This document shows, piece by piece, positions 1 to 64,000 of a stretch of DNA of 64,000 nt. The notes under the pieces are model-generated. The model ran no database searches and was not told where the DNA came from. It saw nothing but the letters and a program-made list of their open reading frames with translations. Position 1 is the first letter of the stretch; each line of letters starts with the position of its first letter. Both the position numbers and the translations under genes were made by a program. The stretch is taken from contig NW_019028991.1 of the NCBI RefSeq assembly GCF_002105155.1, positions 124,001 through 188,000 of the forward strand, in the 5' to 3' direction. Source of the stretch: Lobosporangium transversale. Lineage: Eukaryota.

Positions 1-543
1 ATTAAGATGTGGAGGGCATTCGTGGATGTGTTCAACTGCCTGCCCTTGGCCGCTATTGTTGCCAATAAGATTTTTTGTGTACATGGTGGACTATCACCCA
101 ATTCTCGACGAGGATGACATCCGGGCGATCCGACGCCCTACAGACGTACCAGATTTTGGATTGCTGAATATCTATTGTGGTCAGATCCATCAGACACAGC
201 GGCGGACTGGGAAGATAACGAGCGTGGTGTTTCATATTGCTTTGGACGGAGTATCATCCAAAAGTTTTTGAATCGTCACGATTTTGATCTAGTATGTCGA
301 GCGCACATGGTAGTGGAGGATGGATATGAGTTCTTTAATGACCGGACACTGGTTACTGTCTTTTCGGCACCCAACTATTGTGGCGAATTCGATAACTACG
401 GAGCTGTGATGAGCGTGAACGAAGATCTGCTGTGTAGTTTCGAGCTGTTGAAGCCAATTGATCCAGAAACAGCACGAGCACAGATGCAGAGCCTTGCAGC
501 GTCAGCAGGCGGATGGAGAGTGAACAAGCAACGGCTCAGGTAA
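1..543 (+). CDS. PPZ1: 3' part of a PPZ/PP1-family Ser/Thr protein phosphatase catalytic subunit; runs off the left edge and has two apparent frameshifts (~105 and ~168)
   Basis: Motifs across three frames: [23 protein letters not shown] (frame 1), [19 protein letters not shown] (frame 2), LLWSDP...[13 protein letters not shown]...[33 protein letters not shown] (ORF 175-543). [11 protein letters not shown] and PTDVPDFG are Ppz-type. Confidence 0.85.
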
Positions 544-566
544 GAAAGCTTAAAAAAAGATGCTGT

Positions 567-600
<34 letters not shown>

Positions 601-1257
601 TCTTATATGCATTTCGTTAAATATCTTTTTTTTTTTTTTTTTTTACCTCCTTCATTCATGGATTTAGCTTACCTGATAGCAACTCACTATTCACTTCAAC
701 GCCAGGCAGCATGATGCACGGATAGTCATGAAGCAAGAGAGAAAAGTGCAAACAAAAAAGCCAAGGATATGAGAATTATAATAATAATAATACCTAAAGA
801 GTTTGTTTATCCTTTTATTTACAAAAAAAAAAAAAAAAAAAAAAAAAAGAAAAGCTTGTGCACCATAGACATTTACATTGTTTGTTTCTTCTGCTCACAA
901 TCAACATTCGACGATGACTCGATTCTGAGCGAGAAGGCAAAAAAAGGGGAGTTTTTGGTCTAGATCGTTCTTACAGTTTGTCAATCATTATGTTCGACTT
1001 GTAAAAGTCAATGTCCCTTCTTCGATCTTGTTATTGATAGTTAAACACTACATCGGGCAACATCTGGGGATAAACAAACATTAAGGAAAAGAAAAAGAGA
1101 GGGCGAGAAGGCAATACCCAGATTATTATTTTTTTACGAAAGAAGTGCTGATTTATATATCTCAGGTTACGGATGGACGGAAGGTGTACAAGGTACGCAC
1201 AGTAAATTGGCATCAAAAGGCCGCAAAATTTGAATGTCAACCAACGGAGGAGAGGTA

Positions 1258-1811
1258 AGGCGACTGTTCGGACTCCATCTGATACTGTATAAACACCCGA
1301 ACACTGCCCACATGCTATTGACTACTCTACGTCCCTTAAACAATATTCTTAGCATACATCTGAACTTTTGCAAGGGATGTGTCAATACTTCGACAAACAT
1401 GTAGCAATTAATGGCTATATCACAGCCCTTGGATTGTGGAAGCGCTGAAATTATGCGGAAAACGGGAACCATTTGTGTTTTTACTAGCAACAAGCGTGGT
1501 TTCAAAAAAGGGTGCCTCCAAGGAACAAATCCTATATCCTTCATTGCTCAAAAGAGACAATCTTGTCTTTTCTGCACCCCAAAAGCTCGCCATAATCCTA
1601 TTGAAGCGTTCAGAGGCATTATTTGCCTCATGGTTTGAGGATTAGCAGACTTTCAGTCAAGCTTTATTGTTTTGAACAAACACAGTAAATCCTGTCCATT
1701 CGAAGTTAGTCCCTTTGGATGGCAGCTATTCAGGGGATGCTAATCAGTTCCGCTAAATTATGGTGCAATCAAAGCAGATTTGGAAAACCAACAAGCATCG
1801 AACAGTCGCCT
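1258..1811. mobile_element. Non-autonomous DNA transposon/MITE, copy 1, with both terminal inverted repeats
   Basis: Perfect 15-bp inverted repeat TAAGGCGACTGTTCG (1256-1270) / CGAACAGTCGCCTTA (1799-1813). The interior 1275-1811 recurs at 9427-9951. Confidence 0.75.
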
Positions 1812-1845
1812 TAACAAGCGAGTGACCTCTCTGTGACGCGCACGT

Positions 1846-1900
1846 ACCATGGGGGCGACTTTTCAAATTCTTTTATAGAGATGAAATCCAAAGTCGCCCC
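1846..1900. repeat. Conserved palindromic cassette-boundary site C
   Basis: ACCATG-GGGGCGACTTT-27 nt-AAAGTCGCCCC; differs from 7406-7460 at only 2 positions; lies 100 bp beyond the stop of the minus-strand ORF ending at 2000. Confidence 0.9.
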
Positions 1901-1999
1901 AGTTAATATTTTAGCGTGTTATTAAATTTCTATGACAAGCCTTTTTATAGGATTAAGAACTATATATATTATGTATTACTGTATACTGTGACGAAAATT

Positions 2000-4641
2000 C
2001 TAAGTTGGGATATTTTTAAAAAGTTTCTCTTTGAGCTCGTCGAAGCTGACATGAAGAAGATCTTTGTAATCCTTGATTAATCCAGTGTGGTTTGCTGCAC
2101 CAGGGGAACCACGCATGTAAACTATTTTAAATCCAGTTACTGGCTCTCCATCCTTTTTGACAACAAAATGCCCATCGTCAATTATGGCGGAATGATTACC
2201 TCCAAATACTTCGTCCAAATAGCTTTCAATCTGATTTCTGCCGTCGGGACCTCTCTTATCAAAAGCGTTCTGGATTTGCTTAATTTGTTTCTTCTCGTGT
2301 TCTTGGAAATTACTTATGGACACCTGGATAAACATTGTGTCGAGTATGAAATCAAAGCGAGGATAAGTCGAATGACAATGGCTCAGTACATGTCCATAGC
2401 CACGTCCAAGAGAAGTCATGCCTTGATGGATTGTCCCATGATCCTTAAAGTCCATTATAATCTCCGTTGGATTCACGCCGATAAGGTTTGTTGCTTTGAG
2501 AACGATTGGCTTGGTTAAAGTCAAAAGCCGGACTAGCAGTGCCAACTCGAAATCATCTCCACTCATCTCTCCAAGAATAACTCCCCTCAGGATATGCTCA
2601 TGATGAGGCATATTTGTAAACGCCTGAAAGAGTGCTTTCTGCGCTGGGAGGCACAAGACATAGTTTATGGCTCCGCGGTTCTTGTTGAGACGATAGATAA
2701 GCCCTAGGTCACGGAAATCCCATTCAAAATCACTACTCTGCGAGTTGTTGCCAAGGAAGACTGTTGCAAGGCTTTTAGCGAACTTCTTCTTCGCTTCATC
2801 GCTGCAAGATCTGTAGTACGTCCAAACTACAGTGTGAAACTCGCCTGTTCTCTCAGTTACATACGAATCAATGCTATTTCTTGTGAGTGGTCTTTCCTCA
2901 ATTGACCGGATGAGGAACATAAACTCTCGTGGCACACGGTTTGTAATCCTCATTATATCCTGGACAATATCGGGTTGGTTCAGGTGGACCTCCAACCATT
3001 TTGAAAACACTGTCTCGGATAGTGGGCCAACAAAGTACAATAAGGTGTTTCGAAGACTGCCTGGCATAATCTCCAATTCATATTTGGCATGGGCTGTTCC
3101 TGTAAATATCGCTCTAGATCCTTTGGATTCAGCTTCCCATCGAGTGAGATCCTTTAGATGGTTCAAGAACAGGTATTTATCTGGCACGTACGGCTCTTTT
3201 TGGAATAACTTTCCATGTTCGTCGATAATGAATAGTGTTTTGCGCTCCTTCTGTTTGAATAGGTCGAATAATGCGCGACCAGCCGCAATTGAGCAATCTA
3301 TAACTTCAGAAGCGTCGAGGAGACTTTCCAGATCAGATGCCGTCAAGATATCCCTGTTGAGAGCGAAGAAGATCCTTAACAGTGCCTTTGCCGATTTTAT
3401 TTCCTAGAGCTTGACGAGTAATTGGTTGGAATATCGGTTCAATTTTACTATAACAGTTCTTCAAAGTCTCCAAGAATTGTTCTTTGCGATCCTCCTCATA
3501 ATCCTTTAGTCGTTTCTTAATCCCATTAGCCGCGAGCTCAATGCCTTCAATGTCTTCGCCAAAAAAAAATATTGAATTCCCGTGGCACACATCCGGTGGC
3601 TTTTTGAATCTCGCCTCGTAGCTCATTCAATTGTTGGCGGGCTGTTGGGTGGACCTTATTTATGATCACATCCAGTAGCTTATTGAAAATATCAGGCGAC
3701 AGTGGACTAACATACTCGACATAGTGTGGTGCGTCTCTGAGAATGAGCTTTGCAAATCTTACCGTACTGCTAAACACTACTCTCGCATTATTTGAATTGT
3801 TCCAAGAGTTGAAAGTCTTTAGAGGCCATAAAACTGGGAACCTGTCGGGCGCAGACTTACTATTTTTCTGGAAATAATGCACCATGCTCATCCACGACAA
3901 ATAATGCCTTCTGACTTCTTGACTGGAGTAGGTCACCCAAGATACTGCTGGCGCTACTCACAAAAAGATTTTCCGATGTTTCAATTTCGACCATTTCCTC
4001 GAGCTCTGAGGCTGTCAAAGTATCTTTGTTGATGGATAAGAAGAGTTGACAGATCAGTCGTGATGCGTCAGTATTAGTGTCACAATTGTTAAGTTGATTA
4101 GCATCCGCAATATAAAGCACTGGCCAACCATGTGCATATGCCTTGGCCGCAAGGAACCATGAAATGTATGATTTGCCGACGCCCATTGGACCGTAAACAT
4201 TTCTTGACAGACGACTCACTGTTCTCGAGTTCATTCCATAGCTTCATCATCTATTCAGACATAAAAAAACTCGCGACCTTGATAGCCTCTCGCAAAGAAT
4301 ATTGGGTTCTGACCAAGATCCATTGAAGTAATTCGATTCCCAGCCTGCACCATCAAAAGCGATTGGAACTCGGCGCGGGGTTCTGGTGCATACTTGTTAT
4401 TTTCGCTCAAATTCAGTATATGTTGGGGTAAAACTACGAGTTCGCCATCGACTGCAATATATCGCTTCAAGGAACGACAGCGCTTCGTAAGGTGCTCTTT
4501 GAGCATATAAGAATAGCGAGACTGACGTGAGTATGGAATAAATAAATTTTCTCAAGAATCATCAAAACTATGAATGGAATAAACTCACTTTCTAAATCTT
4601 CGTCTTCTGTGTCTTCTAGGCTCCTTTGGGACTTCTTGGGG
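2000..4641 (-). pseudogene. Headless Crinkler C-terminal cassette B (P-loop NTPase, partial second NTPase, REase-fold domain), disrupted
   Basis: Mini-exon 4641-4589 and main exon from 4496. Fragments YIAVDGELVVLP, GPMGVGKSYISWFLAAKAYAHGWPVLYIADA, FVVDEHG, second unit FIIDEHG...FTGTAHAKYE...RVPRE, C-terminal YPRFDFILDTMFIQVSIS, all paralogous to ORF 5129-6946. Split over five ORFs by frameshifts plus an in-frame TAG near 4251. No ATG or header exon of its own. Confidence 0.8.
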
Positions 4642-4767
4642 CTATTTAAAATCCACGCAATAAACTAACAAGAGGATAGTTAGATAGGAGGCTTTGATAA
4701 AAGTACTTGTATGCGATAGAGCAGTGGGGAGCCGAAATAAGCTCAAGCAAAAAGCCTCGCGAGAGGA

Positions 4768-4830
4768 CAGTGAGAGTCAGAGTATACGCACGCACCATGG
4801 AGGCGACTTTACAAATTCTTTTTACAGATC
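4768..4830. repeat. Degenerate cassette-boundary site B (left arm plus flank; right arm possibly displaced to ~4971-4987)
   Basis: CAGTGAGAGTCAGAG...ACCATGGAGGCGACTTTACAAATTCTTTTTA matches 7380-7436 and 1846-1875. Confidence 0.8.
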
Positions 4831-5128
4831 AAACTGTGCATTTAACAATTAAGCACCATTTACCACTATGCCTACTACCGCCCTCTGAATAATTCTCTAC
4901 AAATAGCAAGACTGGATATTTTTGGCTATTCTAGAATGATTTGGGCGATCTAAAAGTCCCATAAATATAAACAGATCTAAAGTCGTCAAGCCGCATCTGC
5001 GTATTTATCTCAATCTGGTCTCTCATCTCATCTACAACCCGACGCGGCACCCTTTGATAGGATGACGCTTAAAGTTAGAAGATGAATGGAGTAGAAGCTT
5101 CCTTTATTGATAACACTATCCAACACTA

Positions 5129-8028
5129 TCAAACAATGTTTGCAAAGAATAGGCTTTTGAGGTCGTTGAAGCTTACATGTTCTACATCTGGCAACTCTGT
5201 AACGAGCTGGCGGTGATTCCCTAGGTTAATATCTCTACCACAAATGTAGACGATTCGGAATCCAGGAACAACTTCATCAATACCTGTTGTCGGGTCTTTT
5301 TTGGTGACAATAAATCCATCCTTTCCAAAATCAGCTCTATGCTTTCCACCATACATTTCATCCAAGTAACACTCAATCTGATTCCTATCATTATACACCA
5401 CTTTGGGTGTCTTGTACGGTCGCTTAAATGCTTTCCTTAAATCACTTGAATCTCTGTTATGCACTCCAAACTCGCTGACAGACACCTGGATGAATATTGG
5501 TCCAACCATAAAGTCAAATCGAGGATATCCTGGATAGCCACGGGCCAAGAATTTATCTTTTCCAGGGCCAAGAGAATGTCGTTGCCTGCTTATAACTCGG
5601 TAGTCATCGAAGTCCAACACGATCGAGCCCTTAGGATCACCAACGAGGTTCGTTGTAGGGAGCACTATTGGCCTAATACTAGTGCAAATAAATGCATGAA
5701 AAATTGCTTGCTCAAATTCATTTCCACTGAACCTATTAGCCTTGAGCCGATTCTTTAGATCTTCTGGCATTCCCATTGTCTTGAACTGATCCAAAAGTGC
5801 TCTGAAGGCTGTATTGCATAAAGGGCGGAATAAAATTACTCCATCTCTCCTTAGACGGAACAAAAGACCCAGATCTATGAAATCCCACTTGAACTCTCCT
5901 TCGACAGAACCATGTAAGAACGCCGAGGCAAGGCCATTATAAAAATTTGTACGGGTCGTCTCGGATTTTTCGATGCTTTTGTAGTAGTTCTGGATGTTGT
6001 GAGAAAAATCCAACCTTCGGCAGTCTTCAAACTTCTCGAATGCCTCCTTAATGGGTAACTCTGGATTCTCTTCAATATAGGTTGACAAGTTCATCAGCTC
6101 TCGTGGTACAAGGTTCGTGATACTCCGTATATCCTCGTAGTCCGTGGATTGGAGATTGGGAGTATGCTTCAACAGATTCTTGAAAGCGTCATCCAACAAA
6201 GGTCCCACGAATACCACTGTTTTAAAGTCCTCCTTAAAGCTCGATTCCATGATCTCCAATTCGAATTTTGCATGCGCTGTGCCAGTGAGAATCAAACGAG
6301 ATCCAGCCAAGTCTTCAGTCCAACTGGAAAGGTCCATCAGAGGTTTTAAAGATTTAAATTTTTCTGGTACTGGTTTGTCGAATCTGAAGAGTTTCCCATG
6401 TTCGTCAATAATAGTTAGAGTCTTCCGTTCCTTCTGCATGAGCATGTTAAAAACGCGTATGATAGCAGTATTCCATATGCCACCTTGAACACCATAGCCG
6501 GATACAAGCGTCTCCAGTTCGGCAGCAGTTAAAACATCCTTGTTCATCACAAGGAAACGCTCGATCACTTCCATATATGAGTCCGCTTTCTCACTAGTAT
6601 CCAAAGTACCCGCATCTGATATGTAGAGGGTAAGCCATCCTTCAGCATATGCTCTTGCTGTCAAAAAATAGGAGAGAAAGCTCTTGCCAATACCCATTGG
6701 ACCAGACAAGACTCGTCTGTATACGCACCTTTGTTCTTCTTCCATCTCGTTCCAAAGCTCCAGCATTTGGTGCGTGACGAGAATTTCAGAGACTCTATAA
6801 CCCTTTGGGACTTGACCCAGGGATGGTATATCGACCCAACTACCAGCCTTCAGATCGTCTTTGAGATGTTCAAACTCATTACGTGGTTTTGGAAGGTATC
6901 TAGAATCCTCTAGCATTGCGATCCAAGAGGGTGGTAACGTGACCATTTTGCCATCAGAAGCCCTGTATTCTCTCCACCCTTCCTCAATGCGTATCTTCTT
7001 TGAAGGTGAAATATACTGTGGATCTAATTATGATCATCGTACACATACACAGTTGGTTAGTACCATAACATATAGCCAGTCATCAAGTCAATCTATTTAT
7101 ACAGCAAAAAACAAATTATTACCTTCGTCCATTTTTCTCTTGAGAATCTGTCCCGATGTCTCTAGAAAGATAAGAGAGCGCAGCAATGGCAGAAATGTTA
7201 GCATTTTGATCAGATCAAAGAATATATTGCTGTCAATGAGATATGAACGCCAGCTAATGGAGAGTCAGAGCATGTGTGCGAAACGCGAAACAGATTCAAT
7301 CAGAAAAACTAACAAATGCATCAATGTAAACAGGTCAAATAAAAATAAAAATAAAAATGAAAACTGTGTTCTCAGACAACAGTGAGAGTCAGAGCATGCG
7401 CATGGACCATGGGGGCGACTTTTCAATTTTTTTTATAGAGATGAAATCCAAAGTCGCCCCCGGTTAAATAGTGTTGCCGAGATTCATCTCAACAACATAA
7501 AAAAGGGATAGATACACGTGACCGTGATGAGATAGCTTCATCAATTGAACAATCGAAATATCATCAGTCCATCAAGAGCTAATACATACCTCGCTGCGGT
7601 GGCTTGACAAAAACATGGATAGTTTCCTCTGGAAGTTCGGAAATAAATATGTCCCTAAGCTTCCTTGACGCGGGTACGAGAGCCTCTTTCGACACAATTT
7701 CTGACTCAACGACGGTCTTGTCTTTGTCAGGGATGGAAACCTTGTAGAGAGTAAACTGGTCAGCATCGAAGTCCTTAAACGCATTTTTCTTCGCTGCCTT
7801 GATGGCTTGCTTGAGTTCATCGACTGAACAATTGGAAAGAATCTTTACAGAAAAAGAAGTTGCTTCTCCATCAACAATACAAAAAATCTTTAGCTCGGTT
7901 GGCTCGAGGATTTTAGGGTCATTGGTGCTTGAAGACTCTTCCTTCGCTTCCCCTTTTCTTTCTTCTTTCCTTTCATACGGTTTAGTTCGAGGTGATAGGC
8001 ATCGTGGTGATGTTCTGTCGCTTCCCAT
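5129..8028 (-). CDS. Crinkler (CRN)-family protein: ubiquitin-like header exon 8028-7590, mini-exon 7161-7123, exon 7023-5129 (NTPase + REase-fold; cassette A)
   Basis: Header LKIFCIVDGEATSFSVKI...VDELKQAIK...FTLYKVSIP...TIHVFVKPP is the typical CRN N-terminus with its HVLVxxP-like end. Donor GTATGT at 7589. Both introns are phase 1 with TGCTAAC/TACTAAC branch points, and splicing reads in frame (QR-ETSGQILKRKMDE-DPQYISPSKKIR...DGKMVTLPP). Walker A GPMGIGKS, Walker B TIIDEHG, nuclease-like YPRFDF..FIQVS. Confidence 0.88.
7380..7461. repeat. Conserved palindromic cassette-boundary site A, inside the intron between the CRN header and cassette A
   Basis: GGGGGCGACTTT (7411-7422) / AAAGTCGCCCCC (7450-7461) 12-bp inverted arms, plus the flank CAGTGAGAGTCAGAG shared with site B. 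Confidence 0.9.
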
Positions 8029-8924
8029 TGTGATTTCAAAAACAAGGGTGTAAATGGACGGAGGACAGAAAATAGGGAAAGGTTGATAAAAATGCTAAAG
8101 GATGATAATTCAGTAGCAGGATGGTTCAAAATTGTCTAGAGATGAAGTTGAGGGAGGAAAAGAAAAAAAGAAAAAAAGAAAAAAAAAAAGGAAAGGAAAG
8201 GAAAGGAAAGGCAATGAATGAAGGCTTGGAATAAATAAAAGAGCAAAATTGATGGGAGCAAAACTGGGGGGAAATAAGAAAAAAGTGAAAAGAGGATAAA
8301 GGAAGAAAAGGAAGAGGAGAGTGCAAAAATGAAGTGAAGCAAGTTAAAGAAAGGAGCGACAATTGATAAATTTGTTCCTTTATTTCAAGGTTGGGCTATG
8401 CTGTGTGTGTGTGTGAGAAAATTTTTTTTCTTGTTGCACAAGACGCCATGCGATTAAAGGCCCCCAAGTGTGACGTAACATGTATTATTTAAATACACAA
8501 ACACTATTCATTCTCTTTAACTCTCTTGTTTTAACCACACAATCGAAAGTATGCACACATTCACCCTACATTCATCCCACTATGTACAAGTCAAATACTC
8601 CCTCATTCCAAGAACAAGAAGCTGTTACTGATATTGTAAGTGTTCAAACGCGAATAATATTTTTTGTATCAGTGCTTTCTTGGTGATATCTAAGCAAAAT
8701 TATGCTTTAGAGAAAACCCTTGACGCGTCAAACTTTAGGAAGGATGGGGAGAATGACAGCAAAGAAAGAAAAGATGGCAATGAAGAAAAAGAGGAGGATG
8801 ATCAAGTAGATATCCCAGCAATTATATTAGTTGCCCCATAAAGTCTAGTTCATTGCTTGAGAGTAATAAAGAAAAAACTTGGCATTTGGACGTTAAGAAT
8901 GGACTCAATAATATTGGTTTTGTG

Positions 8925-9114
8925 CAAGCCTGAGGGCGAAGTTCATGTGCACATGCACGCGCCGAAAGGCAAACGTGGCATGCTCCTGCAGACACTTCTC
9001 TGGGACCAAGCGTGACATTTTGGCTGGAGGTCTAAAAAATTTCTAAGTTGAACACACCACAGGAAAGGCTCTTTTTTTTTATTTTTTTTTTATTTCCAAG
9101 TCATTTACACCACA

Positions 9115-9153
<39 letters not shown>

Positions 9154-9408
9154 GAGAATGATGGGAGGTAAATTTCGTAATGAATAAATGAGGTTGTGAA
9201 ATGAGAGCAAGAAAAACAATAGCATGCTTCACATGTAGGCCATTTTCTTGTGATCTGCAAACTTTGCTTAAAAAAAAATGACAACCTTTCCTGCGGTGTT
9301 TTCGACTTAAGAAATTTTTTTAAGCAAGTCCCAGCCGGTGAGAGAGAAGAGCAAGCCACATTTGGCTTCCAGCACGTGCATGTGCACATGAACTTCGTCC
9401 TCAGGCTG
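8925..9408. mobile_element. Foldback/MITE-like element with long imperfect TIRs (~140-150 bp)
   Basis: 8928-8979 GCCTGAGGGCGAAGTTCATGTGCACATGCACGCG... is the reverse complement of 9355-9406 (6 mismatches in 52). 9022-9080 also pairs with 9270-9336. GTG flanks both ends (8922-8924, 9409-9411). Confidence 0.8.
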
Positions 9409-9426
9409 GTGACGAGCCTAGTGAAC

Positions 9427-9951
9427 CCATCTGATACTATATAAACACCTGAACACTGCCAGACTACTCTACGTCCCTTAAACAATATTCCTAGTATACA
9501 TCTGAACTTTTGCAAGAGATGTGTCAATACTTCGACAAACATGTAACATTTAATGGCTACATCACAGCCCTTGGATTGTGGAAGCGCTGAAAGTATGCGG
9601 AAAACGGGAACCATTTGTGTTTTTACTAGCAACAAGCGTGGTTTCAAAAAAGGGTGCCTCCAAGGAACAGATCCTATATCCTTCATTGCTCAAAAGAGAC
9701 AATCTTGTCTTTTCTGCACCCCAAAAGCTCGCCATAATCCTATTGAAGCGTTCAGAGGCATTATTTGCCTCATGGTTTGAGGATTAGCAGACTTTCAGTC
9801 AAGTTTTATTGTTTTGAACAACACAGTAAATCCTGTCCATTCGAAGTAGTCCCTCTGGATGGCAGCTATCCAGGGGATGCTAATCATTTCTGCTAAATTG
9901 CGGTGAAATCAGAGCAGATTTGGAAAACCAACAAGCATCGAACAGTCGCCT
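9427..9951. mobile_element. Second, direct-orientation copy of the 1258-1811 element (right TIR present, left TIR not seen)
   Basis: Near-identical to 1275-1811, giving near-identical spurious ORFs in the track; ends CGAACAGTCGCC|TAA. Confidence 0.8.
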
Positions 9952-10545
9952 AAAGAGAACTCAGCGAAACACAAAAAATTGTCATGAGTTTCCAGGCACA
10001 GTGACATGCTACGATTCTTTTTATGGCTGTGCTTCTTGTCGGCGATGAAATCTGTATGCTCACACATGGTGTGGCGTTATTTTTAGGCTGTAGTAGATTC
10101 ATTGCAAATGAGCTGAGGATTGCAAGCAAGGCTAAGTTAAAAAAAAAAAGCCGCATGATGTCAATTAAGATAAAACTGCGATCGATCTTTGGTACTGCAT
10201 AAATATTTATTATTTGTGGTGGAGTTATAATCCAAGTGTGAAAGGCTAACAAATTAAGGCGGATAAAATTTCGTCCATGCGACCTTTGGTTTCCATTCCA
10301 GGCTACAACAATGTTCCTTGGTCTGTGAGCCCTTTTTTTCAACACATGACAAAATATATACAAGTAAAAAAAAAAAGGCACATAGGCATATGTAGAAGTA
10401 GATGGGGGTCAATGATGCTTAAGGAACAGGAGAAAATGCCGGAGCAGGTACAGGTACCATCTAACGTGCTCTAGCCGTCAGTATAATATATAAGGAACAC
10501 ATTTTTAAGTTCCTTACAAGGAAATGATAATAAACCAAGTGCCGC

Positions 10546-10581
<36 letters not shown>

Positions 10582-10849
10582 AAAAGCCCGGTCATCAAAT
10601 TGTTCATGCTTGTTTTTATTGTACTCAGTTGAATGGGCTAGGCTGTTCCATGTTTAGTATTGATGTGCTGAGGCCCATTGATGACGGATCTTGCATATAA
10701 AAGAGGTCACTTAATCCCTTTTTTTTAAAAAAAAATTTTCCTTTTTTCTTTACTTCCAATTTTCATTAATATCGCCTTCAACACTACTCATTCTATACTT
10801 CACATTAAAATAACAAAAGAACTCAAGCGGTCAACCAACATTGCTATCG

Positions 10850-11285
10850 ATGCCATCAAGACATTTATCACCCATGTTTACACATCTTCATAGAAAAGTT
10901 TCTGATCTTGTTCATGGCCGTAAGCAGGATGACGATGCTGCCCATGATGGTGATGTTCAAGACGCCAACTTGGTTCCCACTGATGATCCAGTTGCAAATG
11001 CTAATCCTTCCAACAATTGGGACTATACCATCGTTTTTCGGGGCGCCAAGGTAATATAGATCGTATCAGAATAACTGTTGTGAAGTTGATGGTCTTGATA
11101 TAAAGAAGTAAAGGGATGGCACACGACTCACTCTCGGAAAATTTTTTTTATTGAATCTAGGATCTACTTCGAGGCGACCTGTTAAGTTCTGATCCTTTTC
11201 TCGAGGCATACCTTGGACCACCAGAGGATAAAGAGTCGCTTTCGTTTGTGTAAGTCATTTCTTCCTCGTCTAATTATTCCTTTGG

Positions 11286-11322
<37 letters not shown>

Positions 11323-12650
11323 TCACAGCCTTTTTCTTTTTTTTTTTTTTTTTTTTTTTCTAACTCCTCTTCCATTTTTGTACACTACACTTTCTAAAAA
11401 AAAATTTTTTTTTTTTTAGCACTGGTGTCCAATGGTCGACTTTGAATCCAACTTGGGATGCAACTTGGCATCTGTTGAATGTTACAGATGGTATGCCGCT
11501 TCAGATCTTGGTGAAAGACAAGAACAAGATGGCAGCCGATACTGATCTTGGCAGAGCAGAACTGATCCTCGGATCCAAACTCGAAGGGACACGGGAACAT
11601 GTGCTTGATATCTGGCAATCTGATGACCGCAAGCATGGTCAAGTTTTGATACAGGTAAGATAAAAAAAATACCTCTTTGTTTTATTATTATTATTGTCGT
11701 TGTTGATCACTATTCCAAGTTCAACCAAGGAGAGGAACGCGCAGCAATAGTGACTCATGCAAAACATTCATACCAAAAAAAAAAAAAAAAAAAAAAAAAA
11801 TTAGACGATTGCTTCCCGAAGTGTTGGAAACTCTGCAGCTCTGGAGAAAGCATCCACTAGAGGCCCAGCTCGTTTCTCTCGCCACACCAGTTATGCTGCC
11901 GGTGTTTTGACACGGGAAAAGGCTTTTGAGTTCTACACCTACCGAGTTCGTCTTTATCATCTCTTTGAAGTCTTTGGAAATGATCCTCGGTTTTACCAAC
12001 ACTGGAACACGGAATATGATGCTGCCAAGCGCATCTTTGCAGACTCATTGGAGGGCCTTAACATCCGCAACGCATTGCATTCTCAACACTCATACCTCTA
12101 CCGTCACAGTCGCACGACTCTCTATGATCAATTGGAGACAGCAGATCATTTGGGTCAACTTTTGCATGGCGACCGCTTGAAAAAGGATCAAAATCTGGAC
12201 TTGAAGACGATCGTGTTTACATATTCGATTGTTCCAAAGGGCCTCTACTTTTCAGAAACGGGCACTGCTTTTTTCCAAGACTTCATGTCCAAGCATGCTA
12301 TGCACGCTAATCGAGCCACAGAGGTGATGTATTCTGGAGAGTTCCGTCTGTTCAGAGATCCGGACCATAATGATGATTGGACTCTATTGATTGATAACAA
12401 CTCTGGTACATATGGTCCTAAAAAGGAAGAGTTGTGGAAGGTACAGAGGGTCTTTGAGTTAAACTTCCCAGACTTGGTGGTCAGGGCTGTAGATAGAGAG
12501 GATCCCTATCTTCTGGAGATCAAGGAGGCGACCAAGCAAGCTGAAGCTATGCAGGCATCTCAACAGTCTCAAAGGTGGACACTTTTCGGTGGTATTAACA
12601 GCAAAACCGAAGAAACGATGCCACCAGCTGAGCATGTATGCGAGGTGTAA
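10850..12650 (+). CDS. C2-domain-containing protein (exons ~10850-11050, 11161-11249, 11420-11654, 11804-12650)
   Basis: Spliced frame is continuous: YTIVFRGAK|DLLRGDLLSSDPFLEAYLG...STLNPTWDATW...ILVKDKNKMAADTDLGRAEL (C2 fold), with a C-terminal domain containing YSGEF and IDNNSGTYGP. TATAAAAG at ~10697. Confidence 0.8.
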
Positions 12651-12735
12651 AAAAATAATAATATAATAAGTCATATACTGAGGATTATATTTATACCAAA
12701 ACAACAACAATAATGAGTACATTGCAATAAACAAC

Positions 12736-12771
<36 letters not shown>

Positions 12772-13643
12772 GTCTGGGACGAGTAAAAGTATTAGAAAAG
12801 TACTATTAGTACATTATTAAAAGCTATAAAGGCGAAAGTGTTATAGCGCATGAACCGATATTACAGGAAAAAACAGTACAGGGAAGGAAGGGGAGGAGAA
12901 GAGATTGAGAAGTTACATCGTTCAAGAGCTTATGGGATAGGGTGATCTGGATCCCTGCCCCGCAAAACAAACGCGTCTGTTGCTGTTGCTTTGTTTTGCT
13001 GCCTTTCTTGGTGGCTGATTTGGTCCGGAGCACGTGACATATAGAAAAAATTTTCAATAAAAACAATCCCAAAGCTTGACTCCACTTTCATCCTTACTTC
13101 TCTTTCACTATTTTTTTTTTTTTTTTCCCCTTCCCACTTGGTAAGTCTATCAACAGAACGCGTAGCGCGCAACATGGAACACACATGTACACTACACTAC
13201 ACCTATAAAGATATATGCATATGTATCTTTGTCCATATCTATATCCATATCCATGTCCACATACATAAACATCATTATTTACCGAAAGAAAATAAAAAAA
13301 AAAAAAAAAGAAAAAAGAGAAATAAGGCTCACGATGGTCTATAGTAATTTGCGTTTGATCTGGGCCTTGTTGCCGTGGGACCTCGCCGGGTCCTATATAG
13401 CGGTCTTGTGCTTTATGAAACCCCTACTTTGCTGAAGCCATTTTTTTTTTCTTTCTTTCTTTTCTTTTTATTTGGGTACCGTCATTTTTTTTTTTTTTTT
13501 TTTATATTGGATTTCTCACTAATGCTTATTCTTAAAAAAAAGATAGGATTTTTTTTTTTGTACACATCTCTGGACCCATAACGCGTTCTTATCAGTCGAT
13601 ATTAAATCAAGGTGGTAAGTCTTCATCCAGTTGTTAGAACAAA

Positions 13644-13674
<31 letters not shown>

Positions 13675-14158
13675 GAAAGTAAGCAATGATTAGAACGATG
13701 TTCGCTTACCTGAGAGCTTAGTTGCTATGCGGACCATACCATTTATACACCAAGATCTCTGAGTCTTACTTTCTCTTATTTGATAAAGTTGAAAAAAAAA
13801 AAGGCAGCGTTGGTTATGATATTTTGTCTAATCTCTCTTTCTTTTTTTTTATTACTGTTGTATTTGGTAACTAGAATTTGAGCATAGGTTGGTTACCTTT
13901 GTTTTTATTTTCTTTTAAAGAGATTAATGAGAATCATATTGCTTGCTAAAGAAAGAAATAAAATGATAAAAAAAAAAAAAAAAAAAAGGACGCCTGTGCC
14001 TTGTATGAACGTGTATATCTACGTGATCTCGAATGATGGATAAATGCTTTCTACTCATTTCAGCTCGATGAAAATAGTTCGAATTGATAATTGTTTTATG
14101 ACGTGTTCTAAATGAATGCTGCTTTATTTTTTTAATTTTTAATTTTTTATTTTTTTGT

Positions 14159-17100
14159 CTACATATTGAGTGAGAAGGGATTTGAAAACGATGCTGATGG
14201 GTTCGATGTTGATGCGGCAGAAGTTGAGAATGGATCCAAGTCATCAATCGAAGGGTATTTTGCAGTGGCAGCCGTGGTTAAAGGCTTCGTCCACTGTCCA
14301 AACATATCATTCACATTATTATTGTTGTTATTGCTACTAAAGGTAGATGCAGGGGCCGTCATGGATCGAGGAGTGTTCGACAAAGAGAATGCAGATTCAA
14401 AGTTTGCGCTTGATGGATAGGCAGAGGCTGCTGCTGTTAGTATTGTTGTTGTTGCCGTATGTACTCATCAAATTTTGAGGCTGTTGCTGCTGTCCTCCAG
14501 TCATTGCGAAAGGATTGGGAGACCTGGTTCCGGTGGAGTTGAGTCCGATGCTTGAAAAGTAATCCTGAGCCTGTTGCTGCATTCTGCCAAACGGGTCAAT
14601 CAAGGATGCTTGCGTTTGGAATGGTTGTGAGGCCATTGTTGGGGCATGCTGCTGCTTTGCAAACATGGCAAAAGGATTGCTTTGTTGTCCTGCACTGTTG
14701 CTGTTGCTATCATTGTTTACAGTTGCTGCTGGAGCAGATTGAGGATAATCAGGCATAAAAGCTCTCTGAAGTTGCGGCATCTGCTGCTTACTGAACGGAT
14801 TGGATCCTCCGGTTGACTGCGGTGATAATGAAGCCGAAGCCGAAGCCGAAGTAGTTGAAAACGCAAGTGTGGGTGACAAAGATGATGATGGTGTACCATG
14901 GATACTTGAATTTGAAAGGCTTGACATTGAAGCTGTTTGATGCTGACCATGGCTCAGAACAGACAAGTAGTCATCAAATGATTTTGTACCTGTGATAGAT
15001 CCAGCTCCAATGCCTGCCACAGCAGGGCCTAGTGATGAGGTCATAGTTGAGCTGTAATCCAATCCTTGCAATGGGTTCTGTGGCTGTGCTACTTTTGACA
15101 AGGAAAATGGGTCATCATTCAATGAAGCCAATGCGTTTTGAGTGTTGGAGGACGAGGTTATTGGGAGCGTATTGAAAACATTCCTTGACTGAGAAAGCAT
15201 GGATGTTTGTGAGGGTGGGGCATGGGCAGATGTGAATGTGGGAGGGAGATGTGAACTACTATTGTTGCTACCTGTGGGTGACTGAGGTGAACTCATATGC
15301 ATATTGTTGAATGAGCTTGTCATAAGCGAGAATGGATCAGCTGTAGGATCGAGTGCTGCGGGTGTCGCCACAAATGTTGGTGCTGTTGATCCTGATCCAA
15401 AGACAGAAGAATGATAATTTTGAGAGAAGTCCCCTGCCCCTGTCTCTGCTCTTGTCGCTGCTCCTGCTCCTGATGTGTTTCCACCAGTCATTAGACTGGC
15501 AAAAGTATCGAATGATCCAAGGGATTGTTGTTGTTGTTGCTGTTGCTGGTGGAACTGATCTTGCTGATCCTGTTGATATTGTTGCTGTTGATGGTAATAA
15601 TACTGCTGTTGCTGGTGTTGTTGTTGTTGTGTATTCTTTGATCCCACAGCATTGAAGGGACTGGACGCTGCGCTTGAGAGATTGGTTGACTTTGAAATAG
15701 TAGATCCGCTGTCCGAGCTGATAGTTGAGGACTTTCTGCTCAAGGTCTTTTCAGGCACTGCAGGCGCAGATATAATCATGTTCTATTAGAGAGTTAGAAG
15801 ATAATGCAGATTCGGGTTAAAAATAGGTTAGGGAATTAGTAAAATTTAACATGATCGCTGTGTTCACACATTAATTCCATTTGATGATGAATTTGTGGAG
15901 CTCACAAAATAAAATAAATTACTATGCTTTTTGACCTACTAAATTATCAACGCTCTGGCTTTTCGTCACAGCTCGGACACGGTCCGGAACAGCAAGTCCG
16001 CTAGAACTGGTGTTAGGCGCTGAGGGATTTTGTGGGCTAGTGAAGTGAGGCTCAGAAGCATTGTTGTTGGCGCTGGTGCCTCCGTTGGGATCCTGATACC
16101 ATTGTTTCTTGACATATTTGGCTCTCATGAATTGACGGACTTCGTCCACCTCATGTGCATCTGGTTCTGGGTATTCTCGCCAGGACCATGTTGCCAACCA
16201 AATGCTCTTGGCGACCTAGATGTGTCACAAAGAGGATTCAAAGAACAAACGAGGACATTAATACAAAGATGGAGAAGGCAAGATGGTATATCATATCATG
16301 CGAAGGAAATGAAAAATAATAAACAAAGTTAATGGATCCAAATGCTCCATCGTTTCTTGTTGGAGTTTGATGTGATCCTCCTCTTATCAAGTGGTGGGCT
16401 CACATCCTCGTTTCTTGCTTCGTATCCAGAAACTGTTGCGTATTGCTCCAAAAGAAAGGCAAGGCTATTGTATTTTTGCCGTTTGATTGCCAGACCTAGT
16501 TCCTCTTTGCTCTCTTCGTCTCTGTCTCTCTTTCTCCCTGAATCTCAGTGATGTTGTGAGCAGGGTAGTATGAAGAAAAATAAATTATAGTGTGTTTTTG
16601 TGTGGATAAAATGGAAAAGTAAGTGCGCATTGACAGGAAAGAAGAGTTTTGTTTGTTGATTCGTTTTTTGTTAAAAAAGACTGGTTGTTGTGAAAAGCGT
16701 ATTTTTTCCTGTGCAGTGTTGATTTGTCCTGAAGTCTTGTCATCCTTCAGAGATTTGTTTACACGATGCATGCATGTGGATTGTTTTATAATATCGTGTG
16801 GTCTTACCCCATTGCCCCCCTTTTGCAGACCAGAAACCTCCTCGGGAGTGAAGGTGGACGCTGAAATAGACTTGACCCTGTGATTGAGTTCACGGCTACC
16901 GACAGTGTATAATTTTTTTTTTTTTTAAAAAAACAAACAAACAAACACGCAATGATGATGGGAATAGATAGCCAGAGGAGGTAAGTGCGAGGTGAGTAAA
17001 GATGGAGCAGAAATTCAGTTTTTCAAACAGATTGATTTGGGACAGATGTTACAGGAAGTGTACATGCAACATGGATTAGATGAATGTGTAGGATTAAATC

Positions 17101-17534
17101 AAGGAAAATGAAATACATACTGCAAACCAGAACATTTCTCGCAGATGAATGTATTGTTGAACAGATTAGCATAGACATTGACCTATCAAAAGAGGAAAAA
17201 GAGAATTAAGGTATTTAGTGTCCGATATCGCTTCTGTGTTTGTAAATTGCTGTTATTAGGTGTTGAGTGTTTCATTTTGATACCTTGGATGGGCAGTCGA
17301 AGCACTTTTTATTCTCTGGCAACTTTAGGAGACCAGACAAGATCCTAAGCCATGAAATGAATTTTTTTTATAAAAAAAAAAAAAAGAAATGTAATGGAAT
17401 GGCAAAATGGTTGTGTAGAGATGGAATGCAATGTTAAATGTCGAACGGTCAGTTTTTGAAAAACAAACATTGTAAAGAAAGAGATAGAGGAATTGGCTGT
17501 ACCTGGAGTGTTTTTCATCAAGTCGTCGTGACAT
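14159..17534 (-). CDS. ArfGAP-domain protein, AGFG/Gts1-like, with long S/Q-rich NPF/DPF tail (multi-exon)
   Basis: Exons give MSRRLDEKHSR, LKLPENKKCFDCPSK, NTFICEKCSG, RELNHRVKSISASTFTPEEV..LQKGGN, VRQFMRAKYVKKQW (CxxC-CxxC-R ArfGAP zinc finger). The tail has several NPF/DPF motifs. Frame break near 14450. Confidence 0.85.
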
Positions 17535-17589
17535 GATCGGTTGTCAAATGCGATAGAGTAGCACCGAAGGAAAGAGAAGAGAGAAAAGA

Positions 17590-17640
17590 GAAAAGGGAAA
17601 AGGGAAAAGGGAAAAGGGAAAAGGGAAAAGGGAAAAGAGG
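17590..17640. repeat. (GAAAAGG)n heptamer tandem repeat in the ArfGAP 5' region
   Basis: About six direct copies of GAAAAGG. Confidence 0.85.
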
Positions 17641-18118
17641 AAAGAGGAGGGAGGAAAGAGGAAAGAAGAAGGAAGCAGAAAGAGTAAAATTGATGAAAAG
17701 GTAAAGACGGAAGAGAAAGAGACGATAATGCTATCATTGCTTTCATAACTTAATGTATTTCCAGTCATGTATTAAGTACAAATCTCAAGAGCATGAGCAT
17801 GGGCGAGAAAAGTCTGTTTGGTTACAGTAAAGTGATCTGTGTCCATGCCAGATATTTTATTTTCCTGTCATCTCTCTCTTTTTTTTTTTTTTTTTTTTTT
17901 TTTTGCATCCTTTTTGCTCAACCGTCTTTCATTCTCCAACCTTTATATTTCCCTTTACTCTTTATTTTTTTTTTTTTACGACACAGCACAGTCAACAAAC
18001 GATCATATTCATCACTGTCATCATTATTCTCATCAATTAATTCCTCATTACTCTCGACATATAACAGCATTCTTTCCATACTCACAAACGCACCAACCTC
18101 TTTCCGTCACTTGAAACC

Positions 18119-20695
18119 ATGGGAAACGCCATCACCAAAAACTATGAAGGTGTGGTTACGACTTTTCTCTACAATCATTCATGGTTGCTGACACAATTGA
18201 ACTCATCGTACAAAAAACCGTTTTTTTTTTTTTTTTTTTTCCTCCTTCATTCTTCAGTGGGCGGACAAATTGCCAGTGCAGGATTATGGAAGATCCATCG
18301 AGGCACCAAACGCACTACAGGACAAGAAGTCGCTGTATTCGTATCAACTCTGTCTTTCTTTAGTTCTTCCCAATTTTCCTCACCCGATATGTCGAGTGAA
18401 AGAAAAAAGAAAAAAGAAAAAAAAGGACTTTAGCACAAGGAGATCTCTGTACTATTCATACTGTTTTTTTTGCGTGGATGTTGTTGGTTGTTGATGTTCG
18501 TCTCTGTTTGGTCCTTTTATGCGTTGATTTGCTATTATGTCTCTTCCAAACAACAGTTCTTGGCACAATGATGCCACTATATATTCCTTGACTTCGTGTC
18601 TTGTTGTGTTGTTGCTCTTCTTTCTCTCTATATATTGATAGATCTTCGAAAAGAACATTGTCGAAACTATCAACTCATTGCGGAGACAAGTACCATCTAA
18701 ACGCGATCAGGAACGCGTCTACGAGTTTTTAAAGAAAGAGGTATGAACTGTTAACATGGCGTTTTTTTTTTTTTTTTTTTTCTAATACAATTTTCAATCT
18801 CTGTTTATAGGCAAGTCAATTGGCACGACTGCGACATCCTTGTATGCTGGAGGTTGTAGAGCCAGTCGATGAATCGCGAACTGCCATCGCCTTTGCAACA
18901 GAACCTATTTTTGCATCTCTCTCCAATCTGCTTGGCAATTATGAAAACTTACCGTCTGTGTCAGAAGACATCCGCAAATTTGAACTTGACGAACTCGAGG
19001 TATACAAAGCAGAGTAGCACACAAATATGCGTTACCATGGAAGACAATCAAATCTGGATGTTCAGGATGACGACTTCTCATCAGTGCAATGGGTCGCTTT
19101 ATATCTTATAGATGCAAAAAGGACTTTTACAGCTTGGAAAGGGATTACAATTCTGTCATAACGACGCCAAGATCGTTCACGGAAACTTGATACCAGAAGC
19201 CATTTTTCTAAACGCGAAGGGTGACTGGAAGATCGCAGGGTAATATGACATTAGATCCAAGGGTGTCTGAGTGATCAGACGGCCATATTAATACGCGCCG
19301 AACGAAAATGATAAGAACTATCTTGCTCAACATTTTTCTCTTTTTTCTTTTTCTTTCTTTCTTTCTTTCTTCATCCAGATTTGGGTTCAGCACCTTCTTA
19401 TCACCAGATCCAAATATTCCCACACATGTTGAGTATTGGAATTATGATCATGAGCTTCACCCATATTGTCAAAGGGACCTCAACTATCAAGCACCAGAAT
19501 ATGTACTGGACCGGAAGCTAGATCCTTCAAATGACATGTTTGGCATTGGATGTTTGGCATACTCGGTGCTTAACAAGGGATCACCTCTGCTTCAAACACA
19601 CGGAAATCTCAATACTTATCGCCAACAAATTGAAAGGATTGGTCAGCAGCGATATGAAAAGTTCCCCGCACATCTTGCAGGTAGGTATATATCCGCCCTG
19701 TCATTCCATACAAGCTAGTTCATATAACCATCAGGTTGTCTCATAGCATCATTCTACATGACTATAGATGCTATGACACGGCTTATCACGAGAGATCCCA
19801 GTATGAGAATGAACGCCATTGAATTTCAATCCAGCAAGTTTTTCGACAATATTCTTGTTTCGACCATGAAATACATGGAAAGCTTTGCAGAAAAGACCAG
19901 AGACGACAAGGGTCAATTTATGAAGGGTCTGCTTCGTGTGTTGTCTCAGTTCCCAGAACGCGTTCTGTATAGGAAGGTATGTAATATCGCCCCCGTACTG
20001 AAAGAGCTGTTTAGCTTGTTATCACCTACTCTAACAGTGATTTATGTGATTCATTAGATTTTGCCGGCTCTTCTGGATGAGCTTAAGGATCATGCCCTGC
20101 TACCATATACCCTTCCCAACGTGTTCTACATTGTTCAGAAGATGACCCCAAAAGAGTTTGAGGAGAGAGTCCTTCCATCTCTCAAACCGATCTTCTTGGT
20201 TCGGGAACCTATGCAGAATCTGTTGACATTGCTGGAGAAGATTGAGCTGTTACATCAGAAGGCAAGTGGGCAGGTCTTTAAGGAAGAGATCATGCCCCTT
20301 GTTTACTGTGCTTTAGAGCCCAAAAACCCACCTTCCGTTCAGGAGAAGGCTCTTAAGACAGTACCGGGAATCATGGAGGCACTAGACTATACGACTGTCA
20401 AGGCGTCGCTGTTTCCTAGGATCGCTGTAGGTTTACTAAATGTCATTATAACTCAACAGCTTTTATTCGTCAATGGCTATATCTTCAATATTCATTTTTA
20501 TCTGAGGCTTCTCTGTAATAGACTCTTTTCGCACAAACTACTACCCTATCTGTCAAGGTGAACACGTTACTTTGTTTCCTCACCATCATGAAGATCTTGG
20601 ACAAGTTCACTATTACTGAAAAGTTGATTCCATTGCTGCGTAATATTAAAACCCGGGAAATTAATGTCACGGTAAGCTAGAAACTAATGTTGTTA

Positions 20696-20726
<31 letters not shown>

Positions 20727-22131
20727 CTGTGAATCTCTCTGAACTTTTCCCGTCAATGAATGATAATAGATGGCCACTCTTCAAGTATATCAGGAAATGG
20801 GTAAATATATGGACAAAGAAGTGATTGGAAACAACATTATTCCACATTTGTGGCATTTGGCTCTTGGACCGAATTTAAAAGTGGAGCAGGTATAAATCTT
20901 CAGGTTTTTATTATAATTATGTAGTAGTTGAACTTGACTACTGATAGCTTAATCAATTATTGGTATGTTATGTCTATTTGTTATTTATTTTCTATTTTTT
21001 CTATTTTGTAATTTAAAACCGTACCAATTAGTTCGAAACATTCATGGCGGCGATTCAGGAGCTCACGACCAAAGTACACCAGCAGCACTTGCGCCATCTT
21101 CAGGATTTGAAAAAGCTTGAGGACCAGACTAAGAACTTTGCTGCAAGTTCGAATCCGAGTGTAACAGCAAACGGCGGAGATACAACGCTGAACGACTTTG
21201 AAAAGCTTGTTGGGGGCGGGATGGGCCCATCTTCGGGCGCTACGACGCCTAGTTCAAATCATGCATCGTCTTCCGAAAATCCGTTCAAGATTGCATCGGA
21301 CAATCCTTTCTCGCCCAGTAGTTCAAAGAGCTCTTCATTGGATATGTTTGGAGAAATGGTAAGTATGGTAACTTTTAGATTGCTATGTCTAGGTAGCATA
21401 ATACGTGTTTACATTTATTAAGCTATATTACATTTCTGCTCTGATCTTTTCAGGCTGCTTCTCTTCCTTCAACCCCCTCAAACCCAATATCATTCAGCTC
21501 TAATACTCCTGTCATGAAACCAGCGACGACTAGCATGTTTGGAGCTGTTTCGGCTGATCATTCATTAGCGATGAGCAATTATAGTGGCTCACGACCATTG
21601 ACCCCAACAACAGCCAACCAGGCCTCCACCCCAACAGCAGCGACATCCTCGTTCTCTATACCCCCTCTTAACAAGACACTTTCTAGCTCGTCCACCTCGA
21701 GCTACACGTCTACAACATCCACACGCCCACCGTTCTCTCAGCCACAGCAAAAGCCTGCTGGTACGCCACCATTGTCTCATACCTTAGGAAACTTGTCTTC
21801 GTCTTCTTCGGCCTTTGGAGGGTTCCAATCTGCTTCATCCATGTCTCAAACAATTCAGCCGATGGCAGCAAACAACACTGGTGGATTCCAATCGAATGGG
21901 GTTGGTAACAGCAGCATGGGATTTGGTATGGGTGTGATGACATCGACGCCAGCTTTGACACCCACTCGTCCAGCTTCAGGAACAGGGATGGCGCCAATGA
22001 AGCCTATGGTGCCCATGATGCCATTGCAACCCACAAATACAAACAACTCGGCTAACAAATTCGGACAGAGCAACATGTCACAGCACAAAGGCAAGAATTC
22101 GGACTTAGGCATGTTTGACCCCTTTTCATAA
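18119..22131 (+). CDS. SCY1: SCY1-like pseudokinase with HEAT repeats (SCYL2/Scy1/Ppk32 type), multi-exon
   Basis: IASAGLWKIHRG, LARLRHPCMLEVVEP, AFATEPIFASL, VHGNLIPEAIFLNAKGDWKIAG, LNYQAPEYVL, HEAT-like region ILPALLDELKD...LPNVFYI, S/T-rich tail ending FDPFS. Confidence 0.88.
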
Positions 22132-22821
22132 AGAATATTTGATGGCATTACTCCATGCAACAAAGCATAATAACAATAAAGAACATGGCCTGAGATATTT
22201 AAATTAGAACTGATTATTGAAATAAGAATGATATAACGTTGGTGAGAAAAAAGACACGCAGTTCCTATCCGAGATAACAGAATAAGTTTAAAAAGTTTAT
22301 CGGCGAATCAGCCAGTAAGGTGGCAATTGCACGCACAAGCACCCTTTTACCCCTATTTTTTTAAAAAAAACGTTTAGGCAGGTGAACCTTTTTACTCCTT
22401 TTTTTTTTTTTTGTGGTACTGGGTGTGGTCTGTTATTGGCGTACAAAAGAGGGAAAAAAAGGAGAGTGTGTAATGTTGAAGACAAGGACGCGTCTGAAAA
22501 ATCAATCAGGAACAAGGAGTAAGCGACCAACCAGGTCACAATGGCATGGTCAGGGGTGGGCTGCATGTGTTTTACAAACATTATGTGATTATTTAATAGA
22601 TGTAAAAGTATGTGTATATAAACACAATTGAAATAATGGACTACAGTATTAATGCTAATGCCATCCATCATCCGCAAGAAACGAGGCCATTGAGGAGGCT
22701 AATAATGTCCATGGGTAATAGAGTAAACAAAACATAAAATATGGAGTCTTTTTTTTTTTTTTTTTTTTTCTTTCTTTTTTTCTTTTTTTTTTTTTTTGGT
22801 CTTTTTGTCTTTCTTTCTTTC

Positions 22822-22854
<33 letters not shown>

Positions 22855-23260
22855 CTTTTTTGGATGGTCAGTCGTGCCTTCGTTCCTACGATCCACGATC
22901 TATGAACCTCCCTACTCCCTATCCTCCCTCTCCTTCTGTCTCTGTTCTCTTGGCCAATAAAAACCGCTTGACGAAAATCCCTATCCTTCCTTTGGCTGAC
23001 GAAGCATTGATTGACAGATTAAGAATAAGGGATTCTTATTTCCTCATTGTCTTCAGCACGGTCGTCCATACCTTTTTATTTTTTATTTTTTATTTTTTTA
23101 TTTTTTTTATTCCCTCCCCTTATGACCTTTACTTTAATAGCTTTTAGTAATAATCTTACTTTTTTACACGAATTTTTATCCCAATTTTTTCTTCACGTAA
23201 CAGTCTTTCTCTCTCCTTTCTTTTTTCTTTTTTCTTGTTTTCGTGCACCATAATTAATTA

Positions 23261-23611
23261 ATGTCGTCGACAGGCAAAGTTCTCTTGGAAACAGGAATAA
23301 GAATAGGAGCACACACAGCATCAAAAAGCCTTGCCTTAACCATCATGCGGACATGGATATGGACATGGATATCAGTGGTATTGAAGGCATTGATGGCTAC
23401 TTCAATCATTACACCAATATGTGCTGCGCCTACACCTGCATCTGCGTTTGCACCCGCGTTTGCAATAGCGTCTGGGAATGAGACTCGGGGAGATTCATCT
23501 TTTGTACCCCAAACCGTATCAAAAATGGCCGTTGGAGGCAGTGTGGATTCTCAAGACAGTACAACAAAAATTATTGGTTTATCTCTGGCTATTGGGAGCG
23601 GTAAGTACGGC

Positions 23612-23654
<43 letters not shown>

Positions 23655-26600
23655 AAAGAAAAGAGCGTGGACTAATTTTTTTTTTTTTTTTTTTTTTTTT
23701 CTCAAAAAAAATGTGTCTAGGGGTTTTGATCGGTTCAAGCTTCGTTTTTAAAAAGAAGGGTCTGATCAACTGCACTAGGAATGGCATGCTTGCTGGAGAA
23801 GGATATGCATATCTAAAATCAATGATGTGGTGGACAGGAATGATTATGAGTAAGTTGAAAGATAGGATGTCAAAAAAAAAAAAAAAAAAAAAAATGGAAT
23901 TGCTGTGTTGTTAAATATAAATGTGATTTTTCCTTTTCTCTTTCCTTCTTCCACGCTCCGTAGTGGTAGTAGGCGAAGTATGCAATTTTGTTGCGTACGC
24001 ATTCGTACAGCCGATCCTGGTAACGCCTCTCGGAGCTCTGAGTGTTGTCATTTGGTAAAGTAGGGCGGTGGAATATATGTATAGATATTTATTTTGTTCC
24101 TAAAACGTAATTTATTTATAATTTATCTTTTTTTTTTTTTTTTTTTTTTAGTGCCGTCTTGTCTTCCATCTTTTTACAGGAACGTCTCAACTTGCAAGGA
24201 AAAGTCGGTTGTGCGCAATGTATCATCGGCGCAACTATAATTGTTCTTCATGCACCCCAACAAAGTGCTGTCAAGACCATCCAAGAGTTTCAGCATTTTA
24301 TGGCTCAGCCTGTATTCTTGTCATGGATGATCCTCATCGTCTTGGTATCTCTCTGGCTCATCTGGAAAGCTGGCCCACGGTGGGGGAAGGAGCATATGAT
24401 GGTTTATATCGGCATCTGTTCTTTGATTGGATCCCTCTCAGTAGTGGCCACTCAGGCTCTCGGTGCTGCCATTGTGCACAACATCTCTACAGGTGAACCT
24501 CAATTCAATATTTGGTTTACGTATTTTGTAATCATCTTCATGGTCATCACGCTTTTGATCGAGATCAATTACTTGAATAAGGCCTTGAATTTGTTCAACA
24601 CAGGTAAATTATGACTTGTATGTCTACGCCTTTTAGTAGACATTCTCCATTCTTTTTCATAGGCTTTTTATACATTATAGCTAATGATCAGTCGCTTTTT
24701 TTTTCTTCCCTTGCAATTTTCAGCTATGGTAACCCCAACTTACTATGTAACATTCACCTCCGCAACTATAATCACTTCTGCGATCCTCTACCAAGGATTT
24801 CATGCATCCGTCGTTGCGATCCTGTCAGTCGTCTTTGGTTTCTTTGTCATCTGTGGTGGTGTTTTACTCCTGCAGACGTCTAAACCTGTAGTTCCTTTAC
24901 CTCCTATACCTATTCCAGAGAATGCTACGGATGCTTCAGAACTGGAGGCTGCTATGGTTAGCACCATCCTCTATGAAGAGTTGGAACCTACTGCTGCGGA
25001 TATGCGTGCTTCTCCTTTCAGCAGTATTCGACGAATCAGTCGTGATCTACGTCAACCGAGCATCATCAGCAATCATTATAGTTCCAATAACGTCTTCCAA
25101 AGTTCGCCATTGAACCCTAGGGCGGAGAGTTTGCTACAACGGAAGAGAAGGGCCTCGAATGCGACAACAAATACAGCACCATGGTCACGGCCTCAGAGCA
25201 TTGCAGGCAGCACAACTGCATTTTATCCATCTTCCTCTGGGACATACTCAAGCATGGCGATGGGCCCTAACGGAGCACAAGTTCGGTTACAGTTGTGCGA
25301 GATTGTGGTCTCCGATGAGAAGAACGAGACAAGCCGATATCAAGTTTATAGACCTATCCCTACATCCGGCACTTCGCCTGAAACAAACGCGAATATACAC
25401 TCGACAGGACTGAGACACTCATTGCTGGGGCCCCGAAGAAGTATGTTGGCAGACTCAAGATCATCATCCATCCGATTCAGTCATATTCCTTCACAGCCAG
25501 CATCAGCTGACGAAATTAATGAAAAGAGCGACCATTACCATCATCCTCAGTCCACACCTAGTCAGGGCCAGAAGCACTCATCTGCAGTCTCAGGATCAAT
25601 GTTCTTACCCCCAAGAGTCGCTATCAGTTCGCCTACGCCCTCACCTTCGTCTAATGTCTCAACGTCATCGAATACTGCTTCTATTGCCCTTAATCCTAAT
25701 ACTAATAATGATCCCTCCACAGCACCTTCGCCACAACAACAACAACCTACTATGCCTGCCGCGCTTCTCTTACCGCCGCCACCCAAAACCTCACCTTCAT
25801 CTGGATCACTGTTGGCTGGGGGGCCCTTCTTTAGGCGACCAACAGCCCCGGTAGCCAATAAGCTCCGACCCTCTTCTATTGCGTCCTCAGCATTTGGTGG
25901 AGACATCATGGAAATGAACGATCCTGGCCACACAGGCAAGACTGTCATTTCGATCGAGCCAGTTCAACAGCAGCCGTTGTTTTCATTGTATATAACGCCA
26001 CCACCACCATCCACCCTTTCCAGCACCACCACGGCCTCAGGCTTCAATGGCTTAAACCACTTCCAGCATCATGGCCCTAAATCAGTCCCTGTATCTTCGC
26101 TACCCCTGTCTGGTGCAATCCCAACCAATTCGAATACGCCTTCTTCTACAATTGCTGCTCATATTGCAGGGAATATAAATGGAAAGTCGTTGGGCCAGAA
26201 AGCGAGAGAGGGTACAGAGGCTATGGCTGAGGAGGAGAATAAAGCTAAAGAGAGCACTCAAGATGGCACTAATGGTAGTAATAAGCATAATGATAATGAT
26301 CGTGATGACACTGTTAATGGTAGTGGTGGCAATAATGACGATTATAATCATCAGGAGCCTATAGAAGATGTACGGACTACTGCACCACTATCAAAGCCAA
26401 CAGCAAAACCAAGACGTAGTCTATTTGGACTCAGCAAACTATTTGGGCTCAAGGAGAGGAACAAGTACGATGAGAAAGTTGATAGTGATGACCATTACCA
26501 ACCACCATTGGGAACGACATTATCAACGGAATCATCATCATCGACTACTCCACTGAACCCGATAGCAGGAGCAAGGGTAGGGGCGGGAGCAGATGTAGAG

Positions 26601-26777
26601 GTAGAGGCAGAGGCAGAGATGGAGGCAGAGACGGAGATAGCAATAGTGGCTTCTAAGGGCAACCCACTCACATCTGTATCATCACCATCGCCCACGGCCT
26701 TTCATCGAACAAACCATCCAACGACTCGAATCTCGGAAGGAGAAGAAGAGGAAGATGTTGAGGATTTAAAGTCATAA
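23261..26777 (+). CDS. NIPA-family magnesium transporter with long disordered C-terminal tail, multi-exon
   Basis: KIIGLSLAIGS|GVLIGSSFVFKKKGL, GEGYAYLKSMMWWTG, GEVCNFVAYAFVQPILVTPLGALSV, YIGICSLIGSLSV, NYLNKALNLFNT|AMVTPTYYVTFT. Start codon uncertain. Confidence 0.88.
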
Positions 26778-26846
26778 GAAATAATACGCTAATAATAAAT
26801 TAGTTATGAAAAGTAAAATGAAAATAATGCATTGTTGTTTTATTAA

Positions 26847-26886
<40 letters not shown>

Positions 26887-27113
26887 GCTATTATTGTAGT
26901 CATTATTATTATTACTGTGGTTATTATTATTATTATATTCATCAATTTCATTATGTTCATTGCTCGTTATGTTCATTACTTTGGTTGTTTTACTATTTTA
27001 TATACAGTGTCTTTACTTCTTTCCCTACTACAACCCCCGTTTTTACCCGACCCCGCCTTGCCCCGCCCCAGCTTGGGCTTTTTTTTTTTTTTATTTTTGT
27101 TTTTTCTTTTTCT

Positions 27114-27145
<32 letters not shown>

Positions 27146-27150
27146 TTTTT

Positions 27151-27689
27151 TTACATAATTGTGCAGCATTTTAAAGATTTTTTTACATCATCCCCCTGTT
27201 TAGATCTCTTCTCAGTTCTCTTCTTTTCTGATTTTTCCTTAATCTTCAAGAATTTGCTCGATTTCTGAGATCCAGGTTGGGATGGTGATGGAGTTGCATA
27301 CTTGGAGTAGCCCTTTGTGGAGGTTGTCATCGCAGAGACTGAGGAGGCTATCGTTGTTGTCGTTGGTGTCTTTGTCATGGATGCAAATGCAGATGGATAT
27401 TTTTCCGAGTATGAAGGTGCGTTGGAACCCTTTTTCTTTGAAGTACGGCCATTACTTGTAGAACCAGTTGTCACGGTGGTATAACTACGGATACTATGGT
27501 CACGGCTCTTTCTTCCTCGTTGGCGTGCAACCTCACGGACAAGCCCATAAAACATTTCGTTGATATTAAGACCTGTCTTTGCACTGTAAAGTAATAATAA
27601 TAATAATAATAATAATATATAAAAAAAATAAAGTTAATAAAAGACGCGCCAGAATAAAAATATATGAAAAAAAGCTTATTTTTCCACAC

Positions 27690-27720
<31 letters not shown>

Positions 27721-28039
27721 CTCTTTTTCTCTCTCTCTTACCTCGCCTCTACAAAGAGTGCATTAGAATCTTCTGCAAATCGAGCGCCGACTTCTGTAGG
27801 GACCTGCCTCTCGCCTTGTAGGGCCAGGTCCCATTTATTACCGACAATAATCATAGGGATGTGTGTGTTGGGACTCTCTTTGGCGCGCCAGATTTGATTA
27901 CAGAAACCGACTAATTCCTGGAACGAGCCCATGGAAGCAACAGAGTACACGCAAATGAATGCATCTCCAGACCTATAAAGGCAGGAAATAAATATAAAGC
28001 GGTCAGACTTCAAGCGTTTACAAAGAAGAGAGAAAGAGA

Positions 28040-28123
<84 letters not shown>

Positions 28124-28365
28124 AAGAGGATAGGAGGAGCTGTGATGATGTCGATATATGTATTTTTTTTTTGTTACAAAAAAATTACCTAAAGAATTGA
28201 TCGTTCCAATGGCCACGATATTCATGTTGGCCAGCTGTGTCGTTGATGTCAAGAGTGTATTCTTGGCCATCCACTTCAATATGTTTACAGTATGAGTCTT
28301 CGATCGTAGGATCATATTCGTCATGGAATCTATAGTGTGAAGAAAATGTTTAATCGACAGGGGAG

Positions 28366-28396
<31 letters not shown>

Positions 28397-28477
28397 GTTT
28401 TTAGGGTCTATAATTCTATGGTTCATAATAATATCATAGCAATCAATACAGCAAGAATGATGTTTTATTTTTTTTTT

Positions 28478-28509
<32 letters not shown>

Positions 28510-28605
28510 GAAAAAAACTTACTGGTCTCTCAGAAAACGCAATGTCAGGGCTGATTTGCCGACAGCGCCGTCTCCAACGACAACAATAGACAATTTCTGA
28601 GGCAT
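27151..28605 (-). CDS. Ras-family small GTPase with extended C-terminus and CaaX box (4 exons)
   Basis: [30 protein letters not shown] effector loop, [21 protein letters not shown]-terminal KCCTIM. Confidence 0.9.
28026..28125. repeat. (AG)n microsatellite in a Ras intron
   Basis: Long pure AG run with GAGAAA flanks. Confidence 0.95.
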
Positions 28606-29865
28606 ATTGGTTGATGTGGTTAAAGGATTTAGAGAAGTTCCCTGAGAGTAAGTGTGAATTCGAGAAATTTTGGCTTGCTTTTTATGAAGGCTCTCGTGTG
28701 AGCTTTTGAAGAACGCTAGGATGGATTATCGACGCTTTGTTGTCGCCTTTGTAGGATGGCTATTAAGTTTGAGCTTGGGCCTTCTGCTACGTGTGGTAAC
28801 TGGCTTTGATCTTGTTACTTGTGCTGTTCCTGCTGCTGCTCTTGCTCTGTGTGTATCTGCAAAGGGGGGAGGTTCACTCACTGAAAATGCAACTAATGAG
28901 AAAGACAAAAGTGATGAAGATAGAATGCACGGATGGTCCTGTTATCAAAATAAGGTATGGAGGTTGGCGAATAGATGCGATTAGGCCGCTCCAAGTTCGC
29001 GTGGTTTCTTGGTCTAACAGAAATCTAGTGTTGTGGTTGTGGTTAATTTGACGAGGATGAAGACGATTCTTGTTGGAGCTGCTTTGGCTTGGCTGGTGAT
29101 TAAATGAGTAGGAGGCGTTGCGTTTGTTGTTTCTGCTGTTGCTACTATAATTGTGGTTAATACTTGGATGACCCGTCAATATGATAGCGCAGGTGTCGAG
29201 AGTTCGGTTCTGATAGTTATTGACCTTGCTGACTGAAACTTGACAAAGATGAGCCTGGGTGGATGTTGGTGATGTTGGCGGCAGTTGTGGTGGTCGTTAA
29301 AAAGCTGATGGTACAATCGGGAGAAATGGGAATTGAAAGGGTGACAGCAGCGATGTCCGAAGTGGGGGCCGTAAATGATACTTTTGTAGTTGCTGAACCT
29401 ATAATTATTATTGATGATGTTTGGAATATAATGAATAATTTAACAAATGCAAAAAAAAAAAAGAAGAAGAAGAAGAAGAAAAGAGATGATGATGATTAAG
29501 GTGATGATGGTTAGATATATACTAGAAATGAGGAGAAGAGAGAAGGAGAAGACGGAAGAAGATAGGAGGGGAAAAAAGAGAAGATTAATGTGAGGAAATA
29601 AAATGAAAAATTTAAAATTCAAACTTCGAAATGAAAATGAAAAATGAAAAAAGAAAGAACTTGAAAGTGAAATAAGGCTGATGTAGAAATAAGGATCGCC
29701 ACAGGACTGATGTTCTGAAGATCAGTAGTCAGAAGAAGGTCAATTCCTTGGATGCTTGGGATGCTGTGGTTTCTGCATTAAAAAAAAAAAAAAAAAAAAA
29801 AATCGAGCCCATTTTCCTTTCTTCCCCCCTCTTTTTTTTTTTTTTTTTTTTTTTGTTGATTTCTT

Positions 29866-29906
29866 TTGTGCTTTAGTGCTTTAGTGCTTTAGCGCTTTAG
29901 TGCTTT
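29866..29906. repeat. (TAGTGCTT)n octamer tandem repeat
   Basis: About five imperfect copies. Confidence 0.8.
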
Positions 29907-31086
29907 CACAAATCTGCAAATCTTTTCATCTATAGAGTTTCCTTGCACCTTTCTTCCGTTAAAAAAGTGTATGACCCAAAACCCCATTCTTCTTCATTTC
30001 CTTCCTACCTCCTTTTATTCTTTTCTTCCCTTTGTACTTGCACGTCTCTTTCTTTTCCTTTTCTGTTTTCTTTCTCTTCTCTCGCTCTCTCTTTTTTTTC
30101 TTTGTAGTCTTTCGGAAGTTTTATGCTTGTTTTTCTACTTTTGTTTATTTCTTCTTTGCTTTATTTTTTATTTTTTATTTTTGCTTGCTCTTACTGCGAG
30201 ATGAGGAGATAAAATCAGAGGTTTGAAGGGATAGCATTTCAAAACCCGGTGAGCATACCCGGCGATGACAATGCGATTAACAATGATGCCAATGGATGTT
30301 GAGTAAAGAGATGAGAATAAAAAAGAAAAGAGGGAGTCTGTGTGTATATGTATGCATGAGAGAGCTAGAAAGTGCTAAAGATAAAAAAGATAAAATGCGC
30401 GCGGCCCAGTATACTTCACTCCCTTTTTATTCTGGATGAGATAATCCTAGGAATAAAATAAAAAAAAAAAAAAAAATCGCCCCTCTATCAAAACCACAAA
30501 AAACTCCTGCTCCTTTCTTGGGTCCTTCTGCTCACAGCCATTGATGCATCCCTTACTCCGATAATTCCTGGTTTAGTTTTGGTGTCTATCCTGCGGACAC
30601 GCCATCTGTTTTTGCCGATCCATTTCTGCATGATTTTGTGGGGTATACATATTTCTTTTTATATATATATGTGTATATTTTTTGTTTATTACTATTATTT
30701 CCCATACGCGTCGCGGTTGAGCGAGTAAAAGCAACTATGGGAGTGTTAAATATTCTCCCCCCCCCTCCCTTAACATGGCTTCCACTCTCCTCTCGGAAGT
30801 CAGTGTACACCAACTCATTAGATGGATACTCAATGTCTATTCAGGTACTCGCCTGATGCAAAAATGATCTGTCCATTGTCAAATTCTTATTTGGTTGTGC
30901 GATCGCGCGTATTTTAACTCCCTTTTCCATCTTTTTGTGCCTTTATTTCCCTTTTTATCCCTAATGGGCTTTTTTTTGCATATTTTTTGTTTATACTTTA
31001 TCTTCATATTTCGTTTCTTACTATAGCTCCCTAATCGCGACCATGTTAGAAGCGAATGGGTGAGCATGACTAAGAATCACCTGAAA

Positions 31087-31126
<40 letters not shown>

Positions 31127-32300
31127 ATTGCATTGCATTGCATTGCGTTGTGAAAATAGGAAAATAAACAAAGAGATCAAGATCTTTAAACGTCTCATTA
31201 ATTTTTTCCTTCTTGGCGAATATCCCCACTTTTGACGTTCAGTTCGTCCTGGTCACAGTGTGGCCCTTGTGCCTTGGTAAGAGTCCGGCAAAACCCCGCA
31301 ACAGCATGGATGCTTATTTGGATTGTTTTGAACGTTGCAGGAATTTTAGGGACAGTTATACTTATAGGAACAGTTATAGAAACAGTAATAATAGCAAAAG
31401 CAGTAACAGAATCTGCATCAATAGTAGCTTCAGCAGCAATTGGTAACACTAGTAGCATTAACAGCATTGACAACGGGAAAAGACTTGCTTTTGGCTGTTG
31501 ATGAAGACATCCCTTGAATAAGTACGTTTATGGGCTTTCCGCCCTGACTAGGCTTCCATTGCCATTGTTGTTGTCATTACTGCTGTCGCTACTCCTATCC
31601 AAGCTGCAGCTAGAGTCCTTTTTGGAATGAAATAGATTCTGATGCTGTTGTCGTAACCGGCCTGGTATCGTCGTATGTGCCATGGTCCTTTTCGGCGAAC
31701 CCGATTCTCTCACAGTTACTATTTACTCCTCCTTCCGCTCCTGCTCCTGCTAATGCTGAGGTAAATGCATCCCCCTGCTCAACCTTCATGGCCATCAACG
31801 ACTAGTTTGACCGTTTCCTGCAATTGTGTGTTTCGCTGATTTTTATTCAGCACTCTTTTTCACCAACCTCATCACTCGTTTGCACCACTTATTTGTGTGT
31901 CCATGATGAAAAAGATGTATTGTTTAATCATATGATATACTAGTATATCTGCAAAAAAAAAAGAAAAAAAAAAAAAAAAAAACTATGGTATCCGCTTGCT
32001 TCCACACTGGTTTAAAATATGCCTTGGAAAAGGAAAATAGGGACGAACATCATGTTAAACTTTAAAAGCGATCATCAGATTAGGTTCAGGTAAAGGGATA
32101 CATGCAGCTCCTTTTTCCCTTGTCCTTTGTTTTGTTTATCTGTCGTAGTGATACCAAGACACCAAAAAAACATAAATTTCCCTTTTTACAATTATGTGCA
32201 CAGACAATGTGGGGAAAGAGAATGTGGTGATTTTTCCACACTTATTCCAAAAGCTTATTTTCTTTCCTTTTTTTCTGCAGTTGCTCCTATCATAATTTAA

Positions 32301-35068
32301 CTAGTCTTTCAATGCATTGGCAAAGTCATAGTCCAATGTTTGCTTAACGTAGAATAGCATATACCTGGTAAATAAAAGATGTTTACGTGCGTTAGCTCCA
32401 AGCCTGTCTCTTCATTCTAGTCTGAGACAAACTATTTCATACGCGATTGGTCCGATACTTACGCCTTGCTATCCAGAACCTCTTTTTGGCTTGCCAGAGA
32501 TACTTTATGATCATCAAGTGAGAACCACTAATGTTCAAAGTAAAATATATATTTCAAGAAAAAAAAAAAAAAAAAAAAAAAGTTTAGATACAACGCATAA
32601 AAAGCTCATTGTTCTTTAGCCATTTAAATACACATCCTTTACCTCGCCTCGATGTTTCGCAAATGCAGTATAGTGTCCTGTGTCCATCTTTCCTTGATGA
32701 TTGATCACTGCAAAGAGATTATATACATATGTTGGGATCGGATCAAGTAATCCGTTGTTCATGCTCATTGACGATGCTGTCGACCCAATTATTCCATTTC
32801 CAGAGCTCTCTGGTCCTGAAACTCCGTTGGCCTTTTGCAACGCTGAGAGCTTGTTCTTTTTGAGTTTACGAGCAGCAGCCGTATATTGCGTCATATCAAG
32901 CTGTGCAGGGAATTTAATCTTTGTCTCAATCTTGGAGGCGCCCATAGAGTGTTCAAACCGTTTCAACTGGAAACTCAAGACAGGAGGCACCACTTTAATC
33001 GAGAGCTGCTTGGTGGCGTCCTGGCCATTCTTCCCACATTTGCTGCAATTATACTCGTTTGTGCCCAATTTCTCTGGATGCGTATACCTGTTCGATAGTA
33101 AAGCTATCGGTTAATCTCAGCTATGGTCTCCTTTTAGTACTATTCCTTCAATAGGAGCAGACAAGGGCCATAAAAGTTACCTGTCGAGACAGTCAGCTAA
33201 AGAGTTTGGCCCTTCATTCTTCTCATCATTCCCTCCGCGAACCTTATTGCCGTTAGATTTGCTCCGCTTCGTAGGCCGAAGATCCAGAGAGATATCCAAG
33301 ATAGGATCAAAAGCTGTGGTTACATTCGCACAATTCATGCATGTGACGTCTGACTGCAGAAGTCCTGCAAATGTCTTGTGGATCACGCAGTTGCAGTGGT
33401 GTAACTTGGCGCCTAGTTTTATGCGAATGATAAACATTATGTCCTCAGATTCCAGTTCATTAAGAGTATATCCCATGACAATAAATATAAACATAAACAC
33501 AAGACTCAACGTTTCCATGTCAGTAGTGATTACTTACTAGGCGATTTTGCATGGATTTGGTTAAGCGCACTGATAAAGAACTCATGAGCGTCCTGTTGAG
33601 CATATCCTGCGAGATCCGATGAGGACATCCACATTGTATGAAGGAAACTGCAAGGACCATAGGGCGCCTTTACACCTGAATAAAATTGTGTGAAGAGCTG
33701 GTCCATTTCGCATCCCATACAATCTGCTTTGACCTCGCAGCGCTTAGAACTATGCTGATCACTCAAAAAGTAGCTTCGAAGCAGTGGGTTGTGGATAAAA
33801 CACTGCAAAATCACGTTCATGAAACAGGTTGAACCCATGTTGCGAAGGCCACGGAGTCCTAAAGCAAGTCAGAATCACAAACATGGAAGAGATGAGAATG
33901 AGCTTGAATATGTTCTTTTCAACCAAATATCTGTACATTTTGATTTATTCCTTGCCTTGACATGGCTTCAGTTTTGTGCCAGACTTGATCGCAGCAGCCT
34001 CTTTATTGCCGGCATGCCACTTAAGATATCTTGGTCGCTTCTGACCTGGCTCTGCTTGATACAATGATTCATAGTCCCAAAACAAAGTATTTACAAAATT
34101 AGTGCCAGTATAGGATATTATACATTCAAATATTCCAGATACGGAGTCAGATCTGGGCTTTACCTTGCACCATAGAAATGATTTCAGAAGTCCTTATAAG
34201 TTCAGAATTATAAACTCCTTCGAAATCACGATCGTAGATGAAATCCTTGCAGTGATTGCAGTACAGACCACATCGACTGACTTCCATAGCTACAACGCGG
34301 GTTTAAGAATATATGAGTATAGTTTGAAATGTATTAAGGATGATAAAGTAACTTAATGCAATGTATAAGCATACAGAATGTGTGTCCCGAGTCCTTTGAA
34401 TGCTTTTGAGAATGCTCGCCCTTCCAGCACCCGACGAATACACAATGCAGGCAAGCATGGATTCTTCCTAGAATGGTATCACATGTGAGGCAAGCGGGCG
34501 TAGGCAGCTGTTGAATTGCTTTCCCATTCGGCACGCTATCCTGTTGTTAAGGTAGATTGTTAGATCAATAAGCGTTAGTAAATATGATCCAACGATGGAA
34601 TAGGAATAGTAAATTCGAAGGAACCAGGTGTCCTCCTATATTATTTTTTTTCTTTTTTCTTTTTGGGTATGATATGACATGATCGAGATGAGACGTTGAT
34701 GCACTTAGATGTTTCATTTCATTCTCAGGGGTAAAAAGACAAAGCAACGGATCACAATAGTGACCAAAAGTGTAAGCTTAGCAGGCAAGAACCCTCTCAA
34801 CCAAAATAAAAGAGATCAGGCTTACCTCGGAGTTCCTTGGACGCTTTTTGTCCTTCGAAGAAGTAAGAACGCCGAGAGCATGACGATTCTTATAGTGAAG
34901 GCTGTATCGCACTAGAATCTGGTAATTGGCCACAATATCTGCGCTCTTCTTGAAGGGTTTTATGTGGGGGCATCCGTGAGATGCTGCATGGTCGCCTGGA
35001 AAAAAATCCTGAGTTAATAGTCTGCTTGTAGGGATGAAGGGAGCAGAGGGAGGATTGGCGGTTGACAT
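32301..35068 (-). CDS. UBP8: Ubiquitin C-terminal hydrolase of the SAGA DUB module (Ubp8/USP22), multi-exon
   Basis: ZnF-UBP (CLTC..RIHACLHCVFVGCW..H...H), Cys box GLRGLRNMGSTCFMNVILQ, QQDAHEF, LSFQLKRFEH, His box VINHQGKMDTGHYTAF, WFSLDD, YMLFYVK. Confidence 0.92.
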
Positions 35069-35602
35069 GATAAGTGGGTTTAGCTGACGATGCAAAGCAA
35101 ATAGAATGAAGAATGGGTGATCCCTTTTTGTTTTGCTGTGTTTGGTTAGTTGGTGGCGTGTATGGATTTAGAGACACACAAGAAGCGATATGCTCAGATT
35201 GAGACAGGTCTTATTCTTGAGACTTTTCTTTTTCTTTTATATGTGGGCAATTAATGTTGTCAATGATTAAATGATGTACGGATGAGACAAAAGGATTGAA
35301 TTAGAAAAAGTATATTGAAAATGTGAAGCCAAAGCTCGCCTGGTCAATGAAACTTAAAAGAAAAAATATAAAATGCAATGTGTGTGTGACAATGAGCTCT
35401 TAATGCTGTTCACAATGCACTTTGCACGTGGATGAGAATGATATGGAGAAAGGAATACGATGATGACCTGCCAATGAATGTGAGGAAAGTGAAGAAGAGA
35501 AGGAAGAGGAGAAAAAGAATGGCGCAGGGGATGCATGCCATGGTCTGCATACTTCATTTAACTCCCCTTTTCCCCTGCCTTTCTAATGTGATGATGGCCC
35601 AA

Positions 35603-35634
<32 letters not shown>

Positions 35635-36026
35635 AAGCACGGGATCAGCTCCCACTAAATGACATGCATTAAAAAGAGTCAGCATGAAGAGACCTGGAGC
35701 ATGCATACTTAACCTCTCTCACTTCATTGCATTCCTATCCCATGAATTTCAACCTTTCCATTGCTTTCTCTTCATCCATTTCTATCTTTTCCTATCTAAT
35801 CTTCTTGTAATGCTATCAATTTGTATTCTTATTCATCTCCACACAGCTCTTTTTTAAAACAGGCGCTTGCGTCTTCTACTTAGCAAACGCGTCCTTGACC
35901 TTGTCCAACTGCTCTGTTCTCCATGCATTTTACATTATACACATTATTCGTTCTACTATCTTCTCGTTCAACTCTGAGTTTTTAATTGTCAGCCTTCAAC
36001 CCTTATATCACACCCACCTTATTCAA

Positions 36027-39000
36027 ATGTTCAACTTACTGTGGAATAAGCCCAAGCCTGAACGTTTCAGCCTCGAGAATCTAAAGTATGTCACTATCAC
36101 ATAAATACATTTAGATAAAGATTCATTGCAGCAATGATCAAGTCTTGAGTTCAGTTGCATATCTATCAAAATCCGAAATGTCTTTTGGCTTCGTCCAAAG
36201 CCATCTGAAAGTGCTCAACTGTCCGAAAATAAATTATACACATGGCATGTTGGTTCCTCCCCCTTGAACGACTCATGCACTGCATGACTTACTTTCATGT
36301 TGCCGTAATATCTTACCATCATTGCTCCAGCTTCATCCTATTGCTCTATCTTCATGGTCATCCAGTCAGATTGACAAAAAGATTATCATTCCCGCCTGCA
36401 TTTCTTACATATGTGGCCATCACCTGTATCAATCAATACGTTTTCCCCCTTTCCTTGTAGTATCTGTAACATTGGAAGACTGTTACATGTCTGTCATGTC
36501 CTCTTGATAAAGAAAATCAGAGACGGTATGAATGTATTAAAAGAATATCGACAACAGATTTCTATGGTTCAGATCTCTTGCCTCCTAATTTTTCACTGCA
36601 GACTGCAATGGGCCAGCAAACGTTCCATGCCTCCATTCGTCATACGATTGGCTGGATATCTGCTTTTATGCCTATAATATGAGTACCAAATACCTTTGAT
36701 AGTAACCGTATTACTTCTCATAATTTATAAATGCGGATTATCGTTAGAGCACTCTGCCAGAAGCTTCAACATTTCCCAGGAGATGCTAACGAAGAGAACA
36801 TTATTAGTTGTCTAAAGGAACTGACCCAGCTTTTGATCTGGGGCGATCAGCACGACCCAAGCCTTCTAGAGTAAGTTCTTTATTGTTGCCCTTTTGCAGC
36901 AACAAAGCTTTTTTTTTTTTTTTTTTTTTTTTTTTGAATCAAAGAATTCTCAACAAAAGACTTTCAAGATAAATTTGATAACACGCACAAGATGCAAAGT
37001 TGACTGAGCTATGTTTGTATCTTTTTTTAGCCATTTTTTCGAGGAGAATATACAAGCAACGTTTCTCGAGATTCTAGAAAGTAAAAATGATGGGTCGCTG
37101 ATCGTTCAGGTGCTACAAACACTCAACATTATGTTTGAAAATGTCCGGTCAAGGGAATCACTCTGTGAGTTTAGTAATAAATGTCTTTTTTATACCTTGG
37201 TCGCGATACATACTTATTCTTGCCTTCGGTTTATTTACCTAGATTTCCTACTGTCAAATAACTATGTCAACAAGATCATATCTTTAAAATATGACTTTTC
37301 CAATGATGAAATCCTTGCTTATTACATCTACTTACTCAGGACACTCTCATTCAAACTATCCAAAGACACTATTTACTTTTTCTTTAACGAGCACTTGGAT
37401 GATTTCCCACTGTACGTTTTTATCCTATACTGAAAAAGTGATCACGAGATCAAGGGGGGATTATTTATGCTTCTATACTTATAAAGTCAGTTTTCTCCCC
37501 TCTCTGAACCTTTTACTTCACTAATAGATACTCGGAAGCCATCAAATTTTTTAATCACGAAGAAAGCATGATCAGGATCGCTGTACGCGTTATAACTCTA
37601 AATGTCTATAGTGTAAACGACCAACAGATGCAGGATTTTATTCTAGACAGGACAACCACTACCTATTTTTCGAATCTGGTTTGGTTCATTGGCAACTATG
37701 GAACAACTATCAATGATATGCTGCTACATTCAGGGTAATATACAAGCCCATTGAGAATTTTGGAAGAATAGCCAAAATTTTCCACACGTATCTGGATTGA
37801 GATGAAGTCAATCGCACTCATATTTTGATCCCTATGCTGTCTGATTAGGGAAGGCGAATCTTCGCGGATCAACTATTACCTGGCAGAGCACATGGATTGT
37901 TTTTATTATGTGAACGACATTATTGAATTGGACGTCCCCAAGATCAACAAAATTTTGATTTCACATCTGCTGAATCGATTGCTGAGACCCATGTATCTTG
38001 ATAGTCTTTTACCCGCGGGTACCTATGTACCCAACGCTAGCAAATCATCATCGGTATGCAGAGCTCGAAGGAATGGATGATACTGTACCATGCATCATTT
38101 CGCTGTCTCAGAATGATTTTAATATGAGCCCGTTTATGAAATTTCTACTTTGGTATCCTAGTCGTCCAAATTAATGCCGCTTGTCGCGTTGTCACTAATG
38201 CTACACGCATTCCATGTCCTAAAATACCCGCCGCTTGTATCAGCACTCACATCAACTTTGTTCTCAAACCAGCACTATTTATCATCACATTTGCAACACT
38301 CACATAGTTATGCTCCTTCGCACCGCCGTCAATCACCTTCACCTCTTATGATGGGCGCCCAAGCTGTTTCTCCTGAAACCAGTCGGCCTGCCAGCCCTGT
38401 GACTTCCAAATTTCATTCATTTGGTTTGCTGGGGCCAGGCCTTGCAAGTCCTGGAAGTCCGGATCCACCGCACAGTCCCCACTCTGGGTTATTTAGCAAT
38501 ACATTCTCGCCTGCACGCTTTGACCTGCTACGTCCTCTATCACCTCAGTCGGCCTCTGCACAGCTACCTTCCTTCGCATCCATATCATATCAACAGCAAG
38601 AAGAAAAGCGGCAGGACCAGCAACAGCCGCAGTGCCGTCAACAAAATCAAGAGAGAAATGAAAGAAATGCTAAAAGCCAATATAGCAGTCAGAATCCATA
38701 TAAAGCAACACTATATGGGTATCTGAGTCAAGTTCAAGACGACCAGCTGGTCTTGCCGGCAATGACATTATTATATCTCGTAGGACGGAATCCAGGTGTT
38801 ATATCGGATGCATTACTTGGGACCGATATCTATCCACAACGTTTGCTCAAGAGTCGAATGCTAATGGTATAGAATACTTATATTTTTATAAAGTATTTGC
38901 CACCAAAGAAAAAAAGAAAAAAAACAATGCGTTATAAAGACAGACAATTAACTTTTAATGGATTTCAATTTCGGGACCATTAGGGGAACTTGATGTCCTC

Positions 39001-42000
39001 ATCCACTTCTCCGAAAAACTTTGTTCAGGGCACTACTGGTACTGCCATGTCCCGTGGACGTTCAGGCGATTCTATCCTCAGTAATAACGACACAAAGGGA
39101 GCAGATTCACTTCCAGGTACATGGAGTTCCCCGTCGTTAGGAGCTGGCGGCGGCAGTACTGGCGTTGGTATTGGGAGCAATAGCAGTAGCTTGTTTGGAG
39201 TCACAGGAGCTGTGGCCCAAATCGCCAGAATGCGTACAAAGATCGATTCGCCACTTTTCGAAACTGAGGAGAAAGACAAGGAGTCACAAGAGGCAGAAGA
39301 GCTTTTGGCATCCGATACAGAGCTGGCACCACCACCGCTTCCCATCTCTTCAGCCAGCCCAGTCTCTTATTCACGTACTGAAGATGGCTCTAAGAGCTTA
39401 TCAAGCAGCATGCCATCATCCGCGGGGACTTCAGTAGCAACTTTGGTTAACCGACGGCCATCTCTAACTACTTCACAGAATCATTCTTCGGATCAATATG
39501 GATTCAACAAAGGTGACTTGGGTCCTAAACCGGCAACTTTTGAGGGCATCAAAAAAGGAAATAACAATAGTAAGATATCTAGTCTACTAGCGCCAATCAT
39601 GCCTTCTTCAGCTGGACACACAGTTGTTTCTGTGTCTGAACAATCGGAAGGAGGCGCTAGTGATGAGCATGAAATGGGACAAGAACTCCGTCCTATACAT
39701 ACCCCCAAATGCAACCGAGAAGCAACGGAAATATACCCATCAGCAGATGAAGAAAGCGATAATGAAGACAAGCTGAAGAATGATCGGACGGTATTGCCTC
39801 CGTCGATACCACCTCCCTTACCGCCTAGGCATGTATCTCAAGGACCACTTCAGTGTCAACCGCAGCAACATGACGAGATTGCCCCTGACCAGGAATCGGT
39901 CAGCATGCGAGTTGAGCCTATTATCCAGAACCGTGAAGATTTGATTAATCGATTAATGAACATTATCTGTGGGCAGCCAGAGTCTGGAGCACACCGGTTC
40001 CGGATCATTACCATCCATATGGCCGCAGAATTATTGATGGAGTTTGTGTTTACAAAAGGTGTATCCAACAATACCGCTACTAATGCATCAACTATAAAAG
40101 AAGAGAATAATCAAGCTCAAAACGCCGCTGCATCTCAACAGTCAGCCGAGAGTCACTTGGGGGAGGTCGATATGCAGCGGCTAGCTTCGGCAGAAGCACA
40201 GTTTCGAGTAAGAGTCCAAAAGGGCATTAGAAGGCTGGAGCGCAAAAAACAGAGGGCTAGTCTCAAGCAAGGAGGCGATGGAGCTGGAACAGCTTCACTA
40301 TTTCCTCAGCCATTAGGTATTCTGACAGGACGTATCGAACGAGCGATGACAGAGTCAAAGTGTAAGCGGTATATGTTAGTATTTTCACTTTAAAGTGTAT
40401 CTTACTTGATCATGATATATATCGTGTTAATATGCGCTTATATTCTTGGTATCTTTCATACCAACTAGTGGGTATCGATAAGCAGATTGTGAACATCATC
40501 GCAGAGTCATCTGTAATCTATGGACCGGACAAGGACCTCGACAATGAGCCTGATATAGACCCTACGCCAGAGTTGGCGACCCTCTTTAGCCTTGACCCTG
40601 AATACACAAATATAAGACATGAAAAGACAGATACAAGAGGAAGGACCTGGAAAAATGAAGAGTATATAAATGGTCAACATCAAAACCAACCGCCAGTAAG
40701 CAGCAGTTCCAATGGACCTATCTCTTTCAAGGAGAGATTCAGATCCAGGTCCAGGACTCGAAGCAAGATCAGCTCAATGATCCGGGGTTCGTCAGAACCA
40801 CGACCACCACAATCCGACCGTCAGGATGCACCTCTTCAGCCTCCACAAAGTCGTCTGAGTGGGACCCAGCGCTTGGAAGCAATGGTGGTTCGGTATATAA
40901 AGTGGTTACACATCTTGATTCAGTGTCGACAGGTTCTGTCGCGGAAAGCAGTTACACCGGCAGGCCCTAGTGCAAGTCCAAATCCTGCTACGTTTGGAGT
41001 TACAACAAACCATGGGCTCATGGCGAGAGCTTTAATAGCTGGAGCTCCTCTGCAACCCACGGTCGACACAACATCTGTTGAGGCCAACTCTGTTAATTTG
41101 CTAGCGGACAAAGGATCGCCCTCAATATCTATTACCAAGTCTTTTGAAGATTCTAGGAACTCAACGCCTCTGTTAGCATCTATCCCTGCTTTAAACATGG
41201 CTCCAACTCTGCCGGCACAAATCGAACGAAGATCCAGTGACTTGCTAAGTGGAGGAGGGCATACAACACCAACTTCTTCCTCAGGAAATGTTGTATCGGC
41301 GCACAAAGGCCTGCAGAAGGCATTAGCGACCACGGCCACCACAACTACGACTGCGCAAGGCAATGGGACCCCCCTTACTACTCTTGAATCCCCCACGTTG
41401 GCGCCAAAAGAAACAGGAGGGGTGACAGGATTGACACCGTCGCCTTTAGCTGAACCGGTCAATGCGGATTTCACATGGCCTTCGTCAGCCCCCTCTTCTA
41501 AATCCTCATTCACCTCCCTCTCTTTGACATCTACAGTCCCTTATGAAACTGCAGACAGCGGGAGTGAACAGGGTGGGAAGCCTACTACCACAGCTTTGCA
41601 GTCAGAGTCAATCAAGGCATCAGGACGGGGCATTGGTGCCAAGAGCGCCCTCACAGCAACAGCAGCTCTAGAGGCAGCGGCAGCGGCTAACTCTAATAAC
41701 GCTAACGGATTCGGACACTCTATCAATGCAAACAATCATCCTTTTATCAACGACATGCTTACAAACCATCTGGATCCATTAAGTGCCAGTGTCTCCGAGG
41801 TGATTCGAAAGAGTAGCGCAAGGTTCAAGTCTGTGGTTGATCCCTTGTCGTCAAATCAGCTATTTAAGCCCTCGCCTTCGCCTTCCGTTGCCTCTTCGAC
41901 ATTGGGTCCTGAAAAGGAGCCACTCCCGCCTGTAAACAAGGGCTTTTATCGGCCAACAGCGCCGATAGCAGGTCCGCCAACTGAACTATCCGCAGCCACG

Positions 42001-42384
42001 TCATCAGCCTCTTCTGTTGTATCAATGAACTCAAAGCCAGCGTCGAGCTATGTGCCTACAAGGCAGCGCTCGCCATCAGGTGGGTCCACTAATTCTTGGA
42101 CCTCCCATTCTGCAGGGACCGCCGTTTCGACGGCAGGCACATCTGTTTTGGGCGCTGTTTCATCTTCGGTCATTAGAAGGGTTAGTGAGGATTATTCGAC
42201 ATTGAATGAATTGACATCTCCTGGGAGTGTCAAAATTGTGAGAGACGGGAATGAGAACGAAGATGGATCGGGGTTCATGAGTATTCTTGACCCAGGACAT
42301 CCAGCACAGCAATCGGATCCTCAAGTCGCCAAAATCTTAGAGACATTAGGTCTGACAGCGACAAATATTAATTTATCGGCATGA
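36027..42384 (+). CDS. CLEC16A/GOP-1/TT9-like protein (FPL domain) with long low-complexity C-terminal region, multi-exon
   Basis: MFNLLWNKPKPERFSLENLK, LKELTQLLIWGDQHD, FFEEN, VQVLQTLNIMFENV, FLLSNNYVNKII, EILAYYIYLLRTLSFKL, DFPL|YSEAIKFFNHEESMIRIAVRVITLNVY. Confidence 0.88.
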
Positions 42385-43209
42385 AGTAGCTTAGGATTCC
42401 ATTTTCTTATTCATCTTTTTGCAAAAGTCATCTTCATTCCTCAATCTAATGTAATGAGTATTTGATACGGCTTTCTGTTTCCCATTTAGATGGTTTGAAT
42501 TATATTCTTCCAATGAATAAATATAGAAGATTATTTGAAAAGTGAAAAAGCAAAGTTGCAACTCTAAAGGCTCTTTATACTAACACTATATGAACTAAAC
42601 CAACATAAAAAAAGCCCTACGACATGTCGCTGAAACCGCAGTCCTGGATTATTTAGGACATTAAATTTGATTAGACATGGTGAGTAATGGTAAGGATTTG
42701 TTGTTAGCCTACCACTCACGCCGCCTTCTGGCTTTTGTACGCACTGTATGATTGCTACGACCTTGGCCACGGTCATGCTCGCGTCTTTGAATTTATTGGT
42801 ATTGAATGGAGACACGTAAGGTTGCTCAAGGTCCCCTACGTTATCTTTGCATGGTGGCGTAAACTATGTACGTATACGTACACAAAGTACGAATGCATCT
42901 TGCACTGTTGTGACACACGACTGACACGTTGCTATTGATGCTTCGCCCAACGCTACTTTATCTTTACTTTCAACGTGTTTTAATGCTATTGTTGTGTATG
43001 GATGGCACGCTCACTGCTTTTTAGGCATTAGTTCGGCTCTTTCTCTACTCATTCGCTTTATTTTTCTCTTTCTTCGATTTTTCTTCATCATTTCTCACTC
43101 AGCTAATAGATTATCCTTTCCTCTCTTTTTTTTTCGGATTTATATATATACTCATCCTCGCATCCGCGTCCACATCCACACCCACATCCACGTCCACATC
43201 CATATAATC

Positions 43210-44652
43210 ATGTTTATTATCGATTGGTTTCGCAGCGTTCTTTCTTCTCTGGGTCTGTATTTTTTCCTTCTTTCATTCAAGGCCATCTCTCATATAAAAT
43301 AAATTAAAGAGCGTTTCTTTCATTTCAAGCATTAAAACTGCAGGCGCAGATATCTAAGAAAAAAAAAAAAAAAAAAAAAAAAAGGAAGAAAGAGAGAGGG
43401 AATAGTCGCCATATGCTAATCTCAATCTTTACTCGGCCTTGGATCTCCCCTTTTTTCCCCCTCTCCGTCGTCCGTGCACATTGAATATGCCAATGGCCTA
43501 TTTATTGTTTTATGTACTAAACCAAACTTGTTGTGCATTATTATTTCTAGGTCTACTTAATAAGAACGCAAAGATCTTATTCCTTGGTCTTGATAATGCA
43601 GGGAAGACAACCCTTCTCCACATGCTGAAGAACGATCGTTTGGCCGCTCTCTCGCCTACAGCTCATCCAAGTAAGGATTACTGTTTCTTCACCTTTTCAG
43701 TTGGTTTTTTGGGAAGGATGAAAAAAAAAAAAAAAAAAAAACATTATTGACCTTAATATTCCTTAGCCTCAGAGGAATTATCAATTGACAATATCAAGTT
43801 CACAACCTTCGATCTGGGTGGGCACTATCAAGGTATGCCTAGAAACTTGCTCATTTCTGTTAGTTTTCTGGTGATGTTTTAATTATTTATTTATTTTAAA
43901 AAGAGAAAAAGGAACGCAATCGTGCCCCAAACACTAGATGCCAGGTGTAGACCAATATTCAACTCTATTTTATTGACACATGTTCACTCCATGTTACCCT
44001 TCCTCTCTCCATAGCTCGCCGCATCTGGAAATATTATTTCGCCGAGGTCGATGGCATTGTCTTTTTGGTAGACAGTATGGACCATGAGCGTTTCCCGGAA
44101 TCCAAAGCTGTGCTGGATGTAAAGGATTTGTTTTCTTTTTTGTTCTTGCAAAGATATTCGCTTGGGACTTTGACACTTGAGTTTTTAATATACATATCAT
44201 TTGTCATTTTTATATTTCTTCTGAATATTCAAACTCTTCTTATTACCATTAAAAAAATACAGGCTCTCCTTGCCATGGAGCAGTTGGAACATATCCCTTT
44301 CTTGATCCTTGGGAACAAGATCGATGCTCGCGGAGCTGTCTCAGAAGAGGGACTCCGCACAGCTCTTGGATTGGTTCAGACAACTGGCAAGGGCATTGTC
44401 CCATTAAATAACATTCGTCCCATTGAAGTCTTTATGTGTTCTGTGGTTGCACGGCAAGGATATGGCGAGGGTAAGTATCAAGCTTCAAAAACTGTAACCA
44501 CATGTTCTGAAATCTTTGCAAAGGAAAAGAAAGACGAAGAAGAAGAAAAAGAAAAAGAAAAAGAGAGATGGTATTAATGGTGTTTGCTCCTTTCTTTCTT
44601 TCTTTCTTTTCTTTAATTTACAGGTTTTCGATGGATGTCGCAGTACATCTAA
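43210..44652 (+). CDS. SAR1: COPII small GTPase Sar1, multi-exon
   Basis: [69 protein letters not shown]...[13 protein letters not shown]. Confidence 0.96.
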
Positions 44653-44731
44653 GCTTCCTGGACACAAATAAAAAACAACGTTTGCATTACTACGCCTCTT
44701 TTCCTTATTCAATTAACATCTGTTGTTCAGC

Positions 44732-46862
44732 ATGGCTACAGAAGTGCTTTTGGCCAACACTCCCATCACTGATCTTGACCCTTCACTGACAAAGACTGTT
44801 CTTTACGAACGACTGGTCAATATTTTAAACAAAAATAATATGTAATCTGCTTTTTGGAGAAAAAATAAAATAAAATAAAATAAAATAAAAAAAAAAAAAA
44901 AAAACTGTCGCTGGTGCGGTGCATGTAAGATCTGATTCACATGCGATTCTCCCCATCTCTTCTTGTCTAATGTAGAGATGAGCTTGGTATTCTTCCATTC
45001 CTACCCGAGTCTGACACAACAGAGACGGGAATAGAAAGAGAGAGAGAGGCTACTGCTATCGCTGCCACAACTACAACCGAAGAAAAAATCACACCACATT
45101 ACCCATTTGTTGTTCAGGAACAAGGGACAAAACTAGGGATTCCAATCTTTTGTTGGGTTCCTTTACTCGATGCTTCATATGAGGTGCTCAAGGACGCGTG
45201 TAAACATCCTGTAGGATCGTCATCGCAAGAATGGTGGACTGATCCAGGTATATAATAAATATTAACATTTCAAGCTTAAATTTACTATTATGATGCTAGT
45301 CAAATCTGATTTTTTTTTTTTTTTTTTTTTTTAAAAAAAAAATAGGACGACGTCGTCGAGTTATTGAATCAACATCATGCTTGACGATCCTCTGCCCAGA
45401 TTCTTTCATGGTTATGAATAATCGGTAAAAAAAAAAAAAAAAAAAAAAAATAGACCAGCTTTATTTTCTTTCAATATCCTCAATATGACTGAATGCATCA
45501 TCAAAATATTTTTTTCCTTTTAATTAGAAAACGTCTTGTCCAAGAAGGATTTTTGGATCCACAAAAGGAACTCGAGTTCTTAAACATGATCCTGACATTC
45601 CCAAGGAATTGTAAAAGCTCAGGAGCATGGTTTCATAGGTATAGAGCTAAAAAAAAAAAAAAAAAAAAAAAAATTAGAATACCAGAATAAAAAAAAATAA
45701 GCAAACTCAACTTTTTTCTCTCGACTGTTATAGAAAATGGTTACTTTGCTACATCTACAAGGACCACGAGGCATCGCCATTACCTCCTTGCATTGTGGAA
45801 GGACAGTTAAAGATTTGTCAGTTGGCTGCAGAGCGGTATCCTAAATGCTACTATGCCTGGACTATGAGACATTGGCTAGTTGAGCAATTAGGTCGTCATT
45901 GGTGGAATGCAAGTCTCAAGTACGGTTTTAATCATGGCTATAGCCATGGACATGAAAGCAACAGCAACGACAGCTTTTCAAAGCATAGTCGTGGTCACCT
46001 TATCAATGACCCAAATAGCTTACTTGAGCCACTAGTACAGGAATTAGAGCGGATGAGAGCTCATATGCAACGGAACGTTTCAGACCACTCATCACTGCAA
46101 CATTTGCAACAATGTATGATCCAATTGAGCGGACATTGGATTGTATTACAGCAAAGAGCGCAAAGCGAAGAGCAAGAAGAACCAGAGCGACAGCGGCACC
46201 AGCAACCATCGTCGCCTTTGTCTTCATCACCCTCCTCTTCACACTACGTATTACAGTGGTCAAGGAAAGAACTTCAACAGAGGCAACATAAAAGAGACCA
46301 ATGGTTCAATTTGGAAGCAGCAACAACAAAAGCAAGTACGATACCTTCTATGCCAGTTATGAATCATCAGCGGAGTGCCATTCGAAGTGTTTTACCCTCT
46401 GCTGTTGCTACTTTCATTCTCAATGCATCGGATGATGGGGATGCGGACCAAACTATGGCGGATGAAATGGCAAGTTTCAGATGGGTATGCCATCTTTGGT
46501 TATATGAACTGAAGAGGACTCGAAATTTGATTCGAATTTATCCAGGACATGAGTCTTTATGGTATCATCTTCGCTTTGTATATTACGGATTAAGATGGCT
46601 AGACTCTTCTGAAATAGACACCGCCCCTGTATTTGTACTAGGAGAGAATATGAAAGATGCTAACCAAGGAAGCAAAAACCAAGACAGCGACCACAATCTA
46701 CTAGTTTCTCCAACAACTGAGGGTGCGTTTGTGGATCAGCTATTGAAACAGAAGGAAGGATTGAGTCTATTAGATGAAGGCAAAGATGAACAGCAGAGAT
46801 ATTGTGCGGAAAGGTATCTGGATTGGGTTAGGCGCCTCGACATGGATATTGAGGGAGCTTAA
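44732..46862 (+). CDS. Protein prenyltransferase alpha-subunit repeat protein (PTAR1-like), multi-exon
   Basis: IDELGILP, KLGIP, ELEFLNMILTFPRNCKSSGAWFHRKW, AAERYPKCYYAWTMRHWL, NVSDHSSLQH, YPGHESLWYHLR (PFTA repeats). Confidence 0.78.
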
Positions 46863-47070
46863 TAACTCTTATACGCTTGTAGTAGTTTTACCATCAGACA
46901 CGATCGATGAATAAAAAACTCTTTCGAGATTATTGCCTCTATTCAAATATATATAATTTTAAATATCAATATGTTATTATTCTACTTGTTGCCATATCTG
47001 CAATCCCTTTCCTGATTTGTAGGAGGACTATTTTATTAATGCTATTTATTTATTTATTTACTTATTATGT

Positions 47071-47250
47071 TCAAAATGTACAATATTTGCGAATCAAAAG
47101 ATTGGCTTCGCCCATGGCGCCACTCTGCATGTAAATCTTGGCCAAGTTGAACGCCGCTTCACGCTTCAAGTCAGTAGGATCTTCATCTTCATCTTGCAAT
47201 TTAAGCCTTGATACTGGCCCTTGCTGTGTTGTCTCGGCGCTCGCTCGGAA

Positions 47251-47283
<33 letters not shown>

Positions 47284-50200
47284 ATTGACTTCTTCCATAT
47301 GATCATATTCAAATTCATCGTCATTTTCTTCTGTCATTTCATTATTATCGTCTTGATCAGCACTACCACCTCTTTGAATCGCTACCACTGCTTTCTGTGC
47401 ATCCTTAGATTCTCGCCGCTCTTGTGCGCGCTTCATCTTTTGTTCAAGGATGGACGCACGAGCTTCTGAGCGTGCTTGTCGCTTGGCCTGCTTTTTAGCT
47501 TCGTTCTGTTTCTTGCGCTGTTCCTCCTGTTCACGCTCAGCCTCCCTCCAAGACGGTAACTCCAGGACGCGTCGATAGTGGATCATCGCAAGGTGATTCT
47601 GTCCTAGTTGATGGAATCCACGAGCAAAATTGTATTCTGCTTCCTGCTGACAATGTTTCAAAGGTTGATCCTCTAAATCTGGTACAGTGGTGGTCGTCAT
47701 AGTAGAGAGATTCGAGTTTGTTATGACCGATGTTACAGTCTGAACTGGTGTTGCAGCATCGTCACCATCAGCTGTAGTGGGAATAGCTACTGAGGGGTTC
47801 ATGACTTCGGAGATGGTGACGGATGACGCTGTAGATATAGATGTCGATGTAGCAAGAGCCTCGGTTGATGCCTTTACTGCCTGTGCCTCCCAATTTGTTG
47901 TACCTTTATTACCTACAACGCCCACGATCGAGTGTACAGGCCCGATAGGCGAGGGTGTTGGAGGTAGGCCTTTGCTCTGCCTCTCCCTCTCTCTTTCTGC
48001 AAAGGCTAAGGTGCCGTATCCCAAACTGCGAAGACGATAATAATTCTGAAAGAACACCAATCCTTGCGCCATCGCCATTTGTCGATTTGGAGTCGTGCGT
48101 TGCATCGCCAGACAAAACATTTGGTTTGCAAGATAAAGCTGGATCAGCGGGTTCAACGGCGCATGGTCCATACACTCGGCATACTGGGCTGCTCAAACAC
48201 AAAAATAAATAAATCACTTTACTCCTTAACTCTTGAAAAACAAGTAGAGTAATGATTTAAGTAGCAATAATGTACTTACCGGCACTACCCACATGGCTTC
48301 GTGATGCTGCTAACAAGGAACCCGAAAACATGGTCATATGGATATGGAATTGCGGATAACTCTCCTTGGTGAACATTCGTGGAACTCTTATCCCTGCATA
48401 GTTAGCCTTAGAAGCTCCATCATGTTGTGTGCTTGAGCTTCCTTCTCGACTTTCTGAGGACCTACGGCCTTTCTTGGGACCACGAGATAAACCATTGCTC
48501 TCTGGGCTGTCGTCATCATAATCATCATTATCGTCATTATCGTCGTTTTCGTAGTTGTCGTCGTCGTCGATACCATCTGCTTGCTTGTTCTTCCCGTACA
48601 TCTTAGCTCTTGACCTTGAAAACTTGATTGCATCATTTTCCCAATCGGTTTCACCGTTATCATCGTTGTCGTTATCGTCTTCCTCTTCCGTCTTGTATAG
48701 TTCATCGTTGACATCATAGTCGTCATCGTCATCATCCTGCTCGTTTTGGTCCGTATCATCCTGTTCATTTTGTCCATCATTTCTGTTTTGCTTATTGCTT
48801 TTTTCACCGGTTTGATCATTTTCTTCAAATTCTTCGCCTTCATCCTCTGTCAGCTGCCGCTTTCTCCGTCTAGCAATCGCTGCAGCTGTAGGCCCGTCCC
48901 TGCCGTGGGATGGCAATGAAGGCGAAGACATCCCACCATCGCCCTTAGATGCCTCTGAGAAGGACACTCTTCCACGTGGATTCCGAGTACTAATATTTTT
49001 ATCTGTACTTCCGCCCTGCAACGAAGATCTGGATTTTATTCCTGCTGTAGCACTTGTCGCAGTTTCTGTTTCCTGGGCTTCCGATTGAACTTGGTTCTCT
49101 TGTGTTTCTTGTGTCTCCTGTACGCGGTTTTCCTGTTGTGAAGGCGTATGTGATGCTGATACTATATTGCTACTGAGCTTCCAAGGGAACGAAATTCCAT
49201 TGTCATCATGACCCGCTACTGTGAGATCCAACCTTGGTTTCTTCTTGGGCAATGACTGCGATGGCTGTGTTGATTGTGACAAAAGGAAGTTCCTACTCCG
49301 CTTTCGCCTCTGTGTCACAATTCGTTGTTTCCTATGGGGCGTGTATGACTTGCGCATTCCACGCTGCAAACCCTTACCGACGGCAGACCGCATTCGTATG
49401 ATATGTCGTTTCATGAACTTCTGAGTAATGTTTTGAGCCCACACAAAGTGTTCATGGTTGTCGCGTGGTCCAGATGTAAACGTTCCCTGATAGATCTTGA
49501 AAGCGAACGGACGCATACCTCCAAAAATTGTCAGCCATCGCCCTGCGTTGATGACTGTGGCGTGATCTTTTGCCCACATTGCGCATGCAAGCAAAACCAA
49601 CATGATACCCGACCGTCTTCGTGGAACACTATAAAAGACGTTCGCTCTGAACATCAGCATCAGCAAATCAAGTGCTTCTGCATATCGGTCTTCGAACGTT
49701 AGATAGACCCCCTGTCGAATCATAAGTAGGTACCAGACATCGAATGATACCTCTCTGAACGTCGTTGGAGACTTGACATTTGACTGTTCAGTGGGTTCCT
49801 GCCTAGGCATTTGTGTAGCTGATGCAATACCCATGGCTCTAGCCAGCCGGTCTGCCATTTCGGTTGCATGTTCCGAAAGAACTGTGTCGGCATCCGCAGT
49901 GTTTCTTCGAGATCTCCAAGCTCGCGATTCTACACCTGTGTAGGGCTTATTCCGCTCCCTGTTAAAGAATGCTCGATTACTTCGAAACACATTTACCAGG
50001 TCTCTAGCAGCTTGAATGTATTGAATTCTCTCCTCTCGTGTTATTTTCACGGCCTCATGTTTGTTCAGCCAGGATCTAGATTTTTCTTTCTGGCTAATTT
50101 TTTGGTAGATCAAATCAAGCTTGTTAAACTTATCAATCACGTCATGAAGCTCCACATCCTTCTCTGCAATCTTATCCGCACGCTCTTGCTCACGAATAGA

Positions 50201-51872
50201 TCTAACAAGCTGGATATCACGATCTCTGTCGGCGCTTGAGTATCTCTCTGCAGCGGCTCTACTCCGACTTGCTTCTGTGATACGCTCCATGGCGTCTCTA
50301 GCAGCATCGGATCCTAGCTGCCATGTACTGGAGGAAGACCCTGGACGAGGTGCAATATGTCGGTATTTGCCATCATAATGACTTGCTTCAAGGTATGGCT
50401 GAGGTGCCAGTCCATAACCTTCTGAATTTTGTGCATCTCTGGAAGATGATGCTCCGCCACTCTTGCTTTGCCTCACCTGTCGTGCCTCCTTGCGTTTCCG
50501 TTCTGCATCTGCTTGTTTCTCGGCATTTGCCTTCCTCACTAAGTGTCGAATATATGCCCATGAAAGATAGTCCCGGATTAGAATTCATGGCTCGGACAAA
50601 TAGCAAGACGACAAAATAAATTAAAATAAAACAATAAAATAAACGAAAGAATTTGCGCAGTGTACCATAATTGACCATAGTCAAGGCCTGTGGAAGATTT
50701 CCCATCTCTTCATACACCTCAGCTAGCATCATACTAACATCCACATTCGTAGGATCAGCGCGATGTGCTATTCAAATGAACAAAATAATAACAATAGCAA
50801 TTTAACATTATCAACTATAGCGTGTTATAAGTAAAAAAAAAAAAAAAAAAAAAAAAAGTCTAAAGACATACCTTGTTCCAGGTAATCTTTGGCATCCTTA
50901 AGTCTGTCCATATGTCGTAAGCATTCTCCAGCCATGATCCAAATCTTGGGAATATCCATCTCGTCATATTGCAACATTGCTCTGATAACATTATATCCTT
51001 CTTTCCACATCCGCTTGTTCACATACAGTTCAGCTATCTCCTCATATAAATCCGGGAAGTCTTCAACACTACATCTCCATAGATATCGGAATTGAGCCTA
51101 TTCCCATTACAAAAAAAAGGGGGTCAGCTGATGAATCAATAACATTGCCTCAATGTTCTAGTGGTGCGTATTGGAGTAAGCTAAAAATGAAAGGCATTAC
51201 CTTTGCTTCCTTGACCTCCTCCATCATAAGACGACAAATTCCAAGTTTAACACGTAGATCCACAGGAAGTCCTCGTGTCCTGTTCTCGCCGAGGGATGCT
51301 TGCAGCTCCTCGTCATCTGGGTCAGTGTCAAACTCGCGGTCATCCTTATAATCATCCCACCAAGTCTGATGGGACCGTCGCTGCAATCGACGCGACCATG
51401 TTTTGATCATCTTGATTGGCTTTTCGTACTCATCAAACATAATGTAAAGCTCACTGAGCATATTTAGCGCAGAGTAGCCAAAGGGTTCATTAGCCATATC
51501 ATGTTGCTCAACTTCGTCTGAAACTTCGAAGGGGTCTCCATTAACGTTAGCAAAATGGTCAGGGAGAGAAGAATAGTGTAGATAGGCAGCCTCGTAGTCA
51601 ACCATAGCTTGATGCATATACTCCCGATAGCGCTTGTTGTCCTGATCAAGCGAACTGTAAATCTTAACCAACTCTTCCAATGCCGGCATGTAGTGCTGCC
51701 TGACCTTGAGAAGCTTTTGAAGGCCTGCAATAGCTTTATATGGCTGATCCAGGATCTGGTACATAATGGAACGGTCCCAGAGGGCATCCATGTCATCCTT
51801 ATCTGCTCTGTACGCCCGTGAGAAACAGTAGAGTGCTTGTTGATCATACCCGCAGTCTCTATAAACATAAAA

Positions 51873-51911
<39 letters not shown>

Positions 51912-53335
51912 CTTTTATTAGAATCTGAAAGATCTTGCCTTAAAGCTAGATGTGCCTTTTTAAGTGATGTTACATACTTGGAAATGACCGCAAGCTTCTT
52001 CCAGAGGGCAGCGTCTTTAGGCGTTAAATGGGCCGCAACAAGGTATAGTTGGAGCGCCTTTTCCGTGTTTCCCAGCTCCTCCTGAATGACGCCCATAATG
52101 TTCCAAGCCTGAAACACGCTAGGATGAGTGACAATAACCTGCTGAAATAAGTCAACGGCTTCCTTGTAATTCTTATTCACGTAGGCGGTATTAGCCATAC
52201 CGAGAAGCTTTTGAACCTCTGGCGGATATACTGGCGTAACACCTTTCTTCTGCATCTAAAATTTAGAAGGAGGAAGGAGGATATCAGTTAACCCTGCTAC
52301 CTACTCTTTTTTTTTTTTTTTTTTTTTTTTGGTTTCTAATAACGCCTTGCCTTCTTCTTCTCGCGCTTAGATTTAGGAGCTAGAGCAAAACCAAGTTCCT
52401 CCATAGCTGGATCATTTTCATCCAATTCATCATCATCATCAAGCATGCCCATGCTTGGTTGAAAATCACTTAGGATGTCCCATTCTGATGTCCTAATAAC
52501 AGTGGTGAAAAATTGGACACAGGGGTGGTTTGTTCTCGTCAACTTTTATTTTCTTCTTTTTCATCTTCATAGTCTATACCAACAAATCAATTACCCTCGA
52601 ATCTTCGATAAAAAAAAAAAGGTTTTACCTTTCCTGTATTGCTCCGATGAGCTGACGCGGATCTACAGCAGACGCTGCTGATCGAGCCTCAGAACTAATG
52701 GTATCGCTGGCTCGTTCAAGCAATCCCCCATCTGCTTGCACATTCAGACCTTTGTCCAGATTTATTATTGCATTCTCGATAATGCTACCGTCGTCCTCAT
52801 CCACGTCTAACTCATTAAGTTCGTCATCCTCACCTCCTAGTTGAATATTTTCCAGTCCTTCATGTAAACTTGCTGCTCCCGTTACTTCCCCACTACCATT
52901 ATTACTACTACTAGCGCTGCTACTCTTTCTGCCGCCATAAGTGCCTGGAGTGCCACCACCTATGCTTCCATGGCTTCTGCTGGCACTTGAAGTAGTTCCA
53001 GGTAAGCCTGTCAAGCCTACAAAGTCTCCAATTACCTGTGGTACTCTTGTGTTCTCAGGTCCAAGTTGGTGACCAACTTCTGCAATACGAGCACGTTCTG
53101 CTGAGTTTTGGGTAAGGAGGGCCAAGAGAGGGTTTTCTGCTCCTAACGAGCGTTGATCCGCTGCTGCTGTCGCTGCTTCCTTTTGAAATGAGATTTTCAA
53201 GTTGGCTAGAATGTCATGAGCATCGGCAGCAGTGGAAACATGGGTGTGATTGCTGCTTTCCTCAGTGGTGCTGCTTCCTCGGTTATTTACCCTCTCTGAA
53301 TCTGCTTCTGTACCATGCCCATCCTTGGAATTCAT
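47071..53335 (-). CDS. TFC4: RNA polymerase III transcription factor TFIIIC TPR subunit (Tfc4/tau131/GTF3C3), multi-exon
   Basis: PEVQKLLGMANTAYV...ALQLYLVAAHLTPKDAALW, LPVDLRVKLGICRL, EAEYNFARGFHQLG..HLAMIHY, LKREAAFNLAKIYMQSG...LLIRKYCTF. Confidence 0.9.
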
Positions 53336-53531
53336 TGTTCAAAAACAAAAAATTCGATCCAGCAGCTCGTTGCTTTTTATATGTTTCGTCGTTTCACCTA
53401 AACAGACATAAGAGTAAAGAACCCATTCTCCCTTTTGGAGAAACAACAATGTTCCTTATATAATTCACAGTCACATTTCCATATTTTGGAGCAAAATCAC
53501 TTTTATTTTAGGGGGAAAATTGACTTCAGAC

Positions 53532-55259
53532 CTACTCCTTGGATGTGGAGTCCTCATTAGATTTCTCTGCCTCAGCTGCTGTTGCAGCCGCTGCAGCAAC
53601 CTGTGCTTCACGATCCGCAATCGTCTCTCCTTTAATGGTGTCGATAATATCTCCTTCAATACTCAAAAATCCAACTTGGTTGCATACCCGCACAACTTCC
53701 TCCGCCAACTGGACACTCATACCCTCTAACGATTTGTTGACCTTATCTAGCGATCCCGATAGAATTGCCTCCTGGAAATCCTCGGGCAATGCTGCAAAGA
53801 TCTCATGTACTTTGGGGTCTGCATCTGCGGGTGGTCCAGTAATATGTATCTGTGTTCCTGGCTCTGCGGCCTGGAGCTGGATGGTCTCCACTCCGGGTGA
53901 TTGGTTTGCAGCACGTTCTTGTGCGAGGACCTTGCAGCGCTCCTTGATCCTTGTGTAAGTATCTTTCCAGTCATTTTGGAAAATCTTTAGCGCTCCGTGT
54001 ACGGGATCGCGAATTCTATATAAATAAATAAATAAATATTAGCATAATATTATTATAATAGGCTCTAGGAATGTATCATAAAAAAAGAAAAAAATACTCT
54101 TTCATGACCAACTCTTTACCTGTGGAAGAAGAGACCAACGCCATCTTTGCCGAGTTGAGCGCAGTATTGAAGAATAAGAGCCTGATGCACACAGTTATTA
54201 GCATATGTTTCATCACCATCCATCTGAGCCTTGAATGCCTGAGCCATGATTTCATCAGAGTAATCCTGAGTAGCAATGTATGGATGCTTCGAGATGAAGG
54301 TTAATGAGGCATCAAAGCCTTTAATGCGCGAAAATTCGAGAGCTACTTGTGTAACCTCAACTTCATCATCTGAATCATCCGAGTCTGCTGCCTGAGCTGC
54401 TGCTGCTTTTGAAGAACCTGCTTTTGCAGGAACACCTCCCTAGAACCAAGCCCATGCACATATTAAGACAGAACAAAAAAAAAAAAAAATCGTCAATTAT
54501 TTTCTGTAATGATAATCTATATATCGTTTTTACAACAACTCCGATACTTACAGCACTACCAGGATTAAGAGTCTCGATCACTTTTGTCTTTTCTACAACT
54601 TTCTTCTTAGGAGCCTTTTGAGCTTCTTTGGGTACTTGAACAGGCTTGCTAACCGCCTAAAAAAGAATAATTAGTAAAAAAAAAAAAAAAAAAAAAAAAA
54701 GTATTAGCTCTCAACTGTTCAATGTCATCCGCTTGTATCAAAATCATAGCGATTTTTTTTTTTTAGACGTACTGTCTTATCAAAACCAGTGACGAGCTTG
54801 TCTGAAGTCAACTTTTTATTTTCAACAGCCTCAAGCTTCTCCAATTGCTGGATGGTATCATTATATTTCTTCTCAAGTTCTGCCTGTTGAGTGCTCTTCT
54901 CTATCCTGTCAAGTTGCTTCTTGATTGTCTCTGCTTCGTGCTTCAAGGCCACGATTTTGGTGCGACGGGCCTCACGCTCGCGATGGATCTGTTCTTGCTT
55001 CCATCGGATCATGGAGCGTTTATCAACCTAATGATGCATTATACAGCAGAGCCACAAAGGGCTGTTAGCCTTTCTCTCCCTCTTACGCGCTACTATTGTT
55101 TAAAAACATCTTTATATCCCTTTCAACTCTGCATATTTCCTTATAGCGCTTTGAAGCGACTATGCTCCATAGGATTTTGCTTACATTGGGATGGCATTCA
55201 ATGTCCGAGTCGTCTGAAATCTCAAGATTATCCCACTTGGAATAGTTGATGGCTGACAT
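53532..55259 (-). CDS. CDC37: Hsp90 kinase co-chaperone Cdc37, multi-exon
   Basis: MSAINYSKWDNLEISDDSDIECHPN|VDKRSMIRWKQEQIHRER; C-terminal EIFAALPEDFQEAILSGSLDKVNKSL. Confidence 0.93.
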
Positions 55260-56491
55260 TGGTGCAGTCGTGTAAAATCTCTTAGTTGTTGAAAGTTGAA
55301 GTGTGTTTTAAATGAACGAATGAATGAATACTGATGTAGCGGATAGTAGAAGAGAATTAAAAATAAATAAAAAAGACAGCCAGTTCAGCCGCATGAATTT
55401 GTCGAATGATCTGGAAGGTGTGTGAGTGATTCTCACGACGGCTACAAGTGTGACTTACTTTTCTAAAAGAACCATTCGAACGATGTGCGCTGTGACACCC
55501 TTGCAACCTTGCACAAGATGCAGCCAGTGGACATGTGTATAAAAATATGTGGGTAAATCTCTCACAAAAGTGTGTCCATGATTATGAAATATCGATTCTG
55601 CTCTCTGCCCAACAAAAACACTTTGCTTGGGGAGCCAAGCAAAGGTAGGTGGTGCGCATCTCAAGCATTTTCATTCAGGCTTTCCCCCTACGCAACATCT
55701 TGATGTAATCGGCTCCAGGGCAAAGGAGAAAAAAAAATCAGCTGGATGATTGATTGACTTCTTTAATTTACACCTGTGAGATCATGTTGGTAGTACAGAT
55801 GTTTTTATTGTCCGTAAAATATATTCCCAACTGCTTGATTTGTCCATACCGAATGCCAAGACACAGCATTGATAATCATTGAAGTAAAACAGGAAAACAT
55901 GCAGGCCGATAAACGGAGATGCCAGAGCAGTTGTCAGAGGAGCAAGAGAAAGAGATATGGTGAAGGAAAAATATAGCAAAGTCAAAAAGAAAGAAAATTG
56001 GGCATGTTGGTGTCCGGGTCGTAGCAAGAATTGCAAGCGGTCAATTACCGAGTACCCATATTTTCTGCGGTTTGCAACTGTCGCAACATGTGGTTGTTAT
56101 GATGTGCAAACACGAATTTTCAAATGACGGAAAATGCACGGACAACATTTGCATGTGTGGGTACAAAGGACAGAAAGAAGTGGTTTCATGTAACCTTCAT
56201 ATGAAGGCATGAGTGACAAGAGACACAAAGAGGGTATGGGAATGTGAGCATGACCTGACATGACATGAGAGCACAGGGTTGCCATGTGTTTCTCGATTGA
56301 TGTTTGATGTTCCCATCTTTTATAGTTTCCCATTGTAATTCATACCCAGCGCACGCATACCGCTCATGTGTCATCAATTTGTTCTGAGTTTGTCTCTTCT
56401 CTACTCTTCTTTTTTCTTCTCTTCTCTTCTCCTTTTGCCTCTGATTGCCACCTTTGTATCGTTGCAGTTTTTTTTCTTTAGCCCCACCCCC

Positions 56492-56522
<31 letters not shown>

Positions 56523-57089
56523 CTTTTCCACTCTTCCGTCCCATCCTCCCAAACAATCTGTCCCCAATCCACAATCCACCATTGATACACATTTCGCTCC
56601 ACGCTCAATTTGATCACAATCAGAAAACATCATTCAAAAGGGGTGATCAAGACTCTTCTTTTCTCTCTTTTCCTCCTCTTTTCGTCTCTTAATTACCATC
56701 TATACTTTTTTTAGCCTCCCCTTTATTGCCCCAACCCATAGACCATACCTTCATCCATATCCCTTTCTAACCTTTCTCATTGTCGTAGTGTCCCTGTTTG
56801 CCTTCCTCTCCTATCTTTATTGACCTCCTCTTCTCCATCCTTCCTCCTATATTTGACTAGGAGGCTCTCTTACTCAGCCAAATCCCTTTCCCCTTCTCCT
56901 TCTCAACCTCATCCTCCTTTTTATTTCAATCCTGCGCACGCGAAGAACCACATATTAATAAAAAAAAGAGCCGGTGCTCAAAATAAACAACGTCCCAAAC
57001 TCAACCCTGATTGTTTTTTTTTTTTTCTTCTTCACACTCCATCTCTTCAAAATCTCTACACATTACAACTCTGATCATAACACATCAAA

Positions 57090-58463
57090 ATGTCGCAAAT
57101 TTTTGAGTCAACGAGGAATTACCTCAAGACATCAACTAAATTGGGGCGTCGTATGAGCAGCTATAGAGATGAGACTAGTGGAAGCGAGACAAGCCTGCAC
57201 AACAACAACAATTCCTTACAAGATTATAAATCAGCTGCCATAATAACTGAATCACAACCAAAGGATAGTACCCTCTCCCGTCAAAACTCGCCCAAAAAAC
57301 GCCTCTCGGATCTTTTCAGTCTAGACGACCGCAGCAAAAATAATAAGTTGTCACAGGATCAATCAAACAATGATATAAAAGGACGGCGCAGGGACAGTAA
57401 AAGCAGTGACAGAACTCTCAGAAGCAAAAAAAGCCATCAAAGCAACTCTGGCGAAATATTATTTGACCGTCATCATGGCCGTGATCGTGATCGTGATCGT
57501 GATAGAGCATCGGATCACATGGAGGAAGAAGTCCCTCGGGCACAATCTCCAACGATCTCAATGTCCAACACGATCAGTACGGCTACATCAAGCTATGATA
57601 TGCGCCCAACTGACTATCCTAGTATCGGACACTATCAGGCACATGTCTGGAGGCGCAACTTGCTGGAAGAAAGTATCATGTATTCTCTTCGACTTGGCTA
57701 CACTGATCGCCAACATCGATCGTCGTCGCGCCAACGCCATCACTACAGACGCGATTCCAAGAGAGATTCACCCCGTTCCCGCAAAGCTCGTGAGCAGGCC
57801 ATTCTAGCTGCTGCAACAGGGAAAGAAATCTCTTCATTGCCATTATCAACGATCGAGGATGATGATACGGCGTCACAAGAGAACATTGTTGACAGAAGCC
57901 TCAAGGTGATCAATGACGACAACCGGATTCAACCCAGCACTGTTACAGGACAGCAGCAATACCTGCATCCACAGTTTCGACACGTGAAAAATAGTCCTTA
58001 CCAACTCGATTACAATTTTTCCATGACCAATATTACTCAATCTATGGCCAGCTTCACATTGGAGGTAGACGATCATCATGCAGCTCGTATCATGCGTTCA
58101 TCTGCTATTCCCGATTTATTCAAAATCAAGGCAACCATCCCAGGAACGATGCCAACGACAGAACGATCTAGAAGCAGGCACAATTCAAAAACGTCCCTCT
58201 TAGGAAGCGGTGTTTCACCCTCTCCACGAGTCCTGACAGGCAAAAAAGCGCCTGTGACAGTTCAGCCCATTCATATAGTGTTGCCGAATATGCAAGATGT
58301 GGATGAGGAAGAAGAGAATGTAGAATCACCATTGACGCCGAGTTCAGCTGCATGGGCCGATTCTGTGTTTGAATCACTGGACCAAGTGGCTGGAAAACAA
58401 GCTGAAGGGATGACTAAAAATCAATTGAAGGCGTTGGAAGTTGCTCCTGCAGCATCGGTATGA
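57090..58463 (+). CDS. Hypothetical S/R-rich disordered protein (457 aa, single exon)
   Basis: Long ORF with coding-like composition in AT-rich surroundings; one ordered-looking block YQAHVWRRNLLEESIMYSLRLGY; no family recognised. Confidence 0.7.
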   Translation: MSQIFESTRNYLKTSTKLGRRMSSYRDETSGSETSLHNNNNSLQDYKSAAIITESQPKDSTLSRQNSPKKRLSDLFSLDDRSKNNKLSQDQSNNDIKGRRRDSKSSDRTLRSKKSHQSNSGEILFDRHHGRDRDRDRDRASDHMEEEVPRAQSPTISMSNTISTATSSYDMRPTDYPSIGHYQAHVWRRNLLEESIMYSLRLGYTDRQHRSSSRQRHHYRRDSKRDSPRSRKAREQAILAAATGKEISSLPLSTIEDDDTASQENIVDRSLKVINDDNRIQPSTVTGQQQYLHPQFRHVKNSPYQLDYNFSMTNITQSMASFTLEVDDHHAARIMRSSAIPDLFKIKATIPGTMPTTERSRSRHNSKTSLLGSGVSPSPRVLTGKKAPVTVQPIHIVLPNMQDVDEEEENVESPLTPSSAAWADSVFESLDQVAGKQAEGMTKNQLKALEVAPAASV

Positions 58464-58511
58464 TTCTCACGTTTTAACAAACAAAGAATGATAAAAGAAA
58501 CCTCCTTTTAC

Positions 58512-58545
<34 letters not shown>

Positions 58546-59204
58546 GAAGAAGAAAAAATACCCAGTAAAGTAAAATATACCAAGAACACAAGAAGAAATA
58601 AAGAGATAATAGTATTTAATAAGTCCATGAGAAAAGTGATCACGAAAGTTGAAGCTGACGATGGTGTGTGATTTCTGTTACACAGATGAACTCAATTGAG
58701 GATGCTGATTTCCTTATTCAATTTTGGGTTCTTTTTTTTTTACCCAACAGAATCTTTGTAATTGACTAGAGTCTAACCATATTCGGAATCGGTACAAAGT
58801 CCTGCCACGAAAACAGATAATGCTTGTGAGCACGTGGAGCGAAAGGGGTTCGAATTTACGTGCAAGCACGTACAAAAGCTGTGCAACGCGTTCGCCAGAT
58901 CACGAAGCCTTGATCGCTTTTTTTTTTTTTTTTTTTCTTTACTTTCGTAAAGGTTTCAGGAGATAAACATACGAAGTGAACAGGCTTATAAACCAAAGAG
59001 CAATATTCATTTATGAGTGCAATAGATTAAGAAGGAAGAAGATTTGCAAATCTACTGAATGAAAAAGGTGGTTGACACCACAATTTCTTTTTTTTTTTTA
59101 TTTTTTTTTTAAAGGCCATAACAAGTATAAATATATATAAATGTTATAAATACACAATCCCGATATTGTGAACTTGTATATTAGAATCCTCCAGAAAGGC
59201 CTCG

Positions 59205-59241
<37 letters not shown>

Positions 59242-59412
59242 GAAAAATAAGGGAGGATCCCATTAAAAACCGCCGTGCTCTCAATCAGAGAGAACAACTC
59301 GAGGTCTTTTGTTCACTCCTCTTTCAAGTTGTTATTGTCTAAGCATTTTTTTTTTTTTTTTTTTTTTTTTTTGGCTTCAGAAGAAGCTATATCTGGATAA
59401 AGATGGAAACAG

Positions 59413-59451
<39 letters not shown>

Positions 59452-59630
59452 TTTTTACAATATTTTATATATTTATATTATAATTGAATATGATTTTGTA
59501 AACGACCACTTTTTAATTGAATGTGCATTTTTTTTTTGAGTTTGTATGATTGAGCTGCAAAGTCCAACGTGCATGATACCCATGATCCTAGCAAAGCCCT
59601 AAGGAAGCCCCCCACTCTGACAAAAATAAC

Positions 59631-59664
<34 letters not shown>

Positions 59665-62600
59665 AAGTGGTACCAACCATATGCTCGCAACTATAAACCA
59701 CAACCACAACCGTCAAATAAAGATTTAAAAAAAAAAAAGGTCTTTATAGCTGTGTATAGATTAATTGTTAATGAGGGAATAACCACAAAGATGGGCTGTG
59801 ATCAGAGCGCGATCTTTTTCCTAGATGGAACAAGAGCTCGGTAACAGAACCAGTTTAGGTAATCATCAGAAGAACAGGGAGGAATATATATATATATATA
59901 AAAAAAAAAAAAAAAAACGGGTGAAGAGGGCGGGAGGAAGGATAAAAGGAGATGAAAGGCGTGAAAAAGACGCAAGGGTGAGGGGGTACCATCTCTTTGT
60001 TTTTTTTTTCCATCGTACCTGAACCCAGCTTGGATGTTTTTTTTTTTTTTTTTGTCGCAAAATGTAGATTTGCTAACCTGCGAAAGAAAAATGAGAAAAA
60101 TCATCCGTGATTTAAAGAAGTTTCAAGGAAAACTTTAACACTGGGCGTCACTATTTGAAATGAGAAGAAAAAAAAAAAAAAAAAAAAAGATGTACATGTA
60201 TATATTATAAAAATATTTATACATTTAAATTATACAAATGCTACGCCATGCCTATTGTTTTATTACTGAGCTTTTAGAGGACTGAAAAAGGAAAAGGCGA
60301 AGAAGGAGGAGGAGTGAAAAAGTTCAAGCTTTATATGGGAGGAAGCGGTAAAAAAAGGAAAAAGAATTATGGAACTATAGAATTATAGAAAAGAAAGAAA
60401 AAAAAAAAAAAAAAAAAAAAAAGCATGCAGCTCGCTTATGATTGTTCGGTTTTTTTCTTTTTTTGTTGCTCCTCTTTCCCGCGACCTCTCATTTCCCTGC
60501 CATGCAGTTTATACACAACATTCCTTCTTTTTTTTTTTTTTTTTTTTTTTTTTCTTTTCTTTTCCATAATAAAAATAATAAAATAAAATAAAGTAAAAAA
60601 AAAAAAAAAAAAAAAAAAAGAAGCATGTCTGTTCTCTGTTTTACAATCATCGACCTGATACCTGACTAGGAGACTAGGGGACTAGGGGTGAAGTAGAGGG
60701 GAGGGGAAAGGGAAATGGAAAAAAAAAACCTGCCTGTTAACGACCAAGGCTTGGCATCCCTCAAGACGCACTTTCGCTCTCTGGATAAATCCTCTCTTTC
60801 TACTTCTCTCCTGTTTGTCTTGTTTGGTACGACAACAGATCATGCAATTGGTTCGTCCATTTGTGTTTCCGTTCCGTGTGTGTGGGTCAAAGCCCCCAAT
60901 TCAAATTCAACATCTTCTTTATCCTGTCTCTTGACTGCAACAGCACTGCACTGCACAAACAGGGCGGTGCAAGGGCTATGAAAACCACCTGTAATAAATG
61001 GGCAACAACTCTTTTCCTTTTTACTCCCTAAACGTTCAAGCTGAAGAAAAAAAAAAAAAAAAAAAAAAAATAGAGGGTCTGTGGACTGTTGATTTGCTGT
61101 GTATGGTCTGTTGGATACAGAGATGAGTGATTTTTACATCTCGTTTTTCTTTTAATCGAGGATATCCATAATTTTTTATTTCCTGATCTCCTAGGAATGT
61201 GTAAAATCCAAGTAAGCTTTTTTGAGTGGGAATGAATAGATTGCATTGTTTTTATGGTTGAATACTAAATTGAAACTTCAATGAACCTGCATCAGTCGAA
61301 TGGTTTAAATATAGAAAGAGATGGTAGAAAAATGTTCATGGTGACACAACATTAAATGCCTGTTAACCCTTACTTTGCCCTTGTGGACGTTTAAAATAAT
61401 ATCAGTGAATGAGAACACTTGTCATTGTAAGGTTGATTAGACTAAAAAAAAAAAAAATGATGCGCCCAACTCCAGGAAGGATGATGCAAGATTTGAAGAA
61501 GGGAAAAAAACGGCTTTCCTTTAATGTTGCACCATGACAAATCCGGCTGCTTTTCATGGTTAAACGAATTACGGGACGTTACAGAAAAAAATAAGGTCCA
61601 GGGGATAGGGGGCAGATTTTTTTTTTTTGTGAGACCAGGGCTATTACAATACGCACAATCACACAGGACGAAGATTCTTTGGTTTATAATCACTGAACCG
61701 TAACACAGAATCAGAGAATACACAGACCCAATCCATTATAGATGAACATGAATAACAGGACTTTTAATAAACATTGATATCCAAATAACAATAAAACATT
61801 TTATGAAAAAACAAGATTGAGAACAATGGTAGTAGAATGAGATTGACGACCGATTGGTTCTTTATACTCTAGAGCCAATTGCCGATCTCTTTTTTTCTTT
61901 TTCTTTCATATCCTTCGCGACTGGTCCAACTTTTGGGAAAGAAGAGAAGGTTCATCAATTATTATTTTTATTAAAGAGAAGGATCGGGGACTCGCCTCTC
62001 TCTTTCACTCCCTCTCGTTATCAATCAAAATAAATAAAAGCTTGGACAAACAAGGGAAGGAAACATATTAAAATAGTTTAATAGCCTATGTGGCTATGGT
62101 GAGCATGCTCTCTAAATCGACCCACTCCTCTCAGGAGGTCATACTTTTTTAGTGTCTGCCTCTTTTTTCCTTTTTCCCTTTTTCCCTAAATAAAAAAATA
62201 AAAAAAAGGAAAATAATGTTCCAGTCCTTTGCCAATGGGTCATTCACTCATCATTGGAATGCTTAATGTCTACAATCATGGTATTGATGATGTGTCATTG
62301 AGCTTTTTTTTTTTTTTTTTTTTTTTTTGTTGGTATACCCCCCTCTTTCTGTTTAAAATTTGATCCCTGTTTGCCGATGCTGATGCATTTCATTTTTCAT
62401 TATGACCCGAAGTGTAATGATTGCATTTCATGATTGAATGAGAAAGGAGAAAAAAAAAAAAAAAAAATTAGGGAGATTAATACTGGGCGGGAAACGGTTC
62501 GAAGAAAATAAGATGAGGGATTAGGGACAAGGAGACTAGAGTTCAATACTTATCGAGACATGCATCTACAAGGCAGCTGACATTGGAGTAAAAAAAAGAC

Positions 62601-64000
62601 ACACGATTACACGATTACGCGAGTGTTTTTTTTTTTTTTTTTTTCTCTCAAAAAAAAAAAAAAAAAAAAAAAAAGGACTTCCACGCTAATGGCTGGAGTA
62701 AATCGGTCCATGGGCAAGATATAAACGCGAATACGAAGCTAGTTTGCATTACATGAATATACTTACAAATACCACTGTTTCTTCCTAACCTGCCCCTCTG
62801 GCTCTCTGTTTCGTTCCCTCTCTCCCCTTTACCCTGTTCTCTTTCGCCGCTTCTATGCTTCTGTCTTATTTTTACGCGCGAGTGAAATTAATTGTTTGTG
62901 CAATCCACCGACAATTGTTATGCGCCGCATGGGCTTGAAGAACTGGTTGTGTTCTTGTTATCGTTCGTATTGAACTGAATTTTTTTTTTTTTTTTTTTTT
63001 TTTTCAATTGTTATTCTTACATTACTTGCATATTTGTATATATTATTCATTCATTCTCATAAAAGTCTAAACATATTGTGTTTTCCCACCTTGATTGGAA
63101 AGATCTTTAATGTCCATCTCGTAAACATGAGAATAATAATAATAGTATATAATATATAATAAATAATAAACGATAAATAAATAATAATAATAATAAAAAG
63201 ATTCAGTCAAGATATGTTTATACGAACTGGTCATGGTTCATTCATTATTATTGTTCTCTTCTTTTTTTTTGTTTATTACTTTGATCTTCGATTATATATA
63301 ATATTCATATACTTTTACTATTAATCTAACGCTTAATTAATAGCTCAATACATTATCAACAGATCTTTTAATATTTCACACGGGGGTTGATCAAGGAATA
63401 CCTCAGCTTCCTTTCACCCTCCTCTACTTCCAATGACTCGTAATTTATACTCTCTCAGGACGGAATATTAAGCATCCAAATAAAACAATTAAGTAATATA
63501 AAAAATAAAAAATAAAAAGAAACGCGTCTCTGTCTTGTCAATGCAATGCGTTTTGCTGTCATGACTAAAATGCTGATTTCGACAGTATAACTGTTTGATG
63601 AAAGAAAAACCTGCATTTTGCGACAGGCAACCGCAGATGCCAATGCCGTTTTTAACAAAACACACAGCTGCTTTTGCATTAAACTTTTTTTTGTTCTGGC
63701 CCAACATACGAATGTGGTTTGTGCATTATCGAAAAAAGGGAACACAAAAAGGACAGGAGGGTTGGGCGGGTTGTTGGGATGGTTGCACAAAAAAAAAGGC
63801 GACCATCAATTGTTTTTTTTTTTTTTTTTTTTTTTTTTTTTGGTATTTCAAGGGGTAAATTGTTAAAAAAAAAAAAAAAAAAAAAAAAGTCAGAGTGCAA
63901 GAGTATGAGCAGTGCAGGATCTGTTGATATTCACCTTTTTTTTTTTTTTTTTTTTTTTTTTGTGAAGGCTGCAGCATAAACGGCGGTGGGGGACCAGAAA

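What the first reader, a model, noticed from the sequence alone, without database searches (positions are those of the whole stretch)
1000..8028. Crinkler cassette array: one header exon, serial headless toxin cassettes, each bounded by a conserved palindromic site (integron-like architecture in a fungus)
Seen, reading the minus strand: CRN ubiquitin-like header exon (8028-7590, phase-1 donor just after HVFVKPPQR), site A (7461-7380), acceptor, cassette A (7161-5129, intact), site B (~4830-4768), acceptor, cassette B (4641-2000, decayed), site C (1900-1846), then a possible stub. Neither cassette has its own header or ATG, and both open with a splice acceptor and short KR-containing mini-exon compatible with the single header donor. 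Established: CRN proteins are modular, and diverse C-terminal toxin domains are joined to the header at the HVLVxxP motif. Inference: the locus is an expression site plus stored cassettes that are inserted, excised or swapped by recombination at the intronic site, or chosen by alternative 3' splicing. Junction scars would be spliced out. The gradient from intact to decayed to stub fits insertion next to the header. No recombinase gene is visible in this window.
Basis: partly seen in the sequence, partly recalled or inferred. Interest (0 to 1): 0.92.

Follow-up and report, generated by a model that had tools for sequence, protein, structure and literature searches.

The report
Mobile Crinkler tails swap gene heads
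In a Mortierellaceae-type fungus, the tail of a Crinkler gene occurs in an estimated nine near-identical copies, one of them annotated behind a very different head exon, and it is bounded by a conserved hairpin inside an intron that likely serves as the landing site for mobile tail cassettes whose seams are spliced out.

Summary
The core anatomy is real; the stored-library reading is not supported at this locus. Header, intron, cassette A and sites A and C are confirmed, and RNA contigs splice header to A. Site B is only a half-site. 'Cassette B' is two broken paralog pieces with an early stop in the header's frame; no header-to-B splice was seen. The 'stub' is a PIF/Harbinger-like MITE, whose partial twin at 9427-9950 brackets the whole array. 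Read depth puts the A+B block at about nine near-identical copies. A named Lobosporangium record has cassette A (631/631 residues) behind a header only 47% identical, and RNA joins a foreign header to the same acceptor. Best reading (0.5): headless tails are non-autonomous mobile units ending in the two halves of the hairpin and landing in header introns; the enzyme is not in the window, and a rolling-circle (Helitron-type) one is my first guess. Main rival (0.3): ordinary ectopic recombination in the conserved intron plus MITE-driven moves; the headers are themselves mosaics. Head/tail swapping in Crinklers is known; I found no paper on a DNA site for it.

The parts
9427..9950 (-). Outer MITE copy (left terminal repeat GGCGACTGTTCG at 9950, flank TTA; right end replaced by the 8927-9407 element)
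   Evidence: 94% identical to 1275-1814; ends and flanks; single-copy contig 9925-10478 runs into it
8927..9407 (.). Second inverted-repeat (foldback/MITE-like) element, 59-nt arms
   Evidence: multi-copy depth about 150 against about 8
7590..8028 (-). CRN ubiquitin-like header exon with phase-1 donor after HVFVKPPQR
   Evidence: PF20147 E 5.6e-22; donor; RNA joint
7162..7589 (-). Intron 1, which holds site A and removes the seam
   Evidence: RNA joint skips 428 nt, GT-AG
7471..7496 (.). Small second hairpin in the upstream half-site
   Evidence: fold; a related stretch follows B2-type paralogs (22/30 match at 7474)
7380..7470 (-). Site A, full: arms 7450-7461 and 7411-7422, 27-nt spacer with A^TC near 7441, about 30 conserved bases downstream
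7123..7161 (-). Cassette A mini-exon (KR-containing), open in the header's frame
5129..7023 (-). Cassette A main exon: STAND/AAA+-type NTPase plus restriction-endonuclease-like tail domain; intact and expressed; minor internal intron 6616-6728
4762..4833 (-). Site B: downstream half only, likeness starts at about A^TC; no hairpin
3420..4641 (-). B1: broken 5' part of a different paralog (stop in mini-exon, frame changes and stops further on)
2000..3403 (-). B2: 5'-truncated piece of a third paralog (84% identical to full-length P0021/P0128 tails), joined to B1
1814..1915 (-). Site C, full: arms 1890-1900 and 1852-1862; downstream half cut short by the MITE
1259..1810 (-). Complete inner MITE, 12-bp terminal inverted repeats, flanks TAA and TTA
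   Evidence: single-copy contig 860-1287 runs into it
1880..7440 (-). Inferred mobile block (A + half-site B + B1/B2) from the centre of site A to the centre of site C, about nine copies
   Evidence: depth 69-74 over 4560-6941 against single-copy 6.4-8.6 in run X2, 63-70 against 5.1-9.5 in X3; B2 and C-type arm about 60-70 by subtraction from tables 3 and 4; no single contig spans the block

Best explanation
The headless Crinkler tail block is a young, multi-copy unit that likely moves by using the two halves of a conserved intronic hairpin as its ends, likely landing at the same site in the introns of different header genes, where splicing removes the seam. Shown: the site, the splice, the copy number, an identical tail behind an unlike header, and both half-sites beside other partners. 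Inferred: each full site is a junction of an upstream half (small hairpin, then GGGGGCGACTTT, ending TTTCA) carried by header introns and cassette 3' ends, and a downstream half (TC..., AAAGTCGCCCCC, about 30 more bases) carried by cassette 5' ends. Inserting a cassette at a site leaves two full sites in direct repeat (A and C). B1/B2 are dead passengers fused to A after loss of an upstream half, like fused integron cassettes. The enzyme is predicted to act in trans. A rolling-circle (Helitron-type HUH) enzyme is my first guess (about half of this 0.5), then a tyrosine recombinase or the Harbinger-like proteins that serve the flanking MITE. The whole array probably reached this intergenic spot as a MITE-bounded composite, or by recombination into a resident MITE.
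For: Block bounded by two sites 94% identical while its coding parts are 41% identical. Equal depth across 4560-6941, about 9 copies in two DNA runs of different studies; the identical tail protein is on 4 contigs (P0121) plus P0122 and P0123. Tail identity without header identity: window vs P0122 631/631 with headers 58/124; P0126 vs P0128 617/627 with headers 56/103. RNA loose ends, read by eye: a VKLPPP-type header on the acceptor at 7163, and header ends like the window's joined to P0130- and P0132-type tails. Half-sites occur away from header introns: upstream half behind B2 (site C), downstream half behind A (site B); another cassette-side half at 7407 (22/30 to site A, 0 of 15 shuffles above 19) and a longer upstream half behind B2 paralogs. 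All three downstream halves start at A^TC, the canonical Helitron start and target; 11-12-bp inverted repeats set asymmetrically to a junction match Helitron2 ends joined tail to head (PMC11417382, PMC5148889, passages). CRN genes in tail-to-head Helitron-like arrays are reported for P. infestans (PMC5289972, section 11). One named CRN model of this genus runs into a Helitron Rep remnant (P0132, PF14214 E 1e-17).
Against: No recombinase, Rep or transposase Pfam hit in 73 of the 78 frames of 110 aa or more in the window. Among the best 120 of 338 relatives of the Rep remnant, none was an intact Lobosporangium RepHel and no other carried a CRN header. Upstream halves end in TTTCA/TTTGA, not hairpin+CTRR, and the junction is A^T, not the T^T of Helitron2. 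Headers are patchworks and P0127-type tails switch type inside an exon, so plain homologous exchange is clearly active. The 22/30 match of the B2-paralog flank was reached by 1 of 15 shuffles; its weight is its position. No empty site, circle or strain difference was seen; no genome was held. The site was not found in metagenome contigs (0 hits) or in 7 related loci, only 1 of which spans a Ubl header junction.
Confidence: 0.5

Rival explanations
1. No dedicated enzyme. The first 200 bases of the header intron, hairpin included, are a conserved homology block in which ordinary ectopic crossover and gene conversion swap heads and tails. Copies spread as MITE-bounded composites or segmental duplications, and the hairpin is a breakage hotspot or a relic.
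For: The intron's 5' part is shared by unlike headers (P0137, P0139 read into it). Headers are mosaics of N- and C-terminal types. A- and B2-type tails share their first 52 residues and switch inside the exon. MITE ends coincide with the single-copy/multi-copy borders, and the outer flanks are both TTA. Ectopic N/C and fragment recombination is documented for P. sojae CRNs (PMC3726527, passages).
Against: It does not explain half-sites outside header introns (behind A and behind B2), a sharp start of likeness at A^TC in site B, or a short 63-bp direct repeat at both ends of the block. TTA/TAA flanks match by chance half the time, and the inner MITE's flanks do not match each other.
Confidence: 0.3
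2. The cassette is a self-mobilising transposon. Its NTPase plus restriction-fold nuclease is the transposase, it is expressed only after landing behind a header, and it cuts at the hairpin.
For: The one intact, expressed member of the block is the amplified one. The NTPase aligns with DAP3/archaeal ATPases (Z 20.1 and 15.7) and more weakly with TnsC (Z 12.1, rmsd 5.4, 258 aligned) and MuB (Z 10.1). The tail domain's best matches are restriction-fold nucleases (top Z 5.6), with D504 in 51 of 51 and Q513 in 50 of 51 aligned rows. The review links NTPase+REase pairs to transposable elements (PMC5289972, section 11); that Zhang et al. 2016 suggested some may still be transposons is my recall, as the paper was not held.
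Against: The same site serves unrelated tail types (P0130, P0132, P0135 tails). TnsC and MuB likeness is no better than Cdc6/NLR likeness. The nuclease Z is in the range of common arrangements. No activity was tested.
Confidence: 0.12
3. One reading: one expression site plus stored cassettes chosen by alternative 3' splicing or by serial insertion next to the header.
For: P0127 and P0128 share one header (145/145) and have neighbouring accession numbers but A-type and B2-type tails, which could be two acceptors behind one header at a sister locus. A B1-type paralog is spliced in RNA.
Against: Here B1 has a stop at codon 8 in the header's frame and B2 lacks its 5' end. No header-to-B joint among the 3 joints. 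A's transcript contig ends near 5063, before site B. The broken pieces travel with A. P0127/P0128 may be two loci or a model artefact.
Confidence: 0.08

Closest known systems
Crinkler (CRN/CR) head-tail recombination at HVLVxxP in Phytophthora (PMC5289972, section 11 and passages; PMC3726527, passages)
   Same: Ubl header, NTPase + REase-like tail, junction right after the motif, identical tails behind unlike heads, a proposed Helitron link.
   Different: Here the junction is a phase-1 intron holding a defined two-part DNA site that also closes cassettes; the passages read name a protein motif as hotspot, not a DNA site ('intron' has 0 hits in PMC3726527).
Helitron-like elements HLE1/HLE2, FoHeli (PMC11417382, PMC5148889, passages)
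   Same: A^TC starts; 11-12-bp inverted repeats asymmetric to a junction; tail-to-head joins; nested elements with repeated ends; cargo without own transposase.
   Different: No hairpin+CTRR end; junction not T^T; small hairpin lies inside the repeat; no intact RepHel found; apparent preference for its own site in an intron.
Bacterial integrons (PMC8876359, passages)
   Same: Headless cassettes expressed from a platform; hairpin site completed by neighbouring units; fused cassettes moving as one after loss of a site.
   Different: No IntI beside it; the platform gives a spliced exon, not only a promoter; copies multiply across loci; downstream cassettes are dead, not a reserve.
AACRNL of fish, moved by flanking hAT/mariner ends (PMC12957317, abstract and section 8)
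   Same: A CRN-like gene in a free-living eukaryote spreading inside non-autonomous TIR ends, like the MITE pair here.
   Different: There the whole gene moves; no internal head/tail site; different toxin domain.
PIF/Harbinger MITEs (PMC2213677, passages)
   Same: Short GG-starting TIRs, TAA/TTA flanks, about 550 bp, many copies.
   Different: TIR 12 bp; the G(N)5GTT motif fits only with a one-base offset; no autonomous partner seen.
Crypton tyrosine-recombinase elements (PMC3212892, PMC13465315, passages)
   Same: Site-like ends, no target duplication, proposed circles.
   Different: Arms are 27 nt apart, not 6-8; no YR gene.

Membership tests
Crinkler/CR proteins | Ubiquitin-like N-terminal header (PF20147) | tested here: met
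   E 5.6e-22, 78.9 bits against cut-off 24.6
Crinkler/CR proteins | HVLVxxP-type motif ending the header, tails joined behind it | tested here: met
   HVFVKPPQR; 14 named relatives split there with varied tails
Crinkler/CR proteins | P-loop NTPase in the tail | tested here: met
   Walker A at 108, B at 205; Z 20.1, rmsd 3.1, 259 aligned to DAP3-type; Z 15.7 to archaeal ATPase
Crinkler/CR proteins | Restriction-fold nuclease at the C-terminus | tested here: inconclusive
   Foldseek no hit under E 0.001; VIA-align list led by REase-fold chains but top Z only 5.6, rmsd 4.2, 120 aligned; conserved E438, D504, Q513
Crinkler/CR proteins | Delivery into another cell / toxicity | not testable with these tools
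   no assay
Integron | IntI tyrosine recombinase beside the array | tested here: not met
   no such Pfam hit in 73 of 78 frames of 110 aa or more; short exons could be missed; rest of genome not held
Integron | Cassettes without own promoter/start, expressed from a platform | tested here: met
   A is spliced to the header; no header between A and B
Integron | Each cassette closed by a hairpin site | tested here: not met
   A is followed by a half-site without hairpin; B2 is followed by a full one
Integron | Excision as circles and re-insertion | not testable with these tools
   only assembled contigs, which drop rare forms
Helitron HLE1 | 5' TC, inserted between A and T | tested here: met
   3 of 3 downstream halves show A^TC; the junction base is inferred from site B only
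Helitron HLE1 | 3' short hairpin plus CTRR | tested here: not met
   upstream halves end TTTCA; site B target TTTGA
Helitron HLE1/HLE2 | Autonomous RepHel partner with the same ends | tested here: inconclusive
   one decayed Rep remnant behind a CRN model; none intact from this genus among best 120 of 338; its DNA ends not available
Helitron HLE2 | 11-18-nt asymmetric terminal inverted repeats | tested here: met
   arms 11-12 nt, about 8 and 19 nt from the inferred junction
Helitron HLE2 | Terminal stem-loop outside the repeat; T^T insertion | tested here: inconclusive
   a hairpin at 7471-7496 lies on the inner side; true ends not mapped
Crypton / simple tyrosine-recombinase site | 11-13-bp inverted repeats 6-8 bp apart | tested here: not met
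   perfect arms are 27 nt apart; an imperfect inner extension exists
PIF/Harbinger MITE (flanking element) | Short TIRs with TAA/TTA flanks | tested here: met
   3 of 3 ends; outer pair TTA/TTA, inner pair TAA/TTA
PIF/Harbinger MITE (flanking element) | G(N)5GTT TIR motif | tested here: inconclusive
   fits from the second base only (against PMC2213677)
PIF/Harbinger MITE (flanking element) | Autonomous two-gene partner | not testable with these tools
   no genome held

The most novel reading that the evidence does not exclude
A eukaryotic integron-like exon-shuffling machine: Crinkler tails are mobile cassettes that an enzyme inserts precisely at a hairpin site in header introns, building new head-tail proteins with the scar spliced out. 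In the boldest form the enzyme is the cassette's own NTPase-nuclease, so that Crinklers are caught still acting as transposons.
Probability: 0.3. Interest if true: 0.9.

Novelty: new variant of a known kind. Interest (0 to 1): 0.66.

Why it matters
That Crinkler heads and tails are recombined has been known from protein comparisons for years, but the DNA mechanism is a hypothesis (Helitron-mediated, per the review read). This locus offers a concrete 90-bp site, a young nine-copy block and RNA-supported head swaps in a non-pathogenic fungal lineage. One genome table and one outward PCR can separate site-guided insertion from plain ectopic recombination, and a knock-down can test whether the NTPase-nuclease tail still mobilises itself. 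If insertion is precise, it is a natural intron-targeted cassette system in a eukaryote.

Tried and rejected
Whole genome: none held, so the site could not be counted genome-wide. Rfam on 1-12000: 3 weak matches far below gathering scores, ignored. tRNA scan: 0. Run search: no holder on record as RNA; X6 was a guess and is taken as RNA because of its GT-AG joints. Run X8 was dropped: 543 of about 570 listed changes were C>T or G>A, as in a bisulfite library. Site pattern in metagenome contigs: 0. Looser pattern in viral contigs: 17 stretches, none alike beyond the arms, rejected as chance. Protein search of viral contigs: 0 of 529 candidates. Metagenome protein scan: 7 loci from 596 candidates, half the collection scanned, none with the site. 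Foldseek on the C-terminal domain: nothing under E 0.001. Atlas search of residues 420-631: unnamed clusters only. Considered and set aside: LTR retrotransposon (the 540-bp repeats have inverted ends and no retro genes lie between); the site as a free mini-MITE (its flanks are conserved, not duplicated); P0132 as a true CRN-Helitron fusion (a decayed remnant appended by the gene model, not recurrent). Earlier scan notes: 5 look-ups, nothing on this DNA or family arrangement. Literature: 10 searches, listings only, showed no paper on a DNA site in CRN introns; subscription papers and Zhang et al. 2016 with its supplements were not available and may bear on novelty.
Full report
Setting. Relatives of cassette A are mostly Mortierellaceae proteins (132 hits, best 53% identity), and named Lobosporangium transversale records hold the identical tail. 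The array lies between a phosphatase exon and ordinary housekeeping genes. No whole genome was held, so genome-wide statements rest on read depth and protein records.

Observation. The header exon 8028-7590 is PF20147 and ends in G|GT. RNA-run contigs skip 7162-7589 and 7024-7122, and less often 6616-6728, all GT-AG; these are the only 3 joints listed for 4560-7660. Cassette A is intact. Its model (pLDDT 91) has an NTPase like DAP3 and archaeal ATPases (Z 20.1 and 15.7) and a C-terminal domain whose weak best matches are restriction-fold nucleases (top Z 5.6). Sites A and C have perfect arms of 12 and 11 bp around 27 nt and fold well. Site B has only the downstream half. 'Cassette B' is two pieces that cover the same NTPase stretch: B1, broken in several places and closest to P0134/P0111 (about 60% in the best piece), and B2, 84% identical to the tails of P0021/P0128 but without its 5' part. 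B1's mini-exon stops at codon 8 in the header's frame. The 'stub' is the rest of site C followed by a 552-bp element with 12-bp inverted ends and TAA/TTA flanks; a partial twin at 9427-9950 brackets the array.

Copy number. Laying two DNA runs of different studies shows single-copy flanks (depth 5-10) that end about 30 bases inside the outer MITE ends, and multi-copy DNA between. Contigs over 4560-6941 have depth 69-74 in X2 and 63-70 in X3 with 0-1 differences, about 9 copies (7-14 across calibrators). So B1's start, half-site B and A were copied together. The window-type B2 letters and the site-C-type arm have similar depth by subtraction, which suggests that the block runs from site A to site C, but no contig spans it. 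These contigs drop rare variants, so 'near-identical' means the majority form. Summed depth at site A (about 1100-1300) is of the same order as at the header donor (about 850-1030, table 4); both are inflated by overlapping short contigs, so this is only a weak sign that site number tracks header number.

Head swapping. P0122 carries cassette A's main exon exactly (631/631) behind a header 58/124 identical to the window's; P0126 and P0128 share 617/627 tail residues behind headers 56/103 identical. RNA loose ends, which I translated by eye, put a P0122-type header end on the acceptor at 7163 and window-like header ends on P0130- and P0132-type tails. DNA loose ends show another cassette-side half (22/30 to site A; best of 15 shuffles 19) and, behind B2 paralogs, a stretch like the header intron just upstream of site A (22/30 at 7474; 1 of 15 shuffles reached 22). 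Upstream halves therefore close cassettes as well as header introns, and downstream halves open cassettes.

Mechanism. A block that begins with a downstream half, ends with an upstream half and sits between their complements is what insertion at a full site leaves behind. The short 63-bp repeat, the half-sites outside header introns and the sharp A^TC start at site B are hard to get from homologous exchange alone. Which chemistry is unknown. A^TC is the canonical Helitron start, and short inverted repeats set unevenly about a junction resemble Helitron2 ends joined tail to head (PMC11417382, PMC5148889; passages). Against this, CTRR and T^T are missing, and only one decayed Rep remnant is linked to a CRN model. 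The 27-nt spacer does not fit simple tyrosine-recombinase sites (PMC3212892, passages). The site arms share GGCGACT with the MITE ends: 8 of the 10 copies of this heptamer in the window lie in sites or MITE ends, so a Harbinger-type protein is a third candidate. No such enzyme was found in 73 of 78 long frames (the 5 left out are antisense or MITE frames below 9 kb).

Evidence for the main rival is real. Headers are patchworks of N- and C-terminal types, the intron start is shared by unlike headers, and tails switch type inside an exon, as described for P. sojae (PMC3726527, passages). The multi-copy borders coincide with MITE ends, as for fish AACRNL inside hAT ends (PMC12957317, abstract and section 8). 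Both processes may act together. The stored-library version fails at this locus but is not excluded at a sister locus (P0127/P0128).

Range. The site was not found in metagenome contigs or in 7 related loci; only L004 spans a Ubl header junction, and it holds an unrelated long-TIR MITE there. So far the site is known from one lineage.

Known and new. Head-tail recombination at HVLVxxP and a Helitron hypothesis are in the review PMC5289972 (passages and section 11). Integron features are from PMC8876359 (passages), MITE features from PMC2213677 (passages); PMC13465315 and bioRxiv 10.1101/2021.03.30.436303 were seen as passages and added no such site. Ten literature searches (listings only) showed no DNA site for CRN swapping; Zhang et al. 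2016 could not be read, and what I say of it beyond the review is recall. Verdict: a new variant of a known kind, with a testable site; interest 0.66.

Noticed in passing
L004:308-953: In an unrelated metagenome contig, a MITE with 87-nt terminal repeats sits right at the CRN header/tail junction: a second case of a mobile element at this seam.
   Followed up: partly
window 1259, 1810, 9950 and site arms: MITE terminal repeats and site arms share the heptamer GGCGACT; 8 of its 10 copies in 64 kb are in these places.
   Followed up: partly
window 8927-9407: A second multi-copy inverted-repeat element with nested arms replaces the right end of the outer MITE.
   Followed up: no
window 6616-6728: A minor intron inside cassette A (depth 629 against about 2300) gives a short truncated product; record P0127 uses it.
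   Followed up: partly
P0021, P0127, P0128: Neighbouring accession numbers, one shared header, two tail types: possible alternative acceptors at a sister locus.
   Followed up: partly
P0135/P0124 and P0403/P0129: Two more named loci on one contig pair a near-identical header with a nearby B2-type C-terminal fragment, like the window's passenger.
   Followed up: no
P0132: CRN gene model running into a decayed canonical Helitron Rep fragment.
   Followed up: yes
one search hit list: Many Mortierellaceae relatives are annotated without a header, and some have neighbouring locus tags (EC991_010432/010434, EMPS_09804/09811); arrays may be wider than this lineage.
   Followed up: no
window 7252-7281: Partial second copy of the downstream half-site motif further along intron 1.
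   Followed up: no
run X8 on window 500-11500: Almost only C>T and G>A changes, as in a bisulfite library; could give the methylation state of the block if raw reads were used.
   Followed up: no
window 11805-64000: Housekeeping neighbours by Pfam: kinase, NIPA Mg transporter, Ras, UCH, Arf, prenyltransferase, TPR, Cdc37; no further CRN or site copy.
   Followed up: yes
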